DNA of 64,000 nt from Fimicolochytrium jonesii (taxonomy: Eukaryota): positions 124,001 through 188,000 of the forward strand of contig NW_026515670.1 of assembly GCF_025526975.1 (NCBI RefSeq), written 5' to 3'. Numbering within the stretch: the stretch's first letter is position 1; every line of letters starts with the position of its first letter. Both the position numbers and the translations under genes were made by a program. Of the stretch, positions 1-64,000 are shown one piece after another. Under the pieces are notes generated by a model. The model made no database searches, had not been told where the DNA came from, and saw nothing but the letters and a program-made list of their open reading frames with translations.

Positions 1-457
1 AGCATTTTCTTTCTCACAGAGAGTTAAAGAACATCTTGGAAAGTGTAGCCCGCACACACACCCCAAATCATCTCCCAACAGAGCCGTCGAGACCCTCGAA
101 AATCGAGCACTGCAGCCAGGGATCGATCCAAACAGCGATTGCTCTCCCATCCATGATAGATTCCTTGGCTTAGAGTTACTACATACCGTCACATGGGTGC
201 CCGGTACCGAGTTGAGAAGGGGCCAAGTGCTTGGATTGTGGCGCTGCTTTCCTTTTTTCTGACGATAAAGCCACAACTTAGGGATGACGTCAGGTGGTGT
301 TACGGAGTGAATCATGCCTTCTATGAATCATGAGACGCGCCAACGTGGCTTCTCGTTCTTCGCAACCGCGCTTCAATGGCTTTCACTCAGGAGTGTGTAT
401 TAAAATAAATTAAGGACCTCCCCTCCACATCAAAGGAGCGACAAGCGCCATATATAG

Positions 458-514
458 TAGGGATAAGGGATAGGGATAAGGGATAGGGTTATGGATAGGG
501 ATATAGGGATAGGG
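458..514. repeat. Degenerate (GGGATA/GGGATAA)n simple repeat
   Basis: About 9 imperfect copies of GGGATA(A) read directly from the sequence. Confidence 0.7.
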
Positions 515-1785
515 TTTACACTTCCAATAAGATGATGCCGTCGAAATAGCGATTCCCTTTAAATAATACGGAACACTCGGACAAAAAGTGTCAATGGGGC
601 TGGGCCCGAGGTTTCCACCCGTCTTCCCACAGCATCAACGGCTGAGAAAAGCCGCTTTCCTTGCGTGAAGTGTATGTATGTCCAGCCCTAGAACACATCT
701 ACCGTACACGCTGGAACTCATTCCGAGCTCAGATGAGCGACCTGCTTTCCCGGTGGCTCTTCCAGTTGCTTGTGCAGCCACGATCTCTTCGATACGCGCA
801 TGGGAGCAGCAGTCTCCCATTGGCTTTGACTTCGCCATGCCTCACTATTGGCTATCCAGGCCGAGGTTCTCTGATAATTCATAGAGCGTGGGCATCGTAT
901 GACTCGACGAAGACATCCCCCGCAGATTGTGGCTCCGCGCACGCCTGGGCCCCGACCAGCGGGGCTTGGGTAAGGTGGACGAGGGAGTTGCGGGACAGGT
1001 AGTCGAAAAATATCGTGGGATTGGAACAGCTGGAGAAGTTCTCAAGTCGGCCCCTCCTAATCAACCACCGGTCGATGACCTCTGAAAGCGTCCTCCATAT
1101 CTGGCCGATCGGGTGTCCGGTAGACGCATGCTTTGGTCTCGGGAGAGCGCGGTGGTTGCGGAAGGCCACAGAAGCGGAGAGATTCCGACACGGGAGAAAA
1201 GCGAGAGGGTTGGAGGAGGCAAACCTTATCATCTCCTGGGGACGAAGCTTGTGTCAAGGACCATGGAGAACGGATGCTGGTCTCACACGCCAGCAGTGTA
1301 CACTGCGAGATCAACACGGCCCAGTACAATCCGTAGTATATTCCGTAGAAGGGCAGCAATACATGTTGGGAACAGTTGAAGGTATAAGCGATTGATTTTC
1401 CCGCACCGGGACTGCACATATGCATGCATCATGCGTGAAGAGACGTATTATACTTGACGGTAACCGCCGCCGCCTTCGCCGCCGTACATGTTGTTTCGGT
1501 GGTCGTGAAAACGAGGTTTGTATACGTGCGCAATCTCGCAAGGACGAATCGTACGTAGTTTATGGCTTCGGCTGGGGAATCTCCAACTCGAAGGCAAGGC
1601 AGTTTGTAAAAGCGGTGGACAAGAGGGGTAGCATTTAATCGCGTTTAGTCGGGCACGTGATCAATCCACACCAGTCAACTTTTAGCGTTGAACCTTCAAC
1701 TTCGTTGCCTTTCCGAGATCACGCTCCAGGAAACCCATCCGCCAGCGGGCAACACTCCCCCAAAACGACAAGCCATCCGACAGCC

Positions 1786-3429
1786 ATGTTCGCCCTCCGT
1801 CGAGCATGCGTCCGGTGTACGAACATCACAGCCCTTCCTCGACCGACGTATGCGAGATTTCCTCGGGCCATGTCGACCGGCGGGCCAGAGGACCCTCTAA
1901 AGTTTCCCGCAGCGATTACCGTCAGCAAGCCGGAAGTGCCTAAGGAGGTCGAGTCTCCAGCAGCGGTTGTGAAGGAAGAAACTGCTTCTGTGTCGGCACC
2001 GGACGTTTCGGCAGCGTCAGAGAAGGTTCAGGAGCCTAAAAGGATTGAATCCTCGACGGCGGTCCCGAAGAGCGCTTCAGTCGTGTCCGATTTCAATGAC
2101 TCGGCAACGCCGGAAAAAGTGGAACAGCCTAAACTGAGCGAATCCCCGACACTCGAGAGCCCTTCCTTGGTGGCCACTTTGAAAGACCTGGTACCCCGGG
2201 AGAAGATTGAAGCGCCGGAAGTGAGCAAATCTTCTACACCCGAGAGCACCTCCTTTGTGTCCGCTCTCAAGGACTTGGTAACGCCGGAGAAGGTTGAAGA
2301 GCCCAAGGGGAAGGAATCCTTGACACCGGTTACGGAAAGTGCGTCATTCGTATCCACTCTGAAAGATTTGGTAACGCCGGAGAAAGTCGAGGAGCCCAAA
2401 GTGAACCAGGCCTCGACGCAGGTCCAGGAGACCCCTTCCCTCGTGTCCGCTCTCAAAGATTTGGTTACGCCAGAGAAGGTTGAGCAGCCAAAAGCGAATG
2501 GAACTGCAGCACAGGTCCCGGAGAATAGCTCTACTGTGCCCGCTCTCAAAAACCTAGGCACACCGGAGAAAGCCGAGGAGCCCAAAGTGATCGAATCCGC
2601 GACGACACACTTTCCACAGAGTGCTTCCTTCGCGTCTGCCCTCAAGTCCGCCATAACCGCCAGCAAACCGGGCGAGCAGCCGAAGGAGACCCAGCCCGCA
2701 AAAGCCCAACCAGCCCCCCTCACAAAATCTCCAGGGGCGGAATTCGTAGAAGAGTTCGGCGTAGACCTCTCAAAAGGCCACGCCGCCCGCATCGCCAAAA
2801 TTCTGCGCAACGACACCCCACTCTCCCTCTCCCCGCGCGGCACCCCCGCTCCCGCCGAGCCCTCAGTCTATGAGGAATACAAAGCGGCTCTGTCCTCCAA
2901 GCCCGCCACCACCACCCCCGCGACACCCACCGCCACCACCGCATCACAAAAACCAATAGAAAAGCACGCCCACCGCCCTAAAACGGAACTCACACTCACA
3001 GAAGCCTTCGTGAACAATATCATGAAGGACGGCAAAAAGGCCCGTGCCCGCAGAATCATCCGCGACGCTCTGGCCTACATCCAGCGCGAGGCACCCGCCG
3101 GGTCGGACCCACACGTCGTCCTCGAATCCGCCGTCAACAAAGTCGCCCCCCTCGTGAAGCTCGTAACCCAAAAACGGGGCTCGAAAGGCTTGCAAACACC
3201 CACACCCTTAGCGGAACGCCAACGACGGCGGTTCGGAATCCTGTGGATCGTGGATGCGGCCAGCGGTGGGAAATCGACGATGGGGTTGGGCGAGAAAATT
3301 GGGAAGGAGGTTTTGGCGGTTGTTGAGGGGACGAGTTCGGCGTTGCAGAAGCGGATGAATATTCATAAGCAGGCGTTGATGAATAGGAGTAATGTGTTGA
3401 TGGTGGATCGGAAGGTGCGGAAGATGTGA
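1786..3429 (+). CDS. RSM7: Mitochondrial ribosomal protein uS7m with long repetitive N-terminal extension
   Basis: C-terminal S7 motifs FVNNIMKDGKKARARRI and PTPLAERQRRRFGILWI...IHKQALMNR. The ATG at 1786 gives an Arg-rich presequence-like start (MFALRRACVR). Single exon. Confidence 0.9.
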   Translation: MFALRRACVRCTNITALPRPTYARFPRAMSTGGPEDPLKFPAAITVSKPEVPKEVESPAAVVKEETASVSAPDVSAASEKVQEPKRIESSTAVPKSASVVSDFNDSATPEKVEQPKLSESPTLESPSLVATLKDLVPREKIEAPEVSKSSTPESTSFVSALKDLVTPEKVEEPKGKESLTPVTESASFVSTLKDLVTPEKVEEPKVNQASTQVQETPSLVSALKDLVTPEKVEQPKANGTAAQVPENSSTVPALKNLGTPEKAEEPKVIESATTHFPQSASFASALKSAITASKPGEQPKETQPAKAQPAPLTKSPGAEFVEEFGVDLSKGHAARIAKILRNDTPLSLSPRGTPAPAEPSVYEEYKAALSSKPATTTPATPTATTASQKPIEKHAHRPKTELTLTEAFVNNIMKDGKKARARRIIRDALAYIQREAPAGSDPHVVLESAVNKVAPLVKLVTQKRGSKGLQTPTPLAERQRRRFGILWIVDAASGGKSTMGLGEKIGKEVLAVVEGTSSALQKRMNIHKQALMNRSNVLMVDRKVRKM

Positions 3430-3831
3430 TGGGTAGCGCGGGAAGGCGATAGATAGATTGTGGAGGTGGATTCGCGCTGTTTGCGTTTCGGTTCTCTTCC
3501 GCCGTTGTGTACGGAGCAACATCTGTATTTAACACACCAACGTGGCATGTTACACTGTACAAAACATGGACGCAGCGACTTCGGTTTCATGTGATATTTC
3601 GTACTATACATCAACGCTCAAAGCCAAAAGAGTTAACAAACCGCCGTCGGAAAAGCAAAGTCGTCCACCCAGTCTTCCACCCAACATACTAAGCCCGTGG
3701 TTTGACAACAATCGGCATGGCGAGTAACCCAAGTCGTGTATATGTACACGCTCCTAACACTTTCTTTTGCCGCCAAGATAACCCTTATACATGTTTCTTG
3801 TTGCTTAGATTCCATTGTGACTGCAGTGCGG

Positions 3832-4398
3832 TCATTGATTGTGCGGATTCTGTAGCACTATCAGAATATACTCTTTATCTGCGAATCGGAGTAAGGGTGG
3901 GTGAGATGGGGGTTGGGATGAAAATGGAAGGGAAGGGTCGCGGGAACATACCTGGCGCAACCATAATCTCATGTTTCTTTGATCGTATCCTCAAAAAGCT
4001 CAGATCATTCTACAAATCATCAACAGTGAATCAGCCAAAAGCAACATATCAATGTACCTCCCAATCCATCAACCTCCCACCTGCGGATCCAAATCCCTAA
4101 CCACACTCCTTGCCTTTGCCGCCAGCTGGGTGATCAAAGCGGCATACTGCACCGTCTTGTCGTTGTCCAGCGTCGTGCGGATGGGGATTCCTTCCATGTT
4201 GACGATTACGACGCCTTCGACGCCTTTGTGGGAGGAGAGGCGTTTGATTGTTTCTTCGACTTCGGACTGTGGATTTGGACGGAGATTTAGAATTTTGCGC
4301 GAACGCGGGGAAATCGATTGTGGGTGACTCAGCAAGAAGGATGTTCGCTGCTGATATGAGAGATATGCCATCCTCCTTCTGAGCGTTAAACTCACCAT
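3832..4398 (-). CDS. DYNLRB: Dynein light chain roadblock (LC7), 4 exons
   Basis: Spliced product [35 protein letters not shown]...[40 protein letters not shown] with GT-AG introns. Confidence 0.95.
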
Positions 4399-5018
4399 GT
4401 TGAAGTGTAAATGTTCTGTTCCTTCTGTACTCTCGAGTTACGCGATGGGAAGACTTGGACGCGCTTTGTAGCCAGCAGCCGTTTCGCTTGATAGGCCGAT
4501 CTGTCCGTGGGCTGTGAGGTCTGAGGTGCTGTGAGGGTCCTGGGTGGTTACGGTGGAGTGGGAACACAGCGGCGGACGTGGATGAGGGGGTGGGAATTGC
4601 GACTGGGTGAGAGAGAACGCGACGGGAAGACCGAAAGCCGCCTTTGCTTACGTGATCGCCTTCAGGCTTTCGCCTTTTTGCGGCACTGAAGTTCGCCTGG
4701 TACCCTACCCTCAGCCCATGTCTCGCGGCGACAAGTCTGCGTTACAACGTCCGCGCAAGGGAACGGTGTCATATTACCACTCAACGGTGAAGTGCAAGCA
4801 ACGGGTTTAGGGTTCTGTCCCATCCTGTCTGGACAGTTCTGGTAAGAAAATCCGGACGTGAGCCTCGTGCAGGCACCTTCCCACGGGTTATAAGCAAGGT
4901 CTTAATCTCTCTCATGAGTTGGTACAGCCGTCGATCTCACAAGTTCACTTGAACCTCCAAGCACGTCGCTGGCATCTACGGCATCGCAGCGGCTTCCCTT
5001 ATTCCATCCGTCGCAGTG

Positions 5019-6155
5019 ATGCCCGACGTCATCACCGAGGCAACGTTGAAGGCACACACCAAGCTGTGTCCCAAGCTTCCTTTGGAGCTCATACCCCACG
5101 TATTCAGCTTCGTCGATTCCTGCACGGGCTACAATATGGTTTCGGTCAGCCGATCCTGGCACGGAATTCTAGCCAAACTTCTCTACTCTAAGGTCTCAAT
5201 CGTGGGTGAGCACCGCTTTAACTTACTTTTCGCAACGCTCAACGACAATTTGGAGCGCTTTCGCTGGATTAAAGACATCCAGATGGAAGCGTATTGCCGT
5301 AATTCTGTGAATGGTGAGACGGCTTACGCCGAACAGTGGAGCCCTGTCGCCTTTTCAAGACTGAGCGCTCTTCTTGCCATGTCGCGCCCCGGTCGAGCGT
5401 CCTTCACCATCTATTGCTTGAACGCCGGCGGCGACCTCGATATGTTCTTCTGTCGATGGGATAGGAGAGAGCTCACATTTGAGATGCAGGCGTTCGTTCC
5501 TGAGGACTTTCAAGAGGAGGTAATAGCTTTCGCACAAACGCTTGCATGGACCTACGCCGACGAAACCCGCAGTCTTCAGAGCCTCGGCGGCAGCTTTCAT
5601 AAACTACCGTATTTCAAGGCGTTGCGGACGGTCACTCTGAGATCTGACCTCCTGGTTGGCGATCCCGGACAAGGCTGGTCTCCGTCGAGAAGCCTCGACC
5701 AAGTCCGCTTGACGGCCTATGAGGAAGACGACTGGCTGCGCATCGTCCCCCGGCTTCCACAATGGACCCGCTCCCTTGATGTCTGCTTCATGGATGACCG
5801 GATGAAACTACCCCCATGGCCCTCGAGTTCCCGGATTCAATCAGGAGTGCTCAGATATAGTCCGTCCTTATTCCTGCACAGCTTTGACCCGGATGACTGG
5901 CGTGCTGAACTATCCAGTTACGACGGAGGAGGCACACTGGAGATCATGTATCGCGCTGATGTGATGACGACCGACTATTATCGCGTTGTTATGAGGCCCA
6001 ACGACTATTATAAGATTATTGATGCTTACGTCGAGCTAGCAGTCGAAAGCAAGAAGTTCGACGAGGTGCGACGCGTTTGCCTTCCGGCCGGGAAATTCCA
6101 CGTGCTAGACCTGGACGCCCTGCCGCTGCTTGACCTTCCGAACGCTAGGTCTTAG
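5019..6155 (+). CDS. F-box-like protein, single exon
   Basis: N-terminal KLPLELIPHVFSFVD...VSVSRSWHGILAKLLYSKVSI resembles a fungal F-box. The rest is not recognised. Confidence 0.65.
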   Translation: MPDVITEATLKAHTKLCPKLPLELIPHVFSFVDSCTGYNMVSVSRSWHGILAKLLYSKVSIVGEHRFNLLFATLNDNLERFRWIKDIQMEAYCRNSVNGETAYAEQWSPVAFSRLSALLAMSRPGRASFTIYCLNAGGDLDMFFCRWDRRELTFEMQAFVPEDFQEEVIAFAQTLAWTYADETRSLQSLGGSFHKLPYFKALRTVTLRSDLLVGDPGQGWSPSRSLDQVRLTAYEEDDWLRIVPRLPQWTRSLDVCFMDDRMKLPPWPSSSRIQSGVLRYSPSLFLHSFDPDDWRAELSSYDGGGTLEIMYRADVMTTDYYRVVMRPNDYYKIIDAYVELAVESKKFDEVRRVCLPAGKFHVLDLDALPLLDLPNARS

Positions 6156-6615
6156 CCAGCCCGGAAACTGGCCCCGTCCATATCATCGAAAGCACCATTT
6201 CACGGGTTGGGTAACGTGGTTCTGGAAGATCATGGCAAAGCGCCAGCCCGTAGTATCTGCTCTCCATAGGCGTAAATAAGTGATAGAGAGGTCATTACTG
6301 TATGTACATAGCCATCATCAATACATCGCACATTCTGTTGTGCCGTACATGTCGTCCGGTTTTCTTAACCAACAGGGATGAATAAGCGCGTTATAATTCG
6401 AACGACTGCGAACCGGGTTTCGCAGGGCCAGCCTTGCCCACATCATTTTCCAACGGAACGCAGCCTGAAACAGCCTTTCCCTACGTACCCATTTAAGCCT
6501 TACCGTTCCTACGTAGCTCAAACGACGCCAACTAGCCTGCGAACTATCCAACCTCCCACCAGCACCTACGCACCGGCAATCGCCATAACGCCAAAATTGC
6601 CACACACCGCCCAAT

Positions 6616-8207
6616 TCATCCCGTCCTAGACTTTTTGCTCAACAAGAACGGCTGCTGGAACGCCTCATGTATACGCCGCACTTTCTGCTCCCCGAATCCG
6701 GGACATTGCGCGAGCTCGTCTGGTTTTGCGGAGATGATGCCGCGGAGTGACTGCCGGTTGGTGAGGTGGGTGAGATGGCGGGTCTCGGCTGAAGTGTTCG
6801 TGGAGCACTGGCACTTACCCCGAATGCGGATGCTAAGGTCAGCACATCAGTTTTGTTAACAGTTTTGATTTGCGTCAATGCATCCGTGAGCTGTTCCGAT
6901 CCAAAAGAAAGGCTCGCATTACACTCGGAAGGCCACATTCGGAATAAATGTCGCCATGCCGAACCTTCGCCAAGTAATCGGAATCAACGCGCTCCTTCAA
7001 CAGATCTGGCGGTTTGAACTCATATGCTTTGAAGGTTTCCAGATACCGGCCGACCTCTTCTTGACTGTTGAGAGAGCATTAAAGTGAGTGGGTTGCTCAG
7101 GCTTCCAATCGTAAGCAACGGCGTACCTCCATGCCAACATAAGCGTCATGTTGTTGTATATGCATATCCGAGTCAGATCTCGGATGCTTGGTTGATGATC
7201 ATCCTAAGGGCAAGGGGTCTGCCATGAGCGTTTTCACAAGTAGAAGATGGCGATGGTATAGCATCTGGAACGTACGATGTCGACTAGCACCATAAGCACT
7301 CTAAGCAGGTAGTTGTGCCCCATCTGCTTTATCCGGGTATAAACATATTCAGGATGCAATCGATGATACTTCAAGCTAGTGAATGCATGGATCCGAGTCA
7401 GACACGATTCACTCCTGACGGATGTAGAGTGCGGCAAACGGTACCTGAGAAAGAGAGCACAGCTCGTCTGCCCGACCTGGTAATCCGGCACAATGTCTCC
7501 ATACTCCCACGGCACGTTCTTGATGAAGTTCAATACGCCGTTTCCCCTCTATACCGCCAAATCGTCAGCTCTCCCTCTCCACCATCGCTAACATTCGGTC
7601 ATCCAATGTAGGTCGCACCTGGCAACTGTTAACTACAACGGCATTTGGTCCTTTCGTTCGCTTCGTCGGATTCGAGCCAGTACGGTTCAATGCCGCCGGT
7701 GCCGGGTTTCCCCCTCCCGGTGGTCCCGCGGGCTGCCCCTGCGGTGGCTGTAACTGTGCTGGCGGTCTTGGCGGCCGTTGCAGATGTTGTTGCTGCCCTT
7801 CTGACGGACGTGCTGCACCTGCCCTAGTTACTTCCCCTGTTCTCGATGGAGCTATTGGTCTTCCCCCGAGATGGCTGGGTCCTGGTGGTCTCGCGGCAGC
7901 ATGGGTGGTCCCTGCTGGCGGTCTCGTAGTAGGATGGCTGGGTCCTGCTGGTGCATTCGTTACGGGATGGGATGGTCCAGCTGCGATAGTCTTTGAACTG
8001 CTCCTCGGGTTCGCACCGCTCGCACCGGCATTGAACCTGAGCTCCGGGACCTATACAATACACATGCACCCTCAGCAACCTGTTTCATTCTCTCTTCAGT
8101 GCAATCTGTGAGCGACTGACCTTCTCGCGTAAACCTCGCTGCCTCTTTTCTATTTCACTTTGTGAAGGTAATTGGAATAGGGGTTTCTTGGGTGGTGGCT
8201 CCGCCAT
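6616..8207 (-). CDS. ERCC1: DNA excision repair protein ERCC1/Rad10/Swi10, multi-exon
   Basis: Motifs [67 protein letters not shown] and the Hh[17 protein letters not shown]. Confidence 0.93.
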
Positions 8208-8431
8208 CTTGACTGGCTGTCTGTTCCTATCCGAATCCAGTTCCGGCCGAAAAGGGAGCAGGACGCGCAGACAGAGAGTAGTGACGACGAAATACGACAC
8301 CGCGCACTCCCGCTCGCTCGACAGATCAACTGCATATCCATTAGACGAACACTGCTCGGTAACTCCCCCCTAGTGCGGTGCACACCTTCTTCTCCTCTGT
8401 CCTCTCGGTTGAGGAAAGTGAAATTATCATC

Positions 8432-10143
8432 ATGAAGAAATATGGAAGCGCCTCGCGCCTGGGCGACACTGGATCTAGCGACGCCCTCGCCAGGCATGGC
8501 TTGCTCAAAAGAAATGGTACGGCATGAGTCGAAGTTCTCCCATTCAGGTTTCGGAAAATCTTGAAGATTAGGGTCCATTTCCAGAGAATATGGTGGTATA
8601 TGAGATACATCCGTCGTCCAAAGGTATGAAGCCTTCTCATCTGTGAAATACAATACTTACTGGCTCATCAAGGCGTTGAACCTATTCAGCGGATGCCAAT
8701 TTGAAGAAGTTGATTCAGGTATGCGTTGATCGACAGCTTTACATGCCCGTGGTCCATCTGATAGCCTTCACTCAGGCACTGACGACATGGGTCAACTCAT
8801 ATGTGATACACGAAACGATGACCGTCCGCGACCTGGTTTCAGATCTGGACGACGGCCAACTGTTGGCGGCCTTCCTGGGTATGCCGGCACGTCCACCACC
8901 ACAGTAGACAAGGGTAAAAGAGAATCCTCTTTCTCACCATCCCACAGGTCAAATAACAGGCGACGTAATAGCCGACCCCAACCAACTCGCCGCCAAATCC
9001 GAGCGGACAAAAGTCGCTATCCTCCAATCCGTAGTGCGGTACATGGAGGAAAGTCTCAAGATCCCGCCGGACCCGTCGCGGTGGACGATCGAGGGGATCA
9101 TGAACAAGGATGTGGCGTCAGCGCTTTGTATATTGGTTGATCTGGCGCAGGTGCTCGGGTGTCCGTACGATATACCTCCGAAGTTGTCTGTTGCTATCAT
9201 TAGGAAGGAGGTTCGTTTGCTTGCTGGGCTGTTGGATGGGTCTCATCGTCCTTGGGCTACTTGGTCAACCCTTTGGCATCGCAGGAACTCCCCAGTGGCA
9301 TCAAACAAAAGACATCGGTGATCAAGATCACCGGCGAGGAGCCCAAAGCGGGCAAAGGCGGGCTTACGGATGCTGAAGTGTCGCTGCAGCCGCGCGATGA
9401 TGGTATGGAGAATGGAATCAATCTTCTCACACCTCACGATTGTTGGTTTACGACAATGAACACCAACTCCTAGGAGCAGATTCAGGTTATGAGCCTGACG
9501 CCTTCGACAAACTGTTCGCCATGCCCGAAAAGATGCCCGAAGTCACAAAGGTAACCCTCCCTTCACCAGCTACTTTTCCTGCAACGCATGCTCACACCGC
9601 CCCACCCATCCCGCAGCTGCTCCTCGAATTCCTCAACTCCCAGCTCGAAGGCCTCAACATCCGGTTAAACACACTAGCAAAACTCGAGTGCGTGTACCTG
9701 ATATTGCTGATCGGGACGATGGGCAACTTTTTTGTGCCGTTGCATCATTATGCGTTGACGCCGACGACTTTGGCTGCTAAGGTGCGGCTTGTGGAAGTGA
9801 ATGCCGGGGGAATAGTGGGTAGGGCTCTAGGATTCTGAATCAATTGCCAACAGATCGACAACGCTAAGTTCGCAATATCGATGATGAGCGATCTCGAAAT
9901 CGACGTTACGAGGATAAGCCCGACAGGTGAAGTTCATATCATCCTCCATGCGAACTCCCGTTCACTCACATCTTCCTTGCTAGATCTCGTCCGCAAAGAC
10001 GTAAAGTCTATATCGCGCTGTGTGTAAGTTCGGAATTGCTCTCCTGGTCTAGTCTCGACCACTTTTTGTAAAGGACTCATGGATATATGTTTGTTTCCAG
10101 GTTTGCGCTGTTCCAGGCATTCAACAACCGGGTGTCTACGTGA
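8432..10143 (+). CDS. PARV: Parvin-like tandem calponin-homology protein, multi-exon (start approximate)
   Basis: CH1 motif LTTWVNSY...VRDLVSDLDDGQLL, linker DAFDKLFAMPEK (parvin DAFDTLF), and CH2 motif LILLIGTMGNFFVPLHHY. Confidence 0.8.
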
Positions 10144-10610
10144 TATGATCTGTCATCATGGCTTGTCGGTCGATGAGGGCTGCAACGGTAACGGTGGTAC
10201 GTGCCACTGCGATATGGAAGGGACCTGGATTTGGCACTTGCGTTTGATCCACCCATCTTTTGGAAGGCTTCAGCTATGGACTCCATTCGAGCACAATCGC
10301 CGCATTCGTGGAGGGATTCCCGTCAGCCCACCCACTTCCATCGCCCGTTCGGGAGATATGCAATGATGTATTATCTTAGCGGCGAAATGATTAACTATGT
10401 ATAACTTATGACAAAAATGTTCAGGTGGGTTCCTAAGACGAACCCACCCAGGTGTTTGATTTATATACAAGCCCAATGGGGTGAGATGGAAAATGAACGG
10501 TTTCCTTCAAAATGCAATGCGACGAGCGGGACTCGGCGACCGGCGTTCTAGAAGAGAGAAGTATGTTGGAACTTCCAGTCATCTCACTACGCCGCGCGTG
10601 GAGCAGAGCA

Positions 10611-12058
10611 CTAACCAGCAGCAGGAGCATAAACAAACGCGCTCGGCCGCGCCTCCCACGCCTTCGACGGCGGCGTTGCCAGGGGCGGAATATATGGGTA
10701 CGGGTGATGTTGCACCTGCGAATACGGCTGTGGGTGAGCCGGCATATGTGGCACGGACGAGGCGCGCGATTTGACCAGTGTCAATGCCGACGATGTGAGG
10801 AGGAGCGTGCCGAATAGGAGGATGGTGCCGAACACCATTGTTTTGTAGGAGAGCGGTTCTACGAGTTTGTTGAGGATCTCGGCGAGGGTTTCTGCGCCGA
10901 CTTTTAGTCTGTGTAGGATTGAGCGAGGTAGGTCAGACCGAATCAGGTGCGTGTATCGCTTCACCATCGAGAATGGTGTGGGTTTCATTTCCTCACCTCC
11001 CAACCTCCTTCGGATCCCGCTGCATACACTTCTCCCAGTCAGTACATGCCTTTTGCATGTACTGCACTCTAGTCGATGGATCGCATCTGTTTTCCAGATA
11101 GTTCTTGGAACATTCCGAGACTTGGTGGATGATGTCTGAACAATAGACAGAGAGTTAGGAATCACGTCCATCCGATACCACCGGGATAAAAAGCAAAGCA
11201 CCAGTCCCTCCCTACCCAGCGAATATTCCTCTGCCTTCATATCGAGATCATGCTGCACGGTCAGAACGAATTGCACGATGATGTACAGCATGATTCCGAT
11301 GATAACGGTCGAAAACAGCATCTGGATGTATCTGAAAAAAAAGCCTATTAGTCTTCCCCGGGACGTGATTGTGACTCTCGCGAATCCATTCTGCTTACCC
11401 GCTGATCATGTATGGCAGCAACACGGTCCGCGAGCTAAACCCCTCCGATGTCGGCGTATATTGGGGATGCCCAGAATATGAAGATTCGCTCACTTCCGCG
11501 TCGTCCTTCTTCAATCGTTTCCGCGAGTTCTATCCATAAAGGGTAGGGGTTGAGCCATGGCCAACTTTCGCAGCCACTATGACCATGCAGCCTACCCAAG
11601 CCACAAAAACATCCTCATCCGACCCGCTCTCATCCCTCTGCAGCTCTCGATAGAACGGTCGGCCTTTTGGCGATCGTCTCCGTGGTTGTAGTATGCGCCG
11701 TTTTGGCGTTGCGGGTGCCATTCCCGATGAAGAGAACGGCGAGATCGGTCCAAATTGGAAGTCTTCCATTGCTGAAAGGTCGGAGGTCGAACTTTAGCAG
11801 TCCATTGTCTGAAGAAACGGGTCATAGATCATCACCAGGGAAGGACGTACGTTTCGACTGCAATTCGGTCCTTTCGTCCAATGGAGGCACTGGCTGTTCC
11901 ACCACGTCCATAGCCTGCACCGAGTCCTCTTCCTCCTCCTTCTTTGCTGGCTTTCCGCCTGCTATGGACTTTCCTAGGCTGTCGAGCGGGACGCTCCATG
12001 GAATGGGCTCGGAGGTTCGCCTGAAGTCCATTGGCCCTGAGGTGCTTCGGTAATACAT
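10611..12058 (-). CDS. BRL1: Nuclear envelope protein Brl1/Brr6 family, multi-exon
   Basis: TM segment followed by TVQHDLDMKAEEYS, a Cys-containing lumenal loop, then LKVGAETLAEILNKLVEPLSYKTM and a second TM segment. Confidence 0.85.
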
Positions 12059-12448
12059 TCTACGAAGTTTCCCCTCCAGGCTACAATATTCGAAACTGCT
12101 GGTAAAGTGTAATATTCGTAAGATATGTGCAGGCTGTGTACATATGTGAACGCCTCAGTTGAGGGGCAGACGTACGCAGCCGAGCGTCAAGTTGAGGACC
12201 TGAGGTCTGGCTGAGGTTGGGCTGAGGTCGGAATTCGCAACTTGGACCTGCACACCGCAAAAACCTCTCATCGCCAACGTCACAGCGTCACACCTCTTAA
12301 ATCCTTGCACATTCCCCAACCGTAAGCCCATCTTCTTCCGCTCTCTCTACCGTTCTGCTCCAGCCCTCACTCATTCTACCCGTCTTTATAGCTCCCGAAG
12401 CGCGTCACTCCGTCACATCTTCCGAAAACACAAAACACAAAATTCAAG

Positions 12449-12799
12449 ATGGGCGAACCACAAACCTACACTTTCAAGGTCGGGATGACCTGCTCTGGAT
12501 GCAGCGGCGCCGTCAATCGGATCTTGTCCAAGGTAGGGGACAGAGGGGGTCCGATGCGTTGAAGGAGTTCCTGGACTCTCTACATAGTAGAGTGGATTGG
12601 AGGCCCCTGGGTGTCACCGCTGCTCAGATTCACTTCACTCACCCGCATTTCGAACCATCCACAGACCGCCGGCGTAAACTCGTTCGACATTTCCCTCGAA
12701 AACCAAACCGTCATTGTAAAGTCCGACTCGCTAACGCAGCAGGAGGTGTTTGACGCGATAAAGAAGTCGGGAAAGCCTGTTGAGCCTGTTTCTGCGTGA
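12449..12799 (+). CDS. ATX1: Copper chaperone Atx1 (HMA domain), 2 exons
   Basis: MGEPQTYTFKVGMTCSGCSGAVNRILSK|TAGVNSFDISLENQTV...IKKSGK contains the MxCxxC motif. Confidence 0.95.
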
Positions 12800-13416
12800 G
12801 GCAATACACAAGGGCTGTGTCCATTTGACTGTTCCTTGCTTCTCTTTTATCCTTCTGTCGGTGTGAATATTTTATGCCTGAACAGCTGTGCTTGACATTA
12901 CCGTTACTTTCGGTTGTGACAACGGAACGGTTTCCGTCGCACTGAGACCATTCAGCATCAGATAATAAGTCAACAGGTTGTTCTCATCTTCGAGACATAT
13001 TGTGTGCGAAAGTCTTAAGATGCCTGTGTTCTCTGGAAGAGTGGAAACGTTATCGTGCGCAAAGGTGCGACGACACTGGCAATGTCCCAGACGTTCATCC
13101 TTCGGGTCCAGCTTCGGGTCCAGCTTCGGGTCCATGCGAAGCGCGTCTTGCCCTTTCCCATCCCCTGCACAGCACAAGCAGCCTGACAAGCAGCACAGCA
13201 CTGCAGAACATTCGAGCGTGTTTAGCATACACCTCAGCGCAACGTACGGTACGTGTTCAACGTCCTGACGGCCTCAGCCCCTCTTCTAAGCTAGTTCACC
13301 TGAAACCGTCACTAACTATTGGGCACGATCAGACCCTGGATCAGACCTGGAGCCAACGACCACGGCTGAACAGGGAAGGACAATAGCTTCCTGATAGCTT
13401 CTCGGTCGGGGACAAT

Positions 13417-14979
13417 ATGGGGCGCGGACGGCGACAACGAAAGCATGTTGGTCGAGATCTCGACCTGGAACTTGACCTCGATTCGCTGGACGATTTTGAA
13501 ACGGTCATGGGAGAGCTTCTGGCAGTCAAGGTCGAGACTACGGCCGATGACGCCGACGCCACTATGAGCGACAAGCTTGAGACTGAAGACGAGGACGTTC
13601 ACCTGGCAGCTAGATTCTGCAGAAAGTGCCAGCGCAGCGGCATTGACCACAAGTCCGTCAAACTTCATCAGTTGTGCACTGCCCGTTGTTGCCGGTTCAA
13701 CAAGAATCATGGCACGCTGGCAGCCAACTTCTGCAAAACCTGCCGGCGAGACGGCATCGAGCTTACCTCTGTAGAGTATCATCGAACGAGTGTTGCCAAT
13801 TGCTGTCCGTTCAACAAGAAGCGAATCAAGAATGTAATCGAAACCGAGGACAAGAACATGCAGAAATACCACGAGACCGAGAAACGCAAGCCTAGCTCGG
13901 CACAGTTGATGGATCGCCCGGAAGGGAACAAAAAACGCAAGCTGAACTCGACAAAGTCGCCGAAACTCCCGCCCAAAATCAAAAAACACAAGCAGTTCTC
14001 CGCAGTCTTGATGGATCTCCCGCCCGAGATCCTGCGCCAGATATGCCTGTGTGTCTCCGATGGAAGCACGATCGTCAACCTGGCTGTTGTTAACCGTATT
14101 TTCGCCAATCTGCTCGGAAACAAGGATATGCTGTTTTGGGGCGAGTGGGAGAAGCGAAACAAGGTGATTGCTCCTCGCTGGAAAGCCGATAAATTCGAGA
14201 TGATGTCAAATGTCGGCTACAGGCGCTCTCTTGCTTTGTTCTCCCGGAAAGGATGTGAATTGTGCCGAAAACCTGGAATCAAACGCGTGTACGAGATGGG
14301 TCTGAGGTGCTGTCCGGATTGCTACAGGAACTCCACTATTCCTCGGCAAGCTGTGCCTCTTTGCTTGCAAAAGCGCATTGACATAGATGCTGAACGGAAT
14401 CCCTCCCTGCGGTTCATTGGACAGTACTACTGGAGGAAAAGCGTGAATAGCTATGTATCGGAAACCTTCGGACTACCCGACTTGCAAGCGTATGTGAAGA
14501 CACGACGTAGAGAATTGAAGAAGGGCGCTCAAAAGTTCCGGAAACTGATCGCGAAGCACGCATCGCGCACGATGGGAGATCTGACACCCTTTGTTCGATT
14601 ACAATTTCAAGCATTTGCGACCGAGTCATACTTTCACCGCGACGTTGGAAGGGTTATCCCAACTCCGGCATCGACGGGTCTTCACAAAGTTTTGAAGAAA
14701 CAACCGCGTCACGCTTTTTTTGAGGACTTACGCGAGCAAGGGGTGGGAGAAGTCCCCAATGAGCAGGAAATTCGTGATTTCGCTGGATCCAGGTTCAAGG
14801 AAAAAGTCCTCACTTTGGCCAATCGACTCCTCCACTGGAATACACGTCGAGTGCACGAGCCTTTCATTCAATACATGGGAGTTGTGCAGCTGAAGGGCGA
14901 CCCGGACCGATCGGAACGTCATGACTTCACATCGTACAAGCGTGCTCTGCGATACTTGAACGAGCAGCTAATCGGTTAG
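13417..14979 (+). CDS. F-box protein with Cys-rich (putative Zn-binding) segments
   Basis: LMDLPPEILRQICLCV F-box motif and CELC...CCPDC. 520-aa uninterrupted ORF. Confidence 0.7.
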   Translation: MGRGRRQRKHVGRDLDLELDLDSLDDFETVMGELLAVKVETTADDADATMSDKLETEDEDVHLAARFCRKCQRSGIDHKSVKLHQLCTARCCRFNKNHGTLAANFCKTCRRDGIELTSVEYHRTSVANCCPFNKKRIKNVIETEDKNMQKYHETEKRKPSSAQLMDRPEGNKKRKLNSTKSPKLPPKIKKHKQFSAVLMDLPPEILRQICLCVSDGSTIVNLAVVNRIFANLLGNKDMLFWGEWEKRNKVIAPRWKADKFEMMSNVGYRRSLALFSRKGCELCRKPGIKRVYEMGLRCCPDCYRNSTIPRQAVPLCLQKRIDIDAERNPSLRFIGQYYWRKSVNSYVSETFGLPDLQAYVKTRRRELKKGAQKFRKLIAKHASRTMGDLTPFVRLQFQAFATESYFHRDVGRVIPTPASTGLHKVLKKQPRHAFFEDLREQGVGEVPNEQEIRDFAGSRFKEKVLTLANRLLHWNTRRVHEPFIQYMGVVQLKGDPDRSERHDFTSYKRALRYLNEQLIG

Positions 14980-15745
14980 TCATCGGGGATCCCGATCGGG
15001 GTGACGTACAATTGAGGATACATGTCTTGGCGAAAATGAGAACTTCCATGGCGAAATATTGAGAACTTGAGCAACAACGATTGGAGAGGCGCAAGAGGCA
15101 TATCACTGAAAGGGCAAACGAACTAAAATACCCTCCCAAACGATACCCTCGCGCGAGCTTCCTATAAGACGGATGCCGCGCAACTGTCGAATAGTAGTAT
15201 AGGTCCCCATCCCATTTCCCTACCTCAAAGAAACCTATTTTGAGAAACCGGCTGCCGGGATGTGCTTATTGATGATGTACGGCGTAAGGTGCGGGAATCA
15301 AAAAAACAGTAGTTGGAATGATGCCAGAAGTGATGCAGTCTCAAGCTTCTCCTTTGACGGGAACATCCATCTGATATTGAATGGGTGAACTTCTCGTTCA
15401 GGAACAGAAAATGAAAATAGTCTTCCGTAGTAGAAACGTGAAATGACGACTGATTCAAGTTTATACGCGTGCTGTCATCGCTCACTGTGAGTTCAGGCAT
15501 TTCGCACTTTTGGCATAAAGCAAGGACAGTCCCATCCCAACACCAACTACCACCAGGCCGAACCACCGCTAGTACTCTAGCACCGCCTTCTGAGGACGGC
15601 ATACCGGCTCTGCACGCCATGAGCCTAGATCGTGACGACCCCTGTGAGTGACAAGCTCTTCATTCCAACGCAATTCGAATACGAGGGAGGGAAACGAGGC
15701 TTGGAATTTCAAACTCAACACTTGGCTTTTCGAGCCAATACAGAC

Positions 15746-17662
15746 ATGGATTTTATATATCCCGAGGAATATATTGAGAGTGCTCTGTGTGAAGACGTCC
15801 TCGTAGAGGTTACCGCGGAGGATGTTCGGGCAGGGAGAGGTGGGTGACATGGCAATTGCGCTTTTGCGGAAGCAAGTCATTCGACAGTTCGGCCTGGCCT
15901 GACATTGAGTGTCTGTTTGCCAAAGTCGATATGCAAGGCATCGACTGGTCGAAGCTTCCAATAGCGCGGGAGAGGTTTCGCGATTCCCGGGTGAAGAACT
16001 ACGGGAATTTCAAGAATATCCCGACTGTATCTCCCGACATCTTGAAGCGAGAAATCTTGAAGGTTCGGCAGGATGCACAACTGTACCAGTTCCGCCACGC
16101 ATCCCTGCAGAACAAGTGCATGTATCTGCATTTTCAACTGAGGAACTTGTTGTGGGCGACTAGCAAGAATGATGTGTATTACACAAGTGAGTGGCTGGCT
16201 TCTTTGACCAATAGCTGGTCTGCAGTGATCTAATCATTACTCATACATTGTCGGTATCGATTGATTTGTGAACGAAGACAATCTGGGAGTGTGTCACTGG
16301 TGCCCGATCTCCAAAACCTCGCGGATGGCCCTCGATCTCAGCAAGCAGGACTTTGTGGGAATGAAAATCAGCTCGATCGTCGCCAAGAAGGGCTACCTGA
16401 TGGTGGGAGGATTCAGCGGGGAGTACATGCTGCGGAGACTGACGGACGAGTCACCGCCGACGAAAGGATCGTTGACGACGGATTCGAATGGGTTTACCAA
16501 TCATCTGGACATAGAGGAGGCGCGGAGTGGTGGTATGTCGCGATCGAGACAGTTGGATGATGTGATTGACTTCGGAAGCTGATACACGGCGCTCGATTTA
16601 GCTTTGAGCGCCATTGCGTCGAGCAATGACCAACGGATGCGTATGATGGACTTGGCATCAGCGCAGATCGCGAAGTCCTTCTACTTCGATACCCCAGTGA
16701 ATGTATGTCATGGAGCAGTTCATTGTCAGAATGAGTGGGCGGCCGGAAGATTAACCATTCTCTTCGGTTGTCAGTGTGCAGCGCTGAGCCCGGATAAGCG
16801 GATGCTTTGCGTGGTGGGTGACGACCCAGAAACGATCATAGTGGACTCCGAACGGGGACGACGTACGTGCGAACGTCATGCTCACGGACATTCCTGACAT
16901 CGCAAGCTGACAGTACACTCTCACAGATCTGGCGACCCTGACCGGCCACCTCGACTACTCGTTTGCCTGCGCATGGTCCCCATGCGGACGCGTATTAGCG
17001 ACCGGCAACCAAGACATGACAACTCGAATCTACGACACGCGAAACATGTCGCAAACATTATCCGTCTTATCTGGTCGGATGGGGGCAATCCGATCCATCC
17101 GATTCTCTGACGATGCCCGATTCATGGCGTTTGCAGAACCTGCGGACTTCGTTCACATTGTGGACATGACACGTCTGCCGGAGGGACCTATTGAGAGTTG
17201 GCAGCCGGTTTCGGACGCTGCACCGCTTCCTCGATCAGCAAGCTCACATAGGCTACGGACGCCAGGTTCGACTGACCTGCACGACACCGAGGACGAAGAC
17301 GGCGACGCAGAGGAGAAAGAGCCCACCGCAGTGGGCTTCATGCAACGACCGCCCGGGGAAATATATCGGAGTCAGGTGGTCGACTTTTTTGGAGAGATAG
17401 CGGGGATAAGCTTCAATCCAGGCGGAAATGGTGACGGAGCGGACGAGCTGTTCATTGGGATTGCCGACTCGAAATATGGGTATGTTGAATGGCCATTTGA
17501 CCCAGATGTGTTGGTAAGGCGACTATGTATTCAACCGACTGTTGCACTTCAAAAAGGTCTATTCTGGAATTGCAACGCGATCGGGATACTTTCTACCGAT
17601 GGACAGCTGTCAGCAACTCCCAACCCTCATACGACTCGTATGATCCTGAAGTCCTTCTATGA
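15746..17662 (+). CDS. WD40-repeat protein (DUF2415-type family), multi-exon
   Basis: DMQGIDWSKL, HFQLRNLLWATSKNDVY, GHLDYSFACAWSP, GAIRSIRFSDDARFMAFAEPADFVHI, QVVDFFGEIAGISF. Confidence 0.85.
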
Positions 17663-18493
17663 AAGGCTGAATGCCGTCGTTTCTTCGACTTCCCAAGCAT
17701 CGTCGCTCCTCTCGGAAGCAACGTGGCACATCGGCACAGACCCTCCGTTCTGCCATTGTTGATATCTTCTTCTTCAGCGTGAGCTATCCTTAGAGTCCGG
17801 ATGCATTCGACGTTGCGGATCTTTCGAGCTCTCGGCACGCGAACGCCGAACGGCACTATCCTCCCAAGCCATGCAGTAAGCATTTACGTCTCCCCATAGG
17901 CAAAAACATCATCGGATGGAGGACGACTTGAGATCGGCACGAACCGTCGCTTGCACCCAGATGCATATACCCAAATCACACCACCTTTCTACCGACCACG
18001 CAAGTCCCCATCCCCAAGTCCTCGCTTTTTGGATCGTTTTGGCTCCACCGAAGCTATGCAAAGGTCAACGCATCGATGGACCTGTTGGAAGCACCCTTCC
18101 CTCTCTCTCTGACATTTTTGGCATATATCCTTCTCCGGTCTTCCTGCGGCTGCCCCGTGGTGGAGCTGTCTTCATTCCGCCTGCCGCACGACCGCTATTT
18201 CCCGCATCTGCAATAGTTCCTTTTTGCCATCTTGCGTATTATCCCGCACGTGTATTACACCATCCCCACTTTTTTGGCACTCAAAATGTACATATGTATA
18301 CCCCCGTGCTGGTTGCGCACTTGGACGTACTGTACGCTTCATGCTTTCATGTTTTCGAACGCGTTGGGAGAGGTGGTCTTTGCGTCCCCATGTGCAGGAT
18401 GGGCAACAGGTCAGCGATCACGGTCGCAAAGCCCCAGTTCCACACAGCTTCCTTCAGATCCCACTACCGCCCTCCAGCTTAATTCAGCCTTCC

Positions 18494-20587
18494 ATGGCGG
18501 ACCCCACAGCACTAGCAGCAGAAGTCGCCCGTCTCCAGAAAGAAAACGACGAGCTCAGGCGTCAACTTGGTGCCGCCGCAACTCCGCCAACACATTCACA
18601 GCCGTCAGCGCACACCCCTCCCAACCTTCCGCCACATCCGCAACGAGACCGGCTGAACAATGCCGAAATTGCCCGGTTTAGTCGGCAGCTGCTTATGCCG
18701 GAGATTGGGGTGAAGGGTACGTGCGCATCTGTGCGTGGCTTCTGTGATCTTGCAACCCACGCGTGAATCACGACGATACCAGGACAACTCGGTATTCGCA
18801 ATGCTTCTGTACTAGTGGTAGGCGCGGGTGGTCTCGGGGCGCCTGCGGCGATGTATCTGGCGGCTGCGGGGATAGGTAGGTGAGCCCTGGGCATGCTCAT
18901 TATCTGGAAAGCCTTACGGTGCTAGGTCTCCTGCGTCCGTTGCTGGCAGTTGACAGAGGTTCCATATTTAAGGGCGACTGGGGATAGTAGATTACGACGA
19001 CGTGGAAGCGAGTAATCTGCAGCGCCAGATCATACATGATGAGACGAAGGTTGGGGTGCTGAAGGCGGAGAGCGCGAGGGAGACCATCCAGAGGTGAAGA
19101 TCAGACGAGGTTTATGCGTCTCGACGCCTTTCAGGACTGACGCTGATAGACGGGTCTCCTTTTCACAGGCTGTCTTCTCTATGCGATTGCGTGCCATACA
19201 ACGTGCTGCTGGAAAGCTCCAACGCACTGGATATCATCAAACCGTGAGGATCCCACCCATTCGCATACATGAACCCGCTCCGTCCGCACATCACTCAAAC
19301 CTCGCTACTCCCAAAGCTACGACTACGTCCTGGACGCAACGGACAACGTGGCGACACGATATCTTCTCAATGATGCCTGCGTCCTGCTCGGCAAACCGCT
19401 CATATCAGGCAGCGCCTTGAAGATGGACGGCCAGCTGACGGTGTATAACCTCGATGGCGGGCCGTGCTATCGTTGCTTGTTTCCGAAACCGCCGCCGGCT
19501 GAGACGGTCACTAATTGTAGTGATGGCGGCGTCTTGGGTGTAGGTGGGTGTGGGTGGCGTTAGGTTGCTGGGGTGTCACAGCGGTTGTCGTGATGGAGAT
19601 GGGACTAGGTGGACTGATCTGGATCCTTTGCGCTTTGAGAACAGTACCGGGAATAATCGGTTGTTTGCAAGCGCTTGAAGTGATCAAGATCGCTAGCGGG
19701 ATAGGAGGTGAGTTCCACCCCCACCCCACCCTCCGCTAAGGTCCTCTATCCCGAAATTCACACAAACTTTCTCAGCAACATACTCTCAAAGGCTCCTCAT
19801 CCTCGACGCCGTCCTCGGCACCTTTCGCACCATCCGCCTGCGTGGAAGGTCGCCCACTTGCGCTGCTTGCGGCGAGAACCCGAGCATAACGGAGCTGATA
19901 GACTACGTCCAGTTCTGCGGGGCTGGCCCGCATGATAAGGTACGTGTGTGTTGCAATGTCAACCCATCATCTCTTGTGCATATAAGTCAACCCTTGTACC
20001 CTATTCATCTCGTCTCATTCGCTGTTCGGTATACAGGCGCCAAACCATCAGATCATCGCTGCAGCAGAACGTGTATCCTGCCAGGCCTACGCATCGGTGA
20101 TGCAACAGGCGACGCCGCACGTGTTACTGGACACGCGGCCGCCTGGCGAGTTTGAAATTTGCGCATTGCCAAATTCGATGAGTATGTGATATTCTGTCAG
20201 GCGTTCCCTTCTCCACGACCTTCCGGCTTGGTCGGTTGTTCGCTCGTTATGTATTGACTGGACACTTGCCCAACCAACATAGATATACCTTTCACAGACC
20301 TCGCGAAACGCATACCAGATATTCAGCAGGCAGCAAACAGGCCAGAGAACGCGGCATTCGCCCTTCCTAGTAAGTCAAATCCAATTCCAGAGCAAAGGTT
20401 ACCCTATCCCTCCTCCCTGACATGGCACATCTCTACAAAAACAGTCTACATAATCTGCCGCCGCGGCAACGACTCGCAACTCGCCGTGCAGAAGCTCAAA
20501 CAGGAAGGGTTTCAGGATGTCAAGGATATCGTTGGCGGGTTAACTGCGTGGACGAGGGAGGTTGATGGGGCCTTTCCTGTTTATTAG
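18494..20587 (+). CDS. UBA4: Adenylyltransferase/sulfurtransferase Uba4/MOCS3, multi-exon
   Basis: [49 protein letters not shown], rhodanese [13 protein letters not shown]-terminal FPVY. Confidence 0.95.
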
Positions 20588-20860
20588 GGTTTACTGGAAG
20601 TGGGTCCGAGATAGAATATTAGGATAGGTAGGATAGGGCATTAGGGTGTCTTGAAAGGGATAGAGGCCCGGGTGAGAGATGGGGGTTGGGGCTCTTTATG
20701 CATATGATGCTTAACTACATATACAGACTACGGTCCGCCGAGACGTTGCCTTTTACTGCCGTTGATTCGCGAATCCATCAGATTTCGAGTGACTAGGGCG
20801 GAAGGTTCCCCTGGAAGTGCTAGACTGACGTTGTACTCAGAGCAGCTTCATAAAAATCCT

Positions 20861-23800
20861 TCAGTCAATCGTGAACGCAGCACGCAGCCGGTCCATCTTG
20901 GCGCTCATCCGCTCTTTTTGACGGTCCAGCTCGCCAAGAAGCATCCGCATTTCTTCCTCATGAGTCTTTCGCTGTGGTTAGACAAGGAGCCGACGAACGT
21001 TGGTAAGGCCATGAATTGTTCGAGGTGCTCACTGGGATGGGGAACTGGGGAACGCGGGGACCTTACCTGCTTTGCTGCAGCCTCGACTTCCTTCTGCAGG
21101 CCTTGCATACTCTGCAGCATCACCTCGCGCTCTCGCTCCAGCGCCGCTAATCGTGACGTCTGTGCCTGCATCAAATCCCATTCTCAGCACTTTGACCTTC
21201 CAGGGACAGCTAGGCAGGGGCCTAGTAAAAATGTACCTCATGATTCAACCTCATCTCCAAATACCCATGCTCCATCTGCTTCAATGCATCCTCCTTCTCC
21301 TGCTTCCAATTCTCCTCCTTGGTCTTTAACACTTTCCGTATCCGCGCAACCTCCTCCTCGATCATGTGGATGCTCTCGTTCCGCTCCTCGAGCCGTTTGG
21401 TGGCTTCGGCGAGATCTTTGCGGAGCGCGTTGCGTTCGCCTTTGTAGTCGTCCACGAGGGTTTGGAGGTGGTCGATGAGTTGGTTTTGGGATTCGATCTA
21501 CGTCGATGGGTGGTCAGGATCGGTGGTCTATGTCGGAACCTAGCACAATTACTCACTTCTTGTTGCATATCCTTCCTAATCGCCTTCTCAGCCTCAAGCC
21601 GATCCTCCAGTTCGTCGGTCCGTTTCTCTGTATCGGCTAGAAGCTGCTGGTGTTCGCGGCACTTGTTGTCCAGATTTTGCTTTAAGGATTTGATGGTTTC
21701 CATCTGATCATCGAGCATCTTGTTCTTCACGCGCAATGCCTAGATGAATCTTTGTGAGCCATGAAGTGGCTGATATGCAATGCTGTGATGCATACCTGTT
21801 CGTGGGATGCGCTGGCTGCCACGGCTGTTTCGGACTGGGATGTGATGCGTTCGATTTGCTGTTGGAGATTCGTGATCTGAGAGAGAATGCGTCAGACGAC
21901 TGGTTCTCCACGTCCAAAATGGCGTGCGTAACACAAGACAAACCTCACGGTTCTGTTTTGCAATATTCTCTTCGAATGCACTCCTTTGTGCAATCCATTC
22001 GCTCTGGGCTTTGGTCAGGTCGTCCCGCGATTGCTGTGCAGATTTCAATTGACTTTCGAGTGACCGTACTTTTTCCTAAGGCGCAATCCTGGTCAAATGT
22101 CTCATGCCGACCGCCTGATTCCTCCGCCTAGCGAACGGACCTCAAACACATCAAACGACAATGTCTCCTGCTTTTCGAGCTCAGCGAGTTTCGCTTTCTG
22201 CTCTTTGACGACCAGTGTGAGCTCTTGAATGATGCATGACATTTCCTTTTCTTTGTCAGTGGCCAAGTCCAAAGCCTGCCGTTTCACGTGCCTTAGTCGA
22301 TCAGATTACGCAGGCCTCTCGTCTGTTCGATCGTACCTTTTCCGTCTTGGCCAACCGCTCAGATGCCTCATTGTACGCAGCCTGAAGACGAGATTGGCGG
22401 GATTGCTCCTCTGCAAACAACGGCGGTCTGTTAGCACTCCTTCGGGTGGTCGAGCAAAATCGGTTTGCCTACCTCGCATCCTCTTTCGATACTCCTCTTC
22501 CAGGACGCCGTACGCATGCTTGGTGCTTGCCAGCTGCTTCGAAACGGCATCAAACTCGTCGCGGTGCTTGGTGATCAAGCTCTTCGTCGTGTCACTAATG
22601 GCCGTCTTCAGTTCGTTGTTGAGTGTGCTGGCGAGAGACCGAGCAGTGAGAATCCAAAGGACTCTAACACAGTATGATTTCAATCATACTGCGCACTCAC
22701 GAAGACAACTCTCTGATCCGCTGCCCGCTCTCAGACTCTTTATTGGCCAGCTGCTGTTGAACGCTCTGGAGGTGTTTCTGCAATTGTTTGACGGTAGATT
22801 TGTACACGTCCAACTCGGCGTTCGACTGTATGGGAACCGGCGTGAGCAGAATTTTCGAAGTCATATGAAATATGTGAGCAGCCATACCTCAGCGACTCTG
22901 ATTTTAGACTCCTCTCGCTCTTTGATCAAACGCATGGATAGTCGAGACTTGGACTCCTCAGCCGCCTGCAGCTGGTGTTCCAAGTTGAGCAACGCGCTCT
23001 GAAAGGTTCAATCGATTAGTCTCCGCTTAGGCATTCCAGAACGGTATCTTGCCAGTATGGTATTTACCTTATCGTCATTCACGACGTCCTTTGCAAGGTC
23101 TAGCTTCTTCTTATGGCTCGCTAGTTGCGATTCGAGGGATGTCTTGTCTGCTTTGAGGATCTTAACGTCGTTCGTCATGGTTGCTATTTGGACCTGCATT
23201 ACAACCAAATTTAGCATCTGCGTCCCGTAAGCCAGACCACGCTGACAGTACGACATTTACCTTCTGAGACTTGACGACATTCTCAAGTGACTCCATCTTC
23301 TGATCTGATTCCTTCGCTTTCGCTTTAAGTTTCGCGTTTTCTTCTTGTAAGATTCCCATCTGATTCTGAGCATCTTTCTTGGGTTCGAGCTGCACGGCCG
23401 GCATATCAGTACACTTGTGAAGCCGCAAAAGGTCACATCTCCAGGATCACATACTTCCTTCTTCAACTCGCCGCACTCCGCCTCCGCTTTACTCCGCAAC
23501 TCGCGCTCGGTCTTCACCTCCTCCATCAGCGCTTTGATCTGTTCCGCGTACTTGACTTCATTGGCTCGCAAGCGTTTTTCTTCCTCTTCCAATGCGCTGA
23601 TGAGTTTTGTGTTTGCTGGGAGAGTGATGGCGGCTTTCTTCTTAGTCGTGGCGTCGGACACCGTGCTCGCTTTTTGGCTATAGAAGCCGAATAGATGCTC
23701 AGTCCCTATTGAACCGTATAAGAGTGCCCTAAAAGAGTCAGACCAGCGTACCCATGGGAAACTCGACTTTTAGGAATGAGAGAGTCTGATTTCTCGGTTC

Positions 23801-25616
23801 TCGCACTTGGCCACACTCCCCGCCCTTTTGTTGATGTGGTGCAATCTGAGCCGTCACTGGTCACCATAAAGATTATGAGCGCATGGCTTTGTAACATGTA
23901 TTGTTTACGGGAATACACCTGTACCTTGACTGCTCGTCGGGATCTTCATTCTCGACATTGGCATTCCGGTGGGTTGCCTATGAGGATCTGATTTTCAACT
24001 TTGCTACGCCAGGGCCATGTAAAGGGAAATACGCTTAGGCACCTACCATCGTTGCGTTCTTTCGACTCTGGACTGCAACCGGAGGACTTTTCTCCCGGGT
24101 TCTGGTGACCTTCGGACCTGAGCGAGCTTTGCCGCCACCCACAGGTGACTGCCTCCCACTCCTCCGTTCCTCATCCCCATTCGTCCTCGATTTCTTCTCA
24201 GCAACTATCTGCGATAGCGCAGCCAGCTGTTTCTCCATCCTAGCCAAGGCGTCCACGTTTGCGTTCGACACCGGTTTGGCGCCGTTGTGCTCGCGAAGCT
24301 GGGCACCCTTTTTTGGCGGATCGTCTCGTCTCAGGAAGGCGCGCATCTCTTCGTAGGCGGACCGCAGGTGGGCGATGTCGGAGGACAGTTTGGTTTCGAG
24401 ATGGGTTGGCCGCCGGTCGAGGGAGGCCATCAAGGCTTCTACTTGGTTTTGGAGGTGTAGGACCTGCTTGTCGCGATATTGGGTTCGATCGTCTTCGGCG
24501 GGGAACCCACGAGGGGCATCCCAGATGTTCCCCGAAGCAAACCTGTATTGAGGACCTGATATGAGAGCAGCGCTGTGAGAACGAGTGAATTAGACACCGA
24601 CATGTACCCTTCAGGGGTTGCCGCTGATGCATGCTCTTGATACTCTGACGTCCCGTCTAGCAGCGGTTCCACTATAAAGACGAGCGTCAAGTCAGATGCA
24701 AAGACTCGACATCTTAAAGGCATCTGTGACTTCTTACCCGTGACAGGCAATCCACTTGGCGAATATCCATCCACGGATTCGAGAAGCGGAAAGACATCGA
24801 ACACCATCCGCGGCGAATACCGAGCAGACGCACATATTGGATTGACCCTCGAAATCACACTTTCGCTATGCAACACCAAATGCCGTAACGACTACATAAC
24901 GCCACAATGCGTGAGCTCAGCCTCGATGACGCCCAAAGCGCTTTTCCAGCGGCGCTCTGACTCACCGTACAACCCCTCAGGTCGTCAAGCGTGTTGATAT
25001 CATCAATGCGATTGCCCTTCACATCCAAGATCTCCAAGGAATAGCGGTTTCCACGAATCACCTGAAAGCCGTCCAAGTTTTTGATTTGGTTGAAGGAGAG
25101 ATTGAGTGATCGAAGAGCATACAACGACTTCAAGCCCTCCACCCGTCGAATCTGGCATCAAAACAGCTGGTCAAAACCTTCCCGCTCTCTTGCTCAAGGA
25201 AAGACATGATTTGTGTATAGATGATATTTACTTTGTTATTTGACAAGTTCAGCTCTACCAGGCCAGGGGTCGCCTCCAGTCCCTTCATGCATTCTATCTA
25301 CAATCAGCAATAAACAGACGTATCAGTCTTCTCTCTGCTGCTATCCCACGGGCCACTATAATATGCAACGCGTATCCCAACGCCAGAACCGGCGTACCAG
25401 GTTGCTCGAAAGATCAAGAGAAGTTAGGGAAGTAAAGAGCCCCAAGACATCGGCCTCGATCGTTCTTAGAAGGTTGGAATGCAGATACAGGCCGTGAACA
25501 AGGTGTGGGTTGAAAGTGCGGTTGTTTCCGCTGGACGATCTTGCGCGATCTTGCAGGCGGGCGTAGAGGTCATTGAGGGACTTCAAAGAGCCGTTGAGGT
25601 CTGAGACGTAAGACAT
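20861..25616 (-). CDS. LRRCC1: Leucine-rich repeat plus coiled-coil protein, LRRCC1/VFL1-like, many exons
   Basis: N-terminal SDS22-like LRRs (LYLHSNLLRTI, LTSLDLSSN, LRSLNLSFNQIKNLDG), then a long heptad coiled coil ending EEMRMLLGELDRQKERMSAKMDRLRAAF. Confidence 0.75.
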
Positions 25617-25876
25617 TGGGTGGCCAAGGTCCTTCTTTCCGTCCGTGAGAGCTGAAAGTCTACTCGAGCATGCGCCAAATGGCCAAAAGGCAGTCCCCAA
25701 GTCCGAAACGGAGGCCAAAGGCCTGTCAAAGGCGAACGCGAAACTTGGGCAAAAAGGGCAAAAGGGGCAAAACCATTTGGTCATTTTCCCACAGCGCACA
25801 TCCCGACCAGCATCCCGACGGCCGACGCAAACGAACGAAGTCACTCCCGTTTACTTTGTACTCATAGCCAATAAAC

Positions 25877-27503
25877 ATGGGCAAACGAACCCACGACCAA
25901 GTAACCGTCTCCGTCAACGGCGAGGACGGCCCATCCAGCAAGAAAATAAAAGCAACAGACTCTGCACCGGTCACCAAACCCACAAACGGCTCGGCGCCTG
26001 CGACAATAACGAAAGATGAGGCGGACCTGTATGATAGGCAAATTCGACTATGGGGACTCGAGGCTCAACAGCGGTTAGTGCAACTTTCCGTGGCATGTCG
26101 GTGAATTTTGGTATGGTGCTAAGCCGACATCACCCCGTTTAGGATGCGGCAGTCGAGGATCTTGGTGGCAGGCGTGACCGGGACAAGTAACGAGATATTG
26201 AAGAACCTTGTTCTCTCTGGAGTTGGAGCGTTGACGATTCAGGAGAGCGAGAGTGTGGAGGAAGAGGATTTGGGTGCTCAGTTTTTCTTAAGGGAGGAGG
26301 ATGTTGGCGAAAACGTAAGCCATTGGCTGCATGTTTGCGAAAGGCGATGTTTCGGGGTGGGCTTGGGACTTCAAATCTAAGGGCGATCTTTAGCGTGCAG
26401 AGGCCGTCGCACCACGGGCTCAGGCGCTCAATCCCCGCGTGCATGTGAAAGCCATCACCACTCCGCTGGCGAACGTTCCAGATTCCTTCTTCACCGAGTT
26501 CGATATCGTGTGCCTGTGCAATGCTACCCTGAGCCAGCTGGTATGAAGGAGATGTCGAGCGATACCTTGACAACGAAAAGAGGTCCTGACGTGCTTCGAA
26601 TTGCAGAAACGAGCAGACAAGATATGTCGCAAGAATGGCGTCAAGTTCTACGCCGCAGATACCAACGGCATCACCGGGTTTATCTTCTGCGACTTGCGAG
26701 AACACAACTACGTCGAGTACGTCTCCACTATATTCTCCTCTACCTGTGGAACATTCCTCTCATCTGTCAAATCTCACTGCTAGAGAACGCAAGACAACAC
26801 AAAAAGACGAAACCACAATAACCCGCCTAGAAAAATCCATCACGTTCCCGAGCCTAGAGGAGGCGTTATCCATTGACTGGGCTACCTCCGATCTTCAAAA
26901 GCTGAAGAAGAAAGAACTCAAACACTTCCGTGCCCGAGCAGACCCTGTGTTTTTCGCCTTCAATGGTCAGCTCCTTGCTAAACTCTGTTGTTTCGTGACG
27001 CACGCTGATGCATAACATCTGTTCGCAAACAGCGTTATGGCAGTTCCGCGAACGGTTTCAAAGGCCACCACGCGCGGACGACGCCGCTGATGTCAAGGGT
27101 TTCATAACGGTAGCGCGTGAGGGCATGGAGCGGGTACATTGTGATCCCGCTTTCCTTGAGGAGGACTTCTTAAAGTACATTGAAGCTCCCTACATTTTCC
27201 TCCTCCTTGCCAAACCATCATGAACCTAACCGCTCTCACCACCCCCGCAGATCATTCATCGCCCAAACCGGCTCCGAAATCTCCCCCGTCTGCGCCATCA
27301 TCGGCGGCTTCGCCGCACAAGACATCCTCAAAGTCCTCTCGGGCAAAGACGCCCCCATCGACAACTTCTTCTGCTTTGATGGGGAGCTGTTTAAGGGGAA
27401 GATGATACGTGTTGCGGCTTCTGCTGCGGAGGTGCCTGTGGGGAAGGCGGCTGGGGAAAGTGCGACGACGGGTGGTGAGGAGGTTTTTGAGTTGTTGGAT
27501 TGA
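25877..27503 (+). CDS. AOS1: SUMO-activating enzyme subunit 1 (Aos1/SAE1), multi-exon
   Basis: EADLYDRQIRLWGLEAQQR, EILKNLVLSGVG, DLGAQFF, SPVCAIIGGFAAQDILKVLSGKDAPIDNFFCFDG. Confidence 0.93.
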
Positions 27504-27811
27504 GGGGGTCTTGATTGGTGGCTTCAATGTAGCATCGCAGGTCTAGGAGAGCATTGTTTGAGGAGTGTCGTGGGCATGAAGCCCTGGTACTCGGGTTAGG
27601 AAAATGAATAGGGAGTTATTCATGCGGAATCTCGGGCTATCCTCAGGCGTCTTCCCGTTGATAAGACGACTGCCGCGTAAGGCGATGAAATCCATTCAGT
27701 TGCGTGAAGAATGCAGTCCAGACATCTATTCTTGCTGATAATGCATGTATTTGCCCCTCCATTCTATGCTACCGCACATGACCACGCTGTCCGAGATATA
27801 CGCGCAACATT

Positions 27812-28663
27812 CTAAGCAGTCTGGGCGGTAGCCAACGCCGCCTCCACCTCTGGCGCCAGCGGCAACCCCAACGATACCTGCTCCTTCGACGTAATCTCCG
27901 ACCGCCGCCGTCCCTCTCCCACCCCGCTCTCAAACCCAGCCATGATCAGATCCGTATACATCTCCTTCGTCGGCGCGATATGCGTGTATAGCGCCACCGC
28001 AAACGCCTTATACACCTTATCCAAAACCTCCACGATCTCCTTCTCCTCCGCTTTCCCGGACTGTGCGGCTTCCACCACCTGCGCCCTGAAAGCGCGGAAC
28101 AGCCGCTCCACATGCACCGTATCGGGGAACACCCTGTAACTCGGCCGATCGCACAGGATCTGCAGCACGACATCGAACGCGCGCACGGCGAACAGGCGTT
28201 CGAGGACAAGCAGGTTGTCGGTGCCGTCCTGGGGCCGTCCCGCCGCGCGCCATCGTTTGAGCGCCGCGCGGAGGAGCTCGCCGTCTTCGGCGGTGGAGAC
28301 TTTGTATATTAGGCGTCGGAGGCTGTCTTCGGTCGTCCGGGATTGGGTGACAGCTTCGTTGAAGGATTGGAACTCGCTGAAGCAGGCTTTTGTTGTGCCC
28401 AGGGGTTGGACTTCGGTGGCGTCGGATTCGGGGGTGGGGGTGGAAGCGGTGCTGTACCGGAAAGAGGTGGTGAGGCGGGTGGGTGCTGTGGTTGGGAGTG
28501 CGGACGACCTGCATCTCGTCGTCAGGCTGCGGCAGTTGATGGGTGTTAGGGAGTGTTGTTGGCAATCCCGAACTGTTTTCGTTTGGCAAGTTGGTCGCAC
28601 TACGCCAAATTCTTCTATTCTTCTCGCACCACGGCGGATGATGCGGAAAGTGGAGGCGGACAT
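27812..28663 (-). CDS. Hypothetical helical protein, possibly mitochondrial
   Basis: Single open frame. The Arg/Ser/Thr-rich N-terminus from ATG 28663 resembles a presequence. Family not recognised. Confidence 0.55.
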   Translation of the reverse strand: MSASTFRIIRRGARRIEEFGVVRPTCQTKTVRDCQQHSLTPINCRSLTTRCRSSALPTTAPTRLTTSFRYSTASTPTPESDATEVQPLGTTKACFSEFQSFNEAVTQSRTTEDSLRRLIYKVSTAEDGELLRAALKRWRAAGRPQDGTDNLLVLERLFAVRAFDVVLQILCDRPSYRVFPDTVHVERLFRAFRAQVVEAAQSGKAEEKEIVEVLDKVYKAFAVALYTHIAPTKEMYTDLIMAGFESGVGEGRRRSEITSKEQVSLGLPLAPEVEAALATAQTA

Positions 28664-28863
28664 AATGCGTTCGCCTTGGCCTTTCTGTGGTTCGTTGAAG
28701 TAGGGTATCTTGCGCTGATGCGAGAAGCTGGTTGCTGCACAGATCACCGAAATCCCAGAACGTTTAGAAGCATGGAAAAAAATTGAGTTTTCCCAGATGA
28801 GAAGAAGCGTGAGGTCACATGATTCTGGTTGATTTATATAGGGAACGCGTGCCAAAGTATGTA

Positions 28864-30230
28864 CAGTCAGTGGACATAAAGCTGTGTGCATGCCAGATTA
28901 AGTCAGTGTCTGAGGCGCGTTGCGCGACATCAACTCATCATCCTTAATCTTGGGGCATTGCGAAACCTGACCTAAATGAATGGATCTAGATCTGAATTTC
29001 GCTAATACCTAGTTGTCCCCCCATTGGCTGCGATTACGGCTGCCATTCTTGATGGCATTGACCGTGTCAATGCATCAAGATGCGGCTGCATTGTGGGCCA
29101 TATAGTTTGCACAACGTTGTCCAACATTCCAGGGGTAGGGTTCGCTTTCGATACCTTCCGTTTGAGCATTGCCCACAGATTCGCAATCGGATTGAGATCT
29201 GGACTCTGCGCTGGCCAGGGAAGAAGCTCAATGCCGTGTTCATCAAAGAACTGTCAAGTTTCAGCCGATGTATGAATAGGGGCGTTGTCCTGCATGAAGA
29301 GAGGATTGGGAAGAAAAATCTCTAGATTCCGCCACATCGGCAACATGTTAGCAGTAAGATGTTGCACATAGGCAGTAGAGTTAATCCCTCCACGGTTTTG
29401 ACCCTCTCGCTGAACACGCTGCATCTCTTTCATTGGACCTACTGCATTTCCAATGAATGCTCCCCAGTACATGAATGTTTTTCGTCCACTCTTCCTGGTG
29501 CCCTGGATGCAATCGGGATGAAAACGTTCAGTTCGTAAGCGCCAGCACCGCATTTTAGGTACCCAGCCAATTTCAAAGGACGTCTCATCAGTCCAGAAAA
29601 CACGAGACCAGTCCGCTTCCGTCCAGTCTTGGTGCTGCAGTGCAAATGCAAGGCGTGCTGCTTTATGGTCCTCTGTCAATAGTGGCTTTGGGACCTTGAA
29701 ACGCGAGGTGAGATAGAGCAGGTCCCGTAGGTAGCGACGCACTGTTTTTGCAGACACCTGGAGTCCGGTGAGCTGCGTGAATTCAAAAGTGATCTGTTTT
29801 AGTGTTTTCTCCCGAGTGCTACTGTCAGCAACGACAATACTGCGGAAGGCAGCCAAATCATTGTCAGAAGGCTGGTACTTAGCTGGTCTTCCTGTTGGCT
29901 TCTTCGATTGATAGGCGGTTGGTGCAGTGGCACTCTCGTTCGCAAACCTCTTAATAGTGTTCCTCACAGTATTCCTGTGAACGTGCTCCTGCCTTGCAAT
30001 TTCAGATGTCGTCTTGCCTGCTATATGGAGGGCAACTATGGCTGCCCTTTTTTGTGGTGTGAGAGGTTTCCCCATAGCTGAGGTGGTGAAGATGTTGGCG
30101 TGCATTTCGCCATCACGGCTTCGTCGCTGGCTTCAATACTCAAGCTTGCGGCTCCAAAACGCGCGGTGCGCTTTGTGAAACGGTCATTGAAATCCATATG
30201 GGGTGCACACAGCTTTTTGTCCACTGACTG
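28864..30230 (-). mobile_element. Tc1/mariner DNA transposon, 1367 bp, complete ends
   Basis: 27-bp TIRs CAGTCAGTGGACA(T/A)AAAGCTGTGTGCA at 28864-28890 and 30204-30230 (26/27 match). TA target duplication at 28862-63 and 30231-32. Confidence 0.97.
29002..30075 (-). pseudogene. Tc1-type DD34E transposase, inactivated
   Basis: HTH region, GRP linker, FWTDE, MQDNAPIH. In-frame TGA at 29254-56. The third catalytic motif reads SPDLNPIAN instead of NPIEN. Confidence 0.92.
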
Positions 30231-30426
30231 TACGCGTTGCGGTGCCTTGGCAGAACGGCGAAGTGCTACTTTGCCAGGTCTCCAATACTCTCCAGGGAGC
30301 AGAGCTCAATGATATAAAAAGGACGCCACTCGAACGTCCTCGCCACTCATCTCAACTCCAATTCCAACCGCTGCCAAACCGCCAACCACAAACAAGAAAG
30401 GGGAAACGAAGAAAATCAACCGAACG

Positions 30427-31197
30427 ATGAGGGTCAGCATGGACGCTAACGTACAGTTGCCCGCATACGAACCCGCCCGTTCCGAGCCGCTACTAACCAA
30501 CATAAGTCAAGAGGACCATCAACCGCCGCCACCAAAAGATGCCCTTGATTTTTCGGACACCCTCCCACCGCCGCCAGCCTACGCCCCACCCATCACGCGC
30601 TCCATCGCAACTCCCATCCGCGCCCACGACGTCAAACCCCAGCCGGGCTCCCGCAGATTGATGTTGGGCCATCCGACGCCGTCACCCTCCACCTGCCCCT
30701 CCTGCTCGTCCTCCTCCTCACCTCCCGGCGGCGGCTACAGAGTCCGCGTGGTAGAAGTCACAGACTTCCCTGCAGAGAAACGAGATAACTACGCTTTCGT
30801 CCGCCTGTCACGGCACGGTCACCAGTTTCGCACCTCCGCCCGCACACCCGAATGGGCGAGACGTTCCCGTATTCCCTTTGGCGAGACGTTCACCTTCCAT
30901 AACCCGCCGCCTGCGGGTGATTCGGCAGGGGTTCGGCACGCTTCCATCGATTTCGACGAAGAGTCCAAACGAGGGTGTTCGAAGATTCCGGCGTCGTGGC
31001 TGCTTGTGGAGATCTTGGAGATTAGCGGTGTGGCGGATGACGGGAGGATTGGGAGTGCGAGTGTCAAGTATGTGGGGCATGCGACACTCAAAATGAATTC
31101 CATAGTATCCTCGAAGGGGACAACGAGAACGGTTCATGTGAATCTTGTTGGGGGGTCGGGATCGCCTCGTGTGTCGTTGGATATATGTCGGTTATGA
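30427..31197 (+). CDS. Pro-rich protein with PY motifs and a C2-like domain
   Basis: LPAY and PPAY motifs. YRVRVVEVTDF...YAFVRL...FRTS...FGETFTF...LLVEIL pattern resembles a C2 fold. Confidence 0.55.
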   Translation: MRVSMDANVQLPAYEPARSEPLLTNISQEDHQPPPPKDALDFSDTLPPPPAYAPPITRSIATPIRAHDVKPQPGSRRLMLGHPTPSPSTCPSCSSSSSPPGGGYRVRVVEVTDFPAEKRDNYAFVRLSRHGHQFRTSARTPEWARRSRIPFGETFTFHNPPPAGDSAGVRHASIDFDEESKRGCSKIPASWLLVEILEISGVADDGRIGSASVKYVGHATLKMNSIVSSKGTTRTVHVNLVGGSGSPRVSLDICRL

Positions 31198-32201
31198 GGA
31201 ATCACATCGAGCGTGTTGTTGCATCGATTAGCGTAGATCCCCATCCCGGAGCCCAGTTGATCTTTGATACCCTGAAACCCTTTTCAGCAGCAATAGACAT
31301 TCTTGTTGATTGGAAACCGGTCCGCGCATCTTCCCGCGTATGCGTTGTTGCTTGTCCCAATGTGGTTCTTATGCGTGGGGACCCAGCCAAAGGCCCATGC
31401 ACATCTCTCTCTCCATATTCAGAATGTCCATATTCAGAATGCATGCAGGATAATTCCAGAATGCCGTGAGTCCGCGTCGAAAAAGACGTTTCCGCTAAGG
31501 GTTAAACGAATACGGGAACGAGAACGGTACGCTACCTGTGCCCGCTGTGTTCAGAAATCGATGCTCAAAAAATGGGAATGCGGCACGGCCATATTGGTGC
31601 GTCTCGGCCTGACAGCCCCATCGCGGCCACATCTCCTAGCTCCCCGAGTTTCCCAGCGTGATGCACACCGCCCGGGTGGGAAATTGCGACACGGTGGGCG
31701 GACCAGAAGTGGGAGAAATTGGGCGACGGCGCTCGGTCTTCAACCGCGCGCCATGTCGATGGCAGCACGGCACGCACCCAAGGCACATTCGGACGCATCA
31801 CTCCCCAACGCCGTACATAAGGGGCGATGCGATTGTGTCACAGCTAGATAAAGGTCCGCGAGGAAGAAATGTTCAACGTCACCTTGCTTTGGATGGAGAA
31901 GCCGTAAGACATGTTCCTGGAGGGGAAGAACGAGAGGACGGGACCCATGGTGCGGGAGTCTTTATAAGGGAGCGGGAGGCAGAAAACACATGAGCAAAAA
32001 GTAGTGCGAAAGGGGAAATGCCCCGTACGCGTTATGGCCTTCCGTAAGCGAGAGCCGAGACCAGCAAGGCGGGGATTCCCGGGCTGTCACGTGACGTCCA
32101 GAATCCACCGACCGCCTCATCGCTCACTCTCAACAAGCACCGACAACAGCTCGGAGGAAGCAACCCAACCTGCAACAACAGCGTCAAAACAAACAGCCAC
32201 A

Positions 32202-33215
32202 ATGTCCGACGTCGAATACCCAGCAGAAGACCCTAAGCCCGCAATTGACGAAGGTTCGTTTTCTCCCCCACATCTTTTCAAAATCGTGTGCGTTGTGCAC
32301 GAAATTGTTTAGTCGGCGTGGGCGGAAAATACAAGGCTGGCGATTTCGATTCCACAGTGGACCAGGGCGGAAATAGCTGGGATACTTACGAGAAGGATGT
32401 GGGCTCGGCTATGCATCGAGAGGGGTTCGTCGACGGCGTGGGGTCCCGAACTTGCAAGTGGGACGGGAACGCATCAGCAACCAGCTGCCTAGGGGATGAT
32501 TGATTTCCCACACACCGTGGAGTCCAGCCCCAAAATCCCGCAATCCCGCAAATGACTAAACCCAACTCAACGTACTTTTCCCCACCAGCATGCGCGCAAA
32601 GCCATCACTGCCACGGCCTCAAAGCGCGGTTCGATGCCTGCACGGCGAAGCTGGAGGCCGGTAACGGCGCCCAGGACGAGACGTGCGTCGAGGAGTTTTT
32701 CGATCTTATGGAGTGTGTTGATCATTGTGTGAGTATTTGGATCTGGATGAGGAAGGAGAGGGTGGAGTTTTAGGGGCGTGGGATCTCCAAAGTGGTGGCG
32801 GGAGGGGGATTGGATCGCTCTGGGAGCGATAGCGAAGGCGAATTCGACCCGGGCGAAGGCCGACTGCGGCGAGCGACGTGATGAGGCAGGGCAAGCCCTA
32901 GGCGAGCCATTTTTGCGATGGAAGCCCCAGCGCTAGCGAGGTCGACCATCGGAATCGCCTTCGCGAGCGAAAGCGAGGGTGAGCGCAGCGACTTTCGCGC
33001 TACAGGCGTAACCCTAGCGAGCAAAGCGAGCAGTAAATGAAGGCGGCAGCCAACATTCTCTGTTTGTAAGCGACAGCAAACAGTCTTTCTATTCGTGAGC
33101 CACAAAGAATGCATCGCATTTCCTACACATCTTCACCTGCCTCACACCCCTAACGACCACCTTCCCGCTATCTCTGTTCCAGGCCGCCGACAAGATCTTT
33201 GCCAAGCTGAAGTAG
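32202..33215 (+). CDS. QCR6: Cytochrome bc1 hinge subunit Qcr6, 3 exons
   Basis: MSDVEYPAEDPKPAIDE|ACAQSHHC...FDAC...ETCVEEFFDLMECVDHC|AADKIFAKLK. Confidence 0.93.
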
Positions 33216-33938
33216 AGGACACCCACGCACCCACCCATCCAACACAACACCGCGCCATCCGTCTGTCTTCCAATTCCCGCTTTGTAGAATCTTGCCGAAC
33301 ACAAAAAAACGAAATCAGAATCAAAAAACTTATACCTATGACGTTTACGGTTGAGGGGATTGAATGAGCGGAAACATATTGGAAAGGTGTATCCGAGTGT
33401 TCTATGGGACCATGGGGCGACTGCCGATTTGGATAACCGAAGGCATTTACTTGCTGGACGAGCTGGCCGAAATTGAGGATTTACTGAAAATCTTTTCTGC
33501 TCCTTGAGGGTATTGCCGAAAAGGTAGCGGAAGAGGGATGATCTGTCATTCGAGGAAAGGCCTTCTTGTAGAACTGGAGTTTGAGGACCACACGACCTCA
33601 TGCGCCAGAGATGATTGAATTCCCTGGTCTTTTCCTCGATCCATAACGAGGATACAAATCCGCTCGCATATTTATGTCTCCCAACCGTCCTTGTCCCACA
33701 AAACAGCTTCATTTTCGATGAACCAACCCATACATTTCAACGACAATGATAACGGGCGCACCACGTTTATAACCCACTTCCAACCCCTCTATTCCACATC
33801 TTCAAGGAAACCGCTTACAAGCATAACATTCCGCCCATCACCGCAACACCGTTCCCTTGACTTCCCTTTTCTTAACCCACCTCTCCTCTTCCCTTTCCCC
33901 CTTCTACAAACACACAAACACACACACATCAACCCCTC

Positions 33939-34794
33939 TCACAACTCCTCCAACCCCCTCAACGTCTTCTCCAACTCCTCCCTGACGCCCTCATACTTCT
34001 TGCTCATTTCCTCCAGCTGCCTCTCGAGCTCGGTTTTCTCGGACTCGAGCTGTTTGGCGCGCCGCTCGGCTTGTTCGGTTGAGAGTTCGAGGGCGCGGTT
34101 TCTGGTGAAAATGGAAGGAGGGGTGAGTAAAGTCGTTACATGTACAGAGGAGGCGTAGGGGGATGGGAGGGTGGGGACGTACTTTTCGGTGAGCTGGAAC
34201 CAACGAAGCAACGGAAGACGGAATCAAGTTAGGCACCGTCCCAGCGCGCAATCCCCTGATCCCCTCCTATATCTCCCGAACGCACCTCATTAACCCTCCC
34301 CCCCGTCCTCTCACCCTCCTCCTGTAACAGCGTAACCTTATTGTTCAACCCTTGCACCTCCTGCTCGCGCCGCGCGAGCTCGTCTTTCAGCTGCTTGATC
34401 TCTTCCTCGGCTTTGGTTGCCCGTGCGTAAGAGTTGTCGGCTTCTATGCGGAGTTTTTCGAGTTTCTGCGTGGGGGAATTTTGTGTGAGTCTTGAGGCAG
34501 GGTCTTGAGGCAGGGTCTCCGTGCCCAGTTCTTTCCCCTCAACGGCTATGTATAGACCCCCGACTCGCAACGGGACGTAATCGTCATCACCGCCCGCGAT
34601 TGCACCCTGCTCAGCTCGCTTTGGCACCTCCCCCCGCCTTCCCACCTTACCCTTCCCACCTTACCCGGCCCCTCATCTAAAACCGCAGACAGGCCCTAAC
34701 CGCTCTTGTCCAACCAGCAACCCATCTCCGTGGAATACGTCCAAGCGGAACGGACTTGCGCTTTTCTGTAACTTACCTCCTTTATCTTGTCCAT
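33939..34794 (-). CDS. TPM: Tropomyosin, short 123-aa form, 4 exons including an 11-nt microexon
   Basis: MDKIKE|KLEKLRIEAD...RVNE|LTEK|NRALELSTEQAERRAKQLE...LEEL, a fungal tropomyosin pattern. Confidence 0.85.
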
Positions 34795-35289
34795 GTTGGT
34801 CGAAGGTTGTTCAGGGCGTTGTGAGAGATGAGCAAGGCGTGGCTAGCCGTTGTGGGTGTGTGCAGCGATCTTGCTGTTTGTCGAAGCGACGGGATGAGGA
34901 CGAACTTCGCAATCGGTGTGATGAGAGCAACGGCAACTAACGCGTCGCTGTGACTTTTTTACGTAAGAGGTTTCCTCGAGTCTTTCCCCTCGTTTTTCGC
35001 GTGTTAACGGTACACGTTCTGTTGCCATGATCACACTGGGCCCTGGAGTGAGAAGCTGGGTCGCATCAGCCGTTGTATATAAGAGCGCTCTACGAACTAT
35101 AATCTAGTCACAAAGAGCTGTCTATCTCAAAGCAGGGTGTTCTACGAAGTACGCCTCATAGGAAGGGGGTAAGGAAATCTGTCTAACACGCAACACATCG
35201 AATAATAGGCCACGAACGAACCCACTCTACTCTATCTACCTAGCGGATACGCCAGTCGGGGTGATATGCCCTCACTCTCTCGATCTCGT

Positions 35290-36252
35290 CTAGAAAACAG
35301 CCTGTCCCGCATCAATGCTGGCCGAAAGGGTGGCATTCGCCTTGATATTCGCATTCGAAATCCTCCTTGTGATCAAATCCCCCATCACGCGGCTGAATAT
35401 AATGCTGCCATTCACGTTCAAATGCGTCGTATCCGTCGCATTCGCCGCAAAGGTATCTCCGGCCGTATTGCCCGTCGCCGCGTTCAACCGCCATGCCGCG
35501 TCCTTTCCGATCGCCGAGATGTACGCCATGCTCTTCCCGTGCAGATCGACGCTCGGCACCGACGAGTTGGTTGCTTGTTGCGCGGCGGCGTCGGCCCATG
35601 GTTGCAACACGTCCGTGAGATTGCCCTTGGAGTTGAAAGTCCGACGGCAGAGGGAGGTGACAACAATCGGCAACCCGCCCGCCCCTTTGATGTCCTTTAT
35701 CAACCCCTTCAGATTGTCCATGAACACGGAGGTATTCATCACTTTCTGGTCGTTATGCCCGAACTGGATGGTGACCCTTGGCGCGAAGCCAAGTGAGATG
35801 TCGGATTTGACTTGGGTGAGGGCTTTGGCGAGGAAGCCGTCGGAGCGGTAGGTGGCGGTTGTGCGGCCCGAGACGGCGAGGTTGGTGCATTGCGCGGTGA
35901 GTTTGCAGAATTCGTCGCCCCACCCGATTTTGGGCGCGGTTGTGGAGTCGCCGGTTAGGATGTAGGAGTAGGGTTTGGCGGTGGGAGTGATGGTGGCGGC
36001 GGCCGACGTGGTGGATGTCGTAGGAGTAGCAACCGCCTTGGATGTAGTAGCAGCAGCGGACGTGGACGTCTTGACCGTGGTGGCGGACGTCTTGACCGTG
36101 GTGGTGGACGTCTTACTCGTAGTAGTAGCAACCGGCTTGGACGTAGTAGCCGCTTTGGACGTCGTAGTAACAGCCGCCTTGGACGACGTAGTCGCAGCCG
36201 ACGCAGCCGACGCGGCCACCGCCAACCCAACGATGAAAAAGTCGAAACGCAT
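35290..36252 (-). CDS. Secreted SGNH/GDSL esterase (rhamnogalacturonan acetylesterase-like, CE12) with Thr/Ala-rich linker
   Basis: Signal peptide, then blocks GDSTT, GWG, NLAVSGRTT, IQFGHND and DTTHLN. Confidence 0.9.
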   Translation of the reverse strand: MRFDFFIVGLAVAASAASAATTSSKAAVTTTSKAATTSKPVATTTSKTSTTTVKTSATTVKTSTSAAATTSKAVATPTTSTTSAAATITPTAKPYSYILTGDSTTAPKIGWGDEFCKLTAQCTNLAVSGRTTATYRSDGFLAKALTQVKSDISLGFAPRVTIQFGHNDQKVMNTSVFMDNLKGLIKDIKGAGGLPIVVTSLCRRTFNSKGNLTDVLQPWADAAAQQATNSSVPSVDLHGKSMAYISAIGKDAAWRLNAATGNTAGDTFAANATDTTHLNVNGSIIFSRVMGDLITRRISNANIKANATLSASIDAGQAVF

Positions 36253-37630
36253 CTCTAGCTTGTATATATCTCTACAACGTTCTATGCACTTGATCTCGTG
36301 GATGACGGCGGAATGTGGAGCAGTTGGTTCGCATCTTTATATACCATTTTCTGGAAGTGTAGTGTTCCTTTCCTTTCTCTGAGAAGCTACGTAGAACAGC
36401 GCTCATGTCGGAGCACGCTTTGACATCAGTCGGAGCACGCTCTCTTCCTCTCTTCCTTTCCTAGGAGCTCCTGTCTGTTGCCTGATTCTGAGAGGTGCTA
36501 CGGCGAACACCCATTTATGGGAAGCGGATGCGCGTTTTTACCAGTCAAGTTTCAGTCCGAAAATAAGATAGCTCGAGACCTCGCTAGTCGAATCACCCGC
36601 AACTAGATAGGGGTAGCCAAATCTGTACCTCAATATAGCAGCAGTTCGGACAATTTTGATTATGAGATTCCGACATCCCTCTTGCATCTTCTGCGCTTCA
36701 TACTACCAACAACTCTCATGGGGAAAAAAGTTTATATGCAACCAGGCTGAACCAGGCTTCAGATTCACGCGTTAACGCGCGCCACCCCGCCGCCCTCATC
36801 CGCCGCACTCACAGGCCGGGTATAAGATCACGCACCCACCAGAAAAATCGCAGATTGCCCTAGAGCTTCCTCCATCCAAGGTAAACGGACGTCAAATGTT
36901 CCCCGGCTTACCGGCTGTTAAGATATAAGTCCCATCCTCCTGCCCTCATTTCCAATTCGCACGTACGGGTGCGGTGATGGCGTGGGTCATGGCGATGCCC
37001 GCCATTTGGCAGATGATGTGTCTTGAAGACGCTGCGTGATGGATGTTTTGGTTGTTGCGGTGCTTACTGGTATGCTTGCGTGCCAAGCGTGCCGTTACCG
37101 TTTGGGACACTGTTCTGTTGTTCAGAAGCCGCTCTGCAGAGTGGTCAACTTGAGGCTGAGCACTTTTCGCACAAGGGCCTTGGCGGGGCTTGAGTTCATC
37201 GCAAAAACCCCCAGAAAAAAGACATCTGCAGCCCCAGAAAGTACAGTATGTACTGTACACACAGACTGCCCAGTCCCCCGCCCTGTATATGTACAAACAG
37301 CGTGCCGATGCCACAGGAATCTAGAAGGCGGGGAAGGAGAGTTTGCGAGGGAAACCGCTAATGATAGTAGCTCCAACGCGTTGGGGCTTTTTGACAGGTT
37401 GTTTGTGCGACGCGTGAGGTGTGCAGGAAACGAGGCGTTCCGCTTGGCATCCTGGGCGAGGACGAAGCAGGTCGAGCCTCCACACAACCTCAGAGGCTTG
37501 ACGGTTATAAAAAGGAGCGCTTGGTTACTCGCATCCTTAGTCTGTCCGTTCAATCGAACTCCATCTTGGAACCCATCTCGTCACCCATCGCAACTCCAAT
37601 TGACCCCTCAACCCCAAAACAAACTCAACG

Positions 37631-39338
37631 ATGGCTCACCAACAACAACCCCCATACCCGCCCCAAGGCTACCCCCAACAACAACAACAACAACAATACC
37701 CTCCTCCTCAGGGCTACTCGCAACAGCAGCCCTACGGTGCCCCCTACGGCGCTCCACCCCCGCAACCGGGTGGCTATCCCCAACAACAGTACCCGCCGCC
37801 CCAAGGCTACCCGCAACCCGGCTTCCCTCCCCCGCAACAGGGTTTCCCTCCCCAACAGCCCTACGGTGCCCCGCAGGGATACCCGCAACAGTATCCACCC
37901 CAGCAGGCATACCCTCAGCAGCAGCCGGGATATGGAGCCCCGCCGCCTCAGCAGGGATATGGAGCCCCGCCACCTCAGCAGGGATACCCTCAGCAACAGC
38001 CGTATGGAGCCCCACCGCCTCAGCAGGGTTACGCAGCTCCCGTGCAGTCGTTTTACGCGACGGGCTCGCCTGCGTTGTCGGCGCAGGAATTGGAGAGGGA
38101 TGCACAGGGGTTGAGAAAGGCTATGAAGGGGTTTGGGACTGGTGGGTGACATAAATACATCCCAGCCCTCCACTCATACATCACAAAACCCGATGTTAAC
38201 GAATTTACATGTCTCCTTTATAGACGAAAAAGCCCTGACAGAGATCCTCTGCAAACGCACCCCCGACCAAGCGCCCGCGATCGTGCAAGCGTACCGCGCC
38301 CATTTCGGCCGGGAGCTCGTGAAAGATCTCGAATCGGAGTGCGGCGGCAATTTCAAGAAATTGATGGTGTTCCTCACCATGGCGTTGCCCGAACTCGACG
38401 CGACGTGCTTGAAGGAGGCTATGGTTGGTGAAGGGGAGGCTGAGGTTTGTCCTCATCTATTCGTTCCGTGGATCTTATCGATGCTGAACAGTTCTTTTCT
38501 TTCTTTCTCTTTTTTTTTTGTTTTTTGTTTTTTTGTTTTGCAGGCTGGAATTGGGACAGACGAAGACGCCCTCATTGAGATCCTCGTGGGCCGCACCAAT
38601 GTCGAGCTGGCCGCTATCAAGCAGGCGTACCAAGCTAAATACAAGAAAGACCTCATTACCGTTGTTCAGTCAGAGACGTCGGGGCATTTCAAGAAGTTGC
38701 TTACGGCGGTGCTGCAGGCTAGTCGGGATGAGAGTGGGCAGTCTAGGTATGAAGTTGCAGCATTTACGACGCCCGGGGTTTGAAGACATGCATACTGAAT
38801 TTGGACGCGTAGGTGGGACGTCAACGCCGACGTGGAAGCCTTCTACAAAGCCGGCACAGGCAAAGTCGGTACGGACGAGAGCGCCTTCATCAGCCTGCTC
38901 GTCAACCGTCCCGAAGCGCATCTCCGCGCCGTCTTTGCAGCATATAAGGCCAAATATAACTTGACCTTGGAAGCCGTCGTCAAGAGCGAGTTCTCGGGGG
39001 ATGTCGAGAAGGCGCTTGTTAGCGTTAGTAAGTACTCACATTGACGCCATCTTCCCTGTACACGATCCTTAGCATTAACTCCAATCTGTCTAACCTAAGT
39101 CCGCTCGATCGAATCCCGCGCCGCCTACATTGCAACCCTCTTTGAGAAAGCGATGGCGGGCATGGGCACCAAGGACAACAAGCTGATCCGCCTGGCCGTT
39201 CGCCACCGCGACCCGCGCGTCATGGCGATGATCAAGCAGGCGTACCAGCAGCAGAATGGGAAGACGCTGTGGGCGAGGGTGGATGGGGAGACGAGTGGGG
39301 ATTATGGGAAGGCGCTGTTGGCTTGTATTGGGGCTTGA
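37631..39338 (+). CDS. Annexin (ANXA7/ANXC-like, P/Q/G/Y-rich N-terminus), multi-exon
   Basis: Four annexin repeats: [42 protein letters not shown]...ETSGDY. Confidence 0.95.
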
Positions 39339-39797
39339 TGTAGGGTATAGGGGGAGTGAGGGTGGAAGGGCATTTGAAGGGACGGATGGTCGTGGTATGC
39401 AAGATTTTGCAAACGGCAACACTTTTTGGGGTTGACGATATGGTCCGCTTTTTTTCTTTTGAAAACCTAATAGGATGGCATCTTTCTTTTGCGATGTCGA
39501 TGGGCGTCCCGGTAGCGGAAAATGCTGGGAAACGGAAGAAAACGTTCTGTTTCCTCTTCTGTTTCCTCAGGCGATGGCGTATCGTCGTCAAAGTTAAGCT
39601 TAAAAATCTCACACCGTATCCAATTGATCCCTCGGTCCTTTGTGACTTTATGGAGGCCTGGTCTAGCCGTTTCCAGCTTAGGGAGAGACGTGGGAGAGAC
39701 TGCGCGTGTCATATCTGCTTTGGCAAACACTGGCCTGTCCAGCCACTGCCAATACGCAAATCATATACCACCACCAACTCCCACCAAAGGAACAAAC

Positions 39798-42406
39798 ATG
39801 GACACAACAATGCAATCACGCCCGGACCCACGGGCAACATCAACATCCCCACGCAACAGCAGCAGCGTACCGGTCGACACCCGGCGAGACCTGAGCGCCG
39901 AGGAGTTGCTGGAGTCGGCGCCGGCGGTACCTGATGTGGAGCCTGGCGCGACGCAGGAGGATGCATCTGTGGTGAGGTTCCCCCAAAACTTCCTCGCGTG
40001 GGAAAATGTGGCGGGAGAAGGGCCGTTCGCCAGCGGGCTTCGGGCGGGGTTCGCTGAGTCTGTGGAAGGGAAAAAAAAAGAAGGGGTTTGTGACCGGGTT
40101 GTCCGGGGAGTGAACGTTCCCAACGCGTATGACAGCTTGCTCCATTTCGCACGACGACGACCCCTGGGGCATTGAGCAGCAACGGAGGACAGAGAACCCC
40201 TCAGACAGATTCCTCTCTGACGTCCTTTTCCGTGATCTCATTTAGCAGCAGGCAATCGACGAAGAAGGCGTCGACGCACTTCAGAACCTCAAAGAAGTCT
40301 CGCTACAAGCACTCGGCGTCCTGCTTCGCCGTCTCGTCGACGAAAAGGACAGCTCGCCCCAAACCGCCTCGTTGGGGAACACCTCGCACCAGCAGCAGGG
40401 GTCTTCGTCTTCACCGTCGTCTACTTTACCGCCGCAGGATAAGGTAACGCTAAGTGAGGAGGAACACCGCGAGCTGAAGGGGCTTGTCGGAAACTTGCCA
40501 CCGGAGAAAATTAGCAGGGTGAAGAGCATACTGGGACGGAAACGGGCTGGAAGTTCACCTCAGGTGGGTTTTTCTGGTTTGTCTGGTTTTTATTACGGCG
40601 GTTGGAAACAAAACGACATCCAAGGAGGATACAGTGTCACTTATGTTGAATCAAATATAGGCACCATCCCCATCCATTCAATCCGACGCAAACTTGGCAA
40701 TCGTGAGAAAATCAACTTTAAAGGAGCTGTATTCGTTCGTGAAAGGGGAAGACGCAAACGCAAGCGTTAGCAAACTTTCGGCAAAAGACCTTTCGGCACC
40801 TCCGAAACACACTGGACAAACCATGCTCTCGGCGCTGAAATCGAAAGTGGGCACTATGAGTCGGTCACAATCCTCTAGTGCTCTCGTACAGGACGCTGCG
40901 AGTGCAGATGATGCCTCCTCGAATAAACACGTTACAGATTCCAGCCACACGACCACTCAAAACGATGCGTCAGAATCTTCACCAATAGCTCCGCTGCGAA
41001 GCTCTTCCTTTTCATCCGTGGCGGACTCCGACACCACGGATGTCGGCCATGACCTACTCACCGACCACGGCCTCGCGCTCGCCATCGCCGCATTATGCAA
41101 TGGATTATATCGGATATTAGACGTGAACGAAATCAGGAATTCAGAAGCACCGCAAGGCGGATCTACAGACAAGGACGCAGCAAAGACCGCAGCGGTGACT
41201 GACACGATGTTTGCGGCAGTCACGCGGCAGATGAGCGCTATCTGCGAACAGCGAAACATGCTCGATCGTGACAGTCTGCAACCTGAACAGCGCGCGTTGT
41301 GGGAGGAATGCGAACGACTTATGTCTCTCGTCCGCACCATTGTCGCTGCACGTCAACGCGTCGGTTCTGCACCCCCAAGCTATGAGGAAGCACTGGTGGG
41401 CGGTGCCAAGGGCTCGGCACCCAACTACTCCAAACGTGACGACGAGCTGAGTCGTGTCATCTCTGCGATCGACCGGGTGATGTACGCCGCGCCGCGTCTC
41501 GACAATCAGTCCGTGCAACTGAACGCTCGCCAAGAGAAGGTCATGTCCGCCGCTGCGTTGGGCGCGATGATCGAGCGTCTGAACCGCGGAAAGGAGGATT
41601 TCGACGCGCAGAGGGCGACGTCTAGCCAGTCTCATCGATACGCGGCGCTGCAGAATTTGGTGGATCAGCTGGCCGCCGCTGGGGAGCGCAGCATGTCTGA
41701 TCAGCGGGTTACGCTGTCTACGGAACAAAGCAAGCGGATAGAGATGGGCAAATTGAGCGGGATTCTTGATAGGCAGGAGAAGACTCGGTTCAAAAATCAG
41801 GTACGTGTTTTGCATTCCTTCGCTCCTCCTTCTTTCCGAAGATGCACACTGTCTGATCCACACGCCCACGTCTCTCAGGACGCAGTAACCCGCGAACAAC
41901 GCCTCCTAAACGACCTCTCCCACCTCACCAACTCCCTCACAAAGCCCTCCCCCCAATTCGCGGCACAGCGCTACGAAGTCTCCTCGGAGAAGCAACGCGA
42001 CATGTTTCTCTCCTCCCTCGGCGCGCGCCTGCAACGCACCTCCGAGCGCCGCATGGGCAACCAGGACGCCATGGCGCCCTCCGACCTGCGCGACATACGT
42101 ATCGCGGAGCTCGAGAAGATCATGGATCGGATCCCGCAGGGCCTCAAGGAGCAGCGCGCGTCGTATGTCAGTGCCAAGGATAGGAGTTTTCATGAGCTGG
42201 AATTGGTGTTGGATAGGATACCGGTGGGGCTGAGTGGGCAGCGCGCGTCGACTACCTCCTCTGTTGTTGGCGCGGCGGCGAGGAGTACAACGCCGAGAAG
42301 TAGTGAAATGGCTAGTAGTAAGTCGGCGGATTACTTTGCGGCGTCCAAGACTGTTCCGGATTCGAGGTCGACTGATGTGCCGGTTGTTGTTGCGGGGAGT
42401 CGTTGA
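39798..42406 (+). CDS. Hypothetical helical protein with recurring R(L/M)xxQR-like motifs, multi-exon
   Basis: Long open frames joined at apparent introns (e.g. ~41801-41878). Family not recognised and exon structure is approximate. Confidence 0.6.
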
Positions 42407-42494
42407 GGGTTGAATCGTCACTTACACCATGTTAATCTTGATCTACTCCTTCCCCTCTTTTTGGTCTTTTTAATCTCCATTGCCCCTTCTTGAC

Positions 42495-42591
42495 TACAAG
42501 TTGCCATCATCGGCGACGCCTCAGGCAGAGGTACAATGATGTGGATGGCAGATAACCACCACGGAAAATGGAATGGGGTGAAAATTCTAGA

Positions 42592-42600
<9 letters not shown>
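42495..42600 (-). ncRNA. Candidate Fanzor omegaRNA scaffold / element right end
   Basis: Lies immediately downstream of the Fanzor stop. Stem TGCCATC (42502-08) / GATGGCA (42544-50) encloses a GCC-TCA-GGC mini-hairpin. Position matches known TnpB/Fanzor omegaRNA loci. Boundaries are uncertain. Confidence 0.45.
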
Positions 42601-45554
<2,954 letters not shown>

Positions 45555-45900
45555 GTTGGCTGTGCTGTGCCGAGACAGGTGTTGCAGGTGATTGCCGTGA
45601 TGGCTGTGTGTCAAAGAACTCGCGTCAGTGCGGAGAGCGGGGAGGATTTGCAGCCTGGCGCAGTCATGGCGCAGTTGTGGTTGACAAGCCGCACCTCCAA
45701 GACCACACTCTCCTCCTCTCACACGAAATGTCAAGCGCTTGCAGCTCACGCTTGCAGCTCACGCAACTCACGCAGAGCACACTCTGAGCATGGAAACGTC
45801 AAGCGCTCGCGGCGGATGACGGCCCCCTCACCCCCCTGGCCAGCACCCACCTCCTTCCAGCTCAAGCCCGGCAACTCACGCAGAGCTAGCACATTTGAGC

Positions 45901-46604
45901 ATGGAAACGTCAAGCGAGGTGAGTGGCCGCTGGGTGTTGACCGCCTGGGCTCGCGGTCCATGTTGAGCAGTACCGCCGCTTGCGGGAGGTCAACCTGCAT
46001 GGGCTGTGCTGTCTGAGCGTCTCCGCTGGGTGTTGACCGCCTGGGCTCGCGGTCCATGTTGAGCACAACCGCCGCTTGCGGGAGGTCGACCTGCATGGGC
46101 CGTGCTGCCTGGGCGTGTTTGCTATACGCTGATCTCGCGGGCTGAGCCGCTAACACCTTCCCTCCCCCCCTTCCCCTCTACCGCGCCACAGGCCACGCCC
46201 CCCGTCGCACCCACCGCGGTCAAGGCTCTTCTGATGGGCATGGGTGAGAGCCGCGCCACAGCTATCTTCGGCGACACGGTGGCCTTTTTGTATCCCCTGC
46301 TGGTAGACGCCGGCCTTGCCGCCCGGGACGCCAGCCTAGAAGACAAGGGCAAGGCGATTGGCCTTTTTTCAAAGAAGATCAAGCAAGACAACCCCACCCT
46401 TTGGGGTTGGTGGATCAATAGGTTAACGCGGTCCCGTCACCAGAAGAAGCGCGCCAAGCACAACATTGGGCTCCAGTCCGGCATCATCGCCGCGATCAGC
46501 GATGGCAGTCTTACCACGGCCGACTTCTTGGTGGACCCCCAGCCCTCCGCTAGCCGCCCGGCTGCTCACATCGTGGTGCCAACGCCCGCCTCGTGCGATG
46601 ACTG
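45901..46604 (+). pseudogene. Unknown gene divergent from Fanzor, interrupted by the LTR insertion
   Basis: ATG 45901 METSSE, then GTGAGT intron with GCTAAC branch point and CAG at 46191, then in-frame ATPPVAPTAVKALL...ASCDD up to the LTR start at 46605. Confidence 0.55.
45927..46107. repeat. Two near-identical ~85-bp direct repeats (96-bp period)
   Basis: CCGCTGGGTGTTGACCGCCTGGGCTCGCGGTCCATGTTGAGCA...GTGCTG at 45927 and 46023. Confidence 0.85.
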
Positions 46605-46823
46605 TGTAATGAGGTGCTGCAGGTGTCACCTTAGTGCGGGGAAGCGCGTAGGGCATGAGATCACGTGTAGCATAGATTATATTGGAGTTCTACGCTCTGG
46701 GGTGACTCCCGAAGGGGAGAAAAGCCTTCGGGCGGCGCCCCGGGAGGTAGAAACTCCAGAATTCTTTCAATACATCGAGCGGAGACAGAGCTAGCCTCTG
46801 GCAACGGACCTAGCATTACTACA
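46605..46823 (+). repeat. Probable 5' LTR of the Ty3/gypsy element
   Basis: Bounded by TGTA...TACA and followed directly by PBS-like TGGTAGCAC (46824). No second copy in the window, so the left boundary is inferred. Confidence 0.6.
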
Positions 46824-49800
46824 TGGTAGCACCACCCTTCAAGATCTCTCCGGCAACCTACGATGAGCAACTCTCAGGCAGGTGCTAATACCGCTGTCAG
46901 CTATGCGATGGTTAACAATGACCGCTTAGAGCTTGACCCATTTGAACACCCACATCGAAGGGCGCAACGGCTCGACGGCGACCAACGCCAAGGCAACGGC
47001 CCCGCAGAGCGTAACCGCCCCTTGCACAGGCGCAGGGGGTCACCCTCGTGGTCGCCACCTGGAAGGAGGCACTCCCGCTCACGCTCACCTCGTCAACGTC
47101 GAAGCCCAGACCCCCGACGCTGAAATCGGACGCCAGAGCGATGCAGGCGCAGACGACGAGGTCGCAGGAGCATCTCCCCACCCCGTCGAAGGAGCCGCTC
47201 AGTAAGCAGCTACCGCAGCCGCTCCCCGGCGAGGACCCGAAGCCGCTCCCCCATGCTGCGCAGGAGCCGTACCCCAGCCCGACAGGAGAACGGACAGACA
47301 ACAATCCTCCAAATCCTAGCCCAGCTGGCCAACACCAACGCCCAACTCCAGCAGCAATTCGAGCGCCTGGAGAGGGACCGCCCAGATGACAGCCCCTTTG
47401 CTGGAGTACGAGTGAGCCGTGAGGACCATTTGGCGGCTAGCAAAGAGCGTAAGCGCAAGGCGGCCGCCGAGAAGGAGTTCCGAACCACCTTGGCTAAGAT
47501 GCTGACCAAGTTCAGTGGTAAGGCTAAATGGTAAAGACATGGTCGCCAAACTGGACGAGTTCGGCGACGCCCACCTACGCTATCTGGAAGCCACCGAATT
47601 CAGAACGGAGGATGGGGACGTGAAACACTTTGTAGCCCACTTGTCGGGGGACGCCGCTGAGTGATGGAAGCTTGAGGCTTGCTCCGGAGAGCCTCCCGCC
47701 ACCCGGGAACGGTTCCTGAAGGCACTCAGGCGCAGGTTCTACCCCGTTAACCTCCGTAATTCGGTCGACGCGAAACTGGCCGCCCTGAAGTTCAAAGACA
47801 GCATGTCAGACTACGTTTTGGCCTTCAACGCACTGACCACACAGATTGCTATCCTCCCTGAAAAGGAACATCTCACACCGCGACAGGAACGTGAGTACTT
47901 CTTGAACGGGCTGACCTTCCACCAGGTCGGACGTCGCATCCGTGAACAGTGTTACCAGTTCATCCTACAACAGGGCAATGAGGACGAAGACATCCCCATC
48001 AAGACCCTTCAGGAAGCTGCCCAGAGGGCCTCTCGCATCAGGCGTTATGCCGACGGGACCGCCCGCATTTCGGAAGACGGCAAACGGATCCAACCCGCTA
48101 CGGCCACTCCGGCCCAGGCTCGCGACAAGCGCGATACGCCCCGCACCTTCAGGTGCCCGCCGAGGCCTTCGATGATGACAACGACGGGTTCCATTCGGCC
48201 GCGGAGGAGCCCCCAAGCCCCGCATACTCCGTCGACAGTCAGGATTTTCTCCCCAGGGCCTGACCGCCTGCAGCGCCTCAGCGTCCAGACAACCCAAGGG
48301 ACCTACCAGACCCTGACTGCATGACACCATTCTGGAATACCGCCCCGGGCCTGTCATCGACAAGCACACGTTCATGGTCCATGGACGTGTCGGCGGCGTC
48401 TTCTGCCGCATCCTCATAGACACTGGTTGCAATACCATGCTCATCAGCGACTCATTCGCCCAACGCCATGATCTTAACACGTACAGCTGTCCCACGCCCC
48501 TCGAGGTGCGCTGGGGTGACAAAGCCGGATCATACGGCCCCATGTGGATGATTTGTGCCGACCTCTCCGTCTTCACGGAAGAACGAATACCTCATAAGAC
48601 CCCTCGGGTCCCGTTTGTCGTGGCCCCGATCCGCGCGGATGTTATCCTAGGGCTGCCCTACATCCTGGACCTTGACCTCATACACTTATGGCGCAACAAT
48701 GGGTTCCCGGCGCTTCAATTCGAGGCTAACGCAACCGTACTAACTTTCCGCACTAAACCTACCGCCCGCCAATGGCAACAACCCAGCGCTTGCGCGGCCC
48801 GGTTACTCAAACGTCATACGGGCCCTCGCCCCCGCTGTTTCTACCCAAAGCGCGCGGCCTTAAATGAGGAGGGCTTCCTCACTGCCAAACAATTCAAGCG
48901 AGCAATCAAGAGGGATAAGACCACCGAGGTCTATCCCGCATGGGTCTCAAGCACGGACACGGAGGTGGACCTGGCCACAGACGATGCCCTCGCGGACGTC
49001 GCCGAAGCCGAGGCTAACTTTGTTCACACGGTCGAGGCGAAGAAACGTGCGATCCTGGCGGACCGAAAGGCAACGGCCACCCCTCCGGATACCACCCCGG
49101 ACAATCCACTCGCGTCGGTCGCCGCCGACCACCCTCTTCGCCCGACGTTGGAACAGTTTACAGATACCCTCTTCACCGAACAGACCGGCCTCCCGCCGGA
49201 CCGTGGCGACAACAACTTCAGCATCAATCTGAAGCCTGGCTCCAAGCCTGTCATGCTCCCACTCTGCCACTTGGCCCCCAATGAACTCGACGAGCTACGG
49301 CAGCAACTCGAGCGCCTATCATCCCGTGGGATCTCCCACTCTAAGAGCGCCTGGGGGGCACCCGTGCTGTTTGCCCCGAAGAAGCACGGTGGCCTCCGCT
49401 GCTGCATCGACTACCGGGCCCACAACAAGATGACCCATAAGGACGCCACGCCCCTCCCGAACCTCAACGAGCTCGTCGGGATGAAGGTCTTCACTGCTAT
49501 CGACATCCACGATGCCTACCACTGCATCCTCATTCGGGAGGAAGACCGTGAGAAGACTGCCTTCTGGAAGCGCTTTGGCCACTTCCAGTACAACGTATTA
49601 CCCTTCGGGCTGACGAATGCGCCCGCGACATTCCAACGCCTCACGAACAAACTCCTGGGCGACAAGTACAATTCATTCCTCATCTCTTACCTCGATGACA
49701 TCCTTATTTTCAGGCCTGACATGGACTCACACATTGGGCATGTCACCGAAGTGCTCAAGACCCTCTCGGCTCACCACCTCCACGTGAAACCGTCCAAATG

Positions 49801-51891
49801 TCAGTGGGCGGTGGACCAGGTCGAGTTCTGCGGGCACATGGTCGGTAAGGACGGCCTTTCCATCGCCCTGTCCAAGGTCGAGGCTGTCCACGCTCGACCC
49901 AAACCCACCAGCGCCCTCGAGCTCCTCTCCTTCATGGGGCTAGTCAACTATGTCAAGGAATACATTCCGCATTATGCTGACACAGCCCTCCCACTGACCA
50001 ACCTTCAATCCGGCACCCGCCCGTGGCAGTGGGGCGCCGAGGAACAAGCAGCATTTGACACCATCAAGGCGCGCGTCGCCGACGCCCCTTGCCTGGCGTT
50101 CTTCGACCCTGATAAGTTCCCCTACGTCTTCTCTGACATCGGGCTTTGCCGTAGGGGGTTGGATCGGTCAGGGCACGGACGGCGACTTTCCCAGGCCAAA
50201 TCCACTGCCCACCACGAAAAAGGGCCTCAATAACCTTCCGTGCCGGATGGCTCCGGCCGAGACCCGATACCCCGTGCACGAACAGGAGCTCCTCGCATTG
50301 GTCAAAGTGATCCGCGCTAACCGCCACTACCTCATCGGTCGCCAATTCCGTGCATTTGTCGACCACGAATCCCTCATATACCTCCAGAATCAGCCTCATC
50401 TCTCCCGGCGCCAGGCCGGATGGGTGGAGTTCCTTCAGGACTACGACTTCACTATCGAATACCTCCCCGGCAAGTTCAATCACATCGCCGACATACTCAG
50501 CCGCACCCCGCTGTACGCCCCGAAGTGCGCCAGCTGTCAGATGAAGGTCGAAGTGTTCTCCATTGTCACCCCGACACCTCTACCGGACATCACTGGCCGC
50601 CTCCCTACCGACGCCGAGTGGCTCACTGCGCTCGACGATGACAAGTTCTGCAAGGACACCCACGCCCACCTGCAGACCACCGAACAAACCCCGACGACCC
50701 CTCTACCCTCTTGGGTTTTGCCCGCCGCCTCACACGCGACGACCATGGCTTCCTTTTGTACCATGGCTGCCGCTACGTCCCCGAGGGCTTCGGGGCCCCC
50801 TCCTCAGGTTCTATCACGACTCCCTGGCCAACGGCGGCCACTCGGGTGTCCAGCGCACCGTCGCCAAACTCCTCGCGCTCTACTACTGGCCCCGCCTCGA
50901 GCGCGAGGTCCACCAGTACGTCTGGACTTGTCCCGACTGCCAACACAACAAGCAGGCTTCCAACTTCGGGCTCCTACGCAGCATTCCGGTCCCCGACGAG
51001 CGCTGACGTTGCGTCGGCTTGGACATCTACTTCCCCACAACGAACTCTAAGGGGGGGGAAGCGGGAGACGAGTCCGTCATGGACAAGGGAGCCGTCCTCA
51101 TCCTGGCGGACTACTTATCCAGCCGCATAATCCTCCTCGAGACCCATGCCAAGGCGACGGCAAAGTTGTTCTTCGACCAGGCCTTCCGCATCACGGGCAT
51201 GCCCCACACGATCATCAGCGATCGGGACACCAAAGGGACCGGCGCCTTTTGGAAGCACCTCCTGAAGTGCGCCGGCGTAGAGCAGGAACTCTTGTCGGCA
51301 CGCCAACCAGACCGACGGCAAGACGGAGAACGTCATCAAGACAATCAAGAAGATGATGGTCCCCTACCTGAACTACACCGGCTCGAACTGGCGCGAGATG
51401 CTTCCCCTCCTCGAGTACAACTACAACAGGACGCCCCAGACCTCCACGGGCATGTCCCCGTACAAGATCAACATCGGGTACATCCCGAAGGTACCAGACC
51501 AATGGGGTACCAGCGACCCAACAGAGCAACTGAAACAGGCCGATCAAAAGTGCATTGAGGAGCGCATGCAGCAACTGACCGAGGTGAGCCGCATCGTCCA
51601 GCACAGACTCCGAGAGGCCCAGGACAGGCAGGCAAGATACTACGACAGGAACAAGAATACGGACGCGTTCGTAGTAGGTGACCAGGTCCTGCTGAACCGC
51701 GAAGGCATCCATATCAAGAGTATCTCGGCCCGAAACAAGAAGCTGTCCGCGCTATGGATCGGGCCCTTCACCGTCATTGGGAAAGGGCCCCACCCGGACA
51801 CCTACGAGCTGGAGCTCTCCCACGAGTTCAGTGGACTACACCCGGTGTTCCATGTCAACATCCTACGCAGGTACAACCCTCCGGAGAACGG
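46605..51891 (+). mobile_element. Degenerate Ty3/gypsy LTR retrotransposon, 3'-truncated
   Basis: Gag fragments 46863-48324. Protease ILIDTGC, RT LPFGLTNAPATFQ and YLDD, RNase H YPVHEQELLAL, integrase GHSGVQRT...CPDCQ, GPF/HPVFHV region. Multiple frameshifts and stops. PPT and 3' LTR are missing. Confidence 0.95.
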
Positions 51892-51941
51892 CTGTCATAG
51901 GCCACCCATAGGCTGTACAGCCTATGGGTGGCCTATGACAG
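51892..51941. repeat. Perfect 50-bp palindrome at the gypsy/virus junction
   Basis: CTGTCATAGGCCACCCATAGGCTGT|ACAGCCTATGGGTGGCCTATGACAG, with no loop and no mismatch. Confidence 0.97.
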
Positions 51942-52866
51942 TAGCCTATCGGTCTATAGGTCATACTTCTCAACAGCCTACGGGGTCTATAGGTCATACT
52001 TCTCAACAGCCTACGGGTCAATGGCCCATAGTCCTCAACAGCCTATTCTCAGCATATGAGTCTATGGGCCACAGATCTCGTCAGCCTATCCTACAGATCT
52101 CAGCAGCCTATCGGCACGACTCCAGTCACGTGACCTCGCTGGGCCTTTGTTTATTAAACGACTTCGAGCCAATTCTTGCCAGGACTACACGCAACCCTCT
52201 CCGTTGTCTCCGGATTGGTCCTGTTACTTTGCGCGAATAACAACGTTATCGAGTGGTAGCCATTTTTAGCCATTTCATAGCCACTTCGTGGCCGTTTCGT
52301 AGCCATTTCCCTCCTCTCCATACTTTCCCTCTTTATCGAGTGAACACGCGTCTTTCACTGATTTTTATCGAGCCGTTTCGTCGAGCGTTTCAAATGGTAG
52401 CCAAGTAGCCATTTTCTGCCAGAATTCTCTCCGTATATATAAAACTGTGCTCCTCAAGGTGGTGGTCATATTCACCACCACCACCTTGTTGATCAAAATT
52501 TATACTATAACACCTTTCCAAAATAAATGGCTACTTGGCTACTTTCTATTCTCTTCATATTATTCTCTTCATTCTTCTTATCAAATTCAACCTTTCACTC
52601 GATCTAAAGTTCCTTGTCGAGTCAGAAAAAATGGCTACCTGAATGACTACGGATTGCTCTTAATGGCTACCTACCCCCGCTTCTACTTTTCCCCTCCCTA
52701 CTCATACTTATTCAATTTGATTCCTAGATATCCTCGTGACACTTTCTCTACACTTCTTTGACCAAAGTCGCCTACGCTTTTCATGATCTTTAACTTCTAA
52801 GTTCCGCATCCTTTCTGCGGGTCGCACACATTTAAGTATTTGAATACTATACATCAGACATTAGCC

Positions 52867-53199
52867 ATGCCAAACGTTCTTGAAATCAATTCGCATATCA
52901 AGTGTATCGAGGGAGTTTTTGTCATTCGTTTTGTCGTAGCAGACCTCGATAGTCTGGAACGAATATGTCGGTCTATGTTAAACAAACCCGGTTACATGGC
53001 ATATATCAAAGTAAATGACGAGAATCGGGGAATTTTTAAGCAGATCTATACCATTTTTAATAAGAAGAATAATCGTCTCCGTAAAGACTTCATTTTCAAG
53101 AGCGGGTATCTAGGTATTACTCAAGACTCCGAGCAATTACGGATGCTATGTGGAACAGACACAGACCATCGAGCGTGCGTTCTTGATATTGATACTTAG
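52867..53199 (+). CDS. Viral hypothetical protein (~110 aa)
   Basis: ORF MPNVLEINSH... converges on the fibre gene, and their stop codons overlap. Confidence 0.5.
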   Translation: MPNVLEINSHIKCIEGVFVIRFVVADLDSLERICRSMLNKPGYMAYIKVNDENRGIFKQIYTIFNKKNNRLRKDFIFKSGYLGITQDSEQLRMLCGTDTDHRACVLDIDT

Positions 53200-56100
53200 T
53201 AGCACTGTGTCCAAAAGTTGAGATATGAATTGGATAACACTATAGAAGTTGGTATGACAATCCTTGCGCTTAACTGCGTATTCGTCGAAGAGAACAGCAA
53301 CGGCACTTGGAAACTGAACGGGTAACGAGTCTGATAATTGTTGATATCGCAATAATACGACACTCCTCTACTAGCCACTACAGTAGAAGATTGGTCTAAT
53401 ATTTGAACAGTTATCGTGACTCGACTGTTCATTGCATTCATATATCCCATAAAGGAAACATGCGCGACCACTCCCGACATACCTGCTTTCCAATTTATGG
53501 GACCGAAGCCCCCCGTGTAGCCATTTGCGTTTGTCAACAACGCATCAACAACACCGTCTTCTATGCAAACTGCAGATTGAATGATTTGTGAAGCATAGAT
53601 GTTCGTACTACAAGTCAAATCATTCTTTACCAAGGCTGTTGTATTGCATGTCAAGGAATTCACAGTTGCTGAACCACTTGATGAAACGGTTCCCGTAGTT
53701 ATCGCACCCGAAACATCTATATTGTTTGCAGAAGCACTGACAAGGGTCGCTTTCGGAACAGCCTGATTGAACTGAATCTGGCGGATAGCGACCCCTCCTG
53801 TTGCTGTCTGATTCGCGTACTGCCATGCGATACCCCATACTACATAAGGCGTGGTGTTTGCAAAACTAAACGTATTTCCATCAGTGGTCCAAGTAGAACC
53901 AGGTATATTCGAAAACGTTGCGATTGTTACCATAGCCGACTCGGTTGTTCCGGCAATCACGGAGAACGTAGTAGGCATCGCCACGGCGTCCATCAGGTAG
54001 GCGGTGAGTTTAAGAGAAGCCATAGCAATGGCCGACGGGAGTCTCAATAACGACCAATGCAAACTCTGTGTTGTTCCATCTAAGCCTAAATTGGCTGTTG
54101 AAGTGCTTGCGGTCGCCCATCGTAATCTGGATGCAATACTCGCATTCATGTAAGCGTCGAATGGATGACCAGTGTATCCATCTACACCGTTTCCATTTGC
54201 GTAGGTATATTCTGAAGACGCGCTCACAGTGTACCCGTTCCATGAAGAACCTGTTGCGGGCGTTGTGGGGTAAGGGAACAAAGTAGTTTTCGATGTTAAG
54301 GCAGGACTGTTCAAATCACCGGTCACATTGAGATTTGACCCGACATATAAAGATTTTGCTACAGATGCGCCTCCACTCACTACAAGGGCGCCTGATGTAG
54401 AGGTTGCATCCGCAGTGTTCAAGACAGAGACGTTACCTCCAACATATACGTTCTTTGCAACAGAAGCGCCTCCAGAGACTTGCAACGCACCGGTTCCAAC
54501 GCCTGTGGAATCCGTCGTTGTCCAAACTTGAATTCCTGCTGCACTTATTGATGCCGCTAATACATTTCCTGTCGCGGGGGAAGACGAACCCGTCCCTGTG
54601 GTCGAGTTATTCATGTAAAAATCTAAAGCATTCCCAGAATCCATATTCGAAACAGCGTTGTGTCGTGATTTGATGAAATGTCTGTATCCTGACCCTCCAG
54701 CGCTGAACTCGAATGAGATTCCCCCACTACCCGAAGCGCCCAAATTGGTAGCACCGCCTCCAATTGTCAGCCATTTCGCTATTCCAGCCCCTCCTCTTAC
54801 CTGAAGCGAACCTGATGTTGACGAAGTTGAATCTGCAGTTGATTGTATCTGTACACTTGGGAGATTACTGTTTATCACAAAGTTAGCGCCAGACCCCGAA
54901 TAGAGGAAAAAGTTTCCAGCGTTTGGGGCACTTGTACCAGTTCCAGCATAACCGAATGCTCCCACCACCGTTCCTGTATTGTTAAGGAAACCGATAGTAG
55001 AAAACCCAGATGCCGAAAGACTCTGAAGTTTCAAAACGTCAACGGAAGTTGAGTTTACTTGCAGTGTATGGCTTCCAGTAGCCGATGAACCAGCAAATAG
55101 AGATTTTGCGATTCCGACGCCACCAGACACTTGCAAAGCACCTGTTGTTGTAGAAGATGAATCTACTGGAGATTCGGCGATAACTGCTCCATCCCCGCGT
55201 ACACTCAAACCATATGATTGATTGGCTATCTGCAGTTTGATATAATTGTTTGCAGAGCCAGTACCTGTCAAGACGAAACTCATCTGTCCACAGTTCATGG
55301 ATGTGTTGCTCTGTCCAAGGGTTATCCAGTTGGAGAATCCAGTAGCCATATTGGGTAGAAGAAACGTGGCAGCGTTTGTATAGCCCGTACCCGCCATAGT
55401 TGAGGTGAGAACCCCCCCGATGGAAACGCTTTTCCCCACACCTAACCCTCCTACCACTTGCAATGCCCCAGTTGTTGTAGAAGAGGAGTCGGTTACAGAT
55501 GAAATAATAACCTCTGAAGTGGGCTTCACTTGTAAAGGCAAGGTTTGGGTCAAACTGTTGTACAGGTAGAACCCCCCTGGCCCGGTATTTACACCGGATG
55601 AACCGTTAATGCCAAAATAAAAACCAGAGTTCGTTACACTTGTATTTGTGAATCCGAATTGAACATAATTGCTGCCATTTCCTGTCATATTCAACGCTGT
55701 CTGTGATGAGCCTGTGGTGACTGATAGTGTTGCAGTACCACCGACATACAGATTTTTCGCAATTCCAACGCCTCCGGCAACTTGCAAAGCACCTGTTGTT
55801 GTAGAAGTTGAATCAATTGTCGAATTCGAAATGAGAGCATTATTGGTATAATTTACAGATAAAGCCAAATTACCTGCGGAGGTGTTCCAAAGACCCAAAT
55901 TATTGGTTCCTGATGCACTCGTTTGTCCTATATGCCACCAATACCAGCCACCCCCATTGGAGTTTATTATACTCAAACCTGTTCCATTTCCAGCCACAGA
56001 TTCTTTAACTGTTATTCCGTTGCCAACCCATAACGCTTTAGATATACCGACTCCACCTGCAACTTGGAGAGAACCAGCATTTATAGCGTTGGAGTCAAGA

Positions 56101-59100
56101 GTAGAAGTAACTACAGTCGATGCAGCGTTATTTATATTCAGAGTCTGTCCTGTTGTGGTATTCAGGTTCGCTGTTGTTCCTCCTAGGAATACGGTGCCGC
56201 CAACCACCACACTTTTCCCCACACCAACTCCTCCAACAACTTGGAGCGCACCTGATGTAATCGAGGTAGAATCAGTCGTTCCGGCAATTTGAACATTCGA
56301 TGCAGCATTCCCCAGAGATGTGATTCCTGATTGACTAGCATTGATGCTGAAAACATTTCCAGTTTTTGTCAATCCGGTCCCAGCAGTTGAAACTAGACCA
56401 TCAACGTAGGCTTTTGTTGTCGCGTGCATAGCCGATGTTGGTGTAGACACAGTGGCGGTTCCGCTGACATTCAATACACCAGATACATTTGCGTTACCCG
56501 TGACATTAAGTCCGCTTAGGCTAGAACTACCAATTACGTTCAAACTAGCATTAACCGTCACATCCTGCAAATCGCTGTTTCCAGAGACAATCAGGTCAGA
56601 CGCTCGAACTTGAGCAAATTGTGCAATACCATCAACGGAAAGCCCAAACGAGTTCAAATCTGTCGAAGTTAAGTGTAGACTATTTAATGAAACATCTGGT
56701 TTTACGGATAGCGCCGTACCTGTTTTTGTAAGATTATTACCAGCATTTGTTGTTTGAGCATCCACATAAGACTTTAATGCAACATTCTGGTCTAGATTCG
56801 TGTATGGCAAGATACCTGTCACATCTGTTGTGAGCGTAATGGTGTTCTTTAACGCGATGGAGCCGAGCCCTAATGCCGTTCTAGATGCTGATGGAGTTGT
56901 TGAGACAAAATTACTTCCATCTGCAACAAGGAAATTATTGAGAGTTGGGGTGCTCGAAGATATAGCAGTCAATTTGGGATTGAGAGGTTGAGCATTTCCG
57001 GATGTTGTAGAAATCAATCCGTCCACATATGATTTTGTTACAGCATGCGAAGGCGTGGTTGGAGTAGGTACGGTTATTGACCCTGTAAATGTGCTAGAAC
57101 CAGAAACGGTGAGACCCGTTAAAGTACCCACACTTGTGATTTGTGTTTGTACAGGATTCACACTTAGCGTCTGAGCGGTTTTCGAGAGGCCGGTTCCTGC
57201 AATAACAATGTTCGGATCAACAGACCCAAAAGGAAGAATTCCGGTGACATCTGTACTTGCGAGATTGATAACGGATTTAGCCGCCAAACTGCCAAGTGTA
57301 GGCTTGTTTATCAGTAAAGCCGAAGTGTAATCTATATTACTCAGTGCTGCAAGAGAACCAAGAGTTGGCTTTCCAGTAATGTACGTCGAAGCATAGTCAA
57401 TACTGCTAAGTGCTGCAAGCGAGCCAAGCGTAGGTTTCCCTGTTATGTATGTACTCGTATAATCAATGCTATTTAGCGCAGCGAGACTGCCAAGGACAGG
57501 TTTGTTCACCAACGCCGAACTTGTGTAGTCTAACGTATCGAGTAAACTCAGATTCTTTAAGGACAAGTTCGCACGAACGTCTGCTGGGGAATACTGAATG
57601 AAGTTCCCACCCGATGCGATAAGCATAAAAGTATTTGTCGGGGCAATGTTTCCGAAGTTTGTTAGACGAGCATTGAGCGGCTGCAACGTCGCCGCAAGGT
57701 TATCTACATATCCTTTGTTTGCAGCATTTCCAGCGGCTATTGGAGTCGGACAAAGTAAAACAGATGAAACGGTGACTGAATTAAAGGTTTGTCCGCTGTT
57801 CAACGAAACGGCACCGGTGGTAGGATTTCGAACTAAACCAGTGGTGAATGAAAGTCCACTTACTTGGGAAAAGGGCAGAGTTCCAGTCTTATCAAACTTG
57901 GTATCGATGCTACTTTGCAGCAGAGATGTGTTCTGGCTTATAACATTCATATATGCTGGTTGATTCACATCCGTGTCCCACTCTTTTAATATGTCGAGAT
58001 TCACGGACTGTTGACCATACTCTTTCGCTACACCTCTCCACCAACATGGAGGGGGTTTATCAAACATCAATCGGGTCACATCACAATCCGTGTCGTTGAT
58101 TTTTGGAAAAGTTGCTATGATAACCTCACTACCGTCTACCAAAACCGGGTTCCCGTCTGCCCCGATAATATTCGTTCCGTCCGAATTCGTCTTGTTTTGC
58201 CTGCGTCTGCCTGACTCTTGAAGCAGACCCCCGAGAACCGCCACTCCACCTGCCGCTCCAGCAAGTGCTCCGATAGCACCAAATGCCGAACTGGCAGAAG
58301 CCACCGCTCCAGCCGCGGGTGCAGCACCGATAAGAGAACTGGCTGCCCCAAGAGCCGCCCCAAGGGGTCCAACAAGTGATACTGTACTTGGGGCAGATGA
58401 AGCAGTCAATGGGTCCGATTCACCAGATGGCTCCGAATCCTCATTTTTCTCTTCCGGGTCATCGTCTTCCTTTTTCTTTTTGTATGGCTGGATAGATGAA
58501 ATAGTATAACCTGTTAATGGGCTTCCAACACAGATAATGCCTTCACCACCACTGATTTCAGTACCTTGAGCGCTGATTACATAGCCGCTCTTTGAACTTC
58601 CAGAAACAGTCACGCCGCTACCAGAAGACACGTTGACATCCGGAATGTTTGCAGAAATCGTATTTCCTGTGATACTGATGTTCTGACCCGCCTGATAATT
58701 ACCTTTCAGCGTGGAGCCTTGCTTGACAATTGTGGAGCCATCTGCTGTAATTTTAGAAGAGATGGTAGCGGTGGATTGATTCCAAGATAAATCTTCATCC
58801 GTTTTGAGATCTAGATTGACCGTCGCCGAACCGATCTGTGAGTCTGTATGAAAACCGTTACCGAAATGGTAATTCGTTCCGGTCAATTTCCCGTTGTTCA
58901 CAGTAATCGTGTCTCCATCAACCAGAGCGACTTTGTCTATATCCAGTACATTTTCATTCATCAGAAGTCCGGAATCCGCCTTTACTTCGATATTACCTTC
59001 AATGCCTCCCGTCTCATTATCGACAAGAATTTGCGCATTCTTACTCGTGATATTCAAATTGACTTTGTTCAGTCCCACCTTTTCCAACCCGGGTCCAACA

Positions 59101-60458
59101 TCGAGTGCAAGTTGTACATCGTTATTTGTTCCTTCCCTCAGTTTCAATCCATTTTGGCTCTGGAAATTCAACCCCGAGGCAATCTTTCCATCAACGACCC
59201 TGACTGATGAGCCGTTTACGATAGCGGATGGATTCACTGAAAGATTTTGTGAAGAGTCAATTGCTAAACTTGCATCTGTTCTAACATCGATAGTACGCCG
59301 ACCATTGGACACTCCGGATATGTCTATACCTGACCCTGCTTGGTACAATTGCTCTACGTACCCGGATGTCACCACTTCATTGTTCGAAGGGTCGAAGTTG
59401 CTGGTAACGTATACATGCGGAACATGTAGTTCATTGAGTGTTTCATTATACATAAAACTACTGTCTCCATTTAACCCCGATAATGCAGAATAGAATGGTA
59501 CTTGCCCCATACCCTTCGAGCGGATAGCCAATTTTCCTCCTGTTTGTTGGAAATCATCAGTCGTCTTCAAACGCACAACAGTTGTATCAACATCCGTATC
59601 TGATCCCAGAAAGTCCGCAAGGGAATCAAAACCGGTCTCTAGAAGGTCATCGAGTGCAAGACTTCCTGCTTTATCATTCGAAATAGCCCCTCGTCCAACA
59701 ATCACTGTATCAACGTCGGTTTCCAAGTTCCCTTCATCATTTACTTTCAGACCTTTTCCATAATCAAGATGAATTACCTTGTCTGCATCTTTCGAGAGCG
59801 GTTCTGCTACCTCCAAAGATTAATCAACGATCGCCTGAATGTTCTCTGGAACAACAGACAACTGACCGTTTTCAACTGTCAATGTGGAGTCAATATCCAA
59901 AGAGATTCCTTGTACGTTACGCTTCAAAGGACTTATAACGGATTCTTTCACAACTGCTAACTTACCATTACTGACCTCGAATGAATCATCATCAAAGTCC
60001 AACTTTATTCCTTCATCATTTCTTGACAACGGCTCTTGAAGATTTTCCAGTTCAGGCGGGGGAAAGTTAACAGTCAACCCTTCTGCACCTACTGAAAGCG
60101 ATTGGTCGTGGAACAAATTGAGACCGTTTTCATTGACTCCGAGAGGCAGGTTTGTTGAAAGGGAAACAGTTCGGCTTCCGTCATCCCTTTGGAGGGGAAA
60201 TTCCATATTGTCAGGGATTACTTCAACAGATGCAATTCCGTTGGTTTTGTGAATAATCGCATCTTCGCTGTCAACAAGGTCGTTCAACAAAATTGGTCCA
60301 TTTTCGTTCGATACCTTTTGAAAGCCTGCTGAATGAAAATTATCAATTGATACGTTCTCTCCATTAGCACGAAGACTATTGGTCACTAAAGGAGAAACGA
60401 GATTGGTTCGTTCAAGCACTCTGATTCCACTTGATGTTCGGGAATTTAGACCGCTCAT
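53196..60458 (-). CDS. Giant fibre/spike-like protein (~2420 codons) split by one in-frame TAA at 59820-22
   Basis: The 212-aa and 2206-aa ORFs share one frame (GAT TAA TCT TTG). Shaft-like repeats PLxxxxxxIxLxxDxxLxVxxGxL, neck motifs A(A/V/T)xKxYVD, and eight DSxSxxxGALQVxGGxGIxKxLxVG repeats. Confidence 0.8.
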
Positions 60459-60479
60459 TTACTAATTGCTAAAGAAAAA

Positions 60480-60776
60480 TTATCCGATTGGAGTTTGCTG
60501 TAAATGTTCTAAGAATTGATCACCGCCTTTATGGAAATCTTCAACTCTCTTTATTCCCAGATCTGCAAACTGTTGCCCTTTTCGCGCAGTTTCCTTGATT
60601 TTATCGTGGAAGACATCATTCTCTTGAATCCCTTTGTTTACATGGCTTGCTATCGCATATCCCTTTCGAGTAACGGAAACCGCTTTGTCTAGAAAATTCC
60701 TCGCCTTTCCGATATTTTGTGGCAGTTCGTTGAAAAATGTGCGCGCTTTTCCTCTCGCTTTTTGAAAGAATCCCAT
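60480..60776 (-). CDS. Small basic viral protein with amphipathic N-terminus
   Basis: MGFFQKARGKARTFFNELPQNIGKARNFLDKA; lies 21 bp upstream of the fibre gene on the same strand. Confidence 0.65.
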   Translation of the reverse strand: MGFFQKARGKARTFFNELPQNIGKARNFLDKAVSVTRKGYAIASHVNKGIQENDVFHDKIKETARKGQQFADLGIKRVEDFHKGGDQFLEHLQQTPIG

Positions 60777-60824
60777 TGAATATTCTTTTTCTTAACATGT
60801 ACTAAAGAATATATATTCCATTCT

Positions 60825-62290
60825 ATGTTGGTTCTTGACGACAAGTTTGCTCGATTGCCAAACAATACTTTTCCCTCCCCTCCAGTGTTGAATATCCATT
60901 CAAATCAGTTCGGTTACATACAGGGAAAGCCTGAAGAGACCTTTGACCGTTTATTCAAAACTCCCTTCTACGTTCCAGGCAAAGGGAAAATATCGGATGC
61001 ATTCTCTATAAAAAAGACTGTATATCAACCACTCAAACTCCGTGAAGGAGAGTACCAGTCTCAGATTGGAAAACAGGCTGTGGAAGCGCTCCATGCTATC
61101 GATAAGGAACGTGCAAGACAAGCATACTTTGATGAATTGGATAAAGACAATCTTTTCCCTCGACAAGGTCGAACGGTTTCTTTAACCAAAACCACAGCGT
61201 CGAAAGGCGATACAATCTACCATCAACCGAGTTACATTCGCGCTCAACAGAATCAATTCATTGGAGATGCATCATCCAATGTGCAACGAACCGGTGATAA
61301 TCACCTTCCGGAAAAAGCAAACATGAGTGAAGCAAATACGATACTTGGTAACAACAAGGTGGTAACAAAAATGAACGACCGTGAAACAATGACGGACGAA
61401 ATTGGTAGAATCGGTTCTGCTGAAAAGATAAGCATGTCAAATAGCCGCACACAGACAGATATTCCTCTCCATCGGGTTCGAGATCTTAGAACAGTTGAAA
61501 CGCAGAGTACAACACCGGATCTAGACAGCGATACGTTAGATCTTATATTCTCGTCTGGAGGAAAATTTCAACATTTTATGGATGGAGTAACAAACTGCGA
61601 ATCAAACCTTGCAAACACAACTCCGATCTCAAGAAGAGCAACTTGGAAGAATGACAACAGCCACAATGTCTACGTTCAGAAGAATGTTAGAATCGGTAGG
61701 TTTTAAAAATGTTCCTTCGACAATGACTCCGGACGAGATGGAACGACTTCTCAGCCAAGTGCAAAGCGTCACACCTATCGCATTAAGTGAAGTAGGGAGC
61801 GATGCAAAGATTGATAGAAACTTTAAGAAAGGAAAAGATTACAGAAAGCAAAGATGTAGGGACACAATATTCTCTTGGAGATGTGCCATGGGTTGCTAGA
61901 CCACGACCACCACCCATAATTACGAATTTCTCACCAACAATAAGTTATCCATCTGCCAGTTCAGCAGTAACTCAAAGCGACATTTTCCCGAATAGGAGTC
62001 CGAAATCTACCCTTTCAACTGGATCGGTAGGATCCCCTATGGATCTCTCCACACCAATTGAACAGTTTGTTACCGCCGAACCGATTACTCAAGTTCTTTC
62101 CCCAAATCTGGATTCTGCAACACCAACACAGAGAGATATCTTCACCGATTCCCCAGCAGTGAGGGCTCCAGAAAATACACCCATTGCGCCAATAAGGAAA
62201 AAGAACAGTACACGAACATCTTTACCTCCCGAGAGATTATCTTATGAACACGGCTGGGAACAATCTTCAAAACGGGCACGAAAAGTATAA
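60825..62290 (+). pseudogene. Viral hypothetical low-complexity gene, probably broken by two frameshifts
   Basis: Three overlapping + frames (60825-61706, 61609-61899, 61802-62290) with similar S/T/P-rich composition. Confidence 0.5.
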
Positions 62291-62378
62291 GATAAAAAGA
62301 TCATAATTGTATAGAAGGTTATAATTGTAATATTTGAGAATCATAGAGGATTCTGAAATGTACAAAAGCGCATAAGTT

Positions 62379-62516
62379 TTAAACGATCTTCTTCCCGGCT
62401 CGTCGAGCAAGGATAAATGGAAGCAATTGTGGAGGGATTACACCTTTTTTCGGTTTTCCAGATTTAGTTCTAGCAGGAATGCGAACTGGTTTCAAAACCT
62501 TTTGTTTTCTCGGCAT
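62379..62516 (-). CDS. 45-aa highly basic putative virion core protein
   Basis: MPRKQKVLKPVRIPARTKSGKPKKGVIPPQLLPFILARRAGKKIV has 14 K/R and no acidic residue. It starts 28 bp after the capsid stop and is below the ORF-track cutoff. Confidence 0.65.
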   Translation of the reverse strand: MPRKQKVLKPVRIPARTKSGKPKKGVIPPQLLPFILARRAGKKIV

Positions 62517-62544
62517 TGGTTTCTACTATATGATTAGAAGATTT

Positions 62545-63768
62545 TTATACAACATCGACGGTTGCTCCAATCAAGATGGTGCGTTGAGCATAGACGGTTG
62601 TTTGCAATGAAACACTGGTACTCGGGGCCGGGAGATTGTGATTTGTGATTAGATGTACGTTTCCGGAGCCTCCGAGTAGGTTCAAAGCGCTACTGGAATC
62701 TTCATCTGCGCTTTGCCACGAATAACGCATTACGAACTGTTTGTTGTAAAAGTTATCGAGGTCCAAGTCTTCAGAGGCGTATGATGTATTATCATTCATG
62801 GAGAGGTTGCCTATCATAACCGTATCTTCTACCTGGAAATCTTCGGTTAAAGGTAATCTATATTGTCCTATCTGATACCTCCATGACTTCAAGTTGGCTG
62901 TATCATAAATCAAACTTTTGTCCCCTGATGTAGTGGCGTATTTATTATCGTCTCTAAACCTATGTGTTAATCCGACAATCCGGCCGTTTGTGAGTGGGAG
63001 AATCCAGTTGTTTTGAGACGAACCACTACAGACATTTGAGAGTTGTTGAACACCTACTACATCCATTTCGAGATACTTCCCTGCCCGAATTCCGGACCAC
63101 AATGCGGACATATAAGCGGCACTCGGGACCACAAGTTGTGCTACATAACGAAGATTTGAAACTTCAAAGTATACTCCGGAACCAACATTGCTAAACGCTT
63201 GCTGCGGTGTGTTTAAAGTGAATGTCAATTCCACCAATTGATTCGGCAAAATCGCTAGTGGAATCGGGTTTCCGTTCAAATTTCTCATGGACCCTGCCAA
63301 CAAATGGTGTTTGAATGTGAAAGTTCCGTTGGGATTTTTGAACGCATCCGGGTTACCTGCTCCTTCGTTATATTTCAAATATTTTCGTTTCTCAGCCTCC
63401 ACAAACTGGAGAGTGTCCGCAACAAAACTTGGTACATCTTCAATTTCGTCAACAACTTTTCCGCCAAATCGCACGTTCATCGTTCGGAAGCAAGCCATTG
63501 CACCGATTTGAGAAATCTGCGCATCCGTGACGGGGCTTCCATCCGCATTTTTCACAGAGATGGTTCCCGATAGATACGAGCGTTGAGGTCTCAAAAAGGA
63601 ACTATTGGAATCAACTACGATTTTTATAGCATTTCCAGGTGATTTTGAACTAAACGTCTCCTTGATTGGGCGATAAATCGCAATATTTTCGCTGAGAGCG
63701 TCTGAATGCATCGAAAATTGTCTGCTACTATAGATCCAGTTTGAAGGAACAACGGGATTTGTTGACAT
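62545..63768 (-). CDS. Major capsid protein, double-jelly-roll type of Polinton-like viruses/virophages
   Basis: Intact 407-aa beta-rich ORF. N-terminal pattern FSSKSPGNAIKIVV...FLRPQRSYLSGTISV...GAMACFRTMNVRFGGKVVDEI, then IPLAIL...VELTFTL and FEVSNLRYVAQLV, typical of PLV capsids by recognition. Confidence 0.8.
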   Translation of the reverse strand: MSTNPVVPSNWIYSSRQFSMHSDALSENIAIYRPIKETFSSKSPGNAIKIVVDSNSSFLRPQRSYLSGTISVKNADGSPVTDAQISQIGAMACFRTMNVRFGGKVVDEIEDVPSFVADTLQFVEAEKRKYLKYNEGAGNPDAFKNPNGTFTFKHHLLAGSMRNLNGNPIPLAILPNQLVELTFTLNTPQQAFSNVGSGVYFEVSNLRYVAQLVVPSAAYMSALWSGIRAGKYLEMDVVGVQQLSNVCSGSSQNNWILPLTNGRIVGLTHRFRDDNKYATTSGDKSLIYDTANLKSWRYQIGQYRLPLTEDFQVEDTVMIGNLSMNDNTSYASEDLDLDNFYNKQFVMRYSWQSADEDSSSALNLLGGSGNVHLITNHNLPAPSTSVSLQTTVYAQRTILIGATVDVV

Positions 63769-63823
63769 TATTTTTAGTTATAATGGTTTAACATATCTCT
63801 AAGAAAAAAATAATCAACGTCCA

Positions 63824-64000
63824 TCAACGTCCGCCAAAGATTCCCATATACGGATCATCATCTGCTTCGGGAGGATCGAATTCTACAAACGTGTTTTCCT
63901 CCACAGAGTCGTCTTTGTACGCAGCAGGTTGAAGCGCTTTGGGCATTCGATTGATTTTTGCTATACGCTCTTGTCGCTTTTGTTCAGCAATTTTCTTTTT
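63824..64000 (-). pseudogene. 3' end of an upstream viral ORF, cut by the window edge and apparently frameshifted
   Basis: KKIAEQKRQERIAK continues as INRMPKALQP...DPYMGIFGGR* only after a frame change in an A6 run. Confidence 0.35.

What the first reader, a model, noticed from the sequence alone, without database searches (positions are those of the whole stretch)
51892..64000. Endogenous Polinton-like DNA virus in a chytrid-like fungal genome
Seen: a compositional break to AT-richer DNA without introns, a co-oriented structural cluster (407-aa beta-rich protein, 45-aa basic protein, 98-aa amphipathic protein, ~2400-aa fibre), and a structured terminus. Known: PLVs, Polintons and virophages use ~400-600 aa double-jelly-roll capsids, and dsDNA viruses of fungi are poorly sampled. 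Inference: an integrated, partly decayed virion-forming element, possibly of an undescribed lineage. Packaging ATPase, penton, polymerase/helicase and integrase are not in view and should lie to the right.
Basis: partly seen in the sequence, partly recalled or inferred. Interest (0 to 1): 0.9.

Follow-up and report, generated by a model that had tools for sequence, protein, structure and literature searches.

The report
Hairpin-ended small DNA virus in chytrid
One end of a small DNA virus, with a capsid gene, a very long fibre-like gene and a perfect 50-base palindrome at its tip, sits against a cut-off jumping gene in what is likely a soil chytrid fungus; it belongs to a capsid lineage repeated in several chytrid genomes, and this copy is likely broken.

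Summary
Real. GC falls from 54% to 44% at about 51.9 kb, where a decayed Ty3/gypsy element stops and a perfect 50-bp palindrome (51892-51941) begins, followed by two arrays of short repeats. The 407-aa protein models as a double-jelly-roll capsid (Foldseek: iridovirus and PBCV-1 capsids, E about 1e-11). It lies in a fully supported clade whose 11 named members all come from chytrid genomes, some as near-identical copies on megabase contigs. That points to an integrating Polinton-like virus (PLV) family. It is not the published 'S. punctatus group': that capsid is about 554 aa, while S. punctatus carries three other genes of this 417-aa type. Corrections: the fibre (2420 codons) has a stop at codon 213, and a missed 490-codon gene on the + strand carries two frameshifts, so the copy is likely defective, though assembly errors are possible. 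ATPase, penton, replicase, integrase, right end and junction reads were out of reach. PLVs in chytrids and palindromic PLV ends are each in print; I did not find this lineage described. Verdict: new variant of a known kind.

The parts
46900..51891 (+). Decayed Ty3/gypsy retrotransposon (gag, protease, RT, RNase H, integrase Zn finger, Tf2-like SH3) that ends about 17 bp after the SH3 domain; no LTR pair found. Insertion site. Start coordinate approximate.
   Evidence: Pfam hits spread over several frames; self-blastn of 44001-53200 shows no LTR-sized repeat
51892..51941 (.). Perfect 50-bp palindrome; likely the outermost end of the virus
   Evidence: coincides with the GC change point
51909..52110 (.). 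Subterminal ACAGCCTA-type repeats, including two identical 33-bp units
   Evidence: 5 of the window's 7 exact matches lie in 51909-52045, with 1.0 expected in the whole window; repeat family D4
52256..52670 (.). Head-to-head GTAGCCATT repeats (3 forward, 3 reverse) around an 18-bp inverted repeat and a central hairpin; origin-like by inference
   Evidence: 6 of 7 matches in the window lie here, with 0.56 expected; fold z -7.2; I2 and I5
52867..53199 (+). 110-aa ORF, no family assigned
   Evidence: no Pfam, PHROG or Atlas hit
53196..60458 (-). Fibre/spike-like gene of 2420 codons, interrupted by an in-frame stop at 59820-59822. N-terminal adenovirus-fibre-like repeats, a Gly/Ala hydrophobic stretch, 4 LGSLAAL and 8 GALQVxGG repeats, and a predicted C-terminal beta-sandwich head.
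   Evidence: PF06536 E 1.4e-15; 37% identity over 667 columns to a Powellomyces protein across the stop; repeats; low-confidence model with weak TNF-like-lectin and tailspike matches
60480..60776 (-). 98-aa conserved small protein, likely structural
   Evidence: homologue beside a 22%-identical capsid in metagenome locus L001: 42% over 33 aa, E 2.8e-7, 0 of 5000 shuffles scoring as high
60825..62290 (+).
   Evidence: intact 490-aa homologue P0013 matches in three successive frames; the Geranomyces homologue's locus tag is next to the capsid's
62379..62516 (-). 45-aa basic ORF (14 K/R, no D/E), possible DNA-condensing protein; no homologue found
   Evidence: no significant match in L001 or L002
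62545..63768 (-). Double-jelly-roll major capsid protein, 407 aa, intact
   Evidence: AlphaFold2 pLDDT 65.5, pTM 0.70; Foldseek 8hif E 4e-12 and PBCV-1 6ncl TM 0.63; BFVD; ESM Atlas
63824..64000 (-). 3' end of a Lys/Glu-rich ORF that runs off the window; a protein of like composition precedes the capsid in Geranomyces and in L002
   Evidence: direct similarity to the Geranomyces protein is not significant (E 0.13)

Best explanation
51892-64000 is one end of a small double-jelly-roll DNA virus of the Polinton-like kind, likely integrated into a decayed Ty3/gypsy element of a chytrid chromosome and likely no longer able to make normal particles. Shown: the capsid fold, a fibre-like gene, dense intron-free genes, a palindromic end exactly where the retrotransposon is cut off, and multi-copy relatives in chytrid chromosomes. 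Inferred: the full element is about 15-25 kb, with penton, packaging ATPase, replication and integrase genes to the right. An element-encoded integrase, most likely RVE-type, inserted the linear genome and should have left a 5-6 bp target duplication. After excision or infection the terminal palindrome would fold back to prime DNA synthesis, while the head-to-head repeats 0.4-0.8 kb inside would bind an initiator or primase-helicase, so a protein-primed polymerase would not be needed. The fibre's C-terminal head would bind the fungal surface or a helper giant virus. Odds: endogenous PLV-type virus about 0.85; this copy truly broken about 0.7; hairpin-primed, non-pPolB replication about 0.5.
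For: Fold. Family: 8 of 12 close hits are named and all 8 are chytrid gene models. All 11 named rows of the 17-row clade are chytrids (SH 100; 100/100 in a 31-row IQ-TREE subset). Copies 96-99% identical occur on different contigs within S. punctatus, G. semiglobifer and P. arcticum, several over 1 Mb. Gene neighbours are conserved: capsid and fibre are fused in one Powellomyces gene model, and the 98-aa gene lies beside a distant capsid. Many relatives lie on 11-25 kb contigs. Junction: change point, palindrome and gypsy truncation coincide. Precedent: 52-nt terminal palindromes associated with RVE integrase and non-pPolB replication genes in Halocafeteria elements.
Against: No ATPase, penton, polymerase/helicase, integrase, second end or target duplication is in the window, and no long related locus could be fetched (empty; one search gave two loci under 1.8 kb). 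The best structural matches are giant-virus capsids, and two family members weakly match the NCLDV Capsid_N family. Stops in endogenous viruses are often assembly artefacts (PMC10120064). Both frameshifts fall in one 1.5-kb gene while the 6.6-kb remainder of the fibre frame is open. The host's identity was not determined directly.
Confidence: 0.8

Rival explanations
1. The element is an intact, potentially active provirus, and the stop and two frameshifts are consensus errors from collapsing several near-identical copies.
For: Bellas et al. 2023 removed such stops by read correction. The capsid is intact and 87% identical to a Logan protein, the palindrome is perfect, and relatives are multi-copy.
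Against: Host ORFs of 500-600 codons and 2207 fibre codons are open, so the general error rate is low. Several chytrid copies have truncated or fused gene models, consistent with decay.
Confidence: 0.25
2. The region is the end of a giant-virus (Mycodnaviridae/Nucleocytoviricota) insertion, or of an NCLDV-like small virus (Mriya-, Zora- or Zephyr-like), rather than an Aquintoviricetes-type PLV.
For: Top Foldseek hits are iridovirus, chlorovirus and other giant-virus capsids. Atlas neighbours include clusters with Capsid_N/Capsid_NCLDV on 10-16% of members. Giant viruses are documented in chytrids (PMC13533422).
Against: No Pfam match for the window's capsid, and 1 of 34 family members matches Capsid_N, weakly. 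The top Atlas cluster is commonest in Preplasmiviricota. Relatives lie on 11-25 kb contigs and occur as dispersed near-identical copies. Identity to solved capsids is 8-13%, so rank order says little.
Confidence: 0.15
3. The junction is an assembly chimera: a free viral genome or another locus was joined to the gypsy element at a palindrome, where assemblers and long reads can fold back.
For: Palindromes and repeats on both sides are error-prone, and no read support was obtained.
Against: A fold-back artefact would duplicate long flanks, but only 25 bp are mirrored and the sequences on either side are unrelated. Family members are embedded in megabase contigs of three other chytrids.
Confidence: 0.08

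Closest known systems
'S. punctatus group' PLVs (Bellas & Sommaruga 2021, PMC7805220)
   Same: PLV integrated in a chytrid genome; double-jelly-roll capsid; long fibre-like ORFs
   Different: Their capsid is about 554 aa and matches SPPG_00925, and the S. punctatus element has a 154-bp TIR and pPolB. This capsid is 407 aa, its S. punctatus relatives are SPPG_02195, SPPG_07203 and SPPG_08453 (29% identity for SPPG_02195), and none of the stored proteins, the 137 profile hits included, carries any of four motifs of that group's capsids.
Chytrid PLV ATPases in 'two distinct places' among Aquintoviruses (bioRxiv 10.64898/2026.06.19.733378)
   Same: Reports further PLVs in numerous chytrid genomes; one of its two lineages may be this one
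   Different: In the sections read it describes no chytrid capsid clade, genome map or terminus. Membership is untestable without the ATPase; supplements were not seen.
Palindrome-ended virophages and PLV subtype 4 of Halocafeteria seosinensis (bioRxiv 10.64898/2026.07.28.741278)
   Same: Palindrome of about 50 nt at the very end of an integrated element; hairpin priming proposed
   Different: Stramenopile host, mostly virophages, both ends and target duplications known. Here the host is likely fungal, there is an additional head-to-head repeat array, and one end only is seen.
Mycodnaviridae (PMC13533422)
   Same: dsDNA virus with a double-jelly-roll capsid in zoosporic fungi
   Different: Genomes of hundreds of kb, with capsids found by the NCVOG0022 profile. 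This capsid has no Pfam NCLDV match.

Membership tests
Polinton-like viruses | Double-jelly-roll major capsid protein | tested here: met
Polinton-like viruses | Single-jelly-roll penton | tested here: inconclusive
   Not in the window. The first 60 aa of the fused Geranomyces model P0004 resemble penton C-termini printed, by eye only; no Pfam support.
Polinton-like viruses | A32/FtsK-type packaging ATPase | not testable with these tools
   Outside the window; no genome held; no long related locus found
Polinton-like viruses | 15-40 kb genome bounded by terminal inverted repeats with target duplication | tested here: inconclusive
   One structured end and at least 12.1 kb seen; relatives on 11-25 kb contigs; other end not available
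Polinton-like viruses | Integrase (RVE or tyrosine recombinase) and replication gene | not testable with these tools
   No such Pfam hit among the element ORFs scanned
S. punctatus group (PC_0050) | Capsid of the SPPG_00925 type, about 550 aa | tested here: not met
   407 aa; different S. punctatus homologues; 0 motif matches. Indirect: no direct alignment with that capsid was run, and a motif scan of IMG/VR fetched none.
Polintons/Mavericks sensu stricto | pPolB, RVE integrase and maturation protease | not testable with these tools
   Outside the window
Virophages (Lavidaviridae) | Virophage-type capsid of about 500-600 aa | tested here: not met
   407 aa, no Pfam match; Sputnik and mavirus rank below chlorovirus and iridovirus capsids
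Mycodnaviridae / Nucleocytoviricota | Capsid recognised by NCLDV profiles | tested here: inconclusive
   Window capsid has no Pfam hit; 1 of 34 relatives matches Capsid_N at E 0.0011 and P0033 at E 0.019; NCVOG0022 itself was not run
Mycodnaviridae / Nucleocytoviricota | Genome over 100 kb with PolB and transcription genes | not testable with these tools
   Only 12 kb in view

The most novel reading that the evidence does not exclude
This is a member of an undescribed, still-mobile family of fungal DNA viruses spread across soil chytrids. It has its own ~410-aa capsid lineage, a 2400-aa fibre and hairpin-primed replication without a protein-primed polymerase, it may integrate preferentially into LTR-retrotransposon integrase genes, and it may parasitise Mycodnaviridae as a fungal virophage. 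Intact copies in cultured strains would make it an inducible small dsDNA virus of fungi.
Probability: 0.3. Interest if true: 0.8.

Novelty: new variant of a known kind. Interest (0 to 1): 0.55.

Why it matters
A 2026 preprint states that no dsDNA (Baltimore class I) virus has been isolated from fungi. This capsid clade occurs in seven named chytrid genera, in 96-99% identical copies within three sequenced species. That gives concrete loci, such as SPPG_02195 and SPPG_08453 in S. punctatus, at which to look for excision and particles. It also extends palindromic PLV termini from one protist to fungi, which makes the hairpin-priming model testable: the model predicts which replication and integrase genes lie at the other end. 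The categories themselves are known, and this copy is probably broken.

Tried and rejected
No genome is held for the window. Sequencing runs for 50500-56000: none was listed. Seven protein scans of IMG/VR confirmed no relative, nor did two of GTDB contigs or the first metagenome scan; the second gave two loci of 1.8 and 1.6 kb (81). These pattern scans are insensitive, so this is not absence. A motif scan for an S. punctatus-group capsid in IMG/VR found nothing. A profile search with alignment A2 added one new name only, a second Powellomyces hit. PDB by sequence: 0 hits. Pfam and PHROGs miss the capsid. Rfam: 0 matches in 51000-64000 (128). Motif words of this capsid family and two SPPG tags were not found in the Bellas 2021 supplement (cells are cut at 400 characters). 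The Mycodnaviridae supplements gave no hit, but 6 of 10 files could not be read. VIA-align searches never ran because the machine was busy. The single-sequence model of the fibre tip is poor (mean pLDDT 39.8), so its matches are leads only. Rejected: palindrome as the start of the gypsy 3' LTR (no upstream copy); separate 212-aa and 2104-aa genes (a homologue reads through); RIP-like CpG/CpA depletion as the cause of low GC (dinucleotide odds are like the host's). No complex prediction was sent.

Full report
Observation. GC falls from 0.54 to 0.44, with the most likely change point at 51933 (51884-52150). Left of it lie eukaryotic genes (mitochondrial-type S7, Brr6-like, WD40, annexin with short GT-AG introns) and a Ty3/gypsy element whose gag, protease, RT, RNase H, integrase zinc finger and Tf2-like SH3 domains are spread over several frames. 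The SH3 match ends at about 51874, and 17 bp later a perfect 50-bp palindrome begins (51892-51941). It is the only palindrome in the window with arms over 10 bp and has no copy upstream, so it is not an LTR. From recalled knowledge of such elements, a linker, often a chromodomain, and a 3' LTR should follow the SH3 domain. Their absence suggests the virus arrived second, or that a deletion joined the two.

Terminus. Inside the palindrome are ACAGCCTA repeats (5 of 7 window matches in 51909-52045; 1.0 expected). Then come three forward and three reverse GTAGCCATT copies facing each other across an 18-bp inverted repeat and a central hairpin (6 of 7 matches; 0.56 expected). Both regions fold better than all 100 shuffles. 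Reading this as a hairpin end plus an origin is inference.

Capsid. An AlphaFold2 model from an 11-sequence alignment (pLDDT 65.5, pTM 0.70; residues 1-30 and 315-369 poor) matches double-jelly-roll capsids. These include Singapore grouper iridovirus (E 4e-12), PBCV-1 Vp54 (TM 0.63), then Sputnik, mavirus and PRD1, at 8-13% identity; BFVD agrees. The nearest ESM Atlas cluster is viral, commonest in Preplasmiviricota, though the recognition value was below the tool's threshold. Pfam, PHROGs and PDB sequence searches miss the protein.

Family. A word search gave 12 relatives of 4414 candidates at 40-87% identity; the 8 named ones are from Geranomyces, Gaertneriomyces, Phlyctochytrium arcticum and Powellomyces. 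A full HMM search gave 137 hits, mostly of about 410 aa. I could look up sources for only 30 proteins, which added Spizellomyces punctatus, Thoreauomyces, Borealophlyctis and Rhizophlyctis; most distant hits remain unnamed. In a FastTree of 124 rows (23 short fragments left out) the window's capsid sits in a 17-row clade with support 100. All 11 named rows are chytrids and five are unnamed Logan/ENA proteins. A 31-row subset that I chose gave 100/100 in IQ-TREE. The Rhizophlyctis capsid falls outside this clade in both trees. That these genera are Spizellomycetales and Rhizophlyctidales is recalled. Three genomes hold copies 96-99% identical on different contigs, several of 1-1.9 Mb, which argues for integration and recent spread. 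The window's host is therefore likely a chytrid, but I did not identify it directly.

Other genes. The fibre runs 60458 to 53196 (2420 codons) with a TAA at codon 213. A Powellomyces gene model that fuses capsid and fibre aligns across that stop at 37% over 667 columns. Its N-terminus matches the avian adenovirus fibre family (E 1.4e-15). The last ~110 residues model as a beta-sandwich with weak matches to TNF-like lectins and tailspikes, from a poor model. The + strand ORFs at 60825-62290 are one gene: an intact 490-aa JGI protein matches three successive frames. The 98-aa protein has a homologue next to a 22%-identical capsid in a metagenome contig, and a Lys/Glu-rich gene precedes the capsid there, in Geranomyces and probably here. 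The 45-aa and 110-aa ORFs have no homologue in what I searched. Against decay, Bellas et al. 2023 show that such stops can be assembly artefacts, and both frameshifts lie in a single gene.

Mechanism. Most likely this is an integrating virus of 15-25 kb whose remaining core genes lie to the right. By analogy with Halocafeteria elements, where terminal palindromes go with RVE integrases and non-pPolB replication genes, integration would leave a short target duplication, and the palindrome would fold back to prime replication. That preprint itself calls the model untested and offers accidental annealing as an alternative. Whether the virus replicates alone in the nucleus or needs a giant virus such as Mycodnaviridae is open.

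Comparison with print. Bellas and Sommaruga 2021 (PMC7805220; passages; supplement list, searches and one part) describe an S. punctatus PLV group with a ~554-aa capsid matching SPPG_00925, a 154-bp TIR and pPolB. The relatives here are other S. punctatus genes of 417 aa, so this is a different lineage, on indirect evidence. The 2026 PLV framework preprint (passages and sections 6-7; supplements not seen) notes chytrid ATPases in two places, so this lineage may already be in its data. The Halocafeteria preprint was read as passages and section 7. The Mycodnaviridae paper was read as passages and section 6 (6 of 10 supplements unreadable); it mentions a lone capsid gene in G. semiglobifer that I could not match to this family. 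PMC10120064 (passages) excluded fungi from its survey. bioRxiv 2025.04.19.649669 (passages) has no chytrid mention, and PMC12166617 (passages) was not relevant. Six literature searches found no description of this capsid clade, but the library lacks most subscription papers.

Earlier scan notes report a 44-bp terminal palindrome of a PLV-like element inside a retrotransposon in another chytrid genome. They led me to the Halocafeteria preprint; I did not check them, and they are not counted as evidence.

Verdict. It is a new variant of a known kind: a distinct chytrid capsid lineage with a palindromic end, seen here as one end of a probably defective copy. Interest 0.55.

Noticed in passing
window 42590-44970 (- strand): Broken frames ending in a TnpB/Cas12f-type zinc-ribbon piece (PF07282, E 0.0011, below cut-off), interrupted by a 9-bp tandem repeat near 43.5-43.8 kb; possibly a decayed Fanzor-like element (lead only).
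   Followed up: partly
window 29257-30132 (- strand): Tc1/mariner-type transposase fragment (HTH_Tnp_Tc3_2, E 5.9e-13).
   Followed up: no
window 45763-46118: Two 96-bp tandem copies (93% identical) and a 46-bp repeat just upstream of the gypsy element.
   Followed up: no
fibre residues ~660-750 (window ~58480-58210, - strand): A basic/acidic patch followed by a long Gly/Ala-rich hydrophobic stretch in mid-fibre; the charged patch is also in the Powellomyces homologue. Function unexplained.
   Followed up: no
P0156 (S. punctatus SPPG_07203): Gene model joins this capsid type to an HNH-AP2 endonuclease, suggesting a neighbouring homing endonuclease in that copy.
   Followed up: partly
P0049 (Rhizophlyctis rosea): A related ~429-aa capsid that falls outside the main chytrid clade in both trees: possibly a further chytrid lineage.
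   Followed up: partly
P0025 (Logan contig of 25,305 bp) and P0013 (JGI contig of 17,665 bp): Contigs of about whole-genome size carrying family genes; they could not be fetched.
   Followed up: no
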